In this document: positions 1 through 50,296 of the stretch, one piece after another | How the letters are laid out: each line of letters begins with the position of its first letter | How positions within the stretch are numbered: the stretch's first letter is position 1 | NCBI GenBank assembly: GCA_038842485.1 | Contig: JAWBSP010000004.1 | Coordinates: 1 to 50,296, forward strand | Length of the DNA stretch: 50,296 nucleotides | Reading direction: 5' to 3' | Origin: Candidatus Hadarchaeales archaeon | GTDB lineage: Archaea > Hadarchaeota > Hadarchaeia > Hadarchaeales > JAWBSP01 | Program-made: the position numbers and the translations under genes | Notes under the pieces: model-generated | The model's database searches: none | Told to the model about the DNA's origin: nothing | The model's input: only the letters and a program-made list of their open reading frames with translations

Positions 1-1
1 G

Positions 2-2824
2 AGGGTGAGGGTTAGGGACGGGGCCGGCAACGAGAATGTCTCTTCCGTCTTCACGTTCGAACTCTTGATTCCGCCCTCCTCCCAGGTCTCCCCCATCTCC
101 CCCTACTGGTGGAGGACCTCCCCCATCCCCATCAGCGTTTCGGCCTCGGATGCGGACGGCACCGTCACTAGGGTAGAGCTCTGGTACCGCTGGTCCCCCG
201 ACAACTCCAGCTGGGGCTCCTGGATTCTCTACGACTACGACACCACTCCTCCCTACTCCTTCAGCTTCATGCCCCCGAGCGGCCAGGGATACTACGAGTT
301 CTACTCCAGGGCGAGGGACAACGCCGGCAACTACGAGTCCCCGCCACCCCAGGCGGATGCCAGGTGTGGGCACGACACCACTCCACCATCCGCACCAAGC
401 CTGCTGCAGCCCGAGGAAGGTGCAACCGTGGGCGTGGCCCCAACCTTCAGCTGGGCAACCGTTCCCGATCCCTCCGGTGTTACCTATGAGTTGGAGGTGG
501 ACAACGAGCCGACCTTTACCGATCCCCTCGTCTACCGAAAATTGGGTCTGACGGAGAATTTCCACATATGCGAGAATTCCCTGGACATTGGGACGTACTA
601 CTGGCGGGTGAGGGCTGTGGACGGGGCGCAGAACGTGGGAGACTGGTCGGAGAACCGATGCTTCACGGTCGGCAGGTTCTGGTACTCCTTGGAGAGCTGG
701 CAGGTCCCAGCTTCGGCCGCTCCTGCGTGGAGAACGGTCGAAGCTTGGAGCGTGGTTTCAGCCCTCCCCGCTTGGAGGACGATCGAAGCCCACAGTGTTG
801 AGGTTTCAACCCTCTCCGTATGGGCGTCCCTTGAGTGGTGGAGTGGAGAGGCAATGTTCCCGGGATGGGTTCTGGTGGACTCTCGGGGAGGGAGAATGCG
901 GGCCCCCATCGGCTTTGATCTCTCCCTCTCGCCAGCGACCGGTGAAGTCAGCCAAGGAGGGAGCATCAACGTGAACATCAACGTGACCAAGTCGTATCCG
1001 TCATATAACCGCACGGTTGCGCTTGAAATCCGGAACCTCCCGCCTGGGGCCTCCGCGAGCTTCTCTGGCGTGCTCCAGGGGGTACCCGACTTCTCCCTCA
1101 CCCTAACGGTTTCCACGAGCTCCACCACCCCACTTGGGACATATCTCATTCAGGTAGTCGCTGGGGATGGGGTGGTAACCTTAACTAAAATCTTTGCCCT
1201 CACGGTACGGCCTCCGCCTCCTCCGCCACCACCAAAGTATCCGCCGGTTTCCAGGGTGAAGCCCATTTCACCCTTCTGGTACTCTTCCCTGCCGGTTACG
1301 GTTGAGGCGGAGGCGAGCGATAGCGATGGGGCGGTGGTAGGAGTCACGCTGTACTACAGGCATTCACGGGACAATTCGGCTTGGGGCTCTTGGAAACTCT
1401 GGGGCGAGGATAACAGCTACCCATGGGTCTGGAGTTTCAGTCCTCCCGAGAAAGATGGGTACTACGAGTTCTACTCGGTAGCAGTTGACAACGACGGGCT
1501 GGTGGAGAATGCCCCCTCCGTAGCGGATGCCTCACTCGGCCTGGATCTCACAGCTCCCCCAGTCCCCACTCCGCTCTCGCCGGTGGGGGGAACCCTTGTG
1601 GGTGCGAGAGTAACACTGGTCTGGCAGGCGGTTCAGGACCTTTCAGGAATAGAGGGGTACGAGGTGGAGGTGGACGAGAATGAGCAGTTCCCGTCTCCCC
1701 TCCTTTCCACCTTCGTCAGGGGAACCTCTCTCGAGTTCGACCTTCCCGCCGAGGGGAGGTTCTTCTGGAGGGTGAGGGCGGTGAATGGGTCGGGTCTTTC
1801 CTCGCCCTGGAGCACCAGCGCGACCTTTATCTCCATCTCCAGACCGCCAATCCAGCAGACCCGGACCTTCCTTTCTCCCTTCGCGCCAGCGGACTTCGAT
1901 TTCACCCCCTACGAACCCTACTTCATAAGGAAGGTGACGCTGGTTCCCGCAGGAGCGCTGGAGCAGATGACCGTTTCTGTATTCGAGTTCAAGGCGAGGG
2001 AGTTCACTGAACTCTTTAGCTGGCTTCCAGAGCCCGAGTACATGTACACAGCTTGGCTCTCCTTAGATGTGCCCAAGACCCTCGTTCAGCGGACGGAGGT
2101 GAGTTTCCAAGTTTACAGGTCCTGGCTCGAGGAACGAGGTCTGGACGAGAACACGGTGGTTCTTCAGAGAGTTTACCTGGGAGAGTGGGAGAATATACCC
2201 GCCGAGCTTGTTGGCTGGGACGAGGAGAGGTTCTACTACAAGGCCACCTTCTCAGGCTTCTACGACATCCTTTCATGCTCGGCTTCCAAGAAGGCAGCGC
2301 CCCCACCACCTCCGCCACCCCCACCACCAGTGCCCAAGCCGCCCTACCTCCTCTACGCCTTCCTAACCATCTTGGGAGGATTTGGGATAGGGTTCGCGTA
2401 CTTCTTATACCAGAGGAGACTCGCCATCCCGCCGGCAGTTCCGGTGGAGAGGATCGCAAGGGCTGAGATACCGCCTGCCCTCAGACCAACCGCCCTACCA
2501 GCCATTTCACTTGAAAAGCTGGGTCCCAAACCAACGCCGGAGATCCTCCCCATACCCACCAGGCTGTCCCCGCTGAAGGTTCGTCCAGTGTTTGCCAGGG
2601 CAGTACCGGTTGGGCAAGTATTGGAGGCGATCAAGAGGGTGAGGCCGATAATACCCCTAGAGAGGGTCGCAAAGGTAGCGAAGCCGCCGGTCCCGCCTGC
2701 CGTTGAGCTGGAGAAGTTGGCGAAGGAGGTCAAGCCCTTGGCGGTGAGGGAAGTGAAGGGAAAAATCCAGGAGCCCTCTGATGTTCTCTCAAAGCTGAGG
2801 GAACTCACCGAAGGCAAACGATAA
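2..2824 (+). CDS. Large membrane-anchored surface protein (5' truncated): duplicated Ig/FN3-like modules, Trp-rich repeats, PGF-pre-PGF-like domain, poly-Pro linkers, TM helix, cytoplasmic tail
   Basis: Frame open from the window edge; FN3-like YYWRVRAV/FFWRVRAV motifs; SFQVYRSWLEERGLDENTVVLQR resembles PGF-pre-PGF; hydrophobic YLLYAFLTILGGFGIGFAYFLY followed by QRR. Confidence 0.8.
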   Translation, partial: RVRVRDGAGNENVSSVFTFELLIPPSSQVSPISPYWWRTSPIPISVSASDADGTVTRVELWYRWSPDNSSWGSWILYDYDTTPPYSFSFMPPSGQGYYEFYSRARDNAGNYESPPPQADARCGHDTTPPSAPSLLQPEEGATVGVAPTFSWATVPDPSGVTYELEVDNEPTFTDPLVYRKLGLTENFHICENSLDIGTYYWRVRAVDGAQNVGDWSENRCFTVGRFWYSLESWQVPASAAPAWRTVEAWSVVSALPAWRTIEAHSVEVSTLSVWASLEWWSGEAMFPGWVLVDSRGGRMRAPIGFDLSLSPATGEVSQGGSINVNINVTKSYPSYNRTVALEIRNLPPGASASFSGVLQGVPDFSLTLTVSTSSTTPLGTYLIQVVAGDGVVTLTKIFALTVRPPPPPPPPKYPPVSRVKPISPFWYSSLPVTVEAEASDSDGAVVGVTLYYRHSRDNSAWGSWKLWGEDNSYPWVWSFSPPEKDGYYEFYSVAVDNDGLVENAPSVADASLGLDLTAPPVPTPLSPVGGTLVGARVTLVWQAVQDLSGIEGYEVEVDENEQFPSPLLSTFVRGTSLEFDLPAEGRFFWRVRAVNGSGLSSPWSTSATFISISRPPIQQTRTFLSPFAPADFDFTPYEPYFIRKVTLVPAGALEQMTVSVFEFKAREFTELFSWLPEPEYMYTAWLSLDVPKTLVQRTEVSFQVYRSWLEERGLDENTVVLQRVYLGEWENIPAELVGWDEERFYYKATFSGFYDILSCSASKKAAPPPPPPPPPPVPKPPYLLYAFLTILGGFGIGFAYFLYQRRLAIPPAVPVERIARAEIPPALRPTALPAISLEKLGPKPTPEILPIPTRLSPLKVRPVFARAVPVGQVLEAIKRVRPIIPLERVAKVAKPPVPPAVELEKLAKEVKPLAVREVKGKIQEPSDVLSKLRELTEGKR

Positions 2825-2827
2825 GCC

Positions 2828-2854
2828 TTTAAACTACTACTACCACTACTACTA
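2828..2854 (+). promoter_or_regulatory. TATA-like TTTAAA followed by an (ACT)n-like tract up to the start codon; candidate operator
   Basis: tttaaactactactaccactactacta immediately before ATG 2855. Confidence 0.45.
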
Positions 2855-2986
2855 ATGCAAAGGATCAAGTGTCACATTTGTGGCTATGTCTGGGCCTACA
2901 AGGGCTCAGGAAGGTTTTACGCCACCTGTCCCCGCTGTCTGAGGAAGGTTAAGCTAGCAGACCCGGGGGGAAGACATGGCGCTTAG
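2855..2986 (+). CDS. Small C4 zinc-ribbon protein, 43 aa (below ORF-track cutoff)
   Basis: Translated by hand: MQRIKCHICGYVWAYKGSGRFYATCPRCLRKVKLADPGGRHGA*; CxxC...CPxC; overlaps the MinD start; matches the N-terminus of NrdD in this window. Confidence 0.8.
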   Translation: MQRIKCHICGYVWAYKGSGRFYATCPRCLRKVKLADPGGRHGA

Positions 2987-3821
2987 GAGGCGGAGAGGGA
3001 TAGTTTTGGGCGTTTTCTCGGCAAAAGGGGGAGTGGGTAAGACCACCACCGTGGCAAATCTGGGTGCAGCCCTCGCGCAAAGGAAGAAAGGGAAGGTCAT
3101 CATCGTGGAGACAAACATGACCGCCTCAAATTTGGGGCTTCACCTGGGCGTGGTTGATCCACCCGTGACGGTTCAGGATTTGGTGATGGGGAGGCTGAAG
3201 GTGGAGGAGGGGATATCCAAAACCGAGTATGGGCTTCATCTCCTCCCCGGATCGATTGCCTTCACGACCGAGGTGGGATCGGTTGATTTGAGCCCCATGC
3301 TGGAGAGTCTGAGGAAGAAGTACGATATCATCATCCTCGACTCGGCCCCCGGTTTCGCTCCCGAGGTAACTTCCGCCATGAGGGCTTGCGACGAGGTTTT
3401 GGTCTGCTGCCAGCCCCAGATACCGGCCATTGCTGGAACCCTTCAGAGCATGAGGGCCCTAGAGAGGATGAAGATCCCCCTGCTTGGGGTGGTGCTGACT
3501 AGGGTGACGGGGAAGAGGTATGAGGTATCGACCTCGGAAATAAGGAGGACTCTGGGCTGGCCAACCTTGGTCGAGATCCCCGAGGATGACATGGTTCCGG
3601 AGAGCATAACCAGGGGTGTTCCCGTCGTTCTCTACGCCCCCAACTCGCCCGCGGCCCAGGAGTACCTAAGGCTCGCTAGGATGATTCTGGCTCGCCTGAG
3701 GGCTAGGGCTGGTAGGAGGGCGCGACGGAAGAGGGTTCGGGTGGTTCGAAGGGTGAGGACCAAGGGGAGGGGCCGGGGGGTAAGAGTTCCGGGCCCCGCC
3801 TTCAGGCCGGTTTTCGAGTGA
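2976..3821 (+). CDS. minD: MinD/ParA-family ATPase with Arg-rich C-terminal tail
   Basis: Deviant Walker A SAKGGVGKTT, IILDSAPG, IPED..V..S...GVP, SPAA..Y..LA. Confidence 0.85.
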   Translation: MALRRRRGIVLGVFSAKGGVGKTTTVANLGAALAQRKKGKVIIVETNMTASNLGLHLGVVDPPVTVQDLVMGRLKVEEGISKTEYGLHLLPGSIAFTTEVGSVDLSPMLESLRKKYDIIILDSAPGFAPEVTSAMRACDEVLVCCQPQIPAIAGTLQSMRALERMKIPLLGVVLTRVTGKRYEVSTSEIRRTLGWPTLVEIPEDDMVPESITRGVPVVLYAPNSPAAQEYLRLARMILARLRARAGRRARRKRVRVVRRVRTKGRGRGVRVPGPAFRPVFE

Positions 3822-3823
3822 GC

Positions 3824-4633
3824 TCACCTCTTGGCGAGAGCCTGCTCGAACTTGGTGGTGAGCCTGGTTGGCGGTATGTCGAGTCTCATGAGTTCACTCG
3901 CGATGCCCCTCAGGGCAATGGAGGCTGGGGAGTCGGGGTAGAGGGCGACCACCGGGAGATCTCTTCTGAAGGCATCCTCCACCAGTTCGTCATCCTCGAT
4001 TATCCCCAGCACCCTTGCGATCTCCTCGGCCTGAATGGTCCACTCCTCCGCCCGGGCGTCCCGCGGGAGCCGGTTGAGGACCACGCCTATCCCGTCGAGT
4101 CCCAGCAGCTGTTTGAGTCCTAGGGCAGTCTGCTTGGCCGAAAGGATGGAGTCCACATCAGGATTCACCACGTAGAGCAACCCGTCGGCGATGGCCGTGA
4201 GGATGAGGTGCTCGAAGCCCACGGAGGCAGGGGTGTCGACCACGATGTACGAGAACCTCTTCCTGAGGGTCCCAAGCATCCGCTCGAACCTGCGAACGGT
4301 GGTCTGGACAAAGCTTACCATGTCCCTGGAGCCTGGCGGAAGGAAGCGCCCGCCCGCGGGAAGGATAGCCAGGTTTGGGAATAGAGGCTTTCCACCCTCC
4401 CTGAGCTGGCAGGAGTAAACGGCCTCGGCTAGGGAGCACTTCCCCTCCAGAAAATGGGCTAGGGTGAGGTCGGTTCCTGGACACATCTTGAGCTCCACCG
4501 TTCTGACGTGGATGTCCCCATCTATGAGCAGCACCATCCCCTCCTGCAGCTTGCTCAGCCAGCAGGCGACCCCCATGGCAACCGTGCTCTTGCCCACCCC
4601 GCCCTTGGTTCCCAGGATCGAGATAACGGGCAT
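3824..4633 (-). CDS. minD: MinD/ParA-family ATPase (second paralog)
   Basis: GTKGGVGKST, LIDGD, IVVDTPAS, GVVLNR, SPAS. Confidence 0.85.
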   Translation of the reverse strand: MPVISILGTKGGVGKSTVAMGVACWLSKLQEGMVLLIDGDIHVRTVELKMCPGTDLTLAHFLEGKCSLAEAVYSCQLREGGKPLFPNLAILPAGGRFLPPGSRDMVSFVQTTVRRFERMLGTLRKRFSYIVVDTPASVGFEHLILTAIADGLLYVVNPDVDSILSAKQTALGLKQLLGLDGIGVVLNRLPRDARAEEWTIQAEEIARVLGIIEDDELVEDAFRRDLPVVALYPDSPASIALRGIASELMRLDIPPTRLTTKFEQALAKR

Positions 4634-5092
4634 CTATCCCTCCCGTCCAGTTTGGGGAGCTCCCGCTTTCGCCTTTACGGCCCGAGGGGGGACGGGGTTG
4701 CGGATTTCCATGAGGGCTCGCGAGAGTTCCTCGTTAAGTTCCGCTCTAGGGACTTCCCCCTCCAGTTCCCTGCCCTCCAGCCTGAGTTCCATGCTCCTGT
4801 ACACTTTTTTTGCCCTGCCCAAGAGATCGGTCTCAAACCTAATCAGGCCAGCGCTCTCCAGCCGTTTCAGGTGGTAACTCATGAGAATGTTGGTGATCTT
4901 CCTGTTGAAGTGCTTGCTCGCCCTCCGCGCCAGTTCGGCCTGTCTCAGGGGTCCCTCGCCTAGCACGGTGTAGACCCACTGTCTGATGGGATCTGAGAGG
5001 GCTTCCGCGATTCTAAAGAACTCTTGCGGGCTGAGTGGATGCCACTCTTCCTCGGATGAAAAGAGCTTCAGGGGTTTTCCCTTCTCAATCAC
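4634..5092 (-). CDS. ArsR-like winged-HTH transcriptional regulator
   Basis: AEALSDPIR...LMSYHLKRLESAGLI; abuts the minD paralog. Confidence 0.8.
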   Translation of the reverse strand: MIEKGKPLKLFSSEEEWHPLSPQEFFRIAEALSDPIRQWVYTVLGEGPLRQAELARRASKHFNRKITNILMSYHLKRLESAGLIRFETDLLGRAKKVYRSMELRLEGRELEGEVPRAELNEELSRALMEIRNPVPPRAVKAKAGAPQTGREG

Positions 5093-5140
5093 AAATTAAA
5101 TTATCCCTTCTGTATAAATATTTTTATATCTGCCGAAAGT

Positions 5141-5794
5141 TCACATTCTGAGGAGTTGCGTGCCGAGCCTCTCAACCAAGAGGGAGGGAAGATCCAGAAC
5201 CTTGTAGTGCTTTAGGATGATGGCGTGGTCGCTGGTGGCGATGAACTCGTACCCTCCTTTCAGCTTGGAGTCCACCTTGCTCACCGTTTTTGCCGTCCCG
5301 TCCAGTTCCCTTTTATCAATCTCCCTTCTCACCAGCTCGGCCAGCCTCCCGCTCCAGCTCACCTGCTTCTCAAAGAGGAACTCGAACCAAGAGGGCTTCA
5401 GCTGGTCTAGGAGGTTGAGGAGCTCGGCGAGGGCCTTCTGGGTGGTGGGAGTTATCCGATGGCGACCAAAAACCGCGCTCACATCCCTCACCCATCCATC
5501 GTCGCATAGGAAGAGGGTTTTCCCCTCAACCATCGACTCCACCGTTATCAGGACGTTGTAACCATCTATGCCGAGCTCCTTTCCCCGGACCTCCCTCGGA
5601 TCCACTCTCCTCCTCTTCAGGTCGGCCGCCAGCTGGTCGGGAAAGACGGTTCTGGCGAGAATGTTTCTCTCCTCCAGCAGCAGTTTGTGGTGGTTGGAGA
5701 CGAATTCTAGGGCCGACTGCTTGGGATAGCCCCAGTTGAGCAGACACCTCAGCTCCTCGCACGCCTTTCTCACGCGAGGGGAAACCTCACTCAA
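5141..5794 (-). CDS. DUF434 family protein (PIN/NYN-like)
   Basis: LLNWGYPK..ALEFVSNHHKL, IDGYNVLITVE, DDGWVRD, IATSD; start placed at the TTG overlapping the leuS stop (approximate). Confidence 0.8.
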   Translation of the reverse strand: MSEVSPRVRKACEELRCLLNWGYPKQSALEFVSNHHKLLLEERNILARTVFPDQLAADLKRRRVDPREVRGKELGIDGYNVLITVESMVEGKTLFLCDDGWVRDVSAVFGRHRITPTTQKALAELLNLLDQLKPSWFEFLFEKQVSWSGRLAELVRREIDKRELDGTAKTVSKVDSKLKGGYEFIATSDHAIILKHYKVLDLPSLLVERLGTQLLRM

Positions 5795-8594
5795 GGTGGA
5801 TCGCCGGTTTGAAGGGCATGGCTTTGGATGCTCTCCCAGCCGGGTCATACCTTTCTGCATCGTCCTCCTGGAAGATCCTCACCGTGGCTCCCGTCTTCCT
5901 CTCCAGATAAATCAGGTTGCGTTTCAAATACTCAAGCTCGGAGGTTTGCACGGAGGCAAGTCTGCGCAGCTTCTCGGGATCCGTGAGCTTGATGAGATTC
6001 AGAAGTCCTTTGACGAACTCTGCCGCTGTTTTTTGGGGCACTCCCCGTTCCGAGGCGAACTCGAGCAGGTGTTTGAAGTCCGGGTTTCTGCTGGCCACCC
6101 TGAACACCTCCAGTTTCCATTTCGCAGCCACGTAGAGGCAGATGAGCGCCGGCTTCTTTTTTAGGACCCGCCTAATCTCGCCGATGTCCTCCAGCACGGA
6201 ATCCAGATACTCCTCCAGGGTCTCCAGCTCAGGGTTTATCAGCTCCTCCCTCACCTCCGGCCACCTCTGCGAGCTAGCGAACCCCTCACCCAGCTTGGAC
6301 CAGAGCTCCTCGCAGATGTGGGGGATGAAGGGCGAGAGGAGCTTCAGCCAGGACTTCACCACCTCCTTTCCCCCCCCGCCCGCTCCCCCTCTCTCGAGGT
6401 ACCGCTCCAAGTCCTTCATCACCTCAAAGAAAGCCACTTGGAGGGCTTTCCTGGTCTCAAAATTTTCCATGGCATGCGTGACTCTCCTCACTTGCTCCTG
6501 GAACCGGCTGAGGAGCCACCGGTCTATCTCCGCCTCCTCCCCCGGCAGGGAGAGGATGGTTTCTACGAGCGAAACGAAGCGGTTTAGATGGTTTGTGACC
6601 GACGATGCCTCTTTCTCCTTCCAGTTAAAGTCCTGCCAGGGTTCGGTGCCGGAAAGGAGATAGAACCTGACCCCGTCTGGGCCGTACTTCCCCACGGCTT
6701 CGGGTACGGTGACCAGCCAACCCTTCGAGGAGGACATCTTCTGGCCCTCGAGCATCACCATTCCTAGGGTGAGTATCCCTTTGGGGAGTTTTTGGGGAAA
6801 GAGGAGGGAGTGGTGGAAGACGAAGAAGGTGAGGTGGTTGGAGATCAGCTCATAGGCTGAGACCCGGTAGTCCAGCGGGTACCAGTACTCGAACTCGGCC
6901 CTCATCCGCTCGAGCAGATCGGGCTGGATGCCCTTTCTTTCCAGTTCGGGTGTTCTCCTCCCCCAGAAAATGAAATCGAAAACCCCATCGTCCAGCTCTT
7001 CCGCCTGCACTTGCTTTATGAGGTGCGAGATGGTGTAGTAGGCCATGTAAATGGTGGAGTCGCTCAGGGACTCGATGATCCAGCCCTGAGTCCAAGGAGC
7101 GGGGGTTCCGAGCCCTATCTTCCGCGTACAGGGCCATTCGTGCAGCCAGCCTATGGTGAACTCATACTGTGCTTTGCTCTCGGGAGGGATTATTCTCATC
7201 TGGGAAAGGGCTGAGCGAGCGAGCTCCTTCCACTCCTCCCTTCCGTAGTCTATGAACCACTGGTCTTCCACCACCCTCACCGTGCAGTTGGAGCCGCACC
7301 TGCACACCACGGGGAGGATGGAGAACTCGTGCATGATGGCAGCATCCCCCCTGGCAAGCAGGTCCTCCCTCACCCTCACCTTAGCCTGCGAAACGGGCAT
7401 TCCAGCGTATTCCCCCGTCCACTCCCTCATCCTACCCCGTGCGAATTCTTCCCTGTAGACCTCTTTCGTGGCTTCCTCCAGCTTGGGGTCCCGCTGGTTC
7501 TCTATCCCCATCCGCTTCACCACCTCGACGGCCGGGCACTCGCCGTAACCCGGCAGCTCAATGAGTGAAATGGGTTTCAGCTCCCGGGCGATTTCCCCCC
7601 ACTTGGAATCCCCCTGCAGGTCTTGGAGGGCAACATAGTCATATGGGGCGTGAGCCGGCACGGAACCCACCACGCCGGTGGCGGAATTTGGATCGGCGAA
7701 CTCGGCGGGAAGGATGGGCACACGCTTCCCGGTGAGGGGAACCTCCACCTCCGTGCCAAACTGTGGCTGGTACGGACGTGCTTCCCCCACTCTGTACCCC
7801 TGCTCCCTCAGCTTCGGGAGGGCCTGTTCGCTCACCACCCACTTCTCCCCATCCACCTCCGCCACCACGTATCTCGCCTTCGGGTTCAGCCAGATGTTGG
7901 TGAGGCCGAAGATGGTTTCGGGTCTCAGGGTTGCGGCGGGGAAGACGAGGTTCCCCTGTCTGTACTTGATGAGAGTGAAGTCCAGGATTTCCACCCCCTC
8001 CCCCTCCAGCAGGTCGTGGTCGGTCACGGGGTTGTTGCAACTTGGACACCATTTCACCGCATGCCTTCCCTTCACAATCAGCCCGCGGTCAAAGAGTTTG
8101 TGATACTGCCAAGTGATGAACCTCTGGTAGTGCGGGTCCACGGTGGTGAACTCCCTCCTCCAGTCGATGGAGAGGCCGAGCAGTTCCATTCCCTTGCGGT
8201 ATCCCAGCTCGCTGAGTCTAGCCCAGTATTCGGCGAAGTACTTTGGGTCCGAAAAGTTCCCCAGTTCCTCCTCCCGCACCCCGAACCTCAGCAGCATGGA
8301 AATCATCTGCCGATCCCTGTCTCTGACGCGCTTGGCTGCCCCCACGATGGGGGTCCCAGTAAAGTGATAGGCCATGGGGAAAAGGACGTTGAAGCCCCTC
8401 ATCCGCTTGTATCTGGCGATAACGTCCGGGATTACGTAGGTTCTGGCGTGCCCCAGATGCATGGGCCCGGAGACGTATGGATAAGCAACCGTGATGTAGA
8501 ATTTGGGTCTGTTGTCGGGTTCGGCATGGAAGGTGCCGGACTCGGCCCAGGCCTTCTGCCACTTTCTACCGATTCCTGCCCAGTCTACTGACAT
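5787..8594 (-). CDS. leuS: Leucine--tRNA ligase
   Basis: PYVSGPMHLGH (HIGH), ATLRPET editing domain, KMSSSKG, C-terminal KAMPFKPAIHLE. Confidence 0.97.
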   Translation of the reverse strand: MSVDWAGIGRKWQKAWAESGTFHAEPDNRPKFYITVAYPYVSGPMHLGHARTYVIPDVIARYKRMRGFNVLFPMAYHFTGTPIVGAAKRVRDRDRQMISMLLRFGVREEELGNFSDPKYFAEYWARLSELGYRKGMELLGLSIDWRREFTTVDPHYQRFITWQYHKLFDRGLIVKGRHAVKWCPSCNNPVTDHDLLEGEGVEILDFTLIKYRQGNLVFPAATLRPETIFGLTNIWLNPKARYVVAEVDGEKWVVSEQALPKLREQGYRVGEARPYQPQFGTEVEVPLTGKRVPILPAEFADPNSATGVVGSVPAHAPYDYVALQDLQGDSKWGEIARELKPISLIELPGYGECPAVEVVKRMGIENQRDPKLEEATKEVYREEFARGRMREWTGEYAGMPVSQAKVRVREDLLARGDAAIMHEFSILPVVCRCGSNCTVRVVEDQWFIDYGREEWKELARSALSQMRIIPPESKAQYEFTIGWLHEWPCTRKIGLGTPAPWTQGWIIESLSDSTIYMAYYTISHLIKQVQAEELDDGVFDFIFWGRRTPELERKGIQPDLLERMRAEFEYWYPLDYRVSAYELISNHLTFFVFHHSLLFPQKLPKGILTLGMVMLEGQKMSSSKGWLVTVPEAVGKYGPDGVRFYLLSGTEPWQDFNWKEKEASSVTNHLNRFVSLVETILSLPGEEAEIDRWLLSRFQEQVRRVTHAMENFETRKALQVAFFEVMKDLERYLERGGAGGGGKEVVKSWLKLLSPFIPHICEELWSKLGEGFASSQRWPEVREELINPELETLEEYLDSVLEDIGEIRRVLKKKPALICLYVAAKWKLEVFRVASRNPDFKHLLEFASERGVPQKTAAEFVKGLLNLIKLTDPEKLRRLASVQTSELEYLKRNLIYLERKTGATVRIFQEDDAERYDPAGRASKAMPFKPAIHLE

Positions 8595-8621
8595 TATAAT
8601 TTATCTGGTTAGCTCAAGCCC

Positions 8622-8807
8622 CTATCTAAGCCTGAGCCCCTGGACGGTTTTGTTCCTCCAGCTGTATCTCAGGATCCTCCTCGAGCGCCCGTAACCGCAA
8701 GCGGCGCACTTCTTTTTCTGTGGGTTGTAGGCCCGCCTGCCGCATCTCCTGCACCTGAGGTGAGTGACGTGGTGACGCTTGCCCCTTGAGGGTGTTCCCT
8801 TCGTCAT
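8622..8807 (-). CDS. rpl37e: 50S ribosomal protein L37e
   Basis: MTKGTPS.GKR...HLRCRRCG......CAACGYG. Confidence 0.97.
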
Positions 8808-8809
8808 GC

Positions 8810-9040
8810 TTAGCCCGGGGAGATGAAGATCACGCTGTCGCCCCTAACCACCATTCTGCCGTATCTCCTGATCACCTCACCGTCCTTAAGTTCCTCGGCC
8901 TCATCGAGCACTAGATTGACGTGCGGATCGAAACCCATAAGTTTACCCCTAAGTGTGTGCCCTCCCTTGATACCCACCAAGACCGTTGAGTTGAGAGCCT
9001 GTACAAGCACGTCAAAAGGTTTTTGCGGGGTTGACATCAT
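8810..9040 (-). CDS. Sm/Lsm-like archaeal protein (SmAP1)
   Basis: [14 protein letters not shown] (Sm1), [12 protein letters not shown] (Sm2); conserved linkage to rpl37e; start at ATG 9040 or 9037. Confidence 0.95.
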
Positions 9041-9062
9041 AAAACCACGAATCCCCTTTAAA

Positions 9063-9521
9063 ATGGGGAGATGCTTTCTCAGCAAAAGGGAGACAAGAGA
9101 GATCCTAGGTAAACTTGAGAGACTCGGTTTTCAGGGGAAGCTCTCGGGAGGGATGGAGAAAATCAAGCTGAAAGGAAAAACCGTCTTCCTGCACGAGGGT
9201 AAACCGCTTTGTTTTGAGGAGGAGGGCAGGCTTTTTCCAGCACTTACTGCTTCTGAGCTTTTCCAGCTCAGGAAGGTGGTGGTGGACATGGGTGCGGTGC
9301 CGCATATAGTAAACGGTGCGAATGTCATGGCTCCGGGGATTGTGCGGATGGATCCCCTGAAGGAGGGCGAGGAGGTTTTGGTGGTGGACGAGAAGTACGG
9401 AAAACCCATTGCGGTAGGTCTCTCGACCGTTTCGGGGGAGAAGCCGGAGAGGGGCGTGGTGGTGAGGAATGTTCACCATCTCGGTGACGAGGTTTGGAAA
9501 ATTGGGTTGAAGTCTCGGTGA
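9063..9521 (+). CDS. PUA-domain RNA-binding protein (DUF1947/MCT-1-like)
   Basis: VVVDMGAVPHIVNGANVMAPGIV, VHHLGDEVW; likely start ATG 9063 rather than 8823. Confidence 0.9.
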   Translation: MGRCFLSKRETREILGKLERLGFQGKLSGGMEKIKLKGKTVFLHEGKPLCFEEEGRLFPALTASELFQLRKVVVDMGAVPHIVNGANVMAPGIVRMDPLKEGEEVLVVDEKYGKPIAVGLSTVSGEKPERGVVVRNVHHLGDEVWKIGLKSR

Positions 9522-9572
9522 GTATCCAAGTTTAGAGCCAAAAGCAGGTACGAGGATTTGCTCAGAAACGGG

Positions 9573-9644
9573 TGGACCGGGCGGGATTCGAACCCGCGAC
9601 CTCTCGCATGCCAAGCGAGCGATCTACCGCTGATCTACCGGCCC
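9573..9644 (-). tRNA. tRNA-Ala(GGC)
   Basis: Reverse complement GGGCCGG...CTCGC-TTGGCAT-GCGAG...GGTTCGAATCC...CCGGTCCA; G3:U70 pair. Confidence 0.96.
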
Positions 9645-9669
9645 CACATAATCTTCGAAGAGAAACTTT

Positions 9670-10548
9670 TTACCTGAGCCCCAGAGCGGAGAGTATTTTT
9701 TTGAGCTCCTCCCTGGTCTCCCTCTTGACCTCCACCAGCGGGAGGCGTGGAGGGCCAGCTGGGAGTCCCATGAGTTCCAAGGCCGCCTTGACGGGGGCAG
9801 GGTTGGTTTCGAGGAACAGCGCTCTGAAGAGGGGGGAGAGCCTGTAGTGGATTTCTTGGGCTTCCTTGAGGTTCCCCTTTCTGAAGGCATCCACCATCTC
9901 CTTCACCAGCCTGGGGGCCACATTGGAGGCCACCGAGATCACCCCCACGCCTCCGAGGGCTAGGATGGGGAGCGTTTGGTTGTCGTTGCCCGAAAAGACC
10001 ACAAAATCCTTCCCCCTCGTCAGCTCAATTACCTCAGATACTTGCTCCACCGTGCTGGCTTCCTTGATTCCTACAATGTTTTTGAGTTCAGAGAGCCTAG
10101 CAACCGTCGTGGGGAGAAGGTTTACACCGGTTCGGGAGGGTATGTTGTACAGGATCTGTGGGATGTCCACCTCCTCGGCAAGGGTTTTGAAGTGCAGGTA
10201 GAGCCCCTCCTGCGTGGGGCGGTTGTAATAAGGAACCACCAGCAGGGCCCCGTCTGCCTTTACCTTTTTTGCAAAGCGCGTCAGCATGAGTGCCTCCCTG
10301 GTGGAGTTGCTCCCGGTACCGGCCACGACGGGGACCCTTCCCTTCACCTCCTTCACGACTATTTCTATCACCCGCTCGTGCTCCTCATACGAAAGGGTTG
10401 CGCACTCACCGGTAGTCCCAACTGGCACCAGCCCCTCTATGCCCTCCCGAAGCTGGAACCGGAGGAGTTCCTTCAGACCATCCTCGTCGAGCTTATTTTT
10501 CCTATCAAAGGGAGTAACCAGCGCCGTGTAGGTTCCTTCAAACCTCAC
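9670..10548 (-). CDS. dapA: 4-hydroxy-tetrahydrodipicolinate synthase
   Basis: GTTGE, PYYNRP, LYNIPSRTG, GIKEAS, ETNPAPVK. Confidence 0.96.
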   Translation of the reverse strand: MRFEGTYTALVTPFDRKNKLDEDGLKELLRFQLREGIEGLVPVGTTGECATLSYEEHERVIEIVVKEVKGRVPVVAGTGSNSTREALMLTRFAKKVKADGALLVVPYYNRPTQEGLYLHFKTLAEEVDIPQILYNIPSRTGVNLLPTTVARLSELKNIVGIKEASTVEQVSEVIELTRGKDFVVFSGNDNQTLPILALGGVGVISVASNVAPRLVKEMVDAFRKGNLKEAQEIHYRLSPLFRALFLETNPAPVKAALELMGLPAGPPRLPLVEVKRETREELKKILSALGLR

Positions 10549-11767
10549 CTATCTCCCTCATCACCTTTTTGAGGATTTCAACCCCCCTCTTTCTATCCTC
10601 CCAGTCCAGCAGGAAGCTGATGGAGGCTCTGCTTGTCATCATCTCCACGATGTTTATTCCCTTTTCCGCGAGGGGTTGGGTGAGCTTTGCAATCATGCCG
10701 GGAGTATCGATGAATTTCTCGCTCTCGCAGACGATTAAGGCGAGCCTGCCCGTCTTGGTCACGGATTTCATGTGCTTTTCCCTCAGCACTACTTGGTGGA
10801 GGGCCCGCTGGGCTTCCTCCCCCTGCTTCTCGTCTACGTAGATGGAAAAGGAACGGGGCCCGATTGAGACCCCAAAAATGTTTATCCCCCTCCTGCTTAG
10901 GGGTGAGGCCGCCTTGTAGAGGATTCCTGGCGTGGTCTGCATGTTCTCCCCCACCACGGTTACCATGGTGAGGGGATTTTCGTGAAGTCTAACCGACGCG
11001 GAGGCCTGCGTTGGTCCCACTATCTCCGTCCCCTTGGCAGATAAATCGCTGTGCCTAATGTTTATAATTCTGGCCCTCAACGCAGGGTCCTTGAAGTTGA
11101 GGGCGCGGGGGTGCATCTTTCCCATTCCAAACCGTGCGAGGTCCCTGAGTTCCTCGACCGTGATGGTGGGTAAAAGCTTTGCCCCCTTCACCGAGGAGGG
11201 GTCGGCGCTCATGATCCCGTCCACGTTCGTGACAATGATGGTCTCCGCTTTGAGGCATTGGCTCAGGACGAAGGCCGTGATGTCGCTACCGCCCCGGCCG
11301 AGTGTGGTCAGCCTCCCCGAGGCATCCTTCCCTAGAAAGCCGCAGACCACGGGGATCTCCCCCCTCTCAAGCATGGGTTCTAGGAATCTCTTGACTCTCT
11401 TCCTAGTTTCCTGCAGGTTCACTCCCGCGTTTCCTGGGGTGGAATCCGTGATGATAGGCCACTCTTGGTTTTCAGGGGTGATGGCGGTCGATTTGAGACC
11501 TAAGCTTCTGAGGGCAGCCGAAAACAATCTGGCAGAAATTACCTCCCCCATACCCATTATCGCATCCAGTTCCGCCGCTGTGATTTTTCCGTCCGTCGCC
11601 TCTCTGCTCAGGGAGATTAGCTGGTCGGTGGTGTCCCCCATGGCCGAGACCACCACCACTACCTTCTTCCCCTTTTCGATCTCCTTCTTCACGCATCGTG
11701 CAGCTCGCAGTATCTTCTTTCCGTCAGCGAGCACCGCACCGCCAAACTTCACTATCAGCCCAGCCAT
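10538..11767 (-). CDS. lysC: Aspartate kinase with ACT domains
   Basis: IVKFGG, VVSAMGDTTD, TLGRGGSD, two C-terminal ACT repeats. Confidence 0.95.
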   Translation of the reverse strand: MAGLIVKFGGAVLADGKKILRAARCVKKEIEKGKKVVVVVSAMGDTTDQLISLSREATDGKITAAELDAIMGMGEVISARLFSAALRSLGLKSTAITPENQEWPIITDSTPGNAGVNLQETRKRVKRFLEPMLERGEIPVVCGFLGKDASGRLTTLGRGGSDITAFVLSQCLKAETIIVTNVDGIMSADPSSVKGAKLLPTITVEELRDLARFGMGKMHPRALNFKDPALRARIINIRHSDLSAKGTEIVGPTQASASVRLHENPLTMVTVVGENMQTTPGILYKAASPLSRRGINIFGVSIGPRSFSIYVDEKQGEEAQRALHQVVLREKHMKSVTKTGRLALIVCESEKFIDTPGMIAKLTQPLAEKGINIVEMMTSRASISFLLDWEDRKRGVEILKKVMREIGEV

Positions 11768-13038
11768 GGCGGGATCCTGTCCATCCTGATTACCTCTTCG
11801 GGAGTTTCCCGCTCCCTGACCACCGCCACCCCCTTATCTGAGACCAGCACCATGGCCGGCCGGGGGTGGCCGGTGTGCTGGTTGGACATGGAGAGCCCAT
11901 AAGCCCCCGTGTCGAAGACCGCCAAGAGATCGCCAACTTTTGGTCTCGGGAGCTTCCTCTCCCACCCGATCGCGTCAGAGGTTTCGCAGAGTGGTCCTCC
12001 CACGTTAACCAAGCAATCATGCTCCTCCCTCATCCGGTTTGCGAGTTCCACGTGGTGGTAGGAGCCGTAGAGGGCCGGGCGGATGAGGGCGTTCATTCCT
12101 GCATCCACATATACCCAAGAGGGAGTGCCGGCTCTCTCCTTGAAGGCACCAACCCTGAGCAGGAGGATTCCCGCGTCCGCCACGAGGTACCTACCGGGCT
12201 CTAGCACCAGTGTGGGTGGCTCCCCCTCAATCTTCCTGAGTTCGCCTAAGATTCCCTCCGCTATCTTGTCGAGGGGAGCAGGATTCTCTCCTTTGTAGGG
12301 GATACCAATCCCTCCACCGAGATCTATCTTTTCCAAGTTGCAAATTTTCCGCGCTGCTGAAAAAAACTCAACCAATTTTCTGGCCTCCTCTATGAAGGGT
12401 TCCGGCTCAAGGATCTGTGATCCTATGTGGCAGTGCACCGCTTCCAGTAGGATGTGGCTTTCCCCTGCCGCCCTCCTGTAGGCTTCCAGGGCTTCTCCGG
12501 ATTCCAGATCCAGCCCGAACTTGCTTTCTCTTGCCCCAGCCATGATGTAGGGGTGAGTGGGTGGCCGGATGTTCGGGTTCACCCTAAAACCCACCCTCGC
12601 GTTCAGCCGCAACTTTTTGGCGATGGTACTCAACCTTTCAAATTCATCATAGCTGTCCAGGTTTATCAGCACGCCCGTTTTTATTGCGTGTTCCAGTTCT
12701 TCATCGCTTTTGTTTGGCCCATTAAAGACGATCTTCTCCGGCGTAACCCCAACCCGCAGGGCAATTTTGAGTTCGGTGAGAGAGGCGACCTCAGCCCCAG
12801 CTCCTTCCTGCTGGAGAATCTTGCAAACCGCTAGGTTGTTGTTCGCTTTGTAGGCGTAGCAGATGAGCAGTTTAGGCCAACTCGCAAAGGCCTCCCGGAA
12901 CCTGCGGTAGTTTTCCCTGATTCTGACCTCATCCACCACGTAGAGTGGGGTTCCAAATCTCTCCGCCAGCTCCACCGCATCGTACCCCCTGATGGTGAGG
13001 TGCCCACGCTCGTTCACACCGAAGTGCTCCTTTAGCAT
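11755..13038 (-). CDS. lysA: Diaminopimelate decarboxylase
   Basis: YAYKAN (PLP Lys), HCHIGSQ, LEPGRYL, GPLCETSD, GAYG. Confidence 0.95.
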   Translation of the reverse strand: MLKEHFGVNERGHLTIRGYDAVELAERFGTPLYVVDEVRIRENYRRFREAFASWPKLLICYAYKANNNLAVCKILQQEGAGAEVASLTELKIALRVGVTPEKIVFNGPNKSDEELEHAIKTGVLINLDSYDEFERLSTIAKKLRLNARVGFRVNPNIRPPTHPYIMAGARESKFGLDLESGEALEAYRRAAGESHILLEAVHCHIGSQILEPEPFIEEARKLVEFFSAARKICNLEKIDLGGGIGIPYKGENPAPLDKIAEGILGELRKIEGEPPTLVLEPGRYLVADAGILLLRVGAFKERAGTPSWVYVDAGMNALIRPALYGSYHHVELANRMREEHDCLVNVGGPLCETSDAIGWERKLPRPKVGDLLAVFDTGAYGLSMSNQHTGHPRPAMVLVSDKGVAVVRERETPEEVIRMDRIPPWLG

Positions 13039-14366
13039 GTTCTCTGGACTTCAGCGACGGCCTCCTCCAGCAGGTCCAGACCAAGGCTCAGCTCCTCCTC
13101 CTCGATGATGAGGGGTGGGGCAATTCTTATGGTCGAGTTTCCCCCCCTGAAGACGAGAATTCCCTTTTCTAGACCCTTCCTTACCACCAGATCTCTCTCC
13201 TCGGGAGCAGGCTTCTTCGTCTTCTGGTCTTTAACGAACTCGATGGCTAGCAGCAGTCCCTTGCCCCTTACGTCACCCACTATCTCGTATTTTTTCCATT
13301 CCTCCATTCTTCTCAGGGCCTTGCTGCCCAACTCTGCTGCTCTCTCGGTTAAACGTTCCCTCTCCAGAATCTTGAGACCCGCGAGTGCGGCTGCGCAAGC
13401 CAGCGCATTACCGCCGAAGGTGTTCGCGTGGGCTCCCTTTTTCCAGTCCATCACCTCTTTCCTCGCCACAATTGCTCCTATGGGTACCATGCCTCCGCTC
13501 AGGGCCTTTGCCAGACAAACGATGTCGGGAATCACGCCCCAATGCTCGATGGCAAGCATCTTGCCTGATCTCCCAAGCCCGGTTTGAACTTCGTCTGAGA
13601 TGAAGAGCCAGCCATGCTCTCTGCAGAGCTCGGCAATCATGGGGAAGAATTCTGGGGGAGGAACAATGTACCCGGAGGTTCCCTGAATGGGTTCCGTTAT
13701 CACGGCTCCTACCTCCGTGGGCGGGATGGTGGTACGCAGAGAGCGTCTGAGGTACTCAACGCAGAGAAAGTCACAGCCGGGATAGCTCTGTCCGAAGGCA
13801 CACCGGTAGCAGTAGGCAAAGGGCGCGAAATGAACTCCGGGCACGAGGGGGGAGAACCTTTCCCTGTGAACAAAATTGCTTCCCGTCAGGCTGAGGGCAC
13901 CCATGGTTCTTCCGTGGAAGGCACCAGTGAAGGAGATTATGCCCGCTCTCCCTGTGTGCCATCTAGCGCACTTGAAGGCCGCTTCAACTGCCTCCGTTCC
14001 CGAGTTACAGAAAAAGACACTTTTCTCAAAGTTTCCGGGCATGATGCTGGTGAGCTTCTCGGCCAGCTCCACCTGGAGTGGGTGATAAAAGTCTGTTCCC
14101 GGGACGTGGCCCAGCATGCCCGCCTGTGTTCTAACGGCTTCCACGATTTCCGGGTGGGAGTAGCCATAGTTTAAAACGAACATCCCCGACGAAAGGTCGA
14201 GAAAAGTGTTGCCGTCGACATCAATAAGGTAACAACCCTCCCCCCTTTCCCAAACGATTGGATCCTCCCTCGTGCAGGAGGGGGAGATCACTTTCTGGTC
14301 CCTCTCAATGATTTTCCTCGCTTTTGGACCCGGTATCTCCGTGAGAACTCTTGGACGCTTTCGCAT
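13032..14366 (-). CDS. Class III PLP aminotransferase (acetylornithine/4-aminobutyrate aminotransferase family)
   Basis: NSGTEAVEAA, AFHGRT, EPIQG, DEVQTGLGRSG, AKALSGG, TFGGN. Confidence 0.9.
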   Translation of the reverse strand: MRKRPRVLTEIPGPKARKIIERDQKVISPSCTREDPIVWERGEGCYLIDVDGNTFLDLSSGMFVLNYGYSHPEIVEAVRTQAGMLGHVPGTDFYHPLQVELAEKLTSIMPGNFEKSVFFCNSGTEAVEAAFKCARWHTGRAGIISFTGAFHGRTMGALSLTGSNFVHRERFSPLVPGVHFAPFAYCYRCAFGQSYPGCDFLCVEYLRRSLRTTIPPTEVGAVITEPIQGTSGYIVPPPEFFPMIAELCREHGWLFISDEVQTGLGRSGKMLAIEHWGVIPDIVCLAKALSGGMVPIGAIVARKEVMDWKKGAHANTFGGNALACAAALAGLKILERERLTERAAELGSKALRRMEEWKKYEIVGDVRGKGLLLAIEFVKDQKTKKPAPEERDLVVRKGLEKGILVFRGGNSTIRIAPPLIIEEEELSLGLDLLEEAVAEVQRTC

Positions 14367-14404
14367 GTAAATTTAACACTGGCAAATAAAAATCTAAAGT
14401 TAGT

Positions 14405-14992
14405 CTAGGGGATTTCGGCTGGAAGGACTTGGCAGTAGAGGTGGAGGACTTTCCCGATTTGAGCCGAAGGATCGATCAACTGCATTTCGCTTATCGGAAG
14501 TCTGATGAGGTAATGGTCGTTGTATCTCGTGGGGTCGTAAAGTGGGTCCTTGAGGTACTGGCGATGGGGCACCCATTTTTTCCTCAGAGGGGCACCTAGC
14601 TTGTCCCTGAAATTGAAGCAAACCTCACCCCTTTCGTCCAGCCCGCAGACGAGCGCAAGGGCACCTCCAATGATGGCCTTGTTTCCTTTAAACTTACCGT
14701 CAGGATAGGGAAGGAAAGGCAGCTTGTAGTTTTCCAACAGCCCCCTCAGCTCCCTCGCCAGCGCGCGCGCCTCCTGCTGGTTAAAGTTCCCGAAAAATTC
14801 TTTCTCCCCGTATATCTTTGCGTCCAACTGGTACATGGCCAGACTGAGCTTGGCTGGAACCTTCCTGCTCCAGCTCCACAGCCCCGCCCTGATTTTTGAG
14901 AAGAAATCCGATCTTTTGCGTAGCTTCTTTATTCCCTCCTCAAAGCGCTCTATCTCCTTCAATGCCTTGTTTGGCCGAATTTCTCCTGCCAT
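14405..14992 (-). CDS. Hypothetical protein, last gene of the coiled-coil cluster
   Basis: 195-aa ORF 1 bp from the upstream gene; no family recognised. Confidence 0.65.
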   Translation of the reverse strand: MAGEIRPNKALKEIERFEEGIKKLRKRSDFFSKIRAGLWSWSRKVPAKLSLAMYQLDAKIYGEKEFFGNFNQQEARALARELRGLLENYKLPFLPYPDGKFKGNKAIIGGALALVCGLDERGEVCFNFRDKLGAPLRKKWVPHRQYLKDPLYDPTRYNDHYLIRLPISEMQLIDPSAQIGKVLHLYCQVLPAEIP

Positions 14993-14993
14993 C

Positions 14994-15314
14994 TTATCGG
15001 GCAGTCAGTTGGTCGATCAGTTTATTGTACTCTTTGATGTCCCTCGTCAGCCTTTCGGCCAGTGCGGCATATTCCTCGCGCTCTCTCTCGACTTCAGCCA
15101 GTCTGCGCTTGAGGCTCTCAAGCTCCTTCATTGCTGTCTCATATTTTTGTCCCAGTTCTCTGATAGTTTCCTCATACTGCTCGCACCGCGCCCGGTATTC
15201 ATCGCTCTCCACCAGCCTCTTCTGAAGCGCCCGCAACGCCTTAAGCCTGAGTTCAGATCTTTTCAGCTCCTCGTCAATCTCGTCTAGGGGAAGCCTAGCC
15301 TTTCTTTCCGGCAT
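14994..15314 (-). CDS. Coiled-coil protein
   Basis: Continuous E/K/R/L-rich heptads; paralog of 15295-15624. Confidence 0.75.
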   Translation of the reverse strand: MPERKARLPLDEIDEELKRSELRLKALRALQKRLVESDEYRARCEQYEETIRELGQKYETAMKELESLKRRLAEVEREREEYAALAERLTRDIKEYNKLIDQLTAR

Positions 15315-15624
15315 AAGCCCGCACTAAAAGCTTGGGATTTTGGGAGGCTTTGAGCAACGCATCCACGAGTTTATTGTACTCCATGAGTTCTCTCTTAACA
15401 GCCTCAGTTTTCATCCGGCATCGCGCGCACATCTGGTTGTACTCCTTTATTTTCGCCTGCAGGAGAGCATTTTGTTTCCTGGACTCCTCGAGTTCGGCTC
15501 CTAGGGCCCTTATTTGTGCTTGGAGCTCCGAAATCTGTCGCTCGTACTCCACAAATCTTCCGACAATCCCAGCAAAAGCACGCTCGACTTTACTCGCCGG
15601 TTTTCCCCCTCCTCGCGCCATCAT
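15295..15624 (-). CDS. Coiled-coil protein
   Basis: Heptad pattern; aligns without gaps to 14994-15314. Confidence 0.75.
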   Translation of the reverse strand: MMARGGGKPASKVERAFAGIVGRFVEYERQISELQAQIRALGAELEESRKQNALLQAKIKEYNQMCARCRMKTEAVKRELMEYNKLVDALLKASQNPKLLVRAYAGKKG

Positions 15625-15671
15625 CTTTTAAAGGATATCTCAATAAAAGGGGGCTGTGGGATTGCCTTTAC

Positions 15672-16241
15672 CTAGGCGAGTCCCCTTCGCATCATGTCCT
15701 CCAGCATGGCTAGACCCTTCTCGTACATCCTGAGTTCGCTCTCCCTTTCTCTGGTTAACTCTCTGTAGTGGGACAGCCTAGTGCGATATCTCTCGAGTTT
15801 CCGCGTAAGTTCGCCTATCTTACTTTCATATTCGCTCTGGAGATCCAAGAGCTCCTGTTTAACCAAGGAGAGCTGGTCACCCAGTTCCTCCCGGACCTTC
15901 TGCGTTTCTTTTAATTTTTCAAGAGCTTTTGCCAGTTCAGCTTCCAGAAATCTGCATCTCTGCTCGGACCGCTGGATTTGTGCCCTTGCTTGATTTAGTT
16001 CCCTCCTCGCGCTCTCTTCGAGCAGTGAAATTCTCCTCCGGAGGTCACCCAGCATTCGGTTGCTTAAGGATTTTTCATATTCCATCAACTGGTGCTCTTG
16101 TTTCTCCAGTTCGGATGCTAGGATTTCGTGTGCCCGCTTGAGTTGCTCGTTCCGAGCCCGGAGTCTTGCTAGATCTTCCCTAATTGTACGTTCGGTTTCC
16201 AAAAGTTTTTTATGAATCTTCTTCAGTATCTTTTCCTTCAT
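15672..16241 (-). CDS. Long coiled-coil protein
   Basis: 189 aa, no prolines, near-continuous heptads. Confidence 0.75.
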   Translation of the reverse strand: MKEKILKKIHKKLLETERTIREDLARLRARNEQLKRAHEILASELEKQEHQLMEYEKSLSNRMLGDLRRRISLLEESARRELNQARAQIQRSEQRCRFLEAELAKALEKLKETQKVREELGDQLSLVKQELLDLQSEYESKIGELTRKLERYRTRLSHYRELTRERESELRMYEKGLAMLEDMMRRGLA

Positions 16242-16271
16242 TACACTTTTTATATTCGTTAATACAAAATG

Positions 16272-17483
16272 CTAGGCACCGAATTTCTGCATTTTACCCA
16301 TGAGGTTGAGGAGAATCGGAAGAAGATCTCTCCCTAAAATGTATCCCAGACCTCCCTTAGTACAGGATCTCTCATCGAAGGAGCGAACCTCATCTTTTCT
16401 GATACCGGGACCGACAAGGGCAAAGGGAACGGGATCTCCGGCATGCTCCCTGAAGTCCACGGGAGTGGTGTGGTCGGCAGTGAGGAGAAGGAAGTCGCTT
16501 GCCCCCCACAGCTGGCCGAGGTACGGGTCAAGTTTCTCTATGAATTTAACTTTCTCCTCAGCTTTCCCATCGTGTCCGAGTTCATCGAAGGCCTTGATGT
16601 GTAGGAGGACGAGGTCGTTATTCTCCAGCGCCTTGAGGGTTGCCTTTATCTTACCCGCCAGGTTGGTTTGAGTGTTCCCCGTTGCACCCTCCACCTCCAC
16701 CACCTCCATGCCGGCGAGTCTGCACACACCCTTCACGATGGCAGCGGCCGCCACACAGGCCCCCTTCAGCCCGAACTTTTTCTGCAGGGGCTCCAGTTGA
16801 GGGACTACTCCCGCTCCTCTCACCAGTACCGCGTTCGCTGGAGGGATTTTTTGGGCAATCCTCTCTTTGTTGGCGGGGTGATTTTCAAGCGCTTTACAAA
16901 CCTGTCTGGTGAAAAGGTTTAGAATTTTGGCAGTTTTTCTGGCCGCCGCTGTTCGGTCCATTGGCTTGGCATTCAATATCTTGGCGCCGACCTCGTGGGG
17001 GTCGGTGTCGCTGACCGCCGCGGAGAGGCCTCTTCCCTTGAAGACGAGCACTGCGCGGTGGCCTATCGTGCTTTTGAACAGGAACTTGACCGGTAGCTTG
17101 ATTTTGTTCACGGCCTCCTCCAAGGAAGGGGCGGGAGGGACTCTCCCTGCTCTCCTGTCAAGGACCACCAGTTTATCGTCCACCGTAGCGTAGTTGGCCC
17201 TGAAGGCCACGTCCCCCGGTTCAAGTTCCAGCCCCGCCCCCGCTGCCTCAAAGGGACCCCTGCCCGTATAGACCTTGAAGGGATCGTGACCCAGAAGGGC
17301 TAGGTGGGCGGTGTCGCTTCCGGGAGGGATGCCCGGGCCGAGGGTGTGCATCATTCCGCAAATCCCCTCCGCTGCAATTCTGTCCATGTTCGGTTTTCGG
17401 GCGACCTCGAGAGGGGTTTTGTTTCCTAGGGCAGCAACTGGGCGATCGGGAAGGCCGTCACAGATGATCATGATTGCCTTCAT
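16272..17483 (-). CDS. apgM: 2,3-bisphosphoglycerate-independent phosphoglycerate mutase
   Basis: DGLPDRP, PGSDTAHL, YTGRGPFEA, DELGHDG, TADHTTP. Confidence 0.95.
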   Translation of the reverse strand: MKAIMIICDGLPDRPVAALGNKTPLEVARKPNMDRIAAEGICGMMHTLGPGIPPGSDTAHLALLGHDPFKVYTGRGPFEAAGAGLELEPGDVAFRANYATVDDKLVVLDRRAGRVPPAPSLEEAVNKIKLPVKFLFKSTIGHRAVLVFKGRGLSAAVSDTDPHEVGAKILNAKPMDRTAAARKTAKILNLFTRQVCKALENHPANKERIAQKIPPANAVLVRGAGVVPQLEPLQKKFGLKGACVAAAAIVKGVCRLAGMEVVEVEGATGNTQTNLAGKIKATLKALENNDLVLLHIKAFDELGHDGKAEEKVKFIEKLDPYLGQLWGASDFLLLTADHTTPVDFREHAGDPVPFALVGPGIRKDEVRSFDERSCTKGGLGYILGRDLLPILLNLMGKMQKFGA

Positions 17484-17544
17484 CTACCAATCGAAATGAA
17501 TTTATTTCTCTTGCCTGCTAAAGTCGGGTCTCCAAGTTTAATGA

Positions 17545-17622
17545 GGGCCCGTCGTCCAGTCAGGACAGGACGTCTGGCTTCGGACCAGAAGGTCGTGGGT
17601 TCGAATCCCACCGGGCCCGCCA
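17545..17622 (+). tRNA. tRNA-Arg(TCG), CCA encoded
   Basis: GGGCCCG...TCTGG-CTTCGGA-CCAGA...GGTTCGAATCC...CGGGCCCGCCA. Confidence 0.96.
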
Positions 17623-17678
17623 CTGAAATCAAAAAGATTTATGCCAATTTACCACAAAAACACAAAAATTATGGTGGA

Positions 17679-17945
17679 ATGGCAGAAATAGTGAAAATCG
17701 ATAGGTCAGGCCGAATGGTGATCCCGAAGAGGGTTCGCAGGGAACTAGGTATAGACAAAGCAGGTCAACTTCTCCTGAGCGTCCAAGGAAAGGATCGACT
17801 ACTGCTCCAAAAGCTAGACATAGAATCGTTGGTTGAGGGGCTCAAGGAGGAGATAGCCGGAAAAGATGTCGATGCCATAGTTAAAACAGTCAGGAAGGAA
17901 ATCAATGCGAAAATCAAGGCCCTCTACCCAGACCTTTTTGCTTGA
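17679..17945 (+). CDS. AbrB/MazE/SpoVT-family antitoxin
   Basis: VKIDRSGRMVIPKRVRRELGI; likely start ATG 17679, since the longer ORF runs through the tRNA. Confidence 0.88.
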   Translation: MAEIVKIDRSGRMVIPKRVRRELGIDKAGQLLLSVQGKDRLLLQKLDIESLVEGLKEEIAGKDVDAIVKTVRKEINAKIKALYPDLFA

Positions 17946-18012
17946 TACAAACGTGTTCATCGCCGCCATCGAGGATCCAGAGAGACAAACGAGTGCCCTT
18001 CGGCTGCTTTAG
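17905..18012 (+). pseudogene. Truncated VapC/PIN toxin remnant
   Basis: MRKSRPSTQTFLLDTNVFIAAIEDPERQTSALRLL*; PIN N-terminal LDTNV motif overlapping the antitoxin, stop after 35 aa. Confidence 0.75.
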
Positions 18013-18041
18013 GTGACCTTGGAAAGCCACTTGGTGGCCTG

Positions 18042-18575
18042 CTAGGGAGCCTGCCTGAAGGCCTCTACAAACCTCTCGAAGGAGTCCTTCCCGTAAAGGC
18101 AGATGGTTACCAGCTCCAAGGATTTTTTTCTCTTGGAGAACCTCCCGAGTTCGGTTTTCATTACCTTGGCACAGATCTCCATTGGATAACCGTAGACACC
18201 CGTGGAAATGGCGGGGAGCGCCAGCGTTCTGAGTCCGAGCCTGTCAGCGGCCTGGAGGGAGTTCCTAACAGCCTCCGCAAGTTTTTCCTCGCCCTCTTCG
18301 CCGTAGATGGGACCAACGGCATGGATGACGTACTTGGCTTTCAACCTTCCAGCGCCGGTGACCGCCACCTCCCCCGTCTTCAAGGGTCCATGCTTTTTCA
18401 CGTACTCGTCACTTTCCCTCTGAATCTCCTCCCCTCCCCTCCTCACAATCGCCGCGGCCACACCTCCTCCATGTTTCAGATATCGATTGGCGGCATTCAC
18501 GATGGCGTCGCACTCCAGCAGCGTGATGTCGCCCTCAACTATCCTTACTTTTAGATCTCCAAATTCGAATTCCAT
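18042..18575 (-). CDS. Macro-domain protein (ADP-ribose binding/hydrolase)
   Basis: GDIT, IVNAAN..LKHGGGVA, VIHAVGP, PAISTGVYG. Confidence 0.93.
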   Translation of the reverse strand: MEFEFGDLKVRIVEGDITLLECDAIVNAANRYLKHGGGVAAAIVRRGGEEIQRESDEYVKKHGPLKTGEVAVTGAGRLKAKYVIHAVGPIYGEEGEEKLAEAVRNSLQAADRLGLRTLALPAISTGVYGYPMEICAKVMKTELGRFSKRKKSLELVTICLYGKDSFERFVEAFRQAP

Positions 18576-18601
18576 TTCAGACTTGGAGCAAAATTAAAAA
18601 T

Positions 18602-18675
18602 GGGCCGGTAGTCTAGCCAGGAGAGGACGGAGGCCTCCGGAGCCTCTGACACGGGTTCGAATCCCGTCCGGCCCG
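18602..18675 (+). tRNA. tRNA-Arg(CCG)
   Basis: GGGCCGG...GAGGC-CTCCGGA-GCCTC...GGTTCGAATCC...CCGGCCCG. Confidence 0.95.
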
Positions 18676-18738
18676 CTTGATCGAAGAGCTCAAAATATAG
18701 CGAATCACCAGCAAAAGGTCAACAGAACTGGGTTCGAT

Positions 18739-19332
18739 TTACAATTTGGTCCGGGAGACAGGCAGCAGGGAAACTCCAAACCTTTTGGCAGTTTCGCGCA
18801 AGTAATTTTGATCCACGTTCAATTTCGGCAAAATGCGGCGGAGCTGGTCGGTATCCTTTTTTCTCCCCGCAGCCAGCTTGCAGAGGATAGAGTCCTCGAG
18901 TTTCGCGAGATGAACTACAACTGGTTTGGAGCGAATCTCCAGCTTTCCCAGCTCTTCCCTGGCATTATGGTACGTGTACCGGAAAAGGTCTTGGACGCGC
19001 GGTTTCGACGGGCGGACGAACTCAACTGGAAAAAGTTCCTTCCGCAGGGGAACGAGCATACGTGCCTCAAACTTGATTACCACTTCGACCTCGTCTGGGT
19101 GAGCACGCCTAAATCTTAGAAAGGCAAGATTGATTTCATCAAGGTCTGCTGGTGACTCAAGCAGCAAATCGATGTCGCGCGTTTGGTAAATTGCTTCACC
19201 CACCTTCTCGAGTGCGAGCGCGAAGACGGCCCCGCCGAAGACGACCACCTTTGGGTAGTACACCCCCTCCGATGCGAGGGCGGAGAGTGCATACTCAATT
19301 GAGTCAAGAGCCAGCTTCCTAAACTTCGACAC
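18739..19332 (-). CDS. Pol-beta-superfamily nucleotidyltransferase (DUF6036/AbiEii-like)
   Basis: VVFGGAV, TRDIDLL, CKLAAGRKKD. Confidence 0.8.
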   Translation of the reverse strand: MSKFRKLALDSIEYALSALASEGVYYPKVVVFGGAVFALALEKVGEAIYQTRDIDLLLESPADLDEINLAFLRFRRAHPDEVEVVIKFEARMLVPLRKELFPVEFVRPSKPRVQDLFRYTYHNAREELGKLEIRSKPVVVHLAKLEDSILCKLAAGRKKDTDQLRRILPKLNVDQNYLRETAKRFGVSLLPVSRTKL

Positions 19333-19333
19333 C

Positions 19334-19810
19334 TCACCCCTCCACTAATTCCGCCCACGAGCGTCGCACGCTTGGCCACCGGGAACAGGAGCAGATTGGA
19401 ACACCGCGCTCCCAATCCAAGCCAAGCATGTGAGCGTAGGCGGAAACGAGAGCGCACCCCCTGTTTTGAAACTCGGTTGCCCTGCAGCTCTTACAATGTT
19501 CAAGTGCGAGCTTCAGAATGGCGCGGAGGTCGTCCTCAGACAGTTCGTGGCCCATTTCCCCGCCGCGCAAGAGTTCGAGAATTCTGGCTCCGCGGGGGGT
19601 CAGTGAAATCCGGCCGGTTGGTCTGCCCCGGCCTGCGTGAACGGTTTTCGAACATACCAGCCCGCGAGCCCGTAGCCGCTCGATCAGCTTGGAAACTTCT
19701 CTCACGTTTGTTTTTAGATCTCGCGCCAGCGCGGTGACCGAACTTCCGTGAACTAGGGAAAGTAACCGTTCCATCGCGTCTGGCAAAGCTAGGCCGCGCT
19801 TTATCGCCAC
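19334..19810 (-). CDS. MarR-like winged-HTH protein with Cys-rich C-terminal domain
   Basis: VTALARDL....EVSKLIERLRARGLV, LTPRG; C-terminal CKSC...C...CSC. Confidence 0.7.
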   Translation of the reverse strand: MAIKRGLALPDAMERLLSLVHGSSVTALARDLKTNVREVSKLIERLRARGLVCSKTVHAGRGRPTGRISLTPRGARILELLRGGEMGHELSEDDLRAILKLALEHCKSCRATEFQNRGCALVSAYAHMLGLDWERGVPICSCSRWPSVRRSWAELVEG

Positions 19811-19939
19811 AATAAACTGACGATTTCGTAACTTATATATTTTCAGGTCCTTACCTTAGGCGGCATAGTACACTCCCAGCCAAACCTTCCAGATTTTGGC
19901 GGGGCGGCGATTTTTATCTATTGCAGGACGAAGATTTGA

Positions 19940-20161
19940 ATGCCAAGAGCTTCTGAAAAGGAAATAATAGAGTATCTGCGGTCGAAAGGGGGATCGGCAA
20001 CTACCGATGAGATGCGAGCCGATGGGCTGGGCGATGTGGGAAAGGGCTGGAACACCATGAGGGTGCTCAGGCGGATGCTTCAGAAGGGATTGGTAGAGAG
20101 GGAGATCAGACACACCCCGGAGCGTCAGACCATCATCAGGTGGTCCCTTAAGAAACGCTGA
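19940..20161 (+). CDS. Small winged-helix protein
   Basis: EIIEYLRSKGG...VLRRMLQKGLVER; stop overlaps the next start. Confidence 0.65.
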   Translation: MPRASEKEIIEYLRSKGGSATTDEMRADGLGDVGKGWNTMRVLRRMLQKGLVEREIRHTPERQTIIRWSLKKR

Positions 20162-20577
20162 TGAGGGAGTACCACGAGTTCTCCGAGGCGCTGAAGAGAC
20201 TAGAGCTAATACACACCCTAGGGCCCGAGAATCTGGTGAAGTTCAGGTTCGTGGTGGATCTGGGCGAGCGTAGTGTGGAGGAGGCTGTCAGGGCGCTCTT
20301 CAGGATGGGGCAGCTCGCGCTCGGCGGAAAAGAACCGCCAGGGGATGACCAGCAGCTCATCTCTCTGCTGAGGAGGAGAAAGATCCTTTCGTCCGCACAG
20401 GTCAGGAAAATGCGTAGTCTCCTCACCTTCAGGAAGGCCCTGTTGGAGGCGAAGTCGGGCGAGGAGAGCATCTCGGCGAGGGAGGTGTACGCGGCCTTCG
20501 AGAAACTGAGGAAGGACCTGACGGAACTGGGGAGGACCCTTTACGGTTACCTGCCGTTCGAGATGAGGGAACGCTAA
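20161..20577 (+). CDS. HEPN/DUF86-like protein with degenerate active site
   Basis: All-helical; LRRRKILS....KMRSLLTFRKALLE..ISAREVY matches the DUF86 layout but lacks RNxxxH. Confidence 0.55.
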   Translation: MREYHEFSEALKRLELIHTLGPENLVKFRFVVDLGERSVEEAVRALFRMGQLALGGKEPPGDDQQLISLLRRRKILSSAQVRKMRSLLTFRKALLEAKSGEESISAREVYAAFEKLRKDLTELGRTLYGYLPFEMRER

Positions 20578-21005
20578 CCTATATAGGTGAGCTTCTCCTT
20601 TCCTTCCTTCTGTTGCGGCTGAGGCTGGGCCGAAAAACTCGGCAGTGGAACTGGTGGAGGGACCCCCACCGTTTTGGAGAGGATGACCGCCTCAATGAGG
20701 GAGGTGTTGGTTATGGTCTGGAGGAGGCTGGGCGGAGGAGGCAGGTGCTTCTTGTACCCCTCCTGAATTTTCTCCAGCTCCTCTTTTTCGCCCGAAATGA
20801 TGGCTTTACCCTTGAGGCTGATCTGGGCTACCGAGGGATTGTAGGTGATGGAGGTCACGAAGGGCAGGATGAGTTTGTTTTCACCCATCTCCACGCTGAC
20901 GATGCTCACGTTTGCCGAGACCTGAACGTTTGGAGGGAGCGGTTTTCCGGTTTCCCAGAGTTTTTCGGCCGAGGCGTAATAAATCTGGATGTTTATCTCC
21001 ATCAC
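20574..21005 (-). CDS. Conserved archaeal hypothetical protein (SecB-like fold suspected)
   Basis: YNPSVAQISLKG, ILSKTVGVPPPVPLP pattern. Confidence 0.7.
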   Translation of the reverse strand: MMEINIQIYYASAEKLWETGKPLPPNVQVSANVSIVSVEMGENKLILPFVTSITYNPSVAQISLKGKAIISGEKEELEKIQEGYKKHLPPPPSLLQTITNTSLIEAVILSKTVGVPPPVPLPSFSAQPQPQQKEGKEKLTYIG

Positions 21006-21048
21006 ACACTACGGTGTAGGCTAAAAGTCTTCTGTGGTTGGATTTGAT

Positions 21049-21174
21049 GGGGCCGTAGTGTAGCATGGTCTAGCACGGCGGGCTCCAGTGGACTTGTGGG
21101 TCTGCTGACGGAAGGATGATGACCCATTGGAGCGAAGAGACCCGCAAACCCGGGTTCAAATCCTGGCGGCCCCA
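21049..21174 (+). tRNA. tRNA-Trp(CCA) with 51-nt intron at 37/38 (21089-21139)
   Basis: GGGGCCG...GCGGG-CTCCAG|intron|A-CCCGC...GGTTCAAATCC...CGGCCCCA. Confidence 0.95.
21089..21139 (+). ncRNA. Intron-encoded box C/D guide RNA for tRNA-Trp positions 34 and 39
   Basis: Guide TGTGGGTCTG + CTGA; ATGATGA box; guide TTGGAGC + degenerate AAGA box; N+5 rule gives C39 and C34. Confidence 0.8.
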
Positions 21175-21213
21175 CTCCCAACAGGGTTCAAATACCACCT
21201 TCCAAGGCCTCTG

Positions 21214-22494
21214 ATGGGGAGGGCGAGGTACTCCCACCTGCTGGAGGACCCCGAGGTGAGGAGGTGGTACGAGAACGTGGCGAGGGGGTCCAGGCTCTGG
21301 GCCGACGTCTGCCTGAGGAGGCTCGGCTCCTTCTGCGCCGAGCTCGGGATGGCCCCGAGGGATCTGGCGGGCCTCCCCGACAGGAGGCTCCACCAGGTCC
21401 TCCTCGACTTCGTCTCCGCCAAGGAGAGGGAGGGGTACGCCGGGAGCTACATCGCCTGCATCATGAAGTCCGTGAGGTCCTGGCTCTCCTTCAACATGCG
21501 GAGGCCCGAGATCAAGATCAAAATCAGGGGCGCGCAGGACACGCCGACCCTGAGGAACGAGAGGATCCCGACGAGGGAGGAGCTCAGGAGGATCTTCCTC
21601 TCGGCGGACAAGAAGACGAGGGTTGCGTGCGCTCTCGTCGCCCACGCTGGGCTTAGGATCCAGACGATCGGCAACTACGAGGGGAAGGACGGGCTGAGGC
21701 TCAAGGACCTCCCCGAGCTCACGGTGAAGGGGAGGAGGGTCAGCTTCAGGAAGATCCCGACGCTGATCGTAGTCAGGAGGGAGCTCTCGAAGGCCGGCCA
21801 CCAGTACCTGACCTTCCTCAGCAGGGAGGGCTGCGAGTACCTGAGGGACTACCTCGAGGAGAGGCTGGCTTCAGGGGAGAGGCTGGGGCCCGAGTCCGCC
21901 GTCGTGACACCAAAGGTCAGGATCAAGCCCTTCATCCGCGCCAACAACATCGGTGACGACATCAGGAAGGCCATCCGCACCGCTGGCTTCCCCTGGAGGC
22001 CCTACGTGCTAAGGTCCTACTTCGACACGCAGCTCATGCAGGCGGAGTCCCGGGGCCTCGTGCTCAGGGACTACCGCCAGTTCTGGATGGGGCACAGGGG
22101 GGACATAGAGGCGAGGTACACCACCAACAAGGGGATGCTGCCGCAGGAGGTGATAGAGGACATGAGGGAGGCGTACAAGAGGTCGCAAAGGTTCCTGCAG
22201 ACCGTTGAGACGGAGGAGGAGGTTAGGCTCGAGCCCGAGTTCAGGCGCCAGTTGCTCCTCGCCTCCGGGTTCAAATCCGCCGAGGTGGAGAGGATGGATT
22301 TGGAAAGGATGGGGGAGGAGGAGTTCCAGGAATTGATATGAAAGAAAATCATGAGTTTTGTTACCGAGGGCGGTGCAAAGCAGAAGGTCATACCGTTGAG
22401 CAGGATCGAGGAATACCTCAAAAAGGGATGGGAGTTTCAGGCCGCCCTGCCCGACGGCAAGGCGATAGTGAAGATGCCATCCAGTCCCAAATAG
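21214..22494 (+). pseudogene. Tyrosine recombinase/integrase interrupted by in-frame TGA at 22339-22341; catalytic core intact
   Basis: HAGLR, PYVLRSYF, WMGH, ARYT; frame continues after TGA as KKIM...QKVIPLSRIEEYLKKGWEFQAALPDGKAIVKMP to TAG 22494; directly downstream of tRNA-Trp. Confidence 0.85.
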
Positions 22495-22504
22495 GTCCAA
22501 AATC

Positions 22505-22894
22505 GTGAAGAAAACTGGGCATGTTCACGAAGACAACCAAATTCCACTCCCCAACGTACGACACGTTCCTCCTGCTGAACATCGAGGATCGGGTGATACC
22601 TGTGGGCCAGATAGGGAGGTTCTGGTCGACAACGTTCCTGCCGGGCTTGCGGACGACTATGAGGACGTTCTGGATCCCACCGACGACGGGGGGAGGTGCG
22701 AGTACCTCATCCTGAAGGGAGGGAGGGGGACCCAGCTCCTCGTTTCGATACCCGGCTTCTCCTCAAGGACCATAACCATAAGGGGACCGCTGGCCGCGGG
22801 GAAGCCCTGGGTGCCTCTGGTAATCGCCATAAACATTGTGGTAATTGTTGTGGTCCTCCTCTTGGTGTTCCAGCGAAGGCCTAGGAGTTATTAG
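22505..22894 (+). CDS. Probable fragment of a membrane-anchored protein (cargo remnant)
   Basis: C-terminal TM helix WVPLVIAINIVVIVVVLLLVF-QRR; no convincing N-terminus. Confidence 0.4.
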   Translation: MKKTGHVHEDNQIPLPNVRHVPPAEHRGSGDTCGPDREVLVDNVPAGLADDYEDVLDPTDDGGRCEYLILKGGRGTQLLVSIPGFSSRTITIRGPLAAGKPWVPLVIAINIVVIVVVLLLVFQRRPRSY

Positions 22895-22913
22895 GTAGGT
22901 AGTTTAGAAGGAT

Positions 22914-24797
22914 GTGGAGCTAAGCTGTAGAAATTGCGGTTATAGGTGGAACTACCGAGGAAGGGGGACCTATGCCACCTGCCCCCGATGCAGATGGAAG
23001 GTGCCCACCAAATGGAAGGGCCCGAAGAGGTTCGAGCCGGTCGAGTTCGTGGAGGACTACATGAGCCAGCGGAGCTGGACGGTCAGGGAGAATGCCAACA
23101 TACCCTTCTCCTTCTCCTCCCTTTTCTTCCAAGGGGCGGGCGAGGTAATAGCGGAATATGTGTTAAAAAAGGTTTACCCCCCCGAGATATCGAGAGCGCA
23201 TCGAGAAGGGGACTTCCACCTCCACAACCTAATTTTTGGTGTAATCGGCTACTGTGCAGGATGGTCCATCAAGGACCTGCTCCTCCAAGGATTCGGGGGA
23301 ATTCCTGCCCGAACCGAGTCCTCACCTCCCAAGCACTTCTCCTCCGCCCTCCTCCAGATTTCCAACTTCTTGGGTTCGATTCAGAACGAGTGGGCGGGAG
23401 CTCAAGCCGTCAACGACCTTGACGTTTACATGGCCCCCTTCATCCGGAAGGACCGACTCACCTTCGAGCAAATCAAGCAGACCATCCAAGAGTTCGTATA
23501 CAATCTGAACATCTCCTCCAGGTGGGGCGGCCAGACCCCCTTCACCAACGTCACCCTAGGCATCCTTATTCCCGAGGATTTGAAGGATCAACCAGTGATT
23601 ATCGGGGGGAAGACCCTAGACGAGACTTACGGGGACTATCAAGCGGAAGTCGACCAGTTCAATCGCGCCTTCCTCGAAGTGCTGTTTCAGGGGGACGCTA
23701 GGGGAAGGGTCTTCACCTTCCCCATCCCAACCGTCAATATCACTCCTGATTTCCCCTGGGACTCCCCGGTTTCGGACCTCCTCTTCAAAGTCACGGCCAA
23801 GTTCGGCTCCTTCTATTTCCAGAACTGCATTAGGGGGGGAATAAACCCGAGGGAGATCAAGGCCATGTGCTGCCGCCTCCAACTTGACCTCAAGGAGCTG
23901 TACAGGAGGTACGGGTTCTTCGGATATGCAGATAAGACTGGGTCGTTGGGTGTGGTTACCATAAACCTCCCGAGAATTGGATATCTGTCAAAGGAAGAAG
24001 GGGAATTTTTCGAAAGGCTCGACCACCTGCTCGAGCTGGCGAAGGAAAGTTTGGAAATCAAACGGAAGGTGGTCGAAAAACTCATGGCCAACGGGATGCT
24101 CCCCTTCACAAAGAGGTATCTGGGAACCCTGCGTTGGCACTTCTCAACCATTGGACTCATTGGGATGCATGAAGCATGTCTGAACTTCCTCGGCTCCGGA
24201 ATTGAAACACCCGAGGGGAAGGACTTCGCCCTGAAGGTTCTGACCCATATGAGGGAGAGGATAAGGGAATTCCAAGAGGAGACGGGAAACCTCTACAACT
24301 TAGAGGCGACCCCGGCGGAGGGGGCGAGCCACCGACTTGCCCGACTTGACAAGGAAAGATATCGGGACATCATCACCTCTGGAAAGAAGGTCCCATACTA
24401 TACGAACTCCACATGGCTCCCGGTGGGCTTCACCTCCAACCTAGCGCTCGCCCTCGAACACCAGCAAGACCTTCAGGTGCTCTACAACGGGGGCACGGTC
24501 TTTCACGCCTTCATAGGGGAGGCCTTTCCCGACCCACAGGCCTGCAAACTACTGGTGCGGAGGATAGCAGAGAACTACAGAATCCCCTATTACACCATCA
24601 CCCCAACCTTCTCCATCTGCATGAACCACGGCTACCTCAGCGGGAACCATCCCACCTGCCCGCACTGCGGCGAGCCCTGCGAGGTTTACTCCCGCATCGT
24701 GGGCTACTACCGCCCGGTTTCTAACTGGCATGTAGGAAAACGTGAGGAATTCGGGGAGCGGGTGACCTACCAGCCCAGCCTTCCGGGGGTCCCTTGA
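22914..24797 (+). CDS. nrdD: Anaerobic (class III) ribonucleoside-triphosphate reductase with N-terminal Zn ribbon
   Basis: GYCAGWS, QTPFTN, AMCCRL, EATPAEG, CMNH...CPHC, RIVGYYRP glycyl-radical loop. Confidence 0.96.
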   Translation: MELSCRNCGYRWNYRGRGTYATCPRCRWKVPTKWKGPKRFEPVEFVEDYMSQRSWTVRENANIPFSFSSLFFQGAGEVIAEYVLKKVYPPEISRAHREGDFHLHNLIFGVIGYCAGWSIKDLLLQGFGGIPARTESSPPKHFSSALLQISNFLGSIQNEWAGAQAVNDLDVYMAPFIRKDRLTFEQIKQTIQEFVYNLNISSRWGGQTPFTNVTLGILIPEDLKDQPVIIGGKTLDETYGDYQAEVDQFNRAFLEVLFQGDARGRVFTFPIPTVNITPDFPWDSPVSDLLFKVTAKFGSFYFQNCIRGGINPREIKAMCCRLQLDLKELYRRYGFFGYADKTGSLGVVTINLPRIGYLSKEEGEFFERLDHLLELAKESLEIKRKVVEKLMANGMLPFTKRYLGTLRWHFSTIGLIGMHEACLNFLGSGIETPEGKDFALKVLTHMRERIREFQEETGNLYNLEATPAEGASHRLARLDKERYRDIITSGKKVPYYTNSTWLPVGFTSNLALALEHQQDLQVLYNGGTVFHAFIGEAFPDPQACKLLVRRIAENYRIPYYTITPTFSICMNHGYLSGNHPTCPHCGEPCEVYSRIVGYYRPVSNWHVGKREEFGERVTYQPSLPGVP

Positions 24798-25531
24798 TGA
24801 TAAGGCTGAGGGGAATCAAGGATCTTTCCCTTTCCGACTGGCCCGGCAAGCCCTGCACGCTCATCTTCCTCCAAGGGTGCAACCTGAGGTGTCCTTGGTG
24901 CTTTAATGTCGACGCGATTGATCCTTGGGGGGGAATCGAGGAGAGTCTTAGCCGGGTGAAACTGTTGCTGGAAACCGTGAGACCCTTGGTGGATTCCGTG
25001 ATGCTCTCGGGAGGGGAGCCACTTCTCCAGCCGGATGCCTGTGTCGAGATCCTGAAGATCAGCAAGGAGCTCGAGTTCAAAACAGGTATCGAGACCAACG
25101 GTACCCTGCCAGAAAATCTTGGGAAAATTCTGGAATTCCTAGACCTCGTGGCCTTGGACGTTAAGATGCCGCTTAGCGACGACGAGCTTTACCAGCGGAT
25201 GGTGGGTATACCACTGGAGGGAATCACGAGAAAAGTCAGAAAAACGCTGGAGTGTCTGAAGGAATCTAAGGTGGAGTTTGAGGTGAGAACCACCCTCGTT
25301 CCCTCTCTCAACGCGGAGCCTGCCATCGTCGAAAAACTCGTGCGTGATTTGGAGGGTCAAACCCAAACCATTTGCTTCCAGCAGTTCAGGAACCAGAGAA
25401 CCCTAGATCCAGCCCTCCAGAGGGTACCGGAACCGAGTAGGGAACAGCTCATTGAACTCGCCAAGCTTGCGAAAGGGACAATTCCTCACGTCAAAATTTT
25501 CACGGTGGAGGGGGGATTCGAGGAAATCTAG
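24794..25531 (+). CDS. nrdG: RNR-activating radical SAM protein
   Basis: GCNLRCPWCFN, SGGEPLLQ, ETNG, EVRTT; overlaps the nrdD stop. Confidence 0.93.
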   Translation: MMIRLRGIKDLSLSDWPGKPCTLIFLQGCNLRCPWCFNVDAIDPWGGIEESLSRVKLLLETVRPLVDSVMLSGGEPLLQPDACVEILKISKELEFKTGIETNGTLPENLGKILEFLDLVALDVKMPLSDDELYQRMVGIPLEGITRKVRKTLECLKESKVEFEVRTTLVPSLNAEPAIVEKLVRDLEGQTQTICFQQFRNQRTLDPALQRVPEPSREQLIELAKLAKGTIPHVKIFTVEGGFEEI

Positions 25532-27150
25532 GACCGGCGGAGGAAGGGGTTCAGGGAGGCCACAAATCTGAGCGCACGAATGAGATGGGGTGTAAGTGAC
25601 AGGAGAGCAGGGTGGATTCCCCTAGCCGTGTCCTCGATCATCCTGTAGTCCGCCTCGTTATAGTGACCCGTGAAAGCCAGCAGGAAGAAATAAAGAACCC
25701 CTAGGGCACAGCACCACCCCACCATTGGCAGGAAGGCGTGCGCGCTGGTGGGAAAGATGGAGGAGGGAGGGACGAGCTTCCACCCTATCAAAAAGGTGAC
25801 TAACCCTGCAAGCAGGGGTCGCAAAGCCTCCTTCAGGTAGACGGGCACCCTGGCCCGCAGGAGCCTGATGGAGAGAAAGAACAGGGGTACGAAGCTTGAG
25901 AGGAGGAGGGAGTAGGGAACGGCGAGCAGGGGGTCAACTATCCTAGAGAGCCACAGCGACATGAGAACGAGCAGGAGATGGGAGGCGAGAAAGGAAACCC
26001 CCGCATCCCTTTCCCTACCCAGCCCCACGAGAATGGAACCGTATACGTTGGCCACCCCGTAAAGCAGCATCCCGGTAACAAAGAGCTTCACAACCGGTGC
26101 ACCCCCAAGGGAAACGTAATCCGGGCCATTGATGGCGAAAAGGATGAGTTCCCCAGCCGCCAAGTAAACCATGGCGAGCAGCGCAGCCATACCGTAAGCG
26201 TACTTGTTGATGAGGTGACATGTTTCGCGAACCAGTTCCTCGTCCCCCCTCTCCTTGGCGCGGGCCAACTCTGGAGTGAGAGGGCCGGTCATGCTGGTCA
26301 CCACCGCCATCGTCCATCCATAACCAGCCGCCACCCCGAAGAGACCAGCGAGTTCCCTCTGGGGGATGAGGGCCTTGGCGGTGGAGATGGAAAGGGAGAT
26401 GGTGGTACCAAAAGCCACCAAACCTGTGAGGGCGATCCACAGACCCCTCCTGAGGAAGACAGAGAGAGTTCTCCCATCGAGCGTGTTTGGGTCCAACAGT
26501 GAGCGGAGCGGGTAAGGCGAGACCTTCCTGAAGAAGTGGAGGGCGGCGAGCAGGGAGAGGAGAGCGTAGGCCGGCACGGTGGCTGCAAGGTAGGGCGCAT
26601 ACTCTTGGGAGCGGAGCACGATCAGGGGTCCCCCCACAATCAGGATGCCGATAAACCCGCTGGCGTTGGCGATTCCCGAGTAGTCGAAACGGTGCATGGA
26701 GCTTATCATGGAAACCACGGGGTCGCGAAGGTAGAGGAGAGGAACAGCCAAACCCACGAAGGAGAAGGCTAGGCGATCCTGCGGATTGGTCGTGAGCAGA
26801 AAGGAGAGGGCGAAAAAGACTACGGAGATGACCACCCCCAGGGCCAGCATGAAAATGGTGGCGTTGGCGGCCACGATTCTCCCCTCCTCCTCGTCCCGCT
26901 CATGCGCCTCCGCAACCAGCCTCACAAAGGCGGAGCCCAGACCCAGACCCGCCAGCTCGCAGACGGCAACCAGGGCCCAGCTGGTGGTGTAGAACTCCAC
27001 ACCCTTTGGACCCAGCACCTCTGGGCGACCCGCAAGGAGGGTCACTATCCACGGAAGGAGTCCCGCCACCGAAGTGACCAGAAAGAACCACACCCCGCCG
27101 GCAAAGACCCTTCCCACCGAGGGTTTCTTGAATATTTCCTCCCTTTTCAT
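25528..27150 (-). CDS. MOP-superfamily (Wzx/MurJ/Rft1-like) oligosaccharide flippase
   Basis: About 14 hydrophobic segments; GLGLGSAFVRLVAE; GLFGVA...PLTPELAR. Confidence 0.78.
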   Translation of the reverse strand: MKREEIFKKPSVGRVFAGGVWFFLVTSVAGLLPWIVTLLAGRPEVLGPKGVEFYTTSWALVAVCELAGLGLGSAFVRLVAEAHERDEEEGRIVAANATIFMLALGVVISVVFFALSFLLTTNPQDRLAFSFVGLAVPLLYLRDPVVSMISSMHRFDYSGIANASGFIGILIVGGPLIVLRSQEYAPYLAATVPAYALLSLLAALHFFRKVSPYPLRSLLDPNTLDGRTLSVFLRRGLWIALTGLVAFGTTISLSISTAKALIPQRELAGLFGVAAGYGWTMAVVTSMTGPLTPELARAKERGDEELVRETCHLINKYAYGMAALLAMVYLAAGELILFAINGPDYVSLGGAPVVKLFVTGMLLYGVANVYGSILVGLGRERDAGVSFLASHLLLVLMSLWLSRIVDPLLAVPYSLLLSSFVPLFFLSIRLLRARVPVYLKEALRPLLAGLVTFLIGWKLVPPSSIFPTSAHAFLPMVGWCCALGVLYFFLLAFTGHYNEADYRMIEDTARGIHPALLSLTPHLIRALRFVASLNPFLRRS

Positions 27151-29684
27151 ACTCTCAGCAGGATGGTACAGATTTCGTGTGGCGAGAGCCTCCCTCTGAC
27201 CACCTTCCCTTCCACCTTCAGGGGCTCGTACCTCTCTCTCTCATCCATCGAGACCTTCCAGGCCTCACGAACGTGGCGGAAGAAGTGGAGGGTAAACTCC
27301 GTCTCTCTCCCACCACACTCGTAGACTCTGGCCACCAAACCCTCCCCATTCTCTGCCCGCTTCAGGGTGGTTAGAAGAACGTTAGAGGGAGAGAGGGAAA
27401 GAAAACTCTTGGTTGGGGGGAGCTCGCCATCGTGGGGCGAAAGCAGTTCAACGACGGGCGGGGTGTTGAATTCCAGCCCCCTCCAAGTCGCTTCCTCCAC
27501 TCCCCCACGGGACGAGAACAGCGCGTAAGAAAACCTGTGGCTCCCCCTCTCCCACGCATCGGATTTCCTCCAGTTTAGGAAATACGGATAAAGATGGTCC
27601 GGTATGGTTACTCCACCCTTCAGCTGGACGGGAGGGCCTGGGGAAGAGAACTCCCGCAACATGAGGTAGTGGTGATCCATCACATACTCCTCGTAGTAGC
27701 GGTGACCCTTCAAGAGGCGTAGGTTTGCCCGCATGAGGGTTCTGACGATGCTGCCCAAGTTCCTGAACAGGTGCAGGGCGAACGGCAGGGAGAGCACCGA
27801 AACGCTCCTGAACAGACCGAGCGAGATGACGTTCCCTCTCACCTCGCAGGAGGGAATTCCGCGGTTCAGCACATACGCGCCGAACTCTCCCTCCCTGATT
27901 CCCACCCAGTTCTGGATCGGCCAGTGTCCATCCCCCCTCTCCACGAAGGCGAAGGGTACCTCGTGCAGAACCTTCCCCCGCAGAGCCAACGGGAACAGAG
28001 TTCTAACCCTGCAGTCTCGCCCCCTGAAGTCAATCAGGGTCTCAAAGAAAACCATCTTGACTCCCGAGTACAGGCTCACGCGCTGCACCCGATGCATCGC
28101 ATGGTGTTCACCGGAAATCTCGACCGTGGCTCTGACGGGTCCCCGCTCGGTTACCCTGACCTCCGTGGGGTAGGTGTCCCTCCACACCCTCCCCGTCCTG
28201 CGGATGTACCACAGGTTCCCCACATCCTCCTCAACCAGGAGTTCGCCTCCGCTCGCCTCCTCCGTGTCCAGGAGTTCCCTGCCTTCCTCCCTGTCGAAAA
28301 TCGATATTGCCCCGTGAGGACCCACCTGTACTCTGTAAAACTCGTTTTCTATCATGGTCCCCCTCACGTGCAAATCCGTTTCGAAGAGCCTGCTCCTGCC
28401 CCTCCTGAGGTGAAAGAGGGAGTAACCCATTGGAGGCAGCTCTGTCACGAAGATGGTCTTCCCCTCCGAGTACTGCACGGGGAGTTCCTCCTCACCGGAA
28501 AACACGCGGTGTATCCCTTCCACCTCAACCGGCACCCTCCGCTCCCTTGCAAGGGTGTTGAAAACCAGGAGGGGATCTCCCCTTCCCCTCGTCCTCACCA
28601 GCGAACCCAGATGCTGGAGCGCCTCAGAGCGCTTGTGGAGGGCGCCCCTCAAGCTGGCGATATACCTGAGGAGGGTGTTCCTGTAAACCGGGTCTGTCCC
28701 GGTTCCCGTGATGAGGTCGTGATGGTTGTTAAGAAGGATATTCTCCCACTCCTCCTCCAGATCTGGGTACTGTCCATCCAGCAGGAGGGCTAGCGCAGAG
28801 AGCTTCTCGGTATCCAGAATCGCCACCTCGGTTTCCCTGCAGAGCTTCTTAACCCTCTCCCTCGACTCGTAGGTTCCCGTGAAGACCGGATTCAGTTCCC
28901 CCCTATAGACGGGGAGGGCTTTGGCGTGTTTTTCCAGCTCTGCCAGAAATTCTCGGGGAATCGAAATCCTCATCTTAGGAGACTTCCCCTCGTTCCACCT
29001 CCTCACCCACTCCAGCCATTCCTCGCGGGGAACGGAGAAGTCCCCCCCCACCGTGACAAGGTAGTTGCCCGTTGGGGAGATTTCCCAAGAGAGCTGAACC
29101 TCGAGCTGTTTCAGGGGATCTGGCCCGGCTGGAAAGGCTGGAAAGGTGTATCCCTCCGAGAGCCAGTGAGCGAGGAGCCTCGTGCCATCCGGGGCTTCCC
29201 ACTGGAAGTCAACCGGCCTCCGCTCGAACCACCTTATCCCCCTTGAAAAAACCAGCCAGCGGAAGCCACACTTCCTCAGGATCTGAGGGAGCTGGGCGGT
29301 GTGCCCGAACTCATCGATGAGCCAGCCTGTGGTACACTCCGCCCCGAACTCGCGAAGGATTTTCTTCCTGCCCAGCACAAACTGTCTCACTAGGGCCTCG
29401 CCGCATGGTAGGTTCTCGTCCGGAGCCGCCAGCGTTCCCCCCACGAACTCGACCCTACCCTCCTGCGCGAACTTCCTCAGCTTCTCAACCAGCTCGCGGT
29501 CACCCAAGACCGGCTCCACCGCTGTGAAGGTGTCGATGGTAAACTTGAACTCGGGATACCTCTCCAGCAGTTCAACGGCTTTACGGAGGATTTGCTGGGC
29601 GTCCCTCGCATACCCCTCCCTGGTCTTCCACCATTCGAAGTCGAAGTGAAAGTGCGGAACGGCAAAGATCTCAGGCAAGCTCAA
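27147..29684 (-). CDS. Glycoside hydrolase family 38 (alpha-mannosidase-like)
   Basis: PHFHFDFEW, GEALVRQF, WLIDEFGH, WEAPDG, GTYESR, HHDLITGT, LKRAENG. Confidence 0.92.
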   Translation of the reverse strand: MSLPEIFAVPHFHFDFEWWKTREGYARDAQQILRKAVELLERYPEFKFTIDTFTAVEPVLGDRELVEKLRKFAQEGRVEFVGGTLAAPDENLPCGEALVRQFVLGRKKILREFGAECTTGWLIDEFGHTAQLPQILRKCGFRWLVFSRGIRWFERRPVDFQWEAPDGTRLLAHWLSEGYTFPAFPAGPDPLKQLEVQLSWEISPTGNYLVTVGGDFSVPREEWLEWVRRWNEGKSPKMRISIPREFLAELEKHAKALPVYRGELNPVFTGTYESRERVKKLCRETEVAILDTEKLSALALLLDGQYPDLEEEWENILLNNHHDLITGTGTDPVYRNTLLRYIASLRGALHKRSEALQHLGSLVRTRGRGDPLLVFNTLARERRVPVEVEGIHRVFSGEEELPVQYSEGKTIFVTELPPMGYSLFHLRRGRSRLFETDLHVRGTMIENEFYRVQVGPHGAISIFDREEGRELLDTEEASGGELLVEEDVGNLWYIRRTGRVWRDTYPTEVRVTERGPVRATVEISGEHHAMHRVQRVSLYSGVKMVFFETLIDFRGRDCRVRTLFPLALRGKVLHEVPFAFVERGDGHWPIQNWVGIREGEFGAYVLNRGIPSCEVRGNVISLGLFRSVSVLSLPFALHLFRNLGSIVRTLMRANLRLLKGHRYYEEYVMDHHYLMLREFSSPGPPVQLKGGVTIPDHLYPYFLNWRKSDAWERGSHRFSYALFSSRGGVEEATWRGLEFNTPPVVELLSPHDGELPPTKSFLSLSPSNVLLTTLKRAENGEGLVARVYECGGRETEFTLHFFRHVREAWKVSMDERERYEPLKVEGKVVRGRLSPHEICTILLRV

Positions 29685-30900
29685 GCAGCTCCTTCGCCCT
29701 TTCCAGCGTTACGTTCCCCTCTTCCAGCATCCTGCGTGCTATCTCCTCCGCTCGCTCCCCCGTCGCCCCCGCCGCTAGGGCTAGCGCTCTCGCGTGCAGT
29801 TTCATATGCCCTTTTTGGATTCCCTCCGAAACCAGCGCCCTCAGCGCGGCTAGGTTCTGGGCTAGCCCCACGCAGGCCATGACCTCCGCCAGCTCCTTGG
29901 CACTCTGTATCCTCAGGATCTTCCTGCAAATTTTTGCCACCGGATGATGGGTGGCCCCGCCCACCGTCCCCACCGCTAGAGGGAGCTTTATCTTCCCGTA
30001 CAAGTCACCTCCTTCTGTTTCCCTCCACTCCGTGAGGGGATGGTATCCTCCTAGAGAGGCGTAGGCGTGGGCACCAGCCTCAATGGCCCGGGTGTCGTTT
30101 CCCGTTGCTAGGGCCACCGCCACAATCCCGTTCATGATTCCCTTATTGTGGGTGGCGCACCTGTACGTGTCCCTCTTGGCAATCTCGTTTGCCCGCACGA
30201 TGTTGCGAATCGTCTCCTCCCCCAGAACTCCCCTTGGAACGGTTGCCTCGGCCTCCGCGAGCCTGCGGTCGGCGAGGTTGGAGACCACGCGCAGAATCGC
30301 CCTTCCTCCCGTGAGTTCCTCCAGCTTGGGGGCCACGGCCTCACACATGGTATTAACGGCATTTGCCCCCATCGCGTCCCTCACGTCCACGAGGAGATGA
30401 ACCGCAAGCCCCCCCTCCAAGGTTCTAACCTCCACATCCCTCGCTCCTCCCCCCACCTTGAGGAGTGGTGGGTTCGTTCTGTTCGCCTCCTCCAAGAGTT
30501 CCTCCCTGTGGGACAGAATGAGCTGGGAAGCCTCCACAGGCTTTTGAACCTCCACTAGGTGAACTTGTCCTATCATGAGCGGCTCTGAGGCCGAAGCCCT
30601 GAACCCTCCCCCCTCCCTCACCATTTTGGCCGCGTTTGAGGCCGCCGCCACAACCGAGGGTTCCTCCGTGACCATGGGGATGAGATAGTCCTTCCCGTTT
30701 ATGAGGAAGTTGGTGGCGATCCCGAGGGGTAAGGAAAAAACTCCAATCACGTTCTCTATCATTCTCTCGGCATGGGAAAGGGACATGGGGGTCCGAAGCT
30801 GCTGTACCTCCTCTTCCGTCAGACCAGCGAACCGCTTCACCACCTCCAGCCTTTCCTCGAGCGGTAGCTTGTGAAAGTCAGGGAGCCTTGAGGTTTCCAT
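29671..30900 (-). CDS. mvaA: Hydroxymethylglutaryl-CoA reductase, class II
   Basis: MIENVIG, EEPSVVAA, DAMGANAVN, THNKGIMNG, GIQKGHMKLH; start at ATG 30900. Confidence 0.95.
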   Translation of the reverse strand: METSRLPDFHKLPLEERLEVVKRFAGLTEEEVQQLRTPMSLSHAERMIENVIGVFSLPLGIATNFLINGKDYLIPMVTEEPSVVAAASNAAKMVREGGGFRASASEPLMIGQVHLVEVQKPVEASQLILSHREELLEEANRTNPPLLKVGGGARDVEVRTLEGGLAVHLLVDVRDAMGANAVNTMCEAVAPKLEELTGGRAILRVVSNLADRRLAEAEATVPRGVLGEETIRNIVRANEIAKRDTYRCATHNKGIMNGIVAVALATGNDTRAIEAGAHAYASLGGYHPLTEWRETEGGDLYGKIKLPLAVGTVGGATHHPVAKICRKILRIQSAKELAEVMACVGLAQNLAALRALVSEGIQKGHMKLHARALALAAGATGERAEEIARRMLEEGNVTLERAKELLELA

Positions 30901-30952
30901 CGTAGTGTTGCGTCGCACAGATAAACTCCTAAAACCGCGAGCCTGTTACAGG

Positions 30953-31606
30953 ATGATTCATCCAGACGCTGTGAAACTGGGAAGGGCTCTGAGAGGGATG
31001 GATGGAATCAAAGCGGCCGTGGTTTTTGGCTCAGCCGCCAGGATGGAGGACTTCGTTGAAGGGCTGAGCGATATAGATGTGCTGGTGCTCCTAGAACGCA
31101 GGAACCCCAAGGTGGAGAGGGTAATCAGAGAGAAAGCCGCTGCGCTCGGAATCTCACCGGCCATCATGACCATGCGGGAGTTCGCTCGCGGTCTGCGGGC
31201 GGGAGATCCGGGCCTCCTGCTCATGTGCAGAGGCAGGCCCCTGTGGAGGTCGGACTGCTTTGAGTCCCTTAAAAAGGAAGCCCGCGTGACCCCCTTCACG
31301 CTCAAAAGGTTGCTTCAGCTGGCGAGGTGTGCCTTATCCATATCCCTGCGGGAACTCGACTCAAACCCCCCACAGGCTCTTTCCTCAGCGTATCACGCCG
31401 CTAGACACGCCCTGAGAGCACGCATCCTGAAAACCAAGAAGGTGCTGATGGATTCAAACGAAGAGATTCGACTGGCTCTCCCCGAGAAGGAAAGAGAAGA
31501 ATTCGAGAGCTTTCTGGAGGCGAGGAGAAGGTATGCGACCATAGAGAGAAAAGAGCTCAAAAGCCTCATCCGCTTGGCGCGCAGAATTATCGATAGAGAG
31601 AGCTGA
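30953..31606 (+). CDS. Minimal nucleotidyltransferase (MNT) fused to a HEPN-like domain
   Basis: VFGSAAR.ED..GLSDIDVLV; C-terminal ALSSAYHAARHALRA helical HEPN-like region. Confidence 0.8.
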   Translation: MIHPDAVKLGRALRGMDGIKAAVVFGSAARMEDFVEGLSDIDVLVLLERRNPKVERVIREKAAALGISPAIMTMREFARGLRAGDPGLLLMCRGRPLWRSDCFESLKKEARVTPFTLKRLLQLARCALSISLRELDSNPPQALSSAYHAARHALRARILKTKKVLMDSNEEIRLALPEKEREEFESFLEARRRYATIERKELKSLIRLARRIIDRES

Positions 31607-31650
31607 CATGGTTTTCGCTCCAACTATAACATCCTCGACTACTTCGACGC

Positions 31651-31966
31651 GTGTCACCATAGTAACACACACCGCTTACAACGAGATAGGAATAGTAACA
31701 TCGGCACCTGTTTTTAAAGCGAGAAAACAGAGATGTGTTACTATAGTAACATCAACCCATCTGTCATCTCCCTGCAGTTGGGGAACTACTAGCACGTGTT
31801 ACTAAGTAGCATTACAGTCCAAGAGAGAAGAGAAGGGCGAAATGGTGTCGTGCTGGTAACAGCGGAACTCCCAGCTGACTCTAGTTCACACCGGCTTCAG
31901 ATGTTTAAAAAATCAGTCACTTTTACAGCCTCGGCCAACCCGATGCCGATGTTACTATAGTAACAC
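31651..31966. repeat. Cluster of palindromic TGTTACTATAGTAACA sites
   Basis: Perfect copies at 31736-31751 and 31950-31965; 2-mismatch copy 31652-31667; degenerate copy 31796-31811; half-site 31692-31702. Confidence 0.9.
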
Positions 31967-31995
31967 ACCTCAATCGAAAATTATATGGGAGTAAT

Positions 31996-32436
31996 ATGAA
32001 AATGGAAAGCAGAGGGATTGAGCCTCTTGCCCTGAAACTTCTGGCGGGGATGATCCTGCTAGCAGTGGGATTGGGGGCTGGGATTACCCTGTACCGGAGA
32101 GCGGGGATGTCCGTTGAAAGTGCTCTGAAGTTTGAACTCAGCCTTGACCAAACTTCTTGGAGTCTTTCCAGACCCGAAAATGAAAATCGGCTGACAGTGT
32201 CCGTGAGCATCGAATCCGTGCTGCAGGACTATCGGGGAACCGTTAGCCTCTCAGCCGAGGGGCTCCCGGCTGGTGTTCAAGTCTTCTTCAGCCCCTCCTC
32301 GGGGACGTGCCCCTTTAGCTCCTCCATGACGGTGGTGGTCTCCGCTCAGGCACCCTCAGGAACCCATACAATCACAGTGAAGGCCACGGGGGATGGGAGC
32401 GTAAAGAGCAAACCCTTCACGCTGACCATCCAGTAG
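31996..32436 (+). CDS. Pilin-like protein: class III-type signal peptide plus Ig-like domain
   Basis: SRG|IEPLALKLLAGMILLAVGLGAG; LPAGV...FSPSSG..PFSSSMTV.V....PSGTHTITVKA. Confidence 0.7.
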   Translation: MKMESRGIEPLALKLLAGMILLAVGLGAGITLYRRAGMSVESALKFELSLDQTSWSLSRPENENRLTVSVSIESVLQDYRGTVSLSAEGLPAGVQVFFSPSSGTCPFSSSMTVVVSAQAPSGTHTITVKATGDGSVKSKPFTLTIQ

Positions 32437-32783
32437 TGATGTCTGTCCTTAGGGCGGTGGCCACCTGTGTCCTAGCGGCCATGGCGGTCTCTCTGGGGAC
32501 GCTGGGACTCAGAACCCTCGATACCGCCAGAAAGCACCAGCTCACCCTGAAGGGGGGTAGCCAAATCCTCTCGGCCGCCCGAACCTGTCTCGCCACAGGG
32601 AATGAACAGCAGGTGGAGATAGAAATTTACTCCCCCATCACGCTCCTGGAAAATCGAATCCTGATTGGAGAAACGCTCTACGGGGAGCTGGAGGGAAGAT
32701 TCCTCTCTAGGGTTGAACTGGCCCCCGGGAAGCACCGGCTTAGGGTAAGGCTTGAGAACGGCGGGCTGTGGGTGGAGGGATGA
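32436..32783 (+). CDS. Small N-terminal-TM protein (minor pilin-like)
   Basis: N-terminal hydrophobic helix, amphipathic helix, beta-rich tail; overlaps neighbours. Confidence 0.6.
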   Translation: MMSVLRAVATCVLAAMAVSLGTLGLRTLDTARKHQLTLKGGSQILSAARTCLATGNEQQVEIEIYSPITLLENRILIGETLYGELEGRFLSRVELAPGKHRLRVRLENGGLWVEG

Positions 32784-33151
32784 AGGAGCTCGTCCACAGT
32801 CTGTTCGTCCTGCTCGCCCTTCTCTCCCTCTTCCTGCTGGTGGCCGCCTCCTATCAGGCGTATCAGAGGAGTCTGGAGCTGGCTAGGATGAGCGATGTGG
32901 CCTGTTTGGTCGCCACCCAACTCTGTATGGGGGACCATGCAGGGATCCTTGATCCTAGGAACCTTTCCCTCGAGGGAACCTATGTGCTTGGGAGGGAAAA
33001 CTTCAGGTTCGGGATAAGGGTGTTTACCCTCGATGGACAGGAAATAGGTTCCGAGACCCCGGCCCCAGAGAGAAGGATCGAAGTGGAATTTCCCGTCCTG
33101 CTGGGGGAAACCCCCGCAAGGCTGAAGGTGATGGTTTGGAGAGGGGGCTAG
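32780..33151 (+). CDS. Small N-terminal-TM protein (minor pilin-like)
   Basis: ELVHSLFVLLALLSLFLLVAA; C-terminal PARLKVMVW; ATGA overlap. Confidence 0.6.
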   Translation: MKELVHSLFVLLALLSLFLLVAASYQAYQRSLELARMSDVACLVATQLCMGDHAGILDPRNLSLEGTYVLGRENFRFGIRVFTLDGQEIGSETPAPERRIEVEFPVLLGETPARLKVMVWRGG

Positions 33152-33570
33152 CCGACATCCTCACGCTTTGCTTCATCTTTGCTGCCTTGGTCTCAAGCAC
33201 CACCCTGCTGCTCCTGTGGGCGGATCTCCCTCTCCGCCAAGCCAGAGAAAGGCAGACCCAGCTTCGCTGTCAGCTCCTCTACTTCGCCCTCACGAACTTC
33301 AGACCCGAGAACTCACTCACAACCCTCCCCCTCGCGGCCGCCGAGAAGCTTCTGGGAATCCGGGAGTGGAGCGGTTTGGAGAACTCGGTGCTGGAAGTGC
33401 TCCGGTTCTGCGCGGGTGGTCCTTCCAAGGTCTCCTTCCAGCTGGAGAATGGGAAACTAGAAATCACGTCCCAGGAAGCTTGGAAATCCTCCTTCTGGGG
33501 GAGGCTCTCTCTCTTCCCAGCATGGGAGAACCACCCCCTTCAGCTGGAGATGGAGGTGAAGCTTGGCTAG
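33136..33570 (+). CDS. Pilin-like protein with class III-type N-terminus
   Basis: MERG|LADILTLCFIFAALVSS. Confidence 0.6.
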   Translation: MERGLADILTLCFIFAALVSSTTLLLLWADLPLRQARERQTQLRCQLLYFALTNFRPENSLTTLPLAAAEKLLGIREWSGLENSVLEVLRFCAGGPSKVSFQLENGKLEITSQEAWKSSFWGRLSLFPAWENHPLQLEMEVKLG

Positions 33571-34195
33571 AGCATCCGCCCCCCTTCTCGCCGTCTTTTT
33601 GCTCGGGATGCTCCTTCTCCTTCTTACTGCCTCCAGCATGTTGAGGGCGGGATACGAGCTGGAAACGAGGGAGCTTATTCTAAAGCAGGCCTCGCTCACG
33701 GCGAATTCTATCCTGAAGTCGGTGGAGTCAGAACTCAACTCTTATTTGTACTGGGCTTCCTCCTCAGTCATGTACGAGGTGGGATGGGAGGAAGGGAGCG
33801 AAAACGAGGTGGTGGAAGGTATCCTAACTAGGGCTATGATGCTTGAAAACGCGTGGAAATTTTCAAACGTGCAACTCGAACTCCATCTTGAAAACCTAAG
33901 GGAATTCTTGCACTGGCTCCCCGATGGTAGCTTGGAGATCCGGGGTTTCCTGCCAGCTTCAGCGAAACACGTGATGGGTCCCGAAGCCTTCGGTCTGAGG
34001 CTGGAGGTGAGCGGCCTCCCGCGCTTTCGCCGCTTGCATCAGCTGGCACTGCGACTCTCAGAACTCCACCTCACCCCCAACCTTATCGAGCGGCTCAACG
34101 AGAATCTCAGGGCCGAGGGACTGCAGGTCGAGGTCTTGGGAGGAACGATGATCATTCGGGACCTGTGGGCGCATCCCGTACTTGTGAAACGGTGA
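33563..34195 (+). CDS. Pilin-like protein with class III-type N-terminus
   Basis: MARA|SAPLLAVFLLGMLLLLL followed by a long helix. Confidence 0.6.
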   Translation: MARASAPLLAVFLLGMLLLLLTASSMLRAGYELETRELILKQASLTANSILKSVESELNSYLYWASSSVMYEVGWEEGSENEVVEGILTRAMMLENAWKFSNVQLELHLENLREFLHWLPDGSLEIRGFLPASAKHVMGPEAFGLRLEVSGLPRFRRLHQLALRLSELHLTPNLIERLNENLRAEGLQVEVLGGTMIIRDLWAHPVLVKR

Positions 34196-34220
34196 AAACG
34201 GATTAGAGAATTGAAGGAAA

Positions 34221-34646
34221 CTATGACTTCAGTTTCCTCGCAAACACCTCTATCGAAATTCTCTTCACGTTCGTTTTATCGAAGTGCAAATCATCACTAA
34301 TCAGGGACTTCTCGCCAAGTCTTCTCATCACAGCTAGATGAAGTGCATCGCGGGGTCTTAACCCAAACTCCTCCATTTCCCTTGTCATTCTCCAGACATC
34401 GGCATACTCGACTGACACAATGTCCAAGCCCGGGAGCGCAAGCGCGGCTCTACAGACTTCGACGGCTGTCCGAATATTGCTTCGGTGCATAACGGCCCAG
34501 GCCAACTCGTCCAGCGTTAAGCAACAGGTCTTAGCCTTTACCTTGGGTAAATTTGCTAAGATGTGTCGGGCTGCGTTGCCCAGTTCACCGGCTTCAAGGG
34601 CCGCGAACACGAACACGTTTGCGTCGAGATAAACCATACGCACCAC
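34221..34646 (-). CDS. vapC: VapC/PIN toxin
   Basis: VYLDANVF, TLDEL, PRDALHLA, ISDDLHFD. Confidence 0.92.
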   Translation of the reverse strand: MVRMVYLDANVFVFAALEAGELGNAARHILANLPKVKAKTCCLTLDELAWAVMHRSNIRTAVEVCRAALALPGLDIVSVEYADVWRMTREMEEFGLRPRDALHLAVMRRLGEKSLISDDLHFDKTNVKRISIEVFARKLKS

Positions 34647-34881
34647 CCATCACTTCCTCGTAGAGTCGGTCACCCCATTTGAGTTCCGACGCTTTCCCCC
34701 CGAATTTCGTTGCTATTTTCACAAAAGTCTGGATGGGATTCCGAGGAGCTGGGGACAGAATCATCCTATCCCCTTCCACCTCAAGCAGAACGGTATCGGA
34801 AGGCTTTATTCCGAGTCTTTCCCTTATCGGCTTTGGTATTACCACCTGTCCCTTTGGGCCCACCGTGGTTTTGAGTTTCAT
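34594..34881 (-). CDS. vapB: AbrB/MazE-family antitoxin (VapB)
   Basis: TTVGPKGQVVIPKPIRERLGIKP. Confidence 0.92.
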   Translation of the reverse strand: MKLKTTVGPKGQVVIPKPIRERLGIKPSDTVLLEVEGDRMILSPAPRNPIQTFVKIATKFGGKASELKWGDRLYEEVMGGAYGLSRRKRVRVRGP

Positions 34882-34882
34882 T

Positions 34883-34901
34883 GTATAACTTTAAGTTATA
34901 C
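34883..34901. promoter_or_regulatory. Perfect inverted repeat; likely VapB autoregulatory operator
   Basis: GTATAACTT-T-AAGTTATAC between the TATA-like ttttttaaa and the antitoxin start codon. Confidence 0.7.
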
Positions 34902-34966
34902 TTTTTTAAATTTTTGCAAACCAATAAACCAAATCGGTTTCTTGAAGACATGGCTAGGAAGTTCGC

Positions 34967-35305
34967 TCAAACGAAAAGAACTTCACCGGTCGGAACGTTA
35001 GGGGTTATCCTAAGTTTTTCCTGAGCTACCACCCCAAGCAACGGAACAATGGTCTCGAGGATGCTTACCCTTTCTTCGCCTGTTCTTTGATTTTTAATGG
35101 TTACCTTGACCGAAGCCGTCTTCCCCCCTAGCTTCCTTCCACCGAATGAAACCTCGGCTCTCCCCCAAGGTTTCAGCTCCAACTTTTTCGCCAAACTTTG
35201 AGGAATCACGAGCTCGGCACCCACTCCCCCACTGTTCAGCAGAAGCTTGGCATCAATTTCTTTGGCTCCATGTTGCAGTTTTGCGTTCACGTATACCTCA
35301 GGCAA
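34967..35305 (-). CDS. Clan AA (retropepsin-like) aspartic protease homolog, apparently inactive
   Basis: LLLNSGG in place of DT/SG; LVIPQSLAKKLEL; PLLGV..QEKL. Confidence 0.6.
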   Translation of the reverse strand: MPEVYVNAKLQHGAKEIDAKLLLNSGGVGAELVIPQSLAKKLELKPWGRAEVSFGGRKLGGKTASVKVTIKNQRTGEERVSILETIVPLLGVVAQEKLRITPNVPTGEVLFV

Positions 35306-35447
35306 TCACCCTCACCCTCATTCGACGCAGGGTTACTCGTTTGGATTTCTTCACCCTCATCACATGTAAAACAACCCTCCTCATCATTTATTCTCCATCA
35401 AAAAAGGAAAGAGTTTACCACCCTCCACCTCCTCGTCACCCTCTCAG

Positions 35448-35532
35448 CGCCGGGGAGGGGATTTGAACCCCTGAGGCGCGATGCGCCAACAGGTTAGCAA
35501 CCTGTCGCCCTACCTGGCTAGGCTACCCCGGC
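35448..35532 (-). tRNA. tRNA-Ser(GCT)
   Basis: GCCGGGG...ACAGG-TTGCTAA-CCTGT, long variable arm GGCGC-ATC-GCGCC, GGTTCAAATCC. Confidence 0.96.
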
Positions 35533-35597
35533 ATCAAAAAATTGTTTTGTGGAAATTAACCTTCAGAAACCCTAAAAACAGTAATGTGTAAAAACTT

Positions 35598-36455
35598 GTG
35601 CGTCCTCAAACCGCCGCTGGGATAACTTTGCTATCCATCTTCACTACTACTGTCATGGGGATTCTGGAGTTTTCCGCTGGTTTCCTCCTTGGAAGCATGG
35701 CTTTTCTCGCCGCCAGCGTGGATGCTCTGACCGACACCTTCACCTCAGTTATGGTGCTACTCGGACTCCGAATCTCCGAGCGAAGAGCCGACTCCCACCA
35801 CCTATACGGGCACCATCAAGCCGAAACGCTGACATCTCTTGCCCTAGCCCTAGCTTTGGCGCTGGCAAGTGTGAGAATCATGTACTCCGCCGTTCAAGGG
35901 TTGGGGCGCAGCAATTTCACACCAAGCGCTGGACTGTATCTGCTCTCCGTCTCGGGTATCGTGATTTTTTCCCTACTGGCTCGAGAGAAAATACGGATTG
36001 GACGGAAGTTGAGTAACCTCTCCGTTGTAGCAGATGGATACCATACTCTCTCTGACTCGCTCGCTTTGGTTGCAGTTCTGGCGGGACTCGTATTTTGCAG
36101 ATGGGGCTACCCACAGGCGGATGCCCTTGTGGCAGTAGGAATCTCCATCCTTATAATGTGGTACAGTATCACCCTTTGGAGGAGAATAGTGGATGTGTTC
36201 ATGGAGAGCAGTCCAGGTGAGCGAGTAATGAGAGAGATGAAAGAGCTAGTTTTGGGAATGCCGGGAGTTCGCGGATGTCACGAACTTCGGGCTAGGAGGG
36301 TGGGATCTAAAATTTTTGCCGATTTACATGTGCTGGTCGAGCCCTACACAAGTGTGGAGGATGCCCACAAGCTCACAGAGAGGATGGAGAGGCTCCTCAA
36401 GAGAAAAATAAAAGACCTGCATTCAGTGGTAATTCACGTCGAACCGATCAACTGA
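35598..36455 (+). CDS. Cation diffusion facilitator (FieF/CzcD-like) transporter
   Basis: HLYGHHQAE, ADGYHTLSD, DLHVLV, VVIHVEP. Confidence 0.92.
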   Translation: MRPQTAAGITLLSIFTTTVMGILEFSAGFLLGSMAFLAASVDALTDTFTSVMVLLGLRISERRADSHHLYGHHQAETLTSLALALALALASVRIMYSAVQGLGRSNFTPSAGLYLLSVSGIVIFSLLAREKIRIGRKLSNLSVVADGYHTLSDSLALVAVLAGLVFCRWGYPQADALVAVGISILIMWYSITLWRRIVDVFMESSPGERVMREMKELVLGMPGVRGCHELRARRVGSKIFADLHVLVEPYTSVEDAHKLTERMERLLKRKIKDLHSVVIHVEPIN

Positions 36456-36457
36456 GT

Positions 36458-36761
36458 GGGTGGGCTCCCAGATTCGAGCGCCTTCCACCCGTCTAGGAAC
36501 GGCCTTCCCTCAGCCCCGTTACCCACAAGCGCCGAACGTCCTGCCTACGGTTGCTCCCTTCCGGGCCTGGCCGGGTTCGACAGGTAAGGGCGGTTCACCC
36601 AAACCCTACGGTTTGGGCCCCGCCTCCGCCGACCCTGTGGGGCGGGACCTCCACGGGAGCATCCGTCCCTTCAACGGGCTTCCGGACACCCTCCTCTGGG
36701 CTTCGGCCCGCCGTAACCCCATTTGCGGTTCGGGGAGGGGTAGCCCCCGCCTAGCCCACCC
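36458..36761 (-). ncRNA. ffs: Archaeal SRP (7S) RNA
   Basis: Reverse complement holds helix 8 CCAGGCCCGGAAGGGAGCAACCG; terminal helix GGGTGGGCT/AGCCCACCC; ~304 nt. Confidence 0.95.
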
Positions 36762-36925
36762 AATTAAGATTTGACGTCGCTTCAAATATCTTATCGTTGC
36801 TTGTGCGTGATGTCAAGACCTACAAACTTGTAGAAGCACGGTGTCCCATCACCCACTCATCGCTTTCCTCGGGGCCCTGCCTTTGAGCGCTGATTGGAGC
36901 TTTATTTATAGAAAACATAGGAGAG

Positions 36926-37243
36926 ATGCTTGAAATCTCCGACACGGATTTCGACGAAGTGGTGAGAAATAATCGGTTCGTGGTGGTGGACTTCTGGGCC
37001 CCCTGGTGTCCACCCTGCAGGGCCTTGGCGCCAGTCATGGAGGAACTCTCGAAGGAGTATGAGGGAAGGGTTCAGATGGTCAAAATAAACGTGGATCAGC
37101 ACCGCGTCAAGGCCAAGGAATACGGAATCATGAGCATCCCTACTCTGCTCTTTTTCCGAGAGGGGAAGCTCGTGGACAGGCAAGTGGGAGCCGTGCCGAA
37201 AAGCCTGCTTCGGGAGAAGCTAGAACAGCTCATAGGGAAGTAA
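36926..37243 (+). CDS. trxA: Thioredoxin
   Basis: VDFWAPWCPPC, IMSIPTL. Confidence 0.95.
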   Translation: MLEISDTDFDEVVRNNRFVVVDFWAPWCPPCRALAPVMEELSKEYEGRVQMVKINVDQHRVKAKEYGIMSIPTLLFFREGKLVDRQVGAVPKSLLREKLEQLIGK

Positions 37244-37246
37244 AAT

Positions 37247-38824
37247 TCAGTTTTTCTGCACGATGGTTCTTGGTCTGATGTCCTCAAAGCCCGAGAGGAT
37301 CCTGAAAGCCCCCTCCACCCTGTTACCGAACCGCCACCTGTAGAAGAGAGGGTACAGAGGGGGGACAACCGCTCTCAGCTTGTTTTCGGTTCCAGGGCTC
37401 CAGACCCTCACGTTGTGTTTCCAGCAGAGGGCGAAGAACTCCCAGTAAAGTTCCCCCAGATGTTTGGACTCGACCTGCCTAGCCTTTTTCAGCATGCAGT
37501 CCTCCTCCGAAGTGAAGAGCAGCGGGACGAAGAAAATCCCCTTCCCCCAAAGTCTATCCACCAGTTCTAGGGTGTCCATCAGATCTCCCTCCGTCTCTCC
37601 CGGCAGTCCCACCACAATGGTTCCCAACGGATAGATGGAGTTCTCGTTCAGGATTTCGACCGCCTCCACCACAATTTGAGACCAGTTTTTGGCCTCCAGC
37701 GGCAGTGCCTTGCCCGCCATGTACTTCTCAAGCAGTCTTGTGCTTCCCGTTTCTATCCCCACCTCCACGGCTGCTACCCTCTTTCCCCTGCATTTCCACC
37801 TGCTTTTCTCCACCAAGATCGGTGCGATCTCCTCCACCATCTTTGGGTCATAGACCACCGGCGGTAGGGAGGCATGGGCAATCTGGAGATACTCCACCCC
37901 TGGAACCCTTGAAACCTCCTTGAGGAGCCTGACGATCTCCCTTCTATTGGGCACAAACCTCGGAAGGTGCCTGTACAGAAAGATGTCGTCGGTTTGTAGG
38001 ATGATCATTCGGCTCCCGGCCCCCGCGTTCAGTTTTGCCTCCTCCAGAATTCTCTTCAGTGGGAAGGAGTAGAATTTCCTCATGGTCGGTGAGCAGAACT
38101 GGCATCCCTTTCCACACCCCCTAGTGATCTCAACCACGCCGAACAGGGAGGGCTGGGTGATGGCTGGCACCTCCTCCATCTCCGCCCTTCTTGCATACAC
38201 CACCTTCTCCACCTCCTTCCCCCCAAGAAGCTTTTCAAAAAGCTCTCGGGCGATTCCCTCCACTTCACCCACTACCACGGTGTCGACCCCCAGTTTCTCC
38301 TGTAGTCCGCTACGTGGGATCTGCCAAGCTCCTGCACCCCCAACTACCAGCCTGAACCCATACTTTCGCTTTAACCGTTGCAAAATTTTGAGGAGAGACC
38401 TGAATTCCACTGCACTGATGGATTCCCTGAAGCCCAGAAGGGAGGTATAGGTTCGGCTGACAAATCCCATCCCGAGCGGATCCATGCTGGAAACCCCAAC
38501 GACTTTGGTACGTTTGCCCACGAATCTTGCCAAACTGTCGGGGGTACAGACTACCACCTCTCTCCCCGCCTTCTCCAAGAGTGCCTGTAATTTTCTCAGT
38601 CCATAGGGGGCAAACTTGGCTGTTCCGTTAAGCTTGGGGGTGGGCGGATACCACTTCGAGCGCAGTACCCTGAGAGGAATGAAATAAGGAAAGCTTCCCG
38701 TGAAGGCTATAAAAGGATTGAGCTTGAAATCGCTGAACTCCACCCAAGAGGCGGTCAGCACGATTTCGCTCCCCCTCGGATTTTCCCGCCTCAGCATTCT
38801 GCCCGGTGAGGGAAGTTTGGTCAT
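37247..38824 (-). CDS. Radical SAM protein with N-terminal B12-binding-like domain
   Basis: APYGLRKL, SSMDPLG, VVGGAGAWQ, EITRGCGKGCQFC, GIETGS; start ATG 38824 overlapping the dys stop. Confidence 0.9.
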   Translation of the reverse strand: MTKLPSPGRMLRRENPRGSEIVLTASWVEFSDFKLNPFIAFTGSFPYFIPLRVLRSKWYPPTPKLNGTAKFAPYGLRKLQALLEKAGREVVVCTPDSLARFVGKRTKVVGVSSMDPLGMGFVSRTYTSLLGFRESISAVEFRSLLKILQRLKRKYGFRLVVGGAGAWQIPRSGLQEKLGVDTVVVGEVEGIARELFEKLLGGKEVEKVVYARRAEMEEVPAITQPSLFGVVEITRGCGKGCQFCSPTMRKFYSFPLKRILEEAKLNAGAGSRMIILQTDDIFLYRHLPRFVPNRREIVRLLKEVSRVPGVEYLQIAHASLPPVVYDPKMVEEIAPILVEKSRWKCRGKRVAAVEVGIETGSTRLLEKYMAGKALPLEAKNWSQIVVEAVEILNENSIYPLGTIVVGLPGETEGDLMDTLELVDRLWGKGIFFVPLLFTSEEDCMLKKARQVESKHLGELYWEFFALCWKHNVRVWSPGTENKLRAVVPPLYPLFYRWRFGNRVEGAFRILSGFEDIRPRTIVQKN

Positions 38825-39759
38825 CCTGCAACCTCCAGCAGTGCTCCTACAAGCAGGGGAAGGGTTATGGTCGCATCTCCTTCCACAGTAACGTGCTTGG
38901 CTCCCTTCTTTATCTTCCCCCAAGAGATCGCCTCCCTCGTTCTCGCACCCGAGAGCGAACCATCGGACTCGTGAGCAGTGGTGAGGTAGACCGCGAAATC
39001 CAGACCCCCCCGGAACTGTGCCCACCAGATGACGTGATGCTTGCTTATCCCTCCCCCCACCACCAGTGCCCCGGTGGATTTAGCCTTCCACATCAGATCG
39101 TTCATGAGCTGCTCGTCTCCGAGTGGGTTCAACCTGAAATCCCGATGATCCTGCGAGAAGAGCCAGAGCTGGTACCCCACCGCCCCGTCTGTTGGCCCGG
39201 GAACCACCACTGGAATACCGTTTCGCTCACACCAGTAGAGAAAGGAGTCCTCTCTCCCCATCCACCTCCCAAGTTCTCTGCAGAGCTCGTGCGAGCAGAG
39301 CTCCCTGATTCCACGGCTGTAGATCTCCCGCAGGAACTCCTGCATCTTCTCCTCGATGATAAGACCGTATGATTCCTCCGGAACGAACACATTTCCGAGT
39401 CGGTGAATTTTTCTCGCTCTGAGCTCGGTATCGTCTACGAAGAAGCTTCCGTGATAATAGGGTTTGAAACTCCTTGCCAAATCGTGATCCAACGCCCCGC
39501 ATGTGGTTACAAAAACATCGAAGAGCTTCCTGCGAGCTAGGTCCCTAAAAATTCCTCTCAAGCCGGTGGACACTAGATTCGCGGGGAAGGAGAGAAACTT
39601 GAGACAACCCTTCGTCGAGTACATCTCCTTCAGAATCTCTGCGGCCTCTGCAAGCAACTTGGAGTTGAAGCCACCAGCTGAACCGAACTGCTCGATTAGC
39701 TTGCTGATTGACATTCCCTTGGTCAGTCTAAGATCCTCAACCTTCTGAAGATTCTTCAT
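38821..39759 (-). CDS. dys: Deoxyhypusine synthase
   Basis: STGLRG, HRLGNV, GGGISKHH, DGSLSGA..EAISWGKI, GDATI. Confidence 0.96.
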   Translation of the reverse strand: MKNLQKVEDLRLTKGMSISKLIEQFGSAGGFNSKLLAEAAEILKEMYSTKGCLKFLSFPANLVSTGLRGIFRDLARRKLFDVFVTTCGALDHDLARSFKPYYHGSFFVDDTELRARKIHRLGNVFVPEESYGLIIEEKMQEFLREIYSRGIRELCSHELCRELGRWMGREDSFLYWCERNGIPVVVPGPTDGAVGYQLWLFSQDHRDFRLNPLGDEQLMNDLMWKAKSTGALVVGGGISKHHVIWWAQFRGGLDFAVYLTTAHESDGSLSGARTREAISWGKIKKGAKHVTVEGDATITLPLLVGALLEVAG

Positions 39760-39816
39760 CAAGTTTTTGGACTGGCATCTTTATTTTGAAAGCACTGCAG
39801 TCTAAACCGGGGAGTC

Positions 39817-42111
39817 GTGAGGTATTCGATGGGCAAATCGCTTCTCAGGCGGTTTTGTCTACTCTCTTTGTTTCTGTGTATCCTCCCTGTGACAACCCCC
39901 TCGAGCGGGCAACCCGTTCAAATCCTCATCCGGACGAATAGCGAACACAACATTTTCAGCCCAGGTGAGGAAATAAGACTCGTGATATCAGTTCCAGAAA
40001 ACACCGTCTCGGGGATCCTCTCGCTTGAGATCAGAGACTTCTCCGGGAACCGCACGCTGGAAAATACCCTTACCCTTGAAGCAGGTCGGGCGGAAATCTC
40101 CCTCACCCTGACCGAAGGGTTCTACTGGGCTGAGGCGCTCCTGCAAGCTGGTGGCGAGAAAGTGGGAAGTGGAAGGGTGGGGATAGCCGTGATTCCAGTA
40201 CCCACTCATGAACCAGCTTTTGACTCACCTTTCGGGATCCAGTCCCCCAACTTCGCACTAGCCAGAAGGGCCGGTGTTGGGTGGGGGAGAGTTGATTTTA
40301 CTTGGAGCCTCATCGAGAAGGAGGAGAACAGCTTCGAGTGGGAGGAAACCGATCGGATAGTGGAGGAGGCCAGTCAAGCTGGCGTAAGGCTGCTGGGGAT
40401 TTTGAGGCACCCCCCGGAGTGGGCTGCGAGAATTCCGCCGGGGTACGAGCCGCGCGGGAGGGGCGTTCATGAGGGCTGGGACTCCTTTCCCCCAAGAGAC
40501 TTGGAGAAGTGGGGCAGGTACGTGTACGAGACCGTCAGGCGCTACGAAAACCGGGTGGCAGCATGGGAGATCTGGAACGAGCCCTTCCCCGATGGGATCT
40601 TCTTCAGAGGGGGAACGGTTGAGGACTACGTAGACCTGCTGAGGGTTGCCTACACTGAGGCGAAGAGAGCGGATCCTGACTGCGTGGTCGTGGGTCTGGG
40701 AGGCACCAATTTCGTGCAGGCGCAGAGGGTCTTCGAGCTGGGAGGATTCCCCTACATGGACGCTGCAAGCATCCATCACTACCAGCCTGGTTTCTATCCT
40801 GAGTTCGTCTTCCCTCGGATTCTCAGCCGGACGCGGTCGGTGGTGGAGCGGGTGGGTGGCAAGGGAATCTGGCTGACGGAGATTGGCTGGCCGACGAACC
40901 TCTCCGATTTCAGCCTTGAGCAGAACTGGGGTGGTGCACCAGTGGAACTCCAAGCAAAGTTCCTCCCCCGGGCCCTCATCCTGGGCCTTTCGGAAGGTCT
41001 GGAGAAAATTTTCTGGTTCAAAATGGACGACGGACCCGATCCCCACAACTTCGAGCACAATCAGGGTCTGCTCTTCCACGACGGTTCCCCAAAGCCCTCC
41101 TACGTTTCGCTCGCCACGGTTGCCCGCCTGCTCGAAAATTCGAGGTATGGGGGGAGGTTGGAACTCGCCCCCAGGATTTACGGTTACTGGTTTGAGGGAA
41201 GCGGAGCAACAGTCGCCCTCTGGACCACGCACGCCTGGGCCGAGCTGATCCTTCCTCCCTGTCCGGGGGTGAGAGTGGTGGGGATGATGGGGGAGGAACT
41301 AGGCCGGGAAATCAGGAACGGAAAGTGGCATCTCAGGCTCTCGGACTCCGTGCAGTATCTCGTGTGCGACAATTCCTCATTGCAGGACTTGCTCTCAGCC
41401 CTTCGGCAGGCGGAGGTTTTCCTTCCCTTTGACGTACTTCCCCTCTGTCTCCTTCTCCCCTTCGCCGGTCTGGTGGCCCTCGGAGGTTTAAGGGGGAGAA
41501 AGGATGGATTTGAGACGGACTGCTTTAGGGCCTACTTCCTACCCTCCCGCCTCTCCTGGAAATCCGGCCGGGCGCTCCTCTTCTCGCTCCTCATGCTGGG
41601 GTTTGCCTCGATTTGGGTCTACAGGCTCGCGGGCTGGCTTGTATACGAGTTTCCCTACTCCCTCCCAAGCTCCGTCCCCGGGTGGAACATCATCCCCACG
41701 GTGGTCATGGGAGTGCTGAGGAATCCCCTCCTTCTCCTCTGCTCCGGTTTTGCCGCCCTAGTCCTATACTCGGCAATCTACTGGGTTTTCTGCCGAATCT
41801 TTGGAGGGAAGCTGGGAGTTTTCACCTGCCTCAAGCTGGTAGGATGGAGCACGGCTCCCTTCATCCTCTTTCTGCCTCTCACCTTGGTCGGCTCTAGGCT
41901 TTCCGAAACCCTTCTTCCCCGCCTGTTCCTGTTCTCCGCCCTTCCCATCTGGACATGGTGTATGCTGATAACGGCACTGGAGACGAGAAGGCTTGGGCGC
42001 AGAGCGATGCTGGCGAGGGTTTTCTGCGACCTGATTCTGCTCCTCACGGGTCTCCTGCTTCTTTTCACCCTTCCCTCGGAGGAGCTGCCCATGCTGGAAG
42101 TGATATTCTAA
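39817..42111 (+). CDS. Secreted clan GH-A (GH39-like) glycoside hydrolase with C-terminal multi-TM (Yip1-like) domain
   Basis: Signal peptide; WEIWNEP (acid/base), SIHHY, WLTEIGW (nucleophile); about 5-6 C-terminal TM helices. Confidence 0.8.
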   Translation: MRYSMGKSLLRRFCLLSLFLCILPVTTPSSGQPVQILIRTNSEHNIFSPGEEIRLVISVPENTVSGILSLEIRDFSGNRTLENTLTLEAGRAEISLTLTEGFYWAEALLQAGGEKVGSGRVGIAVIPVPTHEPAFDSPFGIQSPNFALARRAGVGWGRVDFTWSLIEKEENSFEWEETDRIVEEASQAGVRLLGILRHPPEWAARIPPGYEPRGRGVHEGWDSFPPRDLEKWGRYVYETVRRYENRVAAWEIWNEPFPDGIFFRGGTVEDYVDLLRVAYTEAKRADPDCVVVGLGGTNFVQAQRVFELGGFPYMDAASIHHYQPGFYPEFVFPRILSRTRSVVERVGGKGIWLTEIGWPTNLSDFSLEQNWGGAPVELQAKFLPRALILGLSEGLEKIFWFKMDDGPDPHNFEHNQGLLFHDGSPKPSYVSLATVARLLENSRYGGRLELAPRIYGYWFEGSGATVALWTTHAWAELILPPCPGVRVVGMMGEELGREIRNGKWHLRLSDSVQYLVCDNSSLQDLLSALRQAEVFLPFDVLPLCLLLPFAGLVALGGLRGRKDGFETDCFRAYFLPSRLSWKSGRALLFSLLMLGFASIWVYRLAGWLVYEFPYSLPSSVPGWNIIPTVVMGVLRNPLLLLCSGFAALVLYSAIYWVFCRIFGGKLGVFTCLKLVGWSTAPFILFLPLTLVGSRLSETLLPRLFLFSALPIWTWCMLITALETRRLGRRAMLARVFCDLILLLTGLLLLFTLPSEELPMLEVIF

Positions 42112-42161
42112 CCCCCAAAAACGGTTGGTCTAGGGATTAAGAATAATCGCTCGACAAATCG

Positions 42162-42476
42162 ATGCATGGAGTCATAAAAGGCAGGCTTGAGGATCTGGGC
42201 AGGTTGTTCAAGAAGCTTGGTTTCACGGTGATAAAAAAAGACAGTAAACTCTTGGCCACAAGCTACGTTGGGATCAAGGGGAGGTGGCATCTGAAGGCCA
42301 AGGTACTTCTCTCGAACTTGATCTGGTTCGACTTTCACTGGGATTGGTTGATCCACCTCGCGTACGTTTTCGGAAGCGACCACAGGAAAAAGCCGGTGAT
42401 ATACTACCGGCAGTGGGTGAAGCCCCTGCTGAAGAAGTTTAACCTACAAAAGGTGATTTTGGATGTCAAGACCTAG
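42162..42476 (+). CDS. Hypothetical protein
   Basis: 104-aa ORF overlapping the CBS gene; HLK...DFHWD. Confidence 0.6.
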   Translation: MHGVIKGRLEDLGRLFKKLGFTVIKKDSKLLATSYVGIKGRWHLKAKVLLSNLIWFDFHWDWLIHLAYVFGSDHRKKPVIYYRQWVKPLLKKFNLQKVILDVKT

Positions 42477-42888
42477 GATCTCGGTAGGGGAGCTGATGGT
42501 GAAGGAGGTGGTGAAGGTGGATGCCGATTCCACCTTGATGGAGGTTGCCAAAAAAATGAGGGAGAAAAATGTGGGCTGTGTGGTGGTCTGCGAAGGAAAG
42601 AAGCCTGTTGGAATCATCACCGAGTGGGACATCATGGAAAAAGTGGTGGCCAAGAACATAAAACCCGGCGAAAGGCGAGCGAAGGATGTCATGTCGGCGC
42701 CCCTCATCTCGGTGAACAGAAAGACGGATGTGCTGGAAGCCTTCAAAATCATGCGTGCCAAGAAAATAAGACGCCTGCCCGTGGTGGAGGGCGGAAAGCT
42801 GTTGGGTATCATCTCCCTGATAGACATGGTGTCCGTCTTCCAGCGGGAGCTGGCCGCCGAGGCAGAGGAGCTAATCGAGAAAAGGTAG
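42463..42888 (+). CDS. CBS-domain pair protein
   Basis: VGELM, VGIITEWDI, AKDVMS, IRRLPVV. Confidence 0.93.
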   Translation: MSRPRISVGELMVKEVVKVDADSTLMEVAKKMREKNVGCVVVCEGKKPVGIITEWDIMEKVVAKNIKPGERRAKDVMSAPLISVNRKTDVLEAFKIMRAKKIRRLPVVEGGKLLGIISLIDMVSVFQRELAAEAEELIEKR

Positions 42889-42922
42889 AGGACCGATTTA
42901 AATTCCCTTTTCATTTGACTGA

Positions 42923-43156
42923 ATGGTGCAGGCATACGTCCTCATCACGGTGGCAATCGGGAAGGTGAAGAAGGTGGCGGACGATCTGAAGAAGCTTCCG
43001 GCGGTGAAGTCGGTCCACGTCGTAACGGGTCCCTACGACATCGTCGCCTTCGTGGAGGCCGACGATCTCCCCACCCTGACTGGGGCCGTTGTGAAGGGGA
43101 TCCACAAGGTAAAGGGAGTCGTGGACACCAACACCTGTATCGTGGTAGAGGTATAA
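42923..43156 (+). CDS. Stand-alone Lrp/AsnC ligand-binding domain protein
   Basis: AYVLI, VTGPYDIVA, GVVDTNTCI; no HTH. Confidence 0.9.
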   Translation: MVQAYVLITVAIGKVKKVADDLKKLPAVKSVHVVTGPYDIVAFVEADDLPTLTGAVVKGIHKVKGVVDTNTCIVVEV

Positions 43157-43210
43157 TTTCAGCCCTCATACGCCACCCACAAGCATCCGGCGGCTGTTGT
43201 CTTTTAGAGG

Positions 43211-43298
43211 TAGCCCCGCCCGGATTCGAACCGAGGTCAGCGGGTCCAGAGCCCGCTAGGCTTGACCATTGGGCCCGAAGGGTCTACCCCACGGGGCT
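43211..43298 (-). tRNA. tRNA-Gln(CTG) with 15-nt D-loop intron (43269-43283)
   Basis: AGCCCCG TG GGGT AG|ACCCTTCGGGCCCAA|TGGTCAA GCCT A GCGGG-CTCTGGA-CCCGC...; spliced length 73 nt. Confidence 0.9.
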
Positions 43299-43434
43299 AC
43301 CAATTTACTTTGAACATACGACTATTATTCCTTATCGACTGAGAGAGCGCGGAGCTCGAGCAGTCTTTTTACCCACTAGTTCAGATTTCGTGCAAAAACT
43401 GACCCTTGTGAACAGCCTTTTTGCTGCAAGAAGG

Positions 43435-43557
43435 TAGCCCCGGCCGGATTCGAACCGGCGTCACGGGCTCCAAAGGCCCGGATGCTTTTTCGGGAGCTGA
43501 AGCCCTGACCGTTATGCTCCAGTAGCGGCTAAGCTACCGGATCTACACCACGGGGCT
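43435..43557 (-). tRNA. tRNA-Gln(TTG) with two D-loop introns (43512-43542 and 43488-43506)
   Basis: Removing 31 + 19 nt gives a canonical 73-nt AGCCCCGTGGTGTAGCGGTCAAGCATCCGGGC-CTTTGGA-GCCCG... Confidence 0.88.
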
Positions 43558-43634
43558 ACCAAAAATTTCATCGAGCGAGCTTTTTGGTGTTTCCCTGGGA
43601 TACTTAAATACTCAGAAAGTCAAAAATTCCAAAC

Positions 43635-44930
43635 ATGAAGCAACTGATAGTCTTCGGACTTGGGTTCCAGGCGCATGTGGGAGGTGTCCTCTACACAGGG
43701 GGACTGGACATTGTGGTGACCTACCTCTACCCGCACCTCCCCTACAAGACCCTCATATTTGTCAGAGCCACCCATCCCACCAGAACCGTCTCCTTCAGGC
43801 ACGCTGAGAACGTGAGGGTAAACGCCGTGCCGGTGGAGGCTTGGAGATCCCTCGATCCCTCAAGCTACTGGGTGGCCGAGGGCAACCGCGACATCATTTC
43901 TGCTCTTGATTGGGTGAGCTCAGTGATACACGAGCGTATTTTCCCCCTCTCGGATCTTCTCCGCAGGAATCAGACCATCGTGCACGCCCACGACTGGTTC
44001 AACGCCAAGGCCATCAAGTACATGAAGGAGGCCTTTGACTTTCCCTCAATTTTCTCCGTACACATGAGTGTGAACAGACCGACCGGGATCGACTACTTGG
44101 GTTTGCTGCGGAGGTCCGAGAGGAGCGGGATGACCCCCGAACTCAAGAAGGAAATGGGTAACCTAGACAGGAGGCTCCTCTTTGAGGCCGAGGGGTGCGA
44201 ACTGGCGGAATTCGTGCACTGTGTTTCCAAAGCCACAGCTGAATCCGTCAGAACAGCCTATGCCCTGCCCTCAAAGAAAATAAAGGTCATCTATAACGGG
44301 GTTGACACTCAGCTGTATCGCCCGCCGGAAGAGGGTGAGGAAAAGGAGCTGGACGCGGTGGCGAAGAAGTACGGTTTGAAGAGGCCCTTCATCCTTTCAA
44401 CGGGACGTTTTGTGGCGGAGAAAAACCACATAACGCTCCTCAGGGCCTTCGCCCTTTTCGCCAAGGACCACCCGGACTATTCTCTGGGGATTCTGGGCTT
44501 CGGTGGCTACACCTATGAGGAGCTCCTCAGGGCTAGAGATTCTCTACCCGAAACCCTGAGGAAAAGGGTGATAATCAGGAATGAAGACATCCGGAACGAT
44601 TTGCCACTCCTTTACAGATCGGCATCCATCTGCTGTTTCCCCTCCTTGGTTGAGGCATTCGGCATTGTCGCCTTGGAGGCCATGTCGTCAGGCAAGCCGG
44701 TGGTGGTGGGAGATGTGGGGGGATTGAGAGAAGTTCTCCCAGATCGCGTGAACGGAAGAATCGGGAGCAGGGTGGACTGCAGGCGCCCCGAGCCACTTGC
44801 CGAAGCACTCGCCCGAGCGGTGGAAAAGGGCGAGAAGTGGGGGAGGGGCGCTAGGAAATACGTGCTGCAGCACTTCTCCTGGGAGAAAATAGCCCTCCAG
44901 TTCGACCGCCTCTACCAGCAACTGTTTTAG
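43635..44930 (+). CDS. GT4-family glycosyltransferase
   Basis: VHAHDW, VIYNGVD, EAFGIVALEAMSSGKPVV, FSWEKIA. Confidence 0.93.
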   Translation: MKQLIVFGLGFQAHVGGVLYTGGLDIVVTYLYPHLPYKTLIFVRATHPTRTVSFRHAENVRVNAVPVEAWRSLDPSSYWVAEGNRDIISALDWVSSVIHERIFPLSDLLRRNQTIVHAHDWFNAKAIKYMKEAFDFPSIFSVHMSVNRPTGIDYLGLLRRSERSGMTPELKKEMGNLDRRLLFEAEGCELAEFVHCVSKATAESVRTAYALPSKKIKVIYNGVDTQLYRPPEEGEEKELDAVAKKYGLKRPFILSTGRFVAEKNHITLLRAFALFAKDHPDYSLGILGFGGYTYEELLRARDSLPETLRKRVIIRNEDIRNDLPLLYRSASICCFPSLVEAFGIVALEAMSSGKPVVVGDVGGLREVLPDRVNGRIGSRVDCRRPEPLAEALARAVEKGEKWGRGARKYVLQHFSWEKIALQFDRLYQQLF

Positions 44931-44935
44931 TTGGG

Positions 44936-45009
44936 CGGGCCCGGAGGGATTCGAACCCTCGACCTACCGGTTAAGAGCCGGTCGCTCTCCCAGACTAAGC
45001 CACGGGCCC
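44936..45009 (-). tRNA. tRNA-Lys(CTT)
   Basis: GGGCCCG...ACCGG-CTCTTAA-CCGGT...GGTTCGAATCC...CGGGCCCG. Confidence 0.96.
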
Positions 45010-45038
45010 TTTCTCAAATTATCTTGGAGATATATGAG

Positions 45039-45644
45039 CTATCTTGCTTCCTTGGCGATTCTTTCCACTTCCTCCTTTCTAGCGAAGGCGTAACTCTTCG
45101 AGTCAGCATTGGCCGCCAAGATGATTTCCTCGGCCAGACACTCCCAGATGGGTTTCCGGTTTCTGAAGGAGGCTAGGAAAGCACCGGCCGCTAGGTTCTT
45201 GAGACTCGTGTTTATCCTTCTAAGGGGGGACACATCTACCGCCACGTGATAGGTTATCCCGCCGTAACTTAGTCTGGTGGTTTCCTCGCGAGGGGCACAG
45301 TTCACAATAGCATCGACCAACACCTGAAGGGGATTCTTCTTGGTTCTCTGGTGGATGATCTCAAACGCCTTCTGGACGATGTTGTAGGCTTTGTATTTTT
45401 TTCCGCAGGCCCCCCTTCCTCTTATCACCCTCCCCCCTACCTTGCCAGCGCCCGGCCCTGAGCGCATCACCTTATTGATGAGCCTCTCAACGATGGGAAC
45501 TTCGGTCTTACCGAACGGTTTCTTAGCATGTATCCCTCCCGACCTCAGGGTGGGCAGGCCTTCGAGTCTGATGTATTTTGCCAAAGTTGGATCTCTGATT
45601 TCCACGCCTTCCGCCGACCATTTCCCGAAGTAGTTAAAGCCCAA
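45039..45644 (-). CDS. rps7: 30S ribosomal protein S7
   Basis: IVERLIN, NPLQVLV.AI.N.APREET, VDVSPLRR. Confidence 0.97.
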   Translation of the reverse strand: MGFNYFGKWSAEGVEIRDPTLAKYIRLEGLPTLRSGGIHAKKPFGKTEVPIVERLINKVMRSGPGAGKVGGRVIRGRGACGKKYKAYNIVQKAFEIIHQRTKKNPLQVLVDAIVNCAPREETTRLSYGGITYHVAVDVSPLRRINTSLKNLAAGAFLASFRNRKPIWECLAEEIILAANADSKSYAFARKEEVERIAKEAR

Positions 45645-45647
45645 GCT

Positions 45648-46076
45648 TCACCTCTTTGGTTTTTCCTTCCTCCCCGTTCTTATTTCTTCCAGCGAAATTC
45701 CATTAACCGAAACTACCTTGTATCTAACCCCCGGGATGTCACCCTTTGCCCTGCCTTTGGCCCCTCCTATGCCTTCGATTTCAACCTCGTCGTGCTCATC
45801 GATAAAGTTGATCGCCCCATCTCCGGGGCAGAAAGCTGTGACCACCTTTCCGTTTTTGACCAACTGAACCCTTACGCATTTGCGGATGGCCGAGTTTGGC
45901 TGTTTGGCCTCCACCCCTACTTTCTCCAGCACGATACCTCTGGCCCGAGGAGCGCCCTCCAGCGGGTCGTGTTTTTCCTTGAGCTTGAGGACCCTTCTGC
46001 GGTAGCCCTCATCCTTCCACCTAAATCTCTGCCGGCTCCTCTTCAACTTCCTCGCTGCGAGTTCTCCCCTACCCAT
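45648..46076 (-). CDS. rps12: 30S ribosomal protein S12
   Basis: [27 protein letters not shown]. Confidence 0.98.
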
Positions 46077-46081
46077 CGTAC

Positions 46082-46512
46082 TTATAGATGGGAGGTTCTA
46101 ACCATCACTTCCCTCACCCCGTGGAACCTAGCCAGCAGCCTCTTGGCCCTCGCCAGCCTCTTTTTACCCTCCCCTAGTGCCAAACCCTTGGAACCAAATC
46201 TTACCTCTACCGTAACCGTCTTTCCGTCGTCGCTCCTCAGAATCCGAGTAACTTCGGCCGGGTAGAAGAGGTTTTTCACGAACTCTTGGAAGTCCTCCGA
46301 GTAACCCACCACGTGTATGGGCCTGCCTATGATTTTGGCAAACCTTTTAAGATTGCCACCTCCCCTTCCAAGACACTTGCCGAGCTCAGCTTGATTGACC
46401 ACAAAAGTCAGCTCCCCATCCTCCCCCATCACACAGTCCCTCACCTTTGTTTGAGTAACACCCTCGAACAGGGTTATGAACTTCATCTCCTCAGGGCCGA
46501 GTTTTATGCCCT

Positions 46513-46516
<4 letters not shown>
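46082..46516 (-). CDS. nusA: Archaeal NusA-like KH-domain protein
   Basis: FITLFE..T....DC, two GxxG-like KH loops; conserved operon position. Confidence 0.92.
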
Positions 46517-47977
<1,461 letters not shown>

Positions 47978-50296
47978 TTACCCTAGCACCTTTGTGATGA
48001 TGCTTTCCACATCCACGGCTTTTCCTCTCTCGCTCTTCATGGGGTTGGTTCCGTCCTCACCGTAGAGAAACTGAACCACTCTCCCGCTGACCCCTTTAAC
48101 CATTCCATTCTCCATCACCCTCAGATCCTGGAGGGCGTTCACCAATCTCCGCTGCAGGTACCCGCTCTGGGAAGTTCTTACGGCAGTGTCAACTAGTCCC
48201 TCCCTTCCACCCATCGCGTGGAAGAAAAATTCTATGGGGTTCAATCCGCGTTTATAGCTGGAGGAGACAAACCCTCTCGCTTCCGCTCCCAGATCACCGC
48301 GCGGGAAGTGCGGGAGAACCCTCTGGAAGTACCCCCGTTTGAGCCTCTCGCCTCTTATGGATTGCTGTCCCACGCAGCCCGTCATCTGGGTAAGGTTCAG
48401 CATGCTCCCTCTAGCGCCCGTTTTTGCCATGATTACGGAGGGGTTGGTGAGTCCCAAGTACTTCTCTGCCACCTCTCCCGCCTTGTCTCTCGCATCCGCC
48501 AGCTCCTCCATTATTCTCATCTCCAGAGTCTCCTCCAAACTTCTCCCGGGCAGGGGTTCCATCTCTCCCCTGTTGTAAATCTCAATCAGCTTGTTCACCT
48601 CTTTCTTCTTTTCCTCCAGAATCTCCTTTATTCTCTCCAGTGCTTGGGGGGGTATCTCCTCATCATCCAGTGCCGTGGTGAAGCCCAGCATTTTTACGGC
48701 TGCGATGGAAAGCCTAGTTAACCGGTCCAGAAACTCTCCAGCCGCAGCCGGCCCGAGGTCTTTTGCTATGCGATCTATAATGACACACTTATCCAAGGCC
48801 TTGATGGCGTTGGCATCGATGGCACCGCTCAAAAGCTCACCATTCTTTATCACCACGTAGGCATCTATTGGACAGTTCATCCCCTTACACTCCGAGTGGT
48901 GCTCGCATATTTTTGCCTTGAAGCTCAGGGTCAGCTCCTTCGGAAGTATCATGCTAAAAATCTGCTTACCTGTCCAATACGGAACCCCCTCCTTCTTCAC
49001 CGCCGGCGGTGGCAACTCTGCCATTATCCCCGCTTCAAACAACAGCTGCTGTGCCTTCTCTTTGGTTAAGAGGGTTTCTTCTCCTGTGATGGGATCTCTC
49101 CTCGTGAGAAGATATGCCCCCGTGATATGCTCTTGAATTCCCCCGATAATGGGACCACCAAATCTGGGGGAAAGAATGTGCTCCTGCACGTAAAGGAGAA
49201 TTCTGGCCTCAGCTTGAGCCTCCTCGCTCTGCAACACATGGAGGTTCATCTCGTCCCCGTCGAAGTCCGCGTTGAAGGGCGGGCAAACGGAGAGGTTCAG
49301 TCTAAAGGTTCTTCCAGGCATCACCCTGACTTTGTGGGCCATGATGGACATCCTGTGAAGCGAGGGTTGCCTGTTGAAGAGCACGAGATCACCGTCCATG
49401 AGGTGTCTCTCCACGGTCCAGCCCACGTCCAAGCTCTTTGCCAGCTCCTCCCGGTCCGCAAAGCGGAGGTCGTACCTCTTCCCGTCTGGTGTTATCACCC
49501 ACCTAGCTCCCGGGTGGAGATCGGGGCCCCTCCTGACATAGTTCCTCGCCTCCTCCAGATTGTAGGGGGTAACCTTGAGTGGAACCGTCAGATCCTTTGC
49601 CACATACTCCGGGACCCCCACCTCGTTAATGCTGATGGAGGGATCGGGGGAGACCACCGCCCTGGCGGAGAAGTCAACCCTCTTTCCGCACAGGTAGCCC
49701 CTAAACCTTCCCTCCTTTCCCTTGAGCCGCTGGGCGAGCGTGGTCAGCACCCTACCGGATCTGTGCCTAGCGGGTGGAACCCCGGAGATTTCGTTTGAGA
49801 AGTAGGTCGCCACATGATATTGGAGGAGCTCCCACAGATCCTCAACAATCAGATGGGGGGCTCCAGCCTGAATGTTGTCAACGAGCCTCTCGTTTATTCT
49901 TATGATGTCCACCAACTTGTGGGTAAGGTCATCCTCTGATCTTATCCCAGTCTCAAGAATCATGCTCGGTCTGACGGTCGGTGGGGGGACGGGCAGAACC
50001 GTCAGAACCATCCACTCTGGTCTGACAATCCTGGAATCGATCCCCAAGAGCATGGCATCCGAGTCCGTTATCCACTCCAACCTCTCCCTCACATCCAAGG
50101 GAGTTTTCCTCTCCTTCCCCTCTATTATGGTGTAGGGTTTCTCGAGCTTGACCTCTAACTGCTGCTCACCACAATGCGGACAGTCCTTCACCCCAGCTGC
50201 CCTTGCCCTCACCTTCTCGGAAATCCGCCACCACTCCTCCATCTGCTGCATCTTCTGGCGGAAGTCCTCCAAAGTATCCTCAGGAAGCAGGATTCT
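47978..50296 (-). CDS. rpoA1: DNA-directed RNA polymerase subunit A' (Rpo1N), 5' end outside the window
   Basis: NADFDGDEMN catalytic motif, LFNRQPSLH, GGREGLVDTAVRT. Confidence 0.98.
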   Translation of the reverse strand, partial: RILLPEDTLEDFRQKMQQMEEWWRISEKVRARAAGVKDCPHCGEQQLEVKLEKPYTIIEGKERKTPLDVRERLEWITDSDAMLLGIDSRIVRPEWMVLTVLPVPPPTVRPSMILETGIRSEDDLTHKLVDIIRINERLVDNIQAGAPHLIVEDLWELLQYHVATYFSNEISGVPPARHRSGRVLTTLAQRLKGKEGRFRGYLCGKRVDFSARAVVSPDPSISINEVGVPEYVAKDLTVPLKVTPYNLEEARNYVRRGPDLHPGARWVITPDGKRYDLRFADREELAKSLDVGWTVERHLMDGDLVLFNRQPSLHRMSIMAHKVRVMPGRTFRLNLSVCPPFNADFDGDEMNLHVLQSEEAQAEARILLYVQEHILSPRFGGPIIGGIQEHITGAYLLTRRDPITGEETLLTKEKAQQLLFEAGIMAELPPPAVKKEGVPYWTGKQIFSMILPKELTLSFKAKICEHHSECKGMNCPIDAYVVIKNGELLSGAIDANAIKALDKCVIIDRIAKDLGPAAAGEFLDRLTRLSIAAVKMLGFTTALDDEEIPPQALERIKEILEEKKKEVNKLIEIYNRGEMEPLPGRSLEETLEMRIMEELADARDKAGEVAEKYLGLTNPSVIMAKTGARGSMLNLTQMTGCVGQQSIRGERLKRGYFQRVLPHFPRGDLGAEARGFVSSSYKRGLNPIEFFFHAMGGREGLVDTAVRTSQSGYLQRRLVNALQDLRVMENGMVKGVSGRVVQFLYGEDGTNPMKSERGKAVDVESIITKVLG

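Follow-up and report, generated by a model that had tools for sequence, protein, structure and literature searches.

Intermediate filament (IF) proteins follow a head-rod-tail plan: their rod keeps a constant length between the motifs LNxR and YRKLLEGEE, and coil 2 contains a stutter at a conserved place (PMC3065449). The rod measures ~310 residues (PMC3065449, PMC2289357), LNDR is given as the helix-initiation motif (10.64898/2026.02.23.707361), and isomin is described as a true IF protein whose termination motif is poorly kept (PMC3065449). The coiled-coil-rich proteins of bacteria are presented as unrelated and probably convergent, with ZicK and ZacK forming interdependent heteropolymers (PMC7766704). 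The locus described here lies in a window of 50,296 nucleotides, the whole stretch of DNA that was analysed, which is contig C4 of genome G000 (Candidatus Hadarchaeales archaeon). A first-pass annotation had read it as an operon of coiled-coil proteins with IF-like ends, a candidate cytoskeletal heteropolymer.

A portable four-gene block

The annotation of four adjoining genes, coding for proteins of 189, 109, 106 and 195 residues, is borne out by four minus-strand ORFs at 14405–16241 (P1–P4, Table 1), flanked by phosphoglycerate mutase and class-III aminotransferase genes. DNA of the window occurs in hot-spring metagenome runs, of which 10 entries hold at least half of its words and 5 of these are possible sources; no RNA run was among those listed. 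All of P1–P4 stay below the curated cut-offs of Pfam and NCBIfam, where P1–P3 give weak generic coiled-coil matches and P4 nothing, and a membrane-spanning stretch is absent from all four (highest 19-residue hydropathy 1.09). The GC3 of P1 and P2 is low (3rd percentile). A scan with a sigma-70 promoter and terminator model, which is unsuited to archaea, gave results at chance level. In the window (15625–15640), L025 and L024 the P2 start is closely preceded by an AT-rich element (GATAT...TTAAAA), whose distance from the ATG varies and which is possibly an internal promoter, an operator or an initiation aid.

Table 1. Features of the P1–P4 block and its edges in the window
Feature	Position	Strand	Basis
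P1, 189-aa coiled-coil protein	15672..16241	-	ORF call; orthologs 41–43% identical
P2, 109-aa coiled coil	15295..15624	-	ORF call
P3, 106-aa coiled coil, P2 paralog	14994..15314	-	ORF call
P4, 195-aa orphan	14405..14992	-	ORF call
38-nt spacer before class-III aminotransferase gene, downstream edge of insertion	14367..14404	-	
30-nt AT-rich leader from phosphoglycerate mutase stop codon to P1, upstream edge of inserted block	16242..16271	-	
P1–P2 spacer with AT-rich element common to three species	15625..15671	-	

P1–P4 form a portable operon restricted to one Ca. Hadarchaeota genus. Their order is identical in three species, namely G000, its congener G002 and the metagenome locus L024, at two unrelated genomic sites, with orthologs that are 41–43% (P1), 40–45% (P2), 47–53% (P3) and 56–58% (P4) identical. 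In each species P2 and P3 share 20 nt, and P3 and P4 abut within 1 nt. The reading of the locus as an operon is supported, and the four linked genes can be regarded as one functional unit. Identity across the block is 40–58%, compared with 66–87% for housekeeping genes. A contig that is 90–95% alike covers the whole block with indels confined to the gene junctions. Of the P4 differences, 21 were listed and 15 of these fall at third codon positions (138 further differences lie outside the list). Both features point to purifying selection on the block. Its patchy, fast-evolving distribution would agree equally with an accessory or mobile role and with one in cell shape.

Clear matches to the block are found in 2 of the 66 genomes of the phylum, G000 and G002; weak matches were counted as generic (P3 in 15 genomes at E ≥ 5e-5, P2 in 2, P4 in 1). 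At L034 (G043:C31:13507–13773) a 141-aa frame matches positions 14–100 of the P2 profile (E 4e-4) and could be a distant P2 relative. A search with the P4 profile over 1.84 billion representatives returned 2 proteins, one of them P0015, and 6 clusters of the P4 family are known. A literature search, outside which most subscription papers lie, found no account of this cassette or of an IF-like heteropolymer in Hadarchaeota, and within that literature the cassette is undescribed, as well as being real, rare and genus-restricted.

The mode of entry can be read from the flanks. In G002 and in the congener G001 the mutase gene is directly followed by the aminotransferase gene, an empty site, and the 38-nt spacer of the G002 empty site agrees in length and core with the 38 nt downstream of P4. 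This match places the downstream end of the inserted DNA, and the point of entry was accordingly immediately after the stop codon of the mutase gene. The block neighbours in G002 and L024 are genes that we take to be isochorismatase-like on one side and DUF72-like on the other, and the G000 counterparts of these flanks sit on other contigs. G001, which is 92% complete, lacks the block at both sites.

As to the wider surroundings, the block is a passenger heading a lysine-type operon in the window, where the aminotransferase gene (assigned by Pfam) is followed, over 9670–14366, by genes presumed to encode diaminopimelate decarboxylase, aspartate kinase and dihydrodipicolinate synthase. Two tRNA-Arg genes (17545–17622 and 18602–18676) precede small ORFs that are presumably nucleotidyltransferase-like and regulator-like, together with a 404-aa ORF (21127–22341) that to us reads like a tyrosine recombinase; this stretch, 17545–22341, is possibly an integrated element. 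A run of genes presumed to be DUF72-like, short SMC-like (622–623 aa), ScpA-like and ScpB-like is present at L003:5245–9217, L024:8336–12308 and G000 C2:34802–39052. This run is kept in G000, G002 and L024, and G001 has at least the first two of its genes. L024 carries a small insert (6707–8262) that separates P4 from the DUF72-like gene and consists of ORFs that we take to be ferredoxin-like, thioredoxin-like and ArsR-like, and this insert is absent from G002. Because the flanks differ between species, a functional tie of the block to the SMC-like run or to the lysine genes as constant context was dropped.

Coiled-coil rods and the comparison with intermediate filaments

The first three proteins had been annotated as coiled coil throughout. 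All three do carry a heptad repeat, and every chain also departs from that description. P1 consists of segment A (~8–59), a helix break (~59–65, with a proline in both orthologs) and a long segment B/C (~63–185) with a register shift near 131–141. P2 keeps a single continuous register over ~12–95, ends in an NP-capped basic tail (charge +3 to +5) and has a net charge of +10, and in P3 the first ~28 residues lie in a different register from the core, which is continuous. Cysteines occupy core positions in all three: P1 Cys96 at heptad a (invariant, 3/3), P3 Cys44 at a (invariant, 5/5) and C66-x-x-C69 of P2 at a and d; in a parallel homodimer they would face their twins. Exactly 14 residues, equivalent to two heptads and including the CxxC, are missing from three P2 relatives (P0032, P0033 and P0034), from which it follows that heptad phase matters whilst length and the CxxC cysteines do not. 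As these relatives lack both cysteines, the idea of a four-Cys site common to P1, P2 and P3 was weakened. P0034 and the P4 relative P0027 may share one contig.

The ungapped pattern EY-x10-IRxLG-x39-EYNKL(V/I)DxL reported for P2 and P3 proved exact over 65 residues. The alignment scores 85 (BLOSUM62), which was equalled by none of 300 plain and none of 300 heptad-preserving shuffles, and the hhalign probability is 94.2% (E 1.1e-7). These data show that P2 and P3 are true paralogs which arose by duplication. IRxLG itself is not kept in the orthologs, the invariant residues across three species being only Y, RxL, L and YN-x3-DxL. P1 had been grouped with P2 and P3 as a third paralog sharing the terminal motif, and this part of the grouping was not supported (hhalign 7.0% and 2.3%). 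A regular expression made after the three ends had been seen matches only P1, P2 and P3 among 923 genome ORFs. When a profile of the P2 and P3 ends was applied to the terminal window of P1, it gave 16.1 and 17.0 in the orthologs and <12.9 in the window, and the score for such a P1-like match was reached by at least 46 of 921 other ORFs.

The ends of the three chains had been likened to EIATYRKLLE, the end of coil 2B in IFs and lamins. All three quoted ends are present in the sequence, and in each the terminal tyrosine lies at d, as in the IF termination motif. P2 and P3 reach half of the self-score (24 of 48, a value attained by 13 of 923 ORFs including these two); P1 is at background, with a best window of 17 that is internal and is matched by 199 of 923 ORFs. 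The terminal windows of the orthologs drift to 16–22. Both P2 orthologs have their best window internally, and one such internal window scores 28, above all 272,341 genome windows. Tyrosine stands at heptad d in 3/3, 4/4 and 4/5 instances in P2 and in 4/5, 3/4 and 3/4 in P3, which means that the 'termination motif' closes a series of heptads that resemble one another.

Other hallmarks of IF proteins were compared too. LNxR, YRKLL and EGE occur in none of 13 sequences, and the head-rod-tail plan is not found in chains of 189, 109 and 106 residues that have no non-helical head. For the coil 2 stutter, there is the register shift of P1, and the cores of P2 and P3 run on uninterrupted. The best match to PF00038 reaches 19.6 bits (model positions 207–291) against a cut-off of 40, with nothing above the cut-off in any of three genomes, and matches of P3 span positions 206–291 of 313, stopping short of the model end. 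None of three C-terminal fragments matches PF00038, and signal below the cut-off is seen in 12 of 14 control genomes too. In a search of the PDB, designed PPR repeats beat every IF chain as a match to the P2/P3 end, an illustration of how little it takes to match a short helical motif. Kinship with the coil-2B motif is thus not upheld, EGEE and a 310-residue rod also being absent, and convergence on a coiled-coil pattern, offered initially as the alternative, is the better reading given that the Tyr-at-d heptad recurs inside the chains. On present sequence comparisons the block is best read as unrelated by descent to intermediate filaments, and true IF homology of P1–P3 is exceedingly improbable.

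The building block of IFs is a parallel in-register dimer. The pairing of the rods was approached by counting g–e′ charge pairs, totalled for three orthologs, in 282 arrangements of five segments, parallel as well as antiparallel. By this crude and unbenchmarked score, with registers assigned in this analysis, the parallel in-register P3:P3 pair ranks 1st of 282 (26 attractive and 0 repulsive, symmetric pairs doubled; permutation p 0.0016) and P2:P2 ranks 5th (p 0.028), whilst in-register P2:P3 comes 112th and P1 aligned on its terminal tyrosine with P2 or P3 comes 200th and 241st. The self-complementary pattern of P3 is found in 5/5 sequences, and the P1 segments give no charge signal (p 0.24–0.76). 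The charge count favours parallel in-register homo-oligomers of P3 and of P2 over in-register P2:P3. It speaks against the in-register heterodimer or motif-aligned heterotrimer that had been proposed, as does the loss of two inter-motif heptads from some P2 sequences. Heterodimers are still possible, because P2:P3 with an offset of one heptad comes about 6th and end-aligned pairs of the short P2 variants with P3 are favourable (4–5 attractive, 1–2 repulsive).

P4 and its candidate barrel

P4 comprises an N-terminal helix, a basic-aromatic linker (~29–44), two helices and a candidate barrel (~100–195). In 6 of 7 sequences the linker has 3–4 aromatic and 4–6 basic residues, a composition suited to contact with a membrane interface or with nucleic acid, and a role for P4 as an anchor, as suggested at the outset, is plausible. 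P0015, a 178-aa relative that is 31% identical, is encoded on a contig of 5.4 kb; it has a short hydrophobic start and neither the N-terminal helix nor the basic linker.

AlphaFold2 models of P4 have a pLDDT of 48 at full length and a mean of 57 for residues 40–195. In structure comparison, 24 of 50 and 8 of 50 listed matches lie over the C-terminal part of P4, and all are carriers, some of them presumed carriers, of a double-psi barrel, a six-stranded fold with two psi loops; the commonest neighbours are the N-domains of p97, CDC48 and VAT. In these comparisons 67–77 residues of the ~100–195 model superpose at ~3 Å rmsd with Z of 3.6–5.4, which lies in the tool's noise range for common arrangements, and the full-length model has only helical structural matches. 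Profile comparison of P4 with CDC48-N, AMP-phosphorylase-N and FwdD-like families gave hhalign probabilities of at most 0.3%, no better than shuffles, where positive controls reached 87%, and no profile similarity was seen between the two halves of the barrel (hhalign, ≤ 0.3%). Foldseek searches with both P4 models against the PDB, and with the core model against BFVD, returned nothing at E ≤ 0.001, and the ESM Atlas held no usable match for P4 or P0015. In sequence searches of the PDB, P1 and P4 found nothing under E 0.09, and P2 and P3 found generic coiled coils and PPR repeats. On the model, the C-terminal part of P4 is probably, with some reserve, a double-psi beta-barrel.

A ~520-aa barrel-bearing protein of other Hadarchaeota was considered as a fused form of the block and rejected; it reads, in our judgement, as AMP phosphorylase. 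Proteins of this type (L070–L081; PF02359-positive, ~510–570 aa, AMP phosphorylase-like, with an N-terminal barrel) are found in many genomes of the phylum's other families, and with the query used none was found in the three genomes of this genus.

Possible roles and relation to known systems

As the likeliest single reading, though with the chances somewhat against it, we tentatively propose that the block encodes a cytosolic coiled-coil scaffold or tether made of homo-oligomeric, Cys-stapled rods, with P4 as anchor or adaptor. P3, and probably P2, would first form parallel in-register homo-oligomers about 11–14 nm long, the best-supported step of the scheme. Core cysteines, second in support, would staple each rod, either by disulfides or through a four-Cys metal site at the P2 CxxC pair; since some P2 relatives lack the CxxC, stapling there would be an optional thermostabilising feature. 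The rods and the longer, hinged P1 may then associate laterally or end to end to give a tether or lattice, which is third in support. In the least supported step, P4 would dock the scaffold on an acidic surface, likeliest the membrane, through its basic-aromatic linker, with the barrel as binding module. Such a scaffold would work like the coiled-coil-rich scaffold proteins of bacteria, by convergence. A bolder version, in which the three kinds of Cys-stapled rod co-polymerise into an independently evolved archaeal multi-chain cytoskeleton that needs no nucleotide, the stand-alone barrel protein pins it to the membrane and the four genes move as a unit from one genomic site to another, is distinctly unlikely. 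If the rods do polymerise, they would offer a small, heat-stable archaeal model for the convergent origin of filament-forming coiled coils and would show the ancient double-psi barrel newly employed to anchor a scaffold; otherwise the block would add another orphan accessory operon to those of an uncultured genus. In neither case does it argue that intermediate filaments arose in archaea.

Other explanations draw on much of the same evidence. The heteropolymer of the first-pass annotation, a keratin-like obligate assembly in which P1, P2 and P3 align in register on the IF-like end and P4 caps the filaments, would account for the ungapped paralogy of P2 and P3 over 65 residues, the coupled genes, the terminal tyrosine at d in all three chains, the sub-threshold matches of P3 within coil 2 of PF00038 and the P2 ortholog window scoring 28. 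The register shift of P1 is loosely like the IF stutter, and isomin shows that a true IF protein can have a poor termination motif (PMC3065449). It is nevertheless improbable, in view of the absence of LNxR, YRKLL and EGE from 13/13 sequences, the lack of PF00038 matches among the C-terminal fragments (0/3), the equally sub-cut-off signal in 12/14 control genomes, the better PDB match of PPR repeats, the ranks of 112, 200 and 241 for the pairs concerned and a motif-to-motif distance in P2 that varies by 14 residues. A scaffold for the nucleoid or for DNA partition, of the KfrA type, in which basic P2 and P4 bind DNA, with the barrel as the nucleic-acid-binding module, and the rods bridge or space it, is unlikely but deserves attention. 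KfrA-type proteins consist of a head plus a coiled coil, and double-psi barrels occur in nucleic-acid polymerases. Among 793 ORFs ranked by net positive charge, P2 falls in the top 4% and P4 in the top 11%, and the P2 tail has a charge of +3 to +5. A single DUF72-like gene (with the small insert as well in L024) separates the block from the downstream, same-strand SMC-like, ScpA-like and ScpB-like run in G002 and L024. However, this run is on another contig in G000, the block has neither a helix-turn-helix nor a ParA-like partner, and the aromatic-rich linker of P4 suits a membrane interface equally.

An adaptor for protein quality control, with a prefoldin-like holdase of coiled-coil arms and, joined to it, a stand-alone CDC48/VAT-N-like barrel whose task would be to bind unfolded clients or to compete for cofactors of CDC48, would fit the predominance of p97/CDC48/VAT N-domains among the neighbours of P4, the hot-spring habitat and the CDC48 encoded by the genome. 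P4 does not resemble in sequence the N-domains of CDC48 from its own phylum, though, genes for prefoldin alpha and beta are elsewhere, and the rods lack the prefoldin beta-hairpin, with no family match above cut-off, all of which leaves this reading quite improbable. It is very doubtful that the block is a structural module (a fibre, scaffold or tube) captured from an archaeal virus or mobile element and domesticated or in transit, even though the clean insertion at a stop codon, the occupation of two sites in congeners, the absence from a 92%-complete congener, the low GC3 of P1 and P2 (3rd percentile) and the orphan status of the proteins would all agree with such an origin. IMG/VR yielded no confirmed relative among 125 candidates, BFVD no match under E 0.2, and PHROG no match to the window's P4 and only weak coiled-coil matches to P1–P3; moreover the block contains no integrase, terminal repeats or further cargo, and it has stayed intact across 40–58% divergence.

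Returning to the proposed scaffold or tether, its closest comparisons are with systems that share its heptad architecture or its barrel. The block had been held to be distinct from prefoldin, ATPase stalks and SMC proteins, and this was confirmed by scores below cut-off and by true copies elsewhere in the genome. Block proteins score at most 14 bits against prefoldin (PF02996/PF01920), whose alpha and beta genes are at G000 C20 and C15; the sole match to PF01991, subunit E of the A/V-type ATPase stalk, is on G000 C12; and against SMC/Rad50 families, whose members have an ABC-ATPase head, the block scores at most 22.8 bits for cut-offs of 300–1000, with an SMC-like gene on G000 C2. Proper copies of CDC48 and FtsZ are likewise elsewhere in G000, and P1 scores 16.2 bits against the crescentin rod (PF19220; cut-off 100). 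Archaeal prefoldin, the A-type ATPase stalk and SMC/Rad50 thus resemble the block in chain length or in generic coiled-coil score, but the block falls far below their cut-offs. With IFs and lamins it shares a turn of the type [ED]-[LI]-x-x-Y-x-[KR]-L with tyrosine at d that ends the block's coiled coils, paralogous chains as in keratin pairs and, in P1, one register shift; it differs in that the motif pattern recurs internally and that a ~310-residue rod, LNxR and EGEE are lacking. The P4 model superposes on the double-psi barrels of the p97/CDC48/VAT N-domain, the AMP phosphorylase N-domain, FwdD and the DEPDC5 N-terminus, but P4 has a long insertion between the halves, is not fused to an ATPase or enzyme and is modelled with low confidence. 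IF proteins and the bacterial coiled-coil-rich filament proteins self-assemble into filaments independently of nucleotides. Crescentin, TlpA, FilP and ZicK/ZacK are, like P1–P3, soluble and near-all-helical heptad proteins of narrow taxa, several chains of which may act together, whereas the block is archaeal and has short chains of 106–189 residues that match no family, with an orphan barrel-like partner. By analogy, the block is best read as a putative scaffold convergent with these bacterial coiled-coil-rich proteins (PMC7766704, 10.1101/674176).

Follow-up and report, generated by a model that had tools for sequence, protein, structure and literature searches.

A palindrome array upstream of a Hadarchaeota prepilin-like operon, probably derived from a site at the predicted replication origin

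Introduction

The 16-bp palindromes clustered upstream of a prepilin-like operon in an uncultured member of the hot-spring Hadarchaeota are most likely docking sites of a predicted origin-linked DNA-binding protein, and not a parS centromere. We consider it somewhat likelier to be right than wrong that the array is a lineage-specific cluster of high-affinity sites for a probably dimeric binder, whose primary and ancient site is a palindrome at the centre of the replication origin. The array lies in a stretch of 50,296 nt (the window), contig C4 of an assembly, G000, of 27 contigs that total 943 kb, with a completeness of 88.9%. A preliminary description of the window had read the array as parS-like, that is, as a multi-site origin-associated or centromere-like locus, or alternatively as an operator for the pilin operon.

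Very little work has been devoted to accessory sequence elements in archaeal origins, and the ucm element with its binding protein UBP (2025) is the only characterised case. A search of the literature for a replication origin in Hadarchaeota or Hadesarchaea returned nothing among the matches listed, and an exact-string search with the motif gave no match, leaving the element undescribed there.

Results

A palindrome array lies upstream of a prepilin-like operon

The array occupies a 389-bp spacer between the stop codon of a nucleotidyltransferase-like gene (30971-31606, + strand) and the start, at 31996, of a prepilin-like operon of five overlapping small genes (31996-34195, + strand). A motif scan of the whole window found TGTTACTATAGTAACA twice without a mismatch, at 31736-31751 and 31950-31965. 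A third copy, TGTCACCATAGTAACA at 31652-31667, has two mismatches and was also recovered as repeat family D1; no strand is assigned to any element of the array. These three are the only matches at up to three mismatches, where 0.00 were expected (100 shuffles). The right half-site with its flank, the 11-nt ATAGTAACATC, occurs at 31692-31702 (repeat family D2) and is identical to 31743-31753. Two further members were read directly from the sequence: a decayed copy, TGTTACTAAGTAGCA, at 31797-31811, in which one central base is missing and another position is mismatched, and a remnant at 31846-31861 that keeps only the right half-site GTAACA and has six mismatches to the full motif. The array also contains two inverted matches, one with 24-nt arms (31730-31753 and 31948-31971, 96% complementary) and one with 22-nt arms (31692-31713 and 31937-31958, 86%). 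The GC content of 31001-32000 is 0.516, compared with 0.58-0.59 in the adjoining bins. The preliminary description was thus accurate on what the letters hold: the two perfect palindromes and the two-mismatch copy, the degenerate copies, the long inverted matches, the lack of a further full copy in the window and the AT-richness of the region all stand.

The last palindrome ends 30 nt upstream of the ATG at 31996. Between the two lies an A/T-rich stretch, AAAATTATAT, followed by GGGAG (31977-31991, + strand), which from its sequence may serve the downstream operon as TATA box and ribosome-binding site. The operon products start with a hydrophobic helix, the first beginning MKMESRG-IEPL, and matched no Pfam family. 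From this arrangement, the operon may be affected by the array. Rfam gave no match at E <= 1 in 30500-33000, and only tRNAs in eight other site-bearing loci.

Orthologues of the prepilin-like operon are present in both of the other genomes of the genus, G001 and G002. The G001 operon lies 56 bp from a divergent HMG-CoA reductase gene, and neither the nucleotidyltransferase gene nor a palindrome is found at that place; the G002 operon starts at a contig end. Among contigs of four DNA runs, one of 871 nt, from an independent hot-spring metagenome of 2017, repeats the array letter for letter (0 differences). Otherwise these contigs showed cross-mapping of other palindrome loci, and they are silent on mobility.

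The motif is dispersed through intergenic DNA

A scan of the whole of G000 (0.94 Mb) that allowed up to three mismatches found 34 copies. No copy has more than two mismatches and 23 are perfect, and together they occupy about 16 places. As many as 32 of the 34 are intergenic in a genome whose non-coding fraction is 9.7% (binomial 1.6e-30, with the copies not independent, as they fall in about 16 places). That fraction comes from our own gene calls with a codon-usage scorer, which missed an archaemetzincin-like gene and the small gene 'cand' described below. Contig C13 carries 16 copies, from 3.8 to 25.2 kb, and C18 a seven-copy array with a spacing of 52-64 bp plus one single copy. Three copies apiece lie on C11 and C4, two on C8, and one apiece on C10, C23 and C27.

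The aligned copies give the extended consensus R-TGTTACYATRGTAACA-Y, beyond which (+/-1 bp) the flanks are unconserved. The motif thus consists of the half-site TGTTAC on either side of a variable 4-bp centre, and such dyad symmetry, with conserved half-sites flanking an unconstrained centre, suggests a homodimer as the binder. The lack of conservation outside the extended motif argues against a transposon or MITE, and no terminal repeats or target duplications were found around the G000 copies. CRISPR-like arrays were also considered and rejected: the repeats are too short, their spacing is irregular (52-64 bp) and the spacers of another palindrome family, B, are alike. The motif resembles clostridial Rex boxes; a Rex-type repressor was rejected, with 0 matches to PF06971 in G000.

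Several features of the dispersed copies are those of an ordinary transcription-factor regulon. The motif would then be the operator of an autoregulated dimeric factor, possibly 'cand', whose own promoter overlaps the origin, and the window array would be a multi-site pilin operator. At 10 genes the nearest copy ends 16-86 nt before the start codon (40-43 nt at four of them, 16 nt at two), and one copy ends 36 nt upstream of a tRNA-His gene. Judged by these distances, the sites would fit a position just upstream of the BRE and TATA elements of leaderless genes. Conserved half-sites around a varying central 4 bp are likewise as expected of a dimer that contacts two half-sites, and the copy before 'cand' is kept in 3/3 genomes of the genus and in most other families.

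However, regions without a promoter are not avoided. Of the 15 intergenic regions that hold sites, 4 are flanked by convergent genes (57 of 447 regions in the genome as a whole), and these sites speak against a regulon of the ordinary promoter kind. The neighbouring genes are also without a common function; they include PPDK (pyruvate phosphate dikinase), the pyrimidine (pyr) and Rnf operons, a ROK kinase, thioredoxin reductase/PdxT, a radical-SAM gene and two prepilin-like operons besides the tRNA-His gene. Arrays of up to seven copies, the largest in the genome, lie 325-668 nt from the closest start codon, and most copies agree to the letter, an unusual feature in a regulon. No recognised DNA-binding domain was found in the genes beside the sites in G000, whose nine weak matches to TrmB-type winged helices all lie away from a site. 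We regard such a regulon as unlikely. The pilin operator suggested in the preliminary description may hold: the last copy, 30 nt before the start, lies at a distance like those at other genes, although the sites between convergent genes do not fit an ordinary regulon.

A palindrome lies between inverted ORBs

One copy, at C13 10784-10799, is kept in all three genomes of the genus and lies directly upstream of 'cand', a small conserved gene (C13, about 10846-11337) encoding a basic protein of about 162 aa. Searching for relatives of 'cand' yielded 17 Hadarchaeota loci, nearly all of which have a variant of the palindrome just upstream, for example TGTTACAATAGTAWCA, TGTTACATATGTAACA or TGTACACCCATAACA. 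A canonical origin recognition box (ORB) follows the palindrome after a fixed gap, as in GTTCCAGTGGAAATGAAGGGGT. The distance from the end of the palindrome to the TCCA core of this ORB(+) is 27-28 nt in 17 of 19 loci from several families; of the other two loci, one has a gap of 33 nt and one lacks an ORB. A second, inverted box, ORB(-), is present on the upstream side in 16 of 18 loci, at 28-184 nt from the palindrome. In G000 the layout is symmetric, with ORB(-), 28 bp, the palindrome, 28 bp and ORB(+) at C13 10737-10848 and an interval of 72 bp between the ORB cores. The palindrome-ORB spacers are A/T-rich in most families and not A/T-rich in G000.

Inverted ORB pairs are an accepted signature of Orc1-type origins. 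The palindrome-ORB module is thus the predicted oriC of Hadarchaeota, as judged from its composition and arrangement. Its ORBs agree with the archaeal consensus CTTCCAGTGGAAACGAAAGGGGT as given in Table 2 of PMC4153887. A loose ORB pattern has five matches in G000, of which only that at C13 10827 is a full canonical ORB; the four looser matches, like it, lie outside the window.

GC skew was followed in the 1.03-Mb contig of a genome from another family, G041. Here the global minimum of the cumulative skew falls at 791,000 (1-kb bins), less than 1 kb from the module at 791,044-791,108, in which the palindrome lies at 791,044 and the ORB starts the second half of the pair at 791,086. Averaged over 100 kb on either side of the minimum, the skew is -0.061 to the left and +0.084 to the right. 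The orc1 orthologue of this genome is 38.5 kb from the module and a paralogue lies 12 kb away on the opposite side, indicating that the skew minimum marks the module and not the initiator gene. On the 150-kb contig of G001 the minimum lies at 48 kb, at orc1 and 15.6 kb from the ORB pair, on a curve that is flat from 0 to 48 kb. The distance from orc1 to the module is 3.5 kb in G000 and about 15 kb in G001, and no orc1 was found within 6 kb of the module in the 17 relatives' loci found with 'cand'. The region upstream of orc1 in G000 (C13 7290-7871) was considered as a second origin and rejected because it is coding.

The pairing of palindrome and ORB is also kept where 'cand' is absent. Of the 41 genomes of the order, 17 have a full-length orthologue of 'cand' (E <= 1e-36), but none of the 6 of family f2 does. 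In one f2 genome (G003) a palindrome-like TGGTACATTTGTATCA is followed after 28 nt by ORB(+), with an unrelated gene downstream. The pairing is thus older or firmer than the link to 'cand', and the retention of the 27-28 bp distance even without this gene runs counter to an operator that serves the gene's own promoter.

Copies are concentrated around the predicted oriC, with 16 of 34 in 21 kb in G000, 10 of 28 in 18 kb in G001 and 6 of 14 in 10 kb in G002. The genome scan proposed in the preliminary description did find the motif clustered near a predicted origin. The claim of a multi-site origin-associated or centromere-like locus is partly borne out, in that the array is multi-site and its motif origin-associated, lying between inverted ORBs at the predicted oriC, but the window array is itself neither origin nor centromere. 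The only canonical ORB is on C13 and the looser ones are also elsewhere. The array is one of about 16 dispersed sites, is absent from the same place in a congener and belongs to a genome in which, at 88.9% completeness, no ParB_N domain was found.

Copy number differs between lineages

The core GTTACYATRGTAAC occurs 28 times in G001 and 14 times in G002, with flanking consensus sequences specific to each species (CTGTTACCATGGTAACAG and GCGTTACTATGGTAACGC, respectively). Some copies are at orthologous positions across the genus: around the flavodoxin-aaRS-cand cluster, at the Rnf operon and, some 500 nt into the coding sequence, inside an ApbE-fusion gene. When the G000 16-mer was sought with at most one mismatch, 37 of the 41 genomes of the order had no copy. 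A genome-wide scan with the pattern TGYTACNNNNGTAWCA found two copies each in G041, G042 and G043 and one in G045, all from other families and all at the ORB-'cand' locus. In the two-copy genomes one copy lies between the ORBs and the second just 3' of 'cand', so that the gene has on either side of it the sole copies that the genome contains.

A fifth genome outside the genus, G044, has 15 copies, 13 of TGTTACACGTGTAACA and two of TGTTACATATGTAACA. At the fetched loci all 13 copies of TGTTACACGTGTAACA share their flanks, giving the same 20 bases, TTTGTTACACGTGTAACAAA, beside which a second class, TTTGTTATATATATAACAAA, occurs. These copies form multi-copy intergenic arrays by the HMG-CoA reductase gene, the 3' end of the TyrRS gene, orc1, a radical-SAM gene and 'cand'. 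Intergenic dispersal is thus present in G000, G001, G002 and G044, and not in G041, G042, G043 and G045.

From this distribution, one or two copies at the origin module would be the ancestral state, and genome-wide spread has occurred at least twice, in the genus of G000 and independently in the lineage of G044. Because the genomes of other families keep one or two copies at the ORB locus and a congener lacks the array, the window array with its decayed members is probably a lineage-specific satellite cluster derived from the origin palindrome. Conservation in relatives, another check that had been proposed, thus gave a divided answer: the motif is kept, in G001 and G002 and as an ORB-linked variant in other families, but the window array is absent in G001.

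These data bear directly on a parS-like reading, in which origin-near palindromes are centromere or condensin-loading sites that load a segregation or chromosome-organising protein. The concentration of copies around the predicted oriC in three genomes agrees with it, as does their high identity, which is like that among parS sites. Set against the parS consensus TGTTNCACGTGAAACA, as quoted in the preliminary description, the G044 motif TGTTACACGTGTAACA agrees at 14 of 15 specified positions, only one position off. The G000 motif, however, agrees at only 10 of 15. The search for ParB that the preliminary description called for came back empty, ParB_N (PF02195) having 0 matches at E <= 0.01 in the 88.9%-complete G000. 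The one or two copies in four genomes of other families and the position of the window array, on a contig without an ORB and at a place where G001 has none, are also at odds with this reading. Bacterial parS sites are not known to avoid coding DNA, whereas the copies found here do. We consider parS-like loading sites very improbable. The centromere is unsupported as such, and the weaker form of the claim, a multi-site protein-loading element tied to the origin, appears to hold on the positions of the motif.

Variation in copy number could also come from selfish spread, in which short palindromes are copied between intergenic places by an unknown mechanism, possibly tied to small Cas2-like genes, and are functionless at most of them. 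Counts of 34, 28 and 14 within one genus, 15 in G044 and one or two in four other genomes would agree with such copying, and so would an array that is absent from G001 and includes decayed members. G000 contains at least four more families of palindromes in arrays (B to E, with 15, 13, 7 and 13 copies). A B or D array is found no more than 58 nt from each of the five ORFs, two of which are degenerate, of a small Cas2-like protein family, and the units of the B arrays resemble diverged tandem duplicates. The letter-perfect copies (23 of 34 in G000 and the 13 in G044) could reflect recent copying and not selection.

On the other side, nothing is conserved beyond about 18 bp, the copies lack the terminal repeats and target duplications of mobile elements, and a Y1 (RAYT/IS200-type) transposase was not found in G000 (PF01797, 0 matches). 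The identity of the array in the independent 2017 metagenome also speaks against free copying. The same is true of the copies kept at orthologous places across three species whose proteins are about 60-80% identical. Selfish spread is, in our estimate, quite improbable as an account of the motif, and docking sites of an origin-linked protein remain the preferred reading.

A candidate binder encoded beside the origin

The protein 'cand' is encoded next to the origin palindrome and its calculated pI is at least 9 in 18 of 22 family members. Its family matched nothing in Pfam or NCBIfam and has no recognisable DNA-binding domain, and its profile had no match among PDB chains at E <= 0.1. It is unlike the nucleotidyltransferase of the window (hhalign probability 0.4%).

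The fold of 'cand' was predicted with a mean pLDDT of 95.5 and is a generic ferredoxin-like one, as in Cas2, CutA and ACT-like proteins (best Z 7.5, VIA-align). Foldseek found nothing in the PDB at E <= 0.001. An atlas model of the protein is similar to ChrB_N/PaaX_M clusters (TM-score by query, 0.5-0.58). Prediction of a homodimer gave a symmetric complex with a score of 0.56, compared with 0.01 for the best control; agreement of contacts between runs was at least 96% and the pLDDT of the partner at least 89. In calibration, the mark for a homodimer was reached by 20 of 30 one-chain-pair structures and by 1 of 23 single-chain structures. The pass of 'cand' may reflect its likeness to Cas2 dimers. 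That 'cand' is the binder of the palindrome is possible though doubtful.

Discussion

The reading that we favour places a predicted factor at two kinds of site. At the origin it would act between two Orc1-bound ORBs, where MCM loads, by analogy with ucm and UBP. The same factor would occupy the dispersed intergenic sites as a sequence-specific nucleoid-associated protein or a regulator. Three to four of the sites in the window would be occupied and, from their place immediately before the core promoter, would modulate the prepilin-like operon; we infer either promoter control or nucleoid-protein occupancy as the role of the array from its position.

A bolder version gives the factor a name and a history. 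Here the palindrome would be a third, hitherto undescribed origin element, 27-28 bp from the ORB, bound by a new small, basic and dimeric family with a Cas2 fold, represented by 'cand'. Certain lineages would then have amplified this pair of protein and site into genome-wide arrays, along with paralogous pairs made up of families B to E and a small Cas2-like gene for each. We hold this version tentatively and think it rather unlikely. Were such pairs of 'cand' and palindrome real, they would constitute a new class of sequence-specific archaeal nucleoid proteins that join replication initiation to gene expression, here that of pilus genes.

The module offers a testable analogue of ucm in a different and uncultured phylum, with a site defined to 16 bp, a constant spacing from the ORBs and a predicted Hadarchaeota oriC. 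It also comes with natural 'experiments', since the site is single-copy in some lineages and spread over dozens of intergenic places in others. The case cautions against calling such palindromes parS or simple operators.

Compared with canonical archaeal origins (ORB-DUE-ORB), the module has the same two inverted ORBs, A/T-rich spacers in most families and, in one genome, a GC-skew minimum. It differs in that orc1/cdc6 is not adjacent and lies 3.5 to 38.5 kb off, and in that the core is very compact, with a conserved palindrome in place of the unwinding element. Bacterial parS shares with the motif a length of 16 bp, palindromic symmetry, the outer arms TGTT..AACA and near-identical copies concentrated by the origin. 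Unlike parS and ParB, the G000 motif has a different centre and no ParB was found with it; the copies are nearly all intergenic and often promoter-proximal, and ancestrally in Hadarchaeota the origin module would have carried one or two copies.

CtrA of Caulobacter is a global regulator that also binds the origin. The likeness is that many promoters and the interior of the origin would be bound by a single factor, whilst the domain of life, the motif and the protein family are all different.

The closest known system is ucm and UBP of Sulfolobus, the likeness being one of position and of dispersed intergenic copies. The 11-bp ucm lies midway between ORB2 and ORB3 of oriC1 and is essential for origin firing (PMC12141716). 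UBP, a basic protein of 111 aa, binds ucm as a monomer and contacts MCM; its 329 ChIP peaks are enriched in intergenic DNA and bear no simple relation to transcription (PMC12141716). The gene ubp has been reported from Sulfolobales and Desulfurococcales alone, and the question of analogues in further lineages has been raised (Dhanaraju et al. 2025, PMC12141716). Both systems have a motif between the inverted ORBs of an Orc1-type origin and many intergenic copies beside genes of unrelated function, and UBP is small and basic, as is 'cand'. However, the Hadarchaeota motif is a dyad of 16-18 bp, perfect in some lineages and held at a fixed 27-28 bp from the ORB, whereas ucm is 11 bp long and bound by a monomer. 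Dispersal in Hadarchaeota is also lineage-specific, with one or two copies in four genomes and 14-34 in others, compared with the 329 peaks of Sulfolobus.

Further palindrome families and their neighbouring genes

The genome of the window carries, besides the origin-linked 16-bp motif, at least four more multi-copy palindrome families, which form intergenic arrays of 4-7 copies each. Family B (TGCGAACGTTCGCA) has 15 copies, family C (TGCACACGTGTGCA) 13, family D (TGCGCACGTGCGCA) 7 and family E (TGTAACACGTGTT[AT]CA) 13. Their arrays lie outside the window, among other places at C9 10314-10611, C11 4690-5328, C3 1634-2224, C16 10818-11027, C18 3481-3727 and C12 1625-1945. In the B arrays the palindrome recurs about every 71 bp, and the spacers are similar to one another. 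Families B, C and D were also found in the two other genomes of the genus, with 11 copies in G002 and a single copy in G001; none was found in the three other-family genomes searched.

The same genome encodes a family of basic, Cas2-like proteins of about 80 aa (YVIYDFxGKAPRxLY...), represented by five ORFs (C11 4655-4885, C23 8478-8717, C3 1714-2226, C9 10129-10299 and C2 35656-35814), two of which are degenerate. All five have a B or D array no more than 58 nt away. In the C11 and C3 ORFs the coding sequence itself includes the palindrome, translated as A-N-V-R or A-H-V-R. The small Cas2-like gene and its B/D array look like a gene-plus-array module.

Origin-linked palindrome copies at other genes

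The origin-linked palindrome also occurs at genes elsewhere in the genus. All three genus genomes have a copy about 500 nt into a 692-aa ApbE-fusion gene (G000 C13 25186-25240, within the gene at 23653-25731; G001 L015 14301; G002 L017 12237), where its putative in-frame translation would be V-T-[I/M]-V-T. G000 has a perfect copy at C18 14153-14168 that stops 36 nt short of a tRNA-His gene (14205-14277) and 60 nt short of a divergent gene of 648 aa. On C27, another copy is located 18 nt past the stop of a full-length TIP49/RuvB-like AAA+ gene (1690-3054; PF06068, E 1e-138).

Gene neighbourhoods at predicted origins and at the window array

At the predicted origin of the other-family genome G041, a 271-aa gene (L036 6687-7502) directly follows 'cand', the small basic protein gene considered a weak candidate binder, and comes after the second palindrome. 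This gene belongs to no Pfam family, and in a tblastn comparison the stretch was matched by no G000 protein. At the palindrome-ORB (origin recognition box) module of the f2-family genome G003, the ORF overlapping the palindrome (L118 2087-2443) looks, judged by eye, like one for a LAGLIDADG-type homing endonuclease (GYLEAKGSF), and the gene downstream like one for a small heat-shock protein.

Proteins P0044 and P0046 carry a nucleotidyltransferase domain followed by a fused distant relative of the 'cand' N-domain. The window array likewise comes after a nucleotidyltransferase gene; comparison of its protein with 'cand' revealed no likeness. Just downstream of the pilin-like operon, the window also holds a PIN-domain gene paired with a MazE/AbrB-type antitoxin gene (34221-34881).

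A parS-like variant in another family

In the other-family genome G044 the palindrome is present at 15 places, and 13 of these copies have the form TGTTACACGTGTAACA. A second palindrome, TTTGTTATATATATAACAAA, accompanies it in the same intergenic regions. The preliminary description quotes a consensus for bacterial parS, from which TGTTACACGTGTAACA differs at one position.
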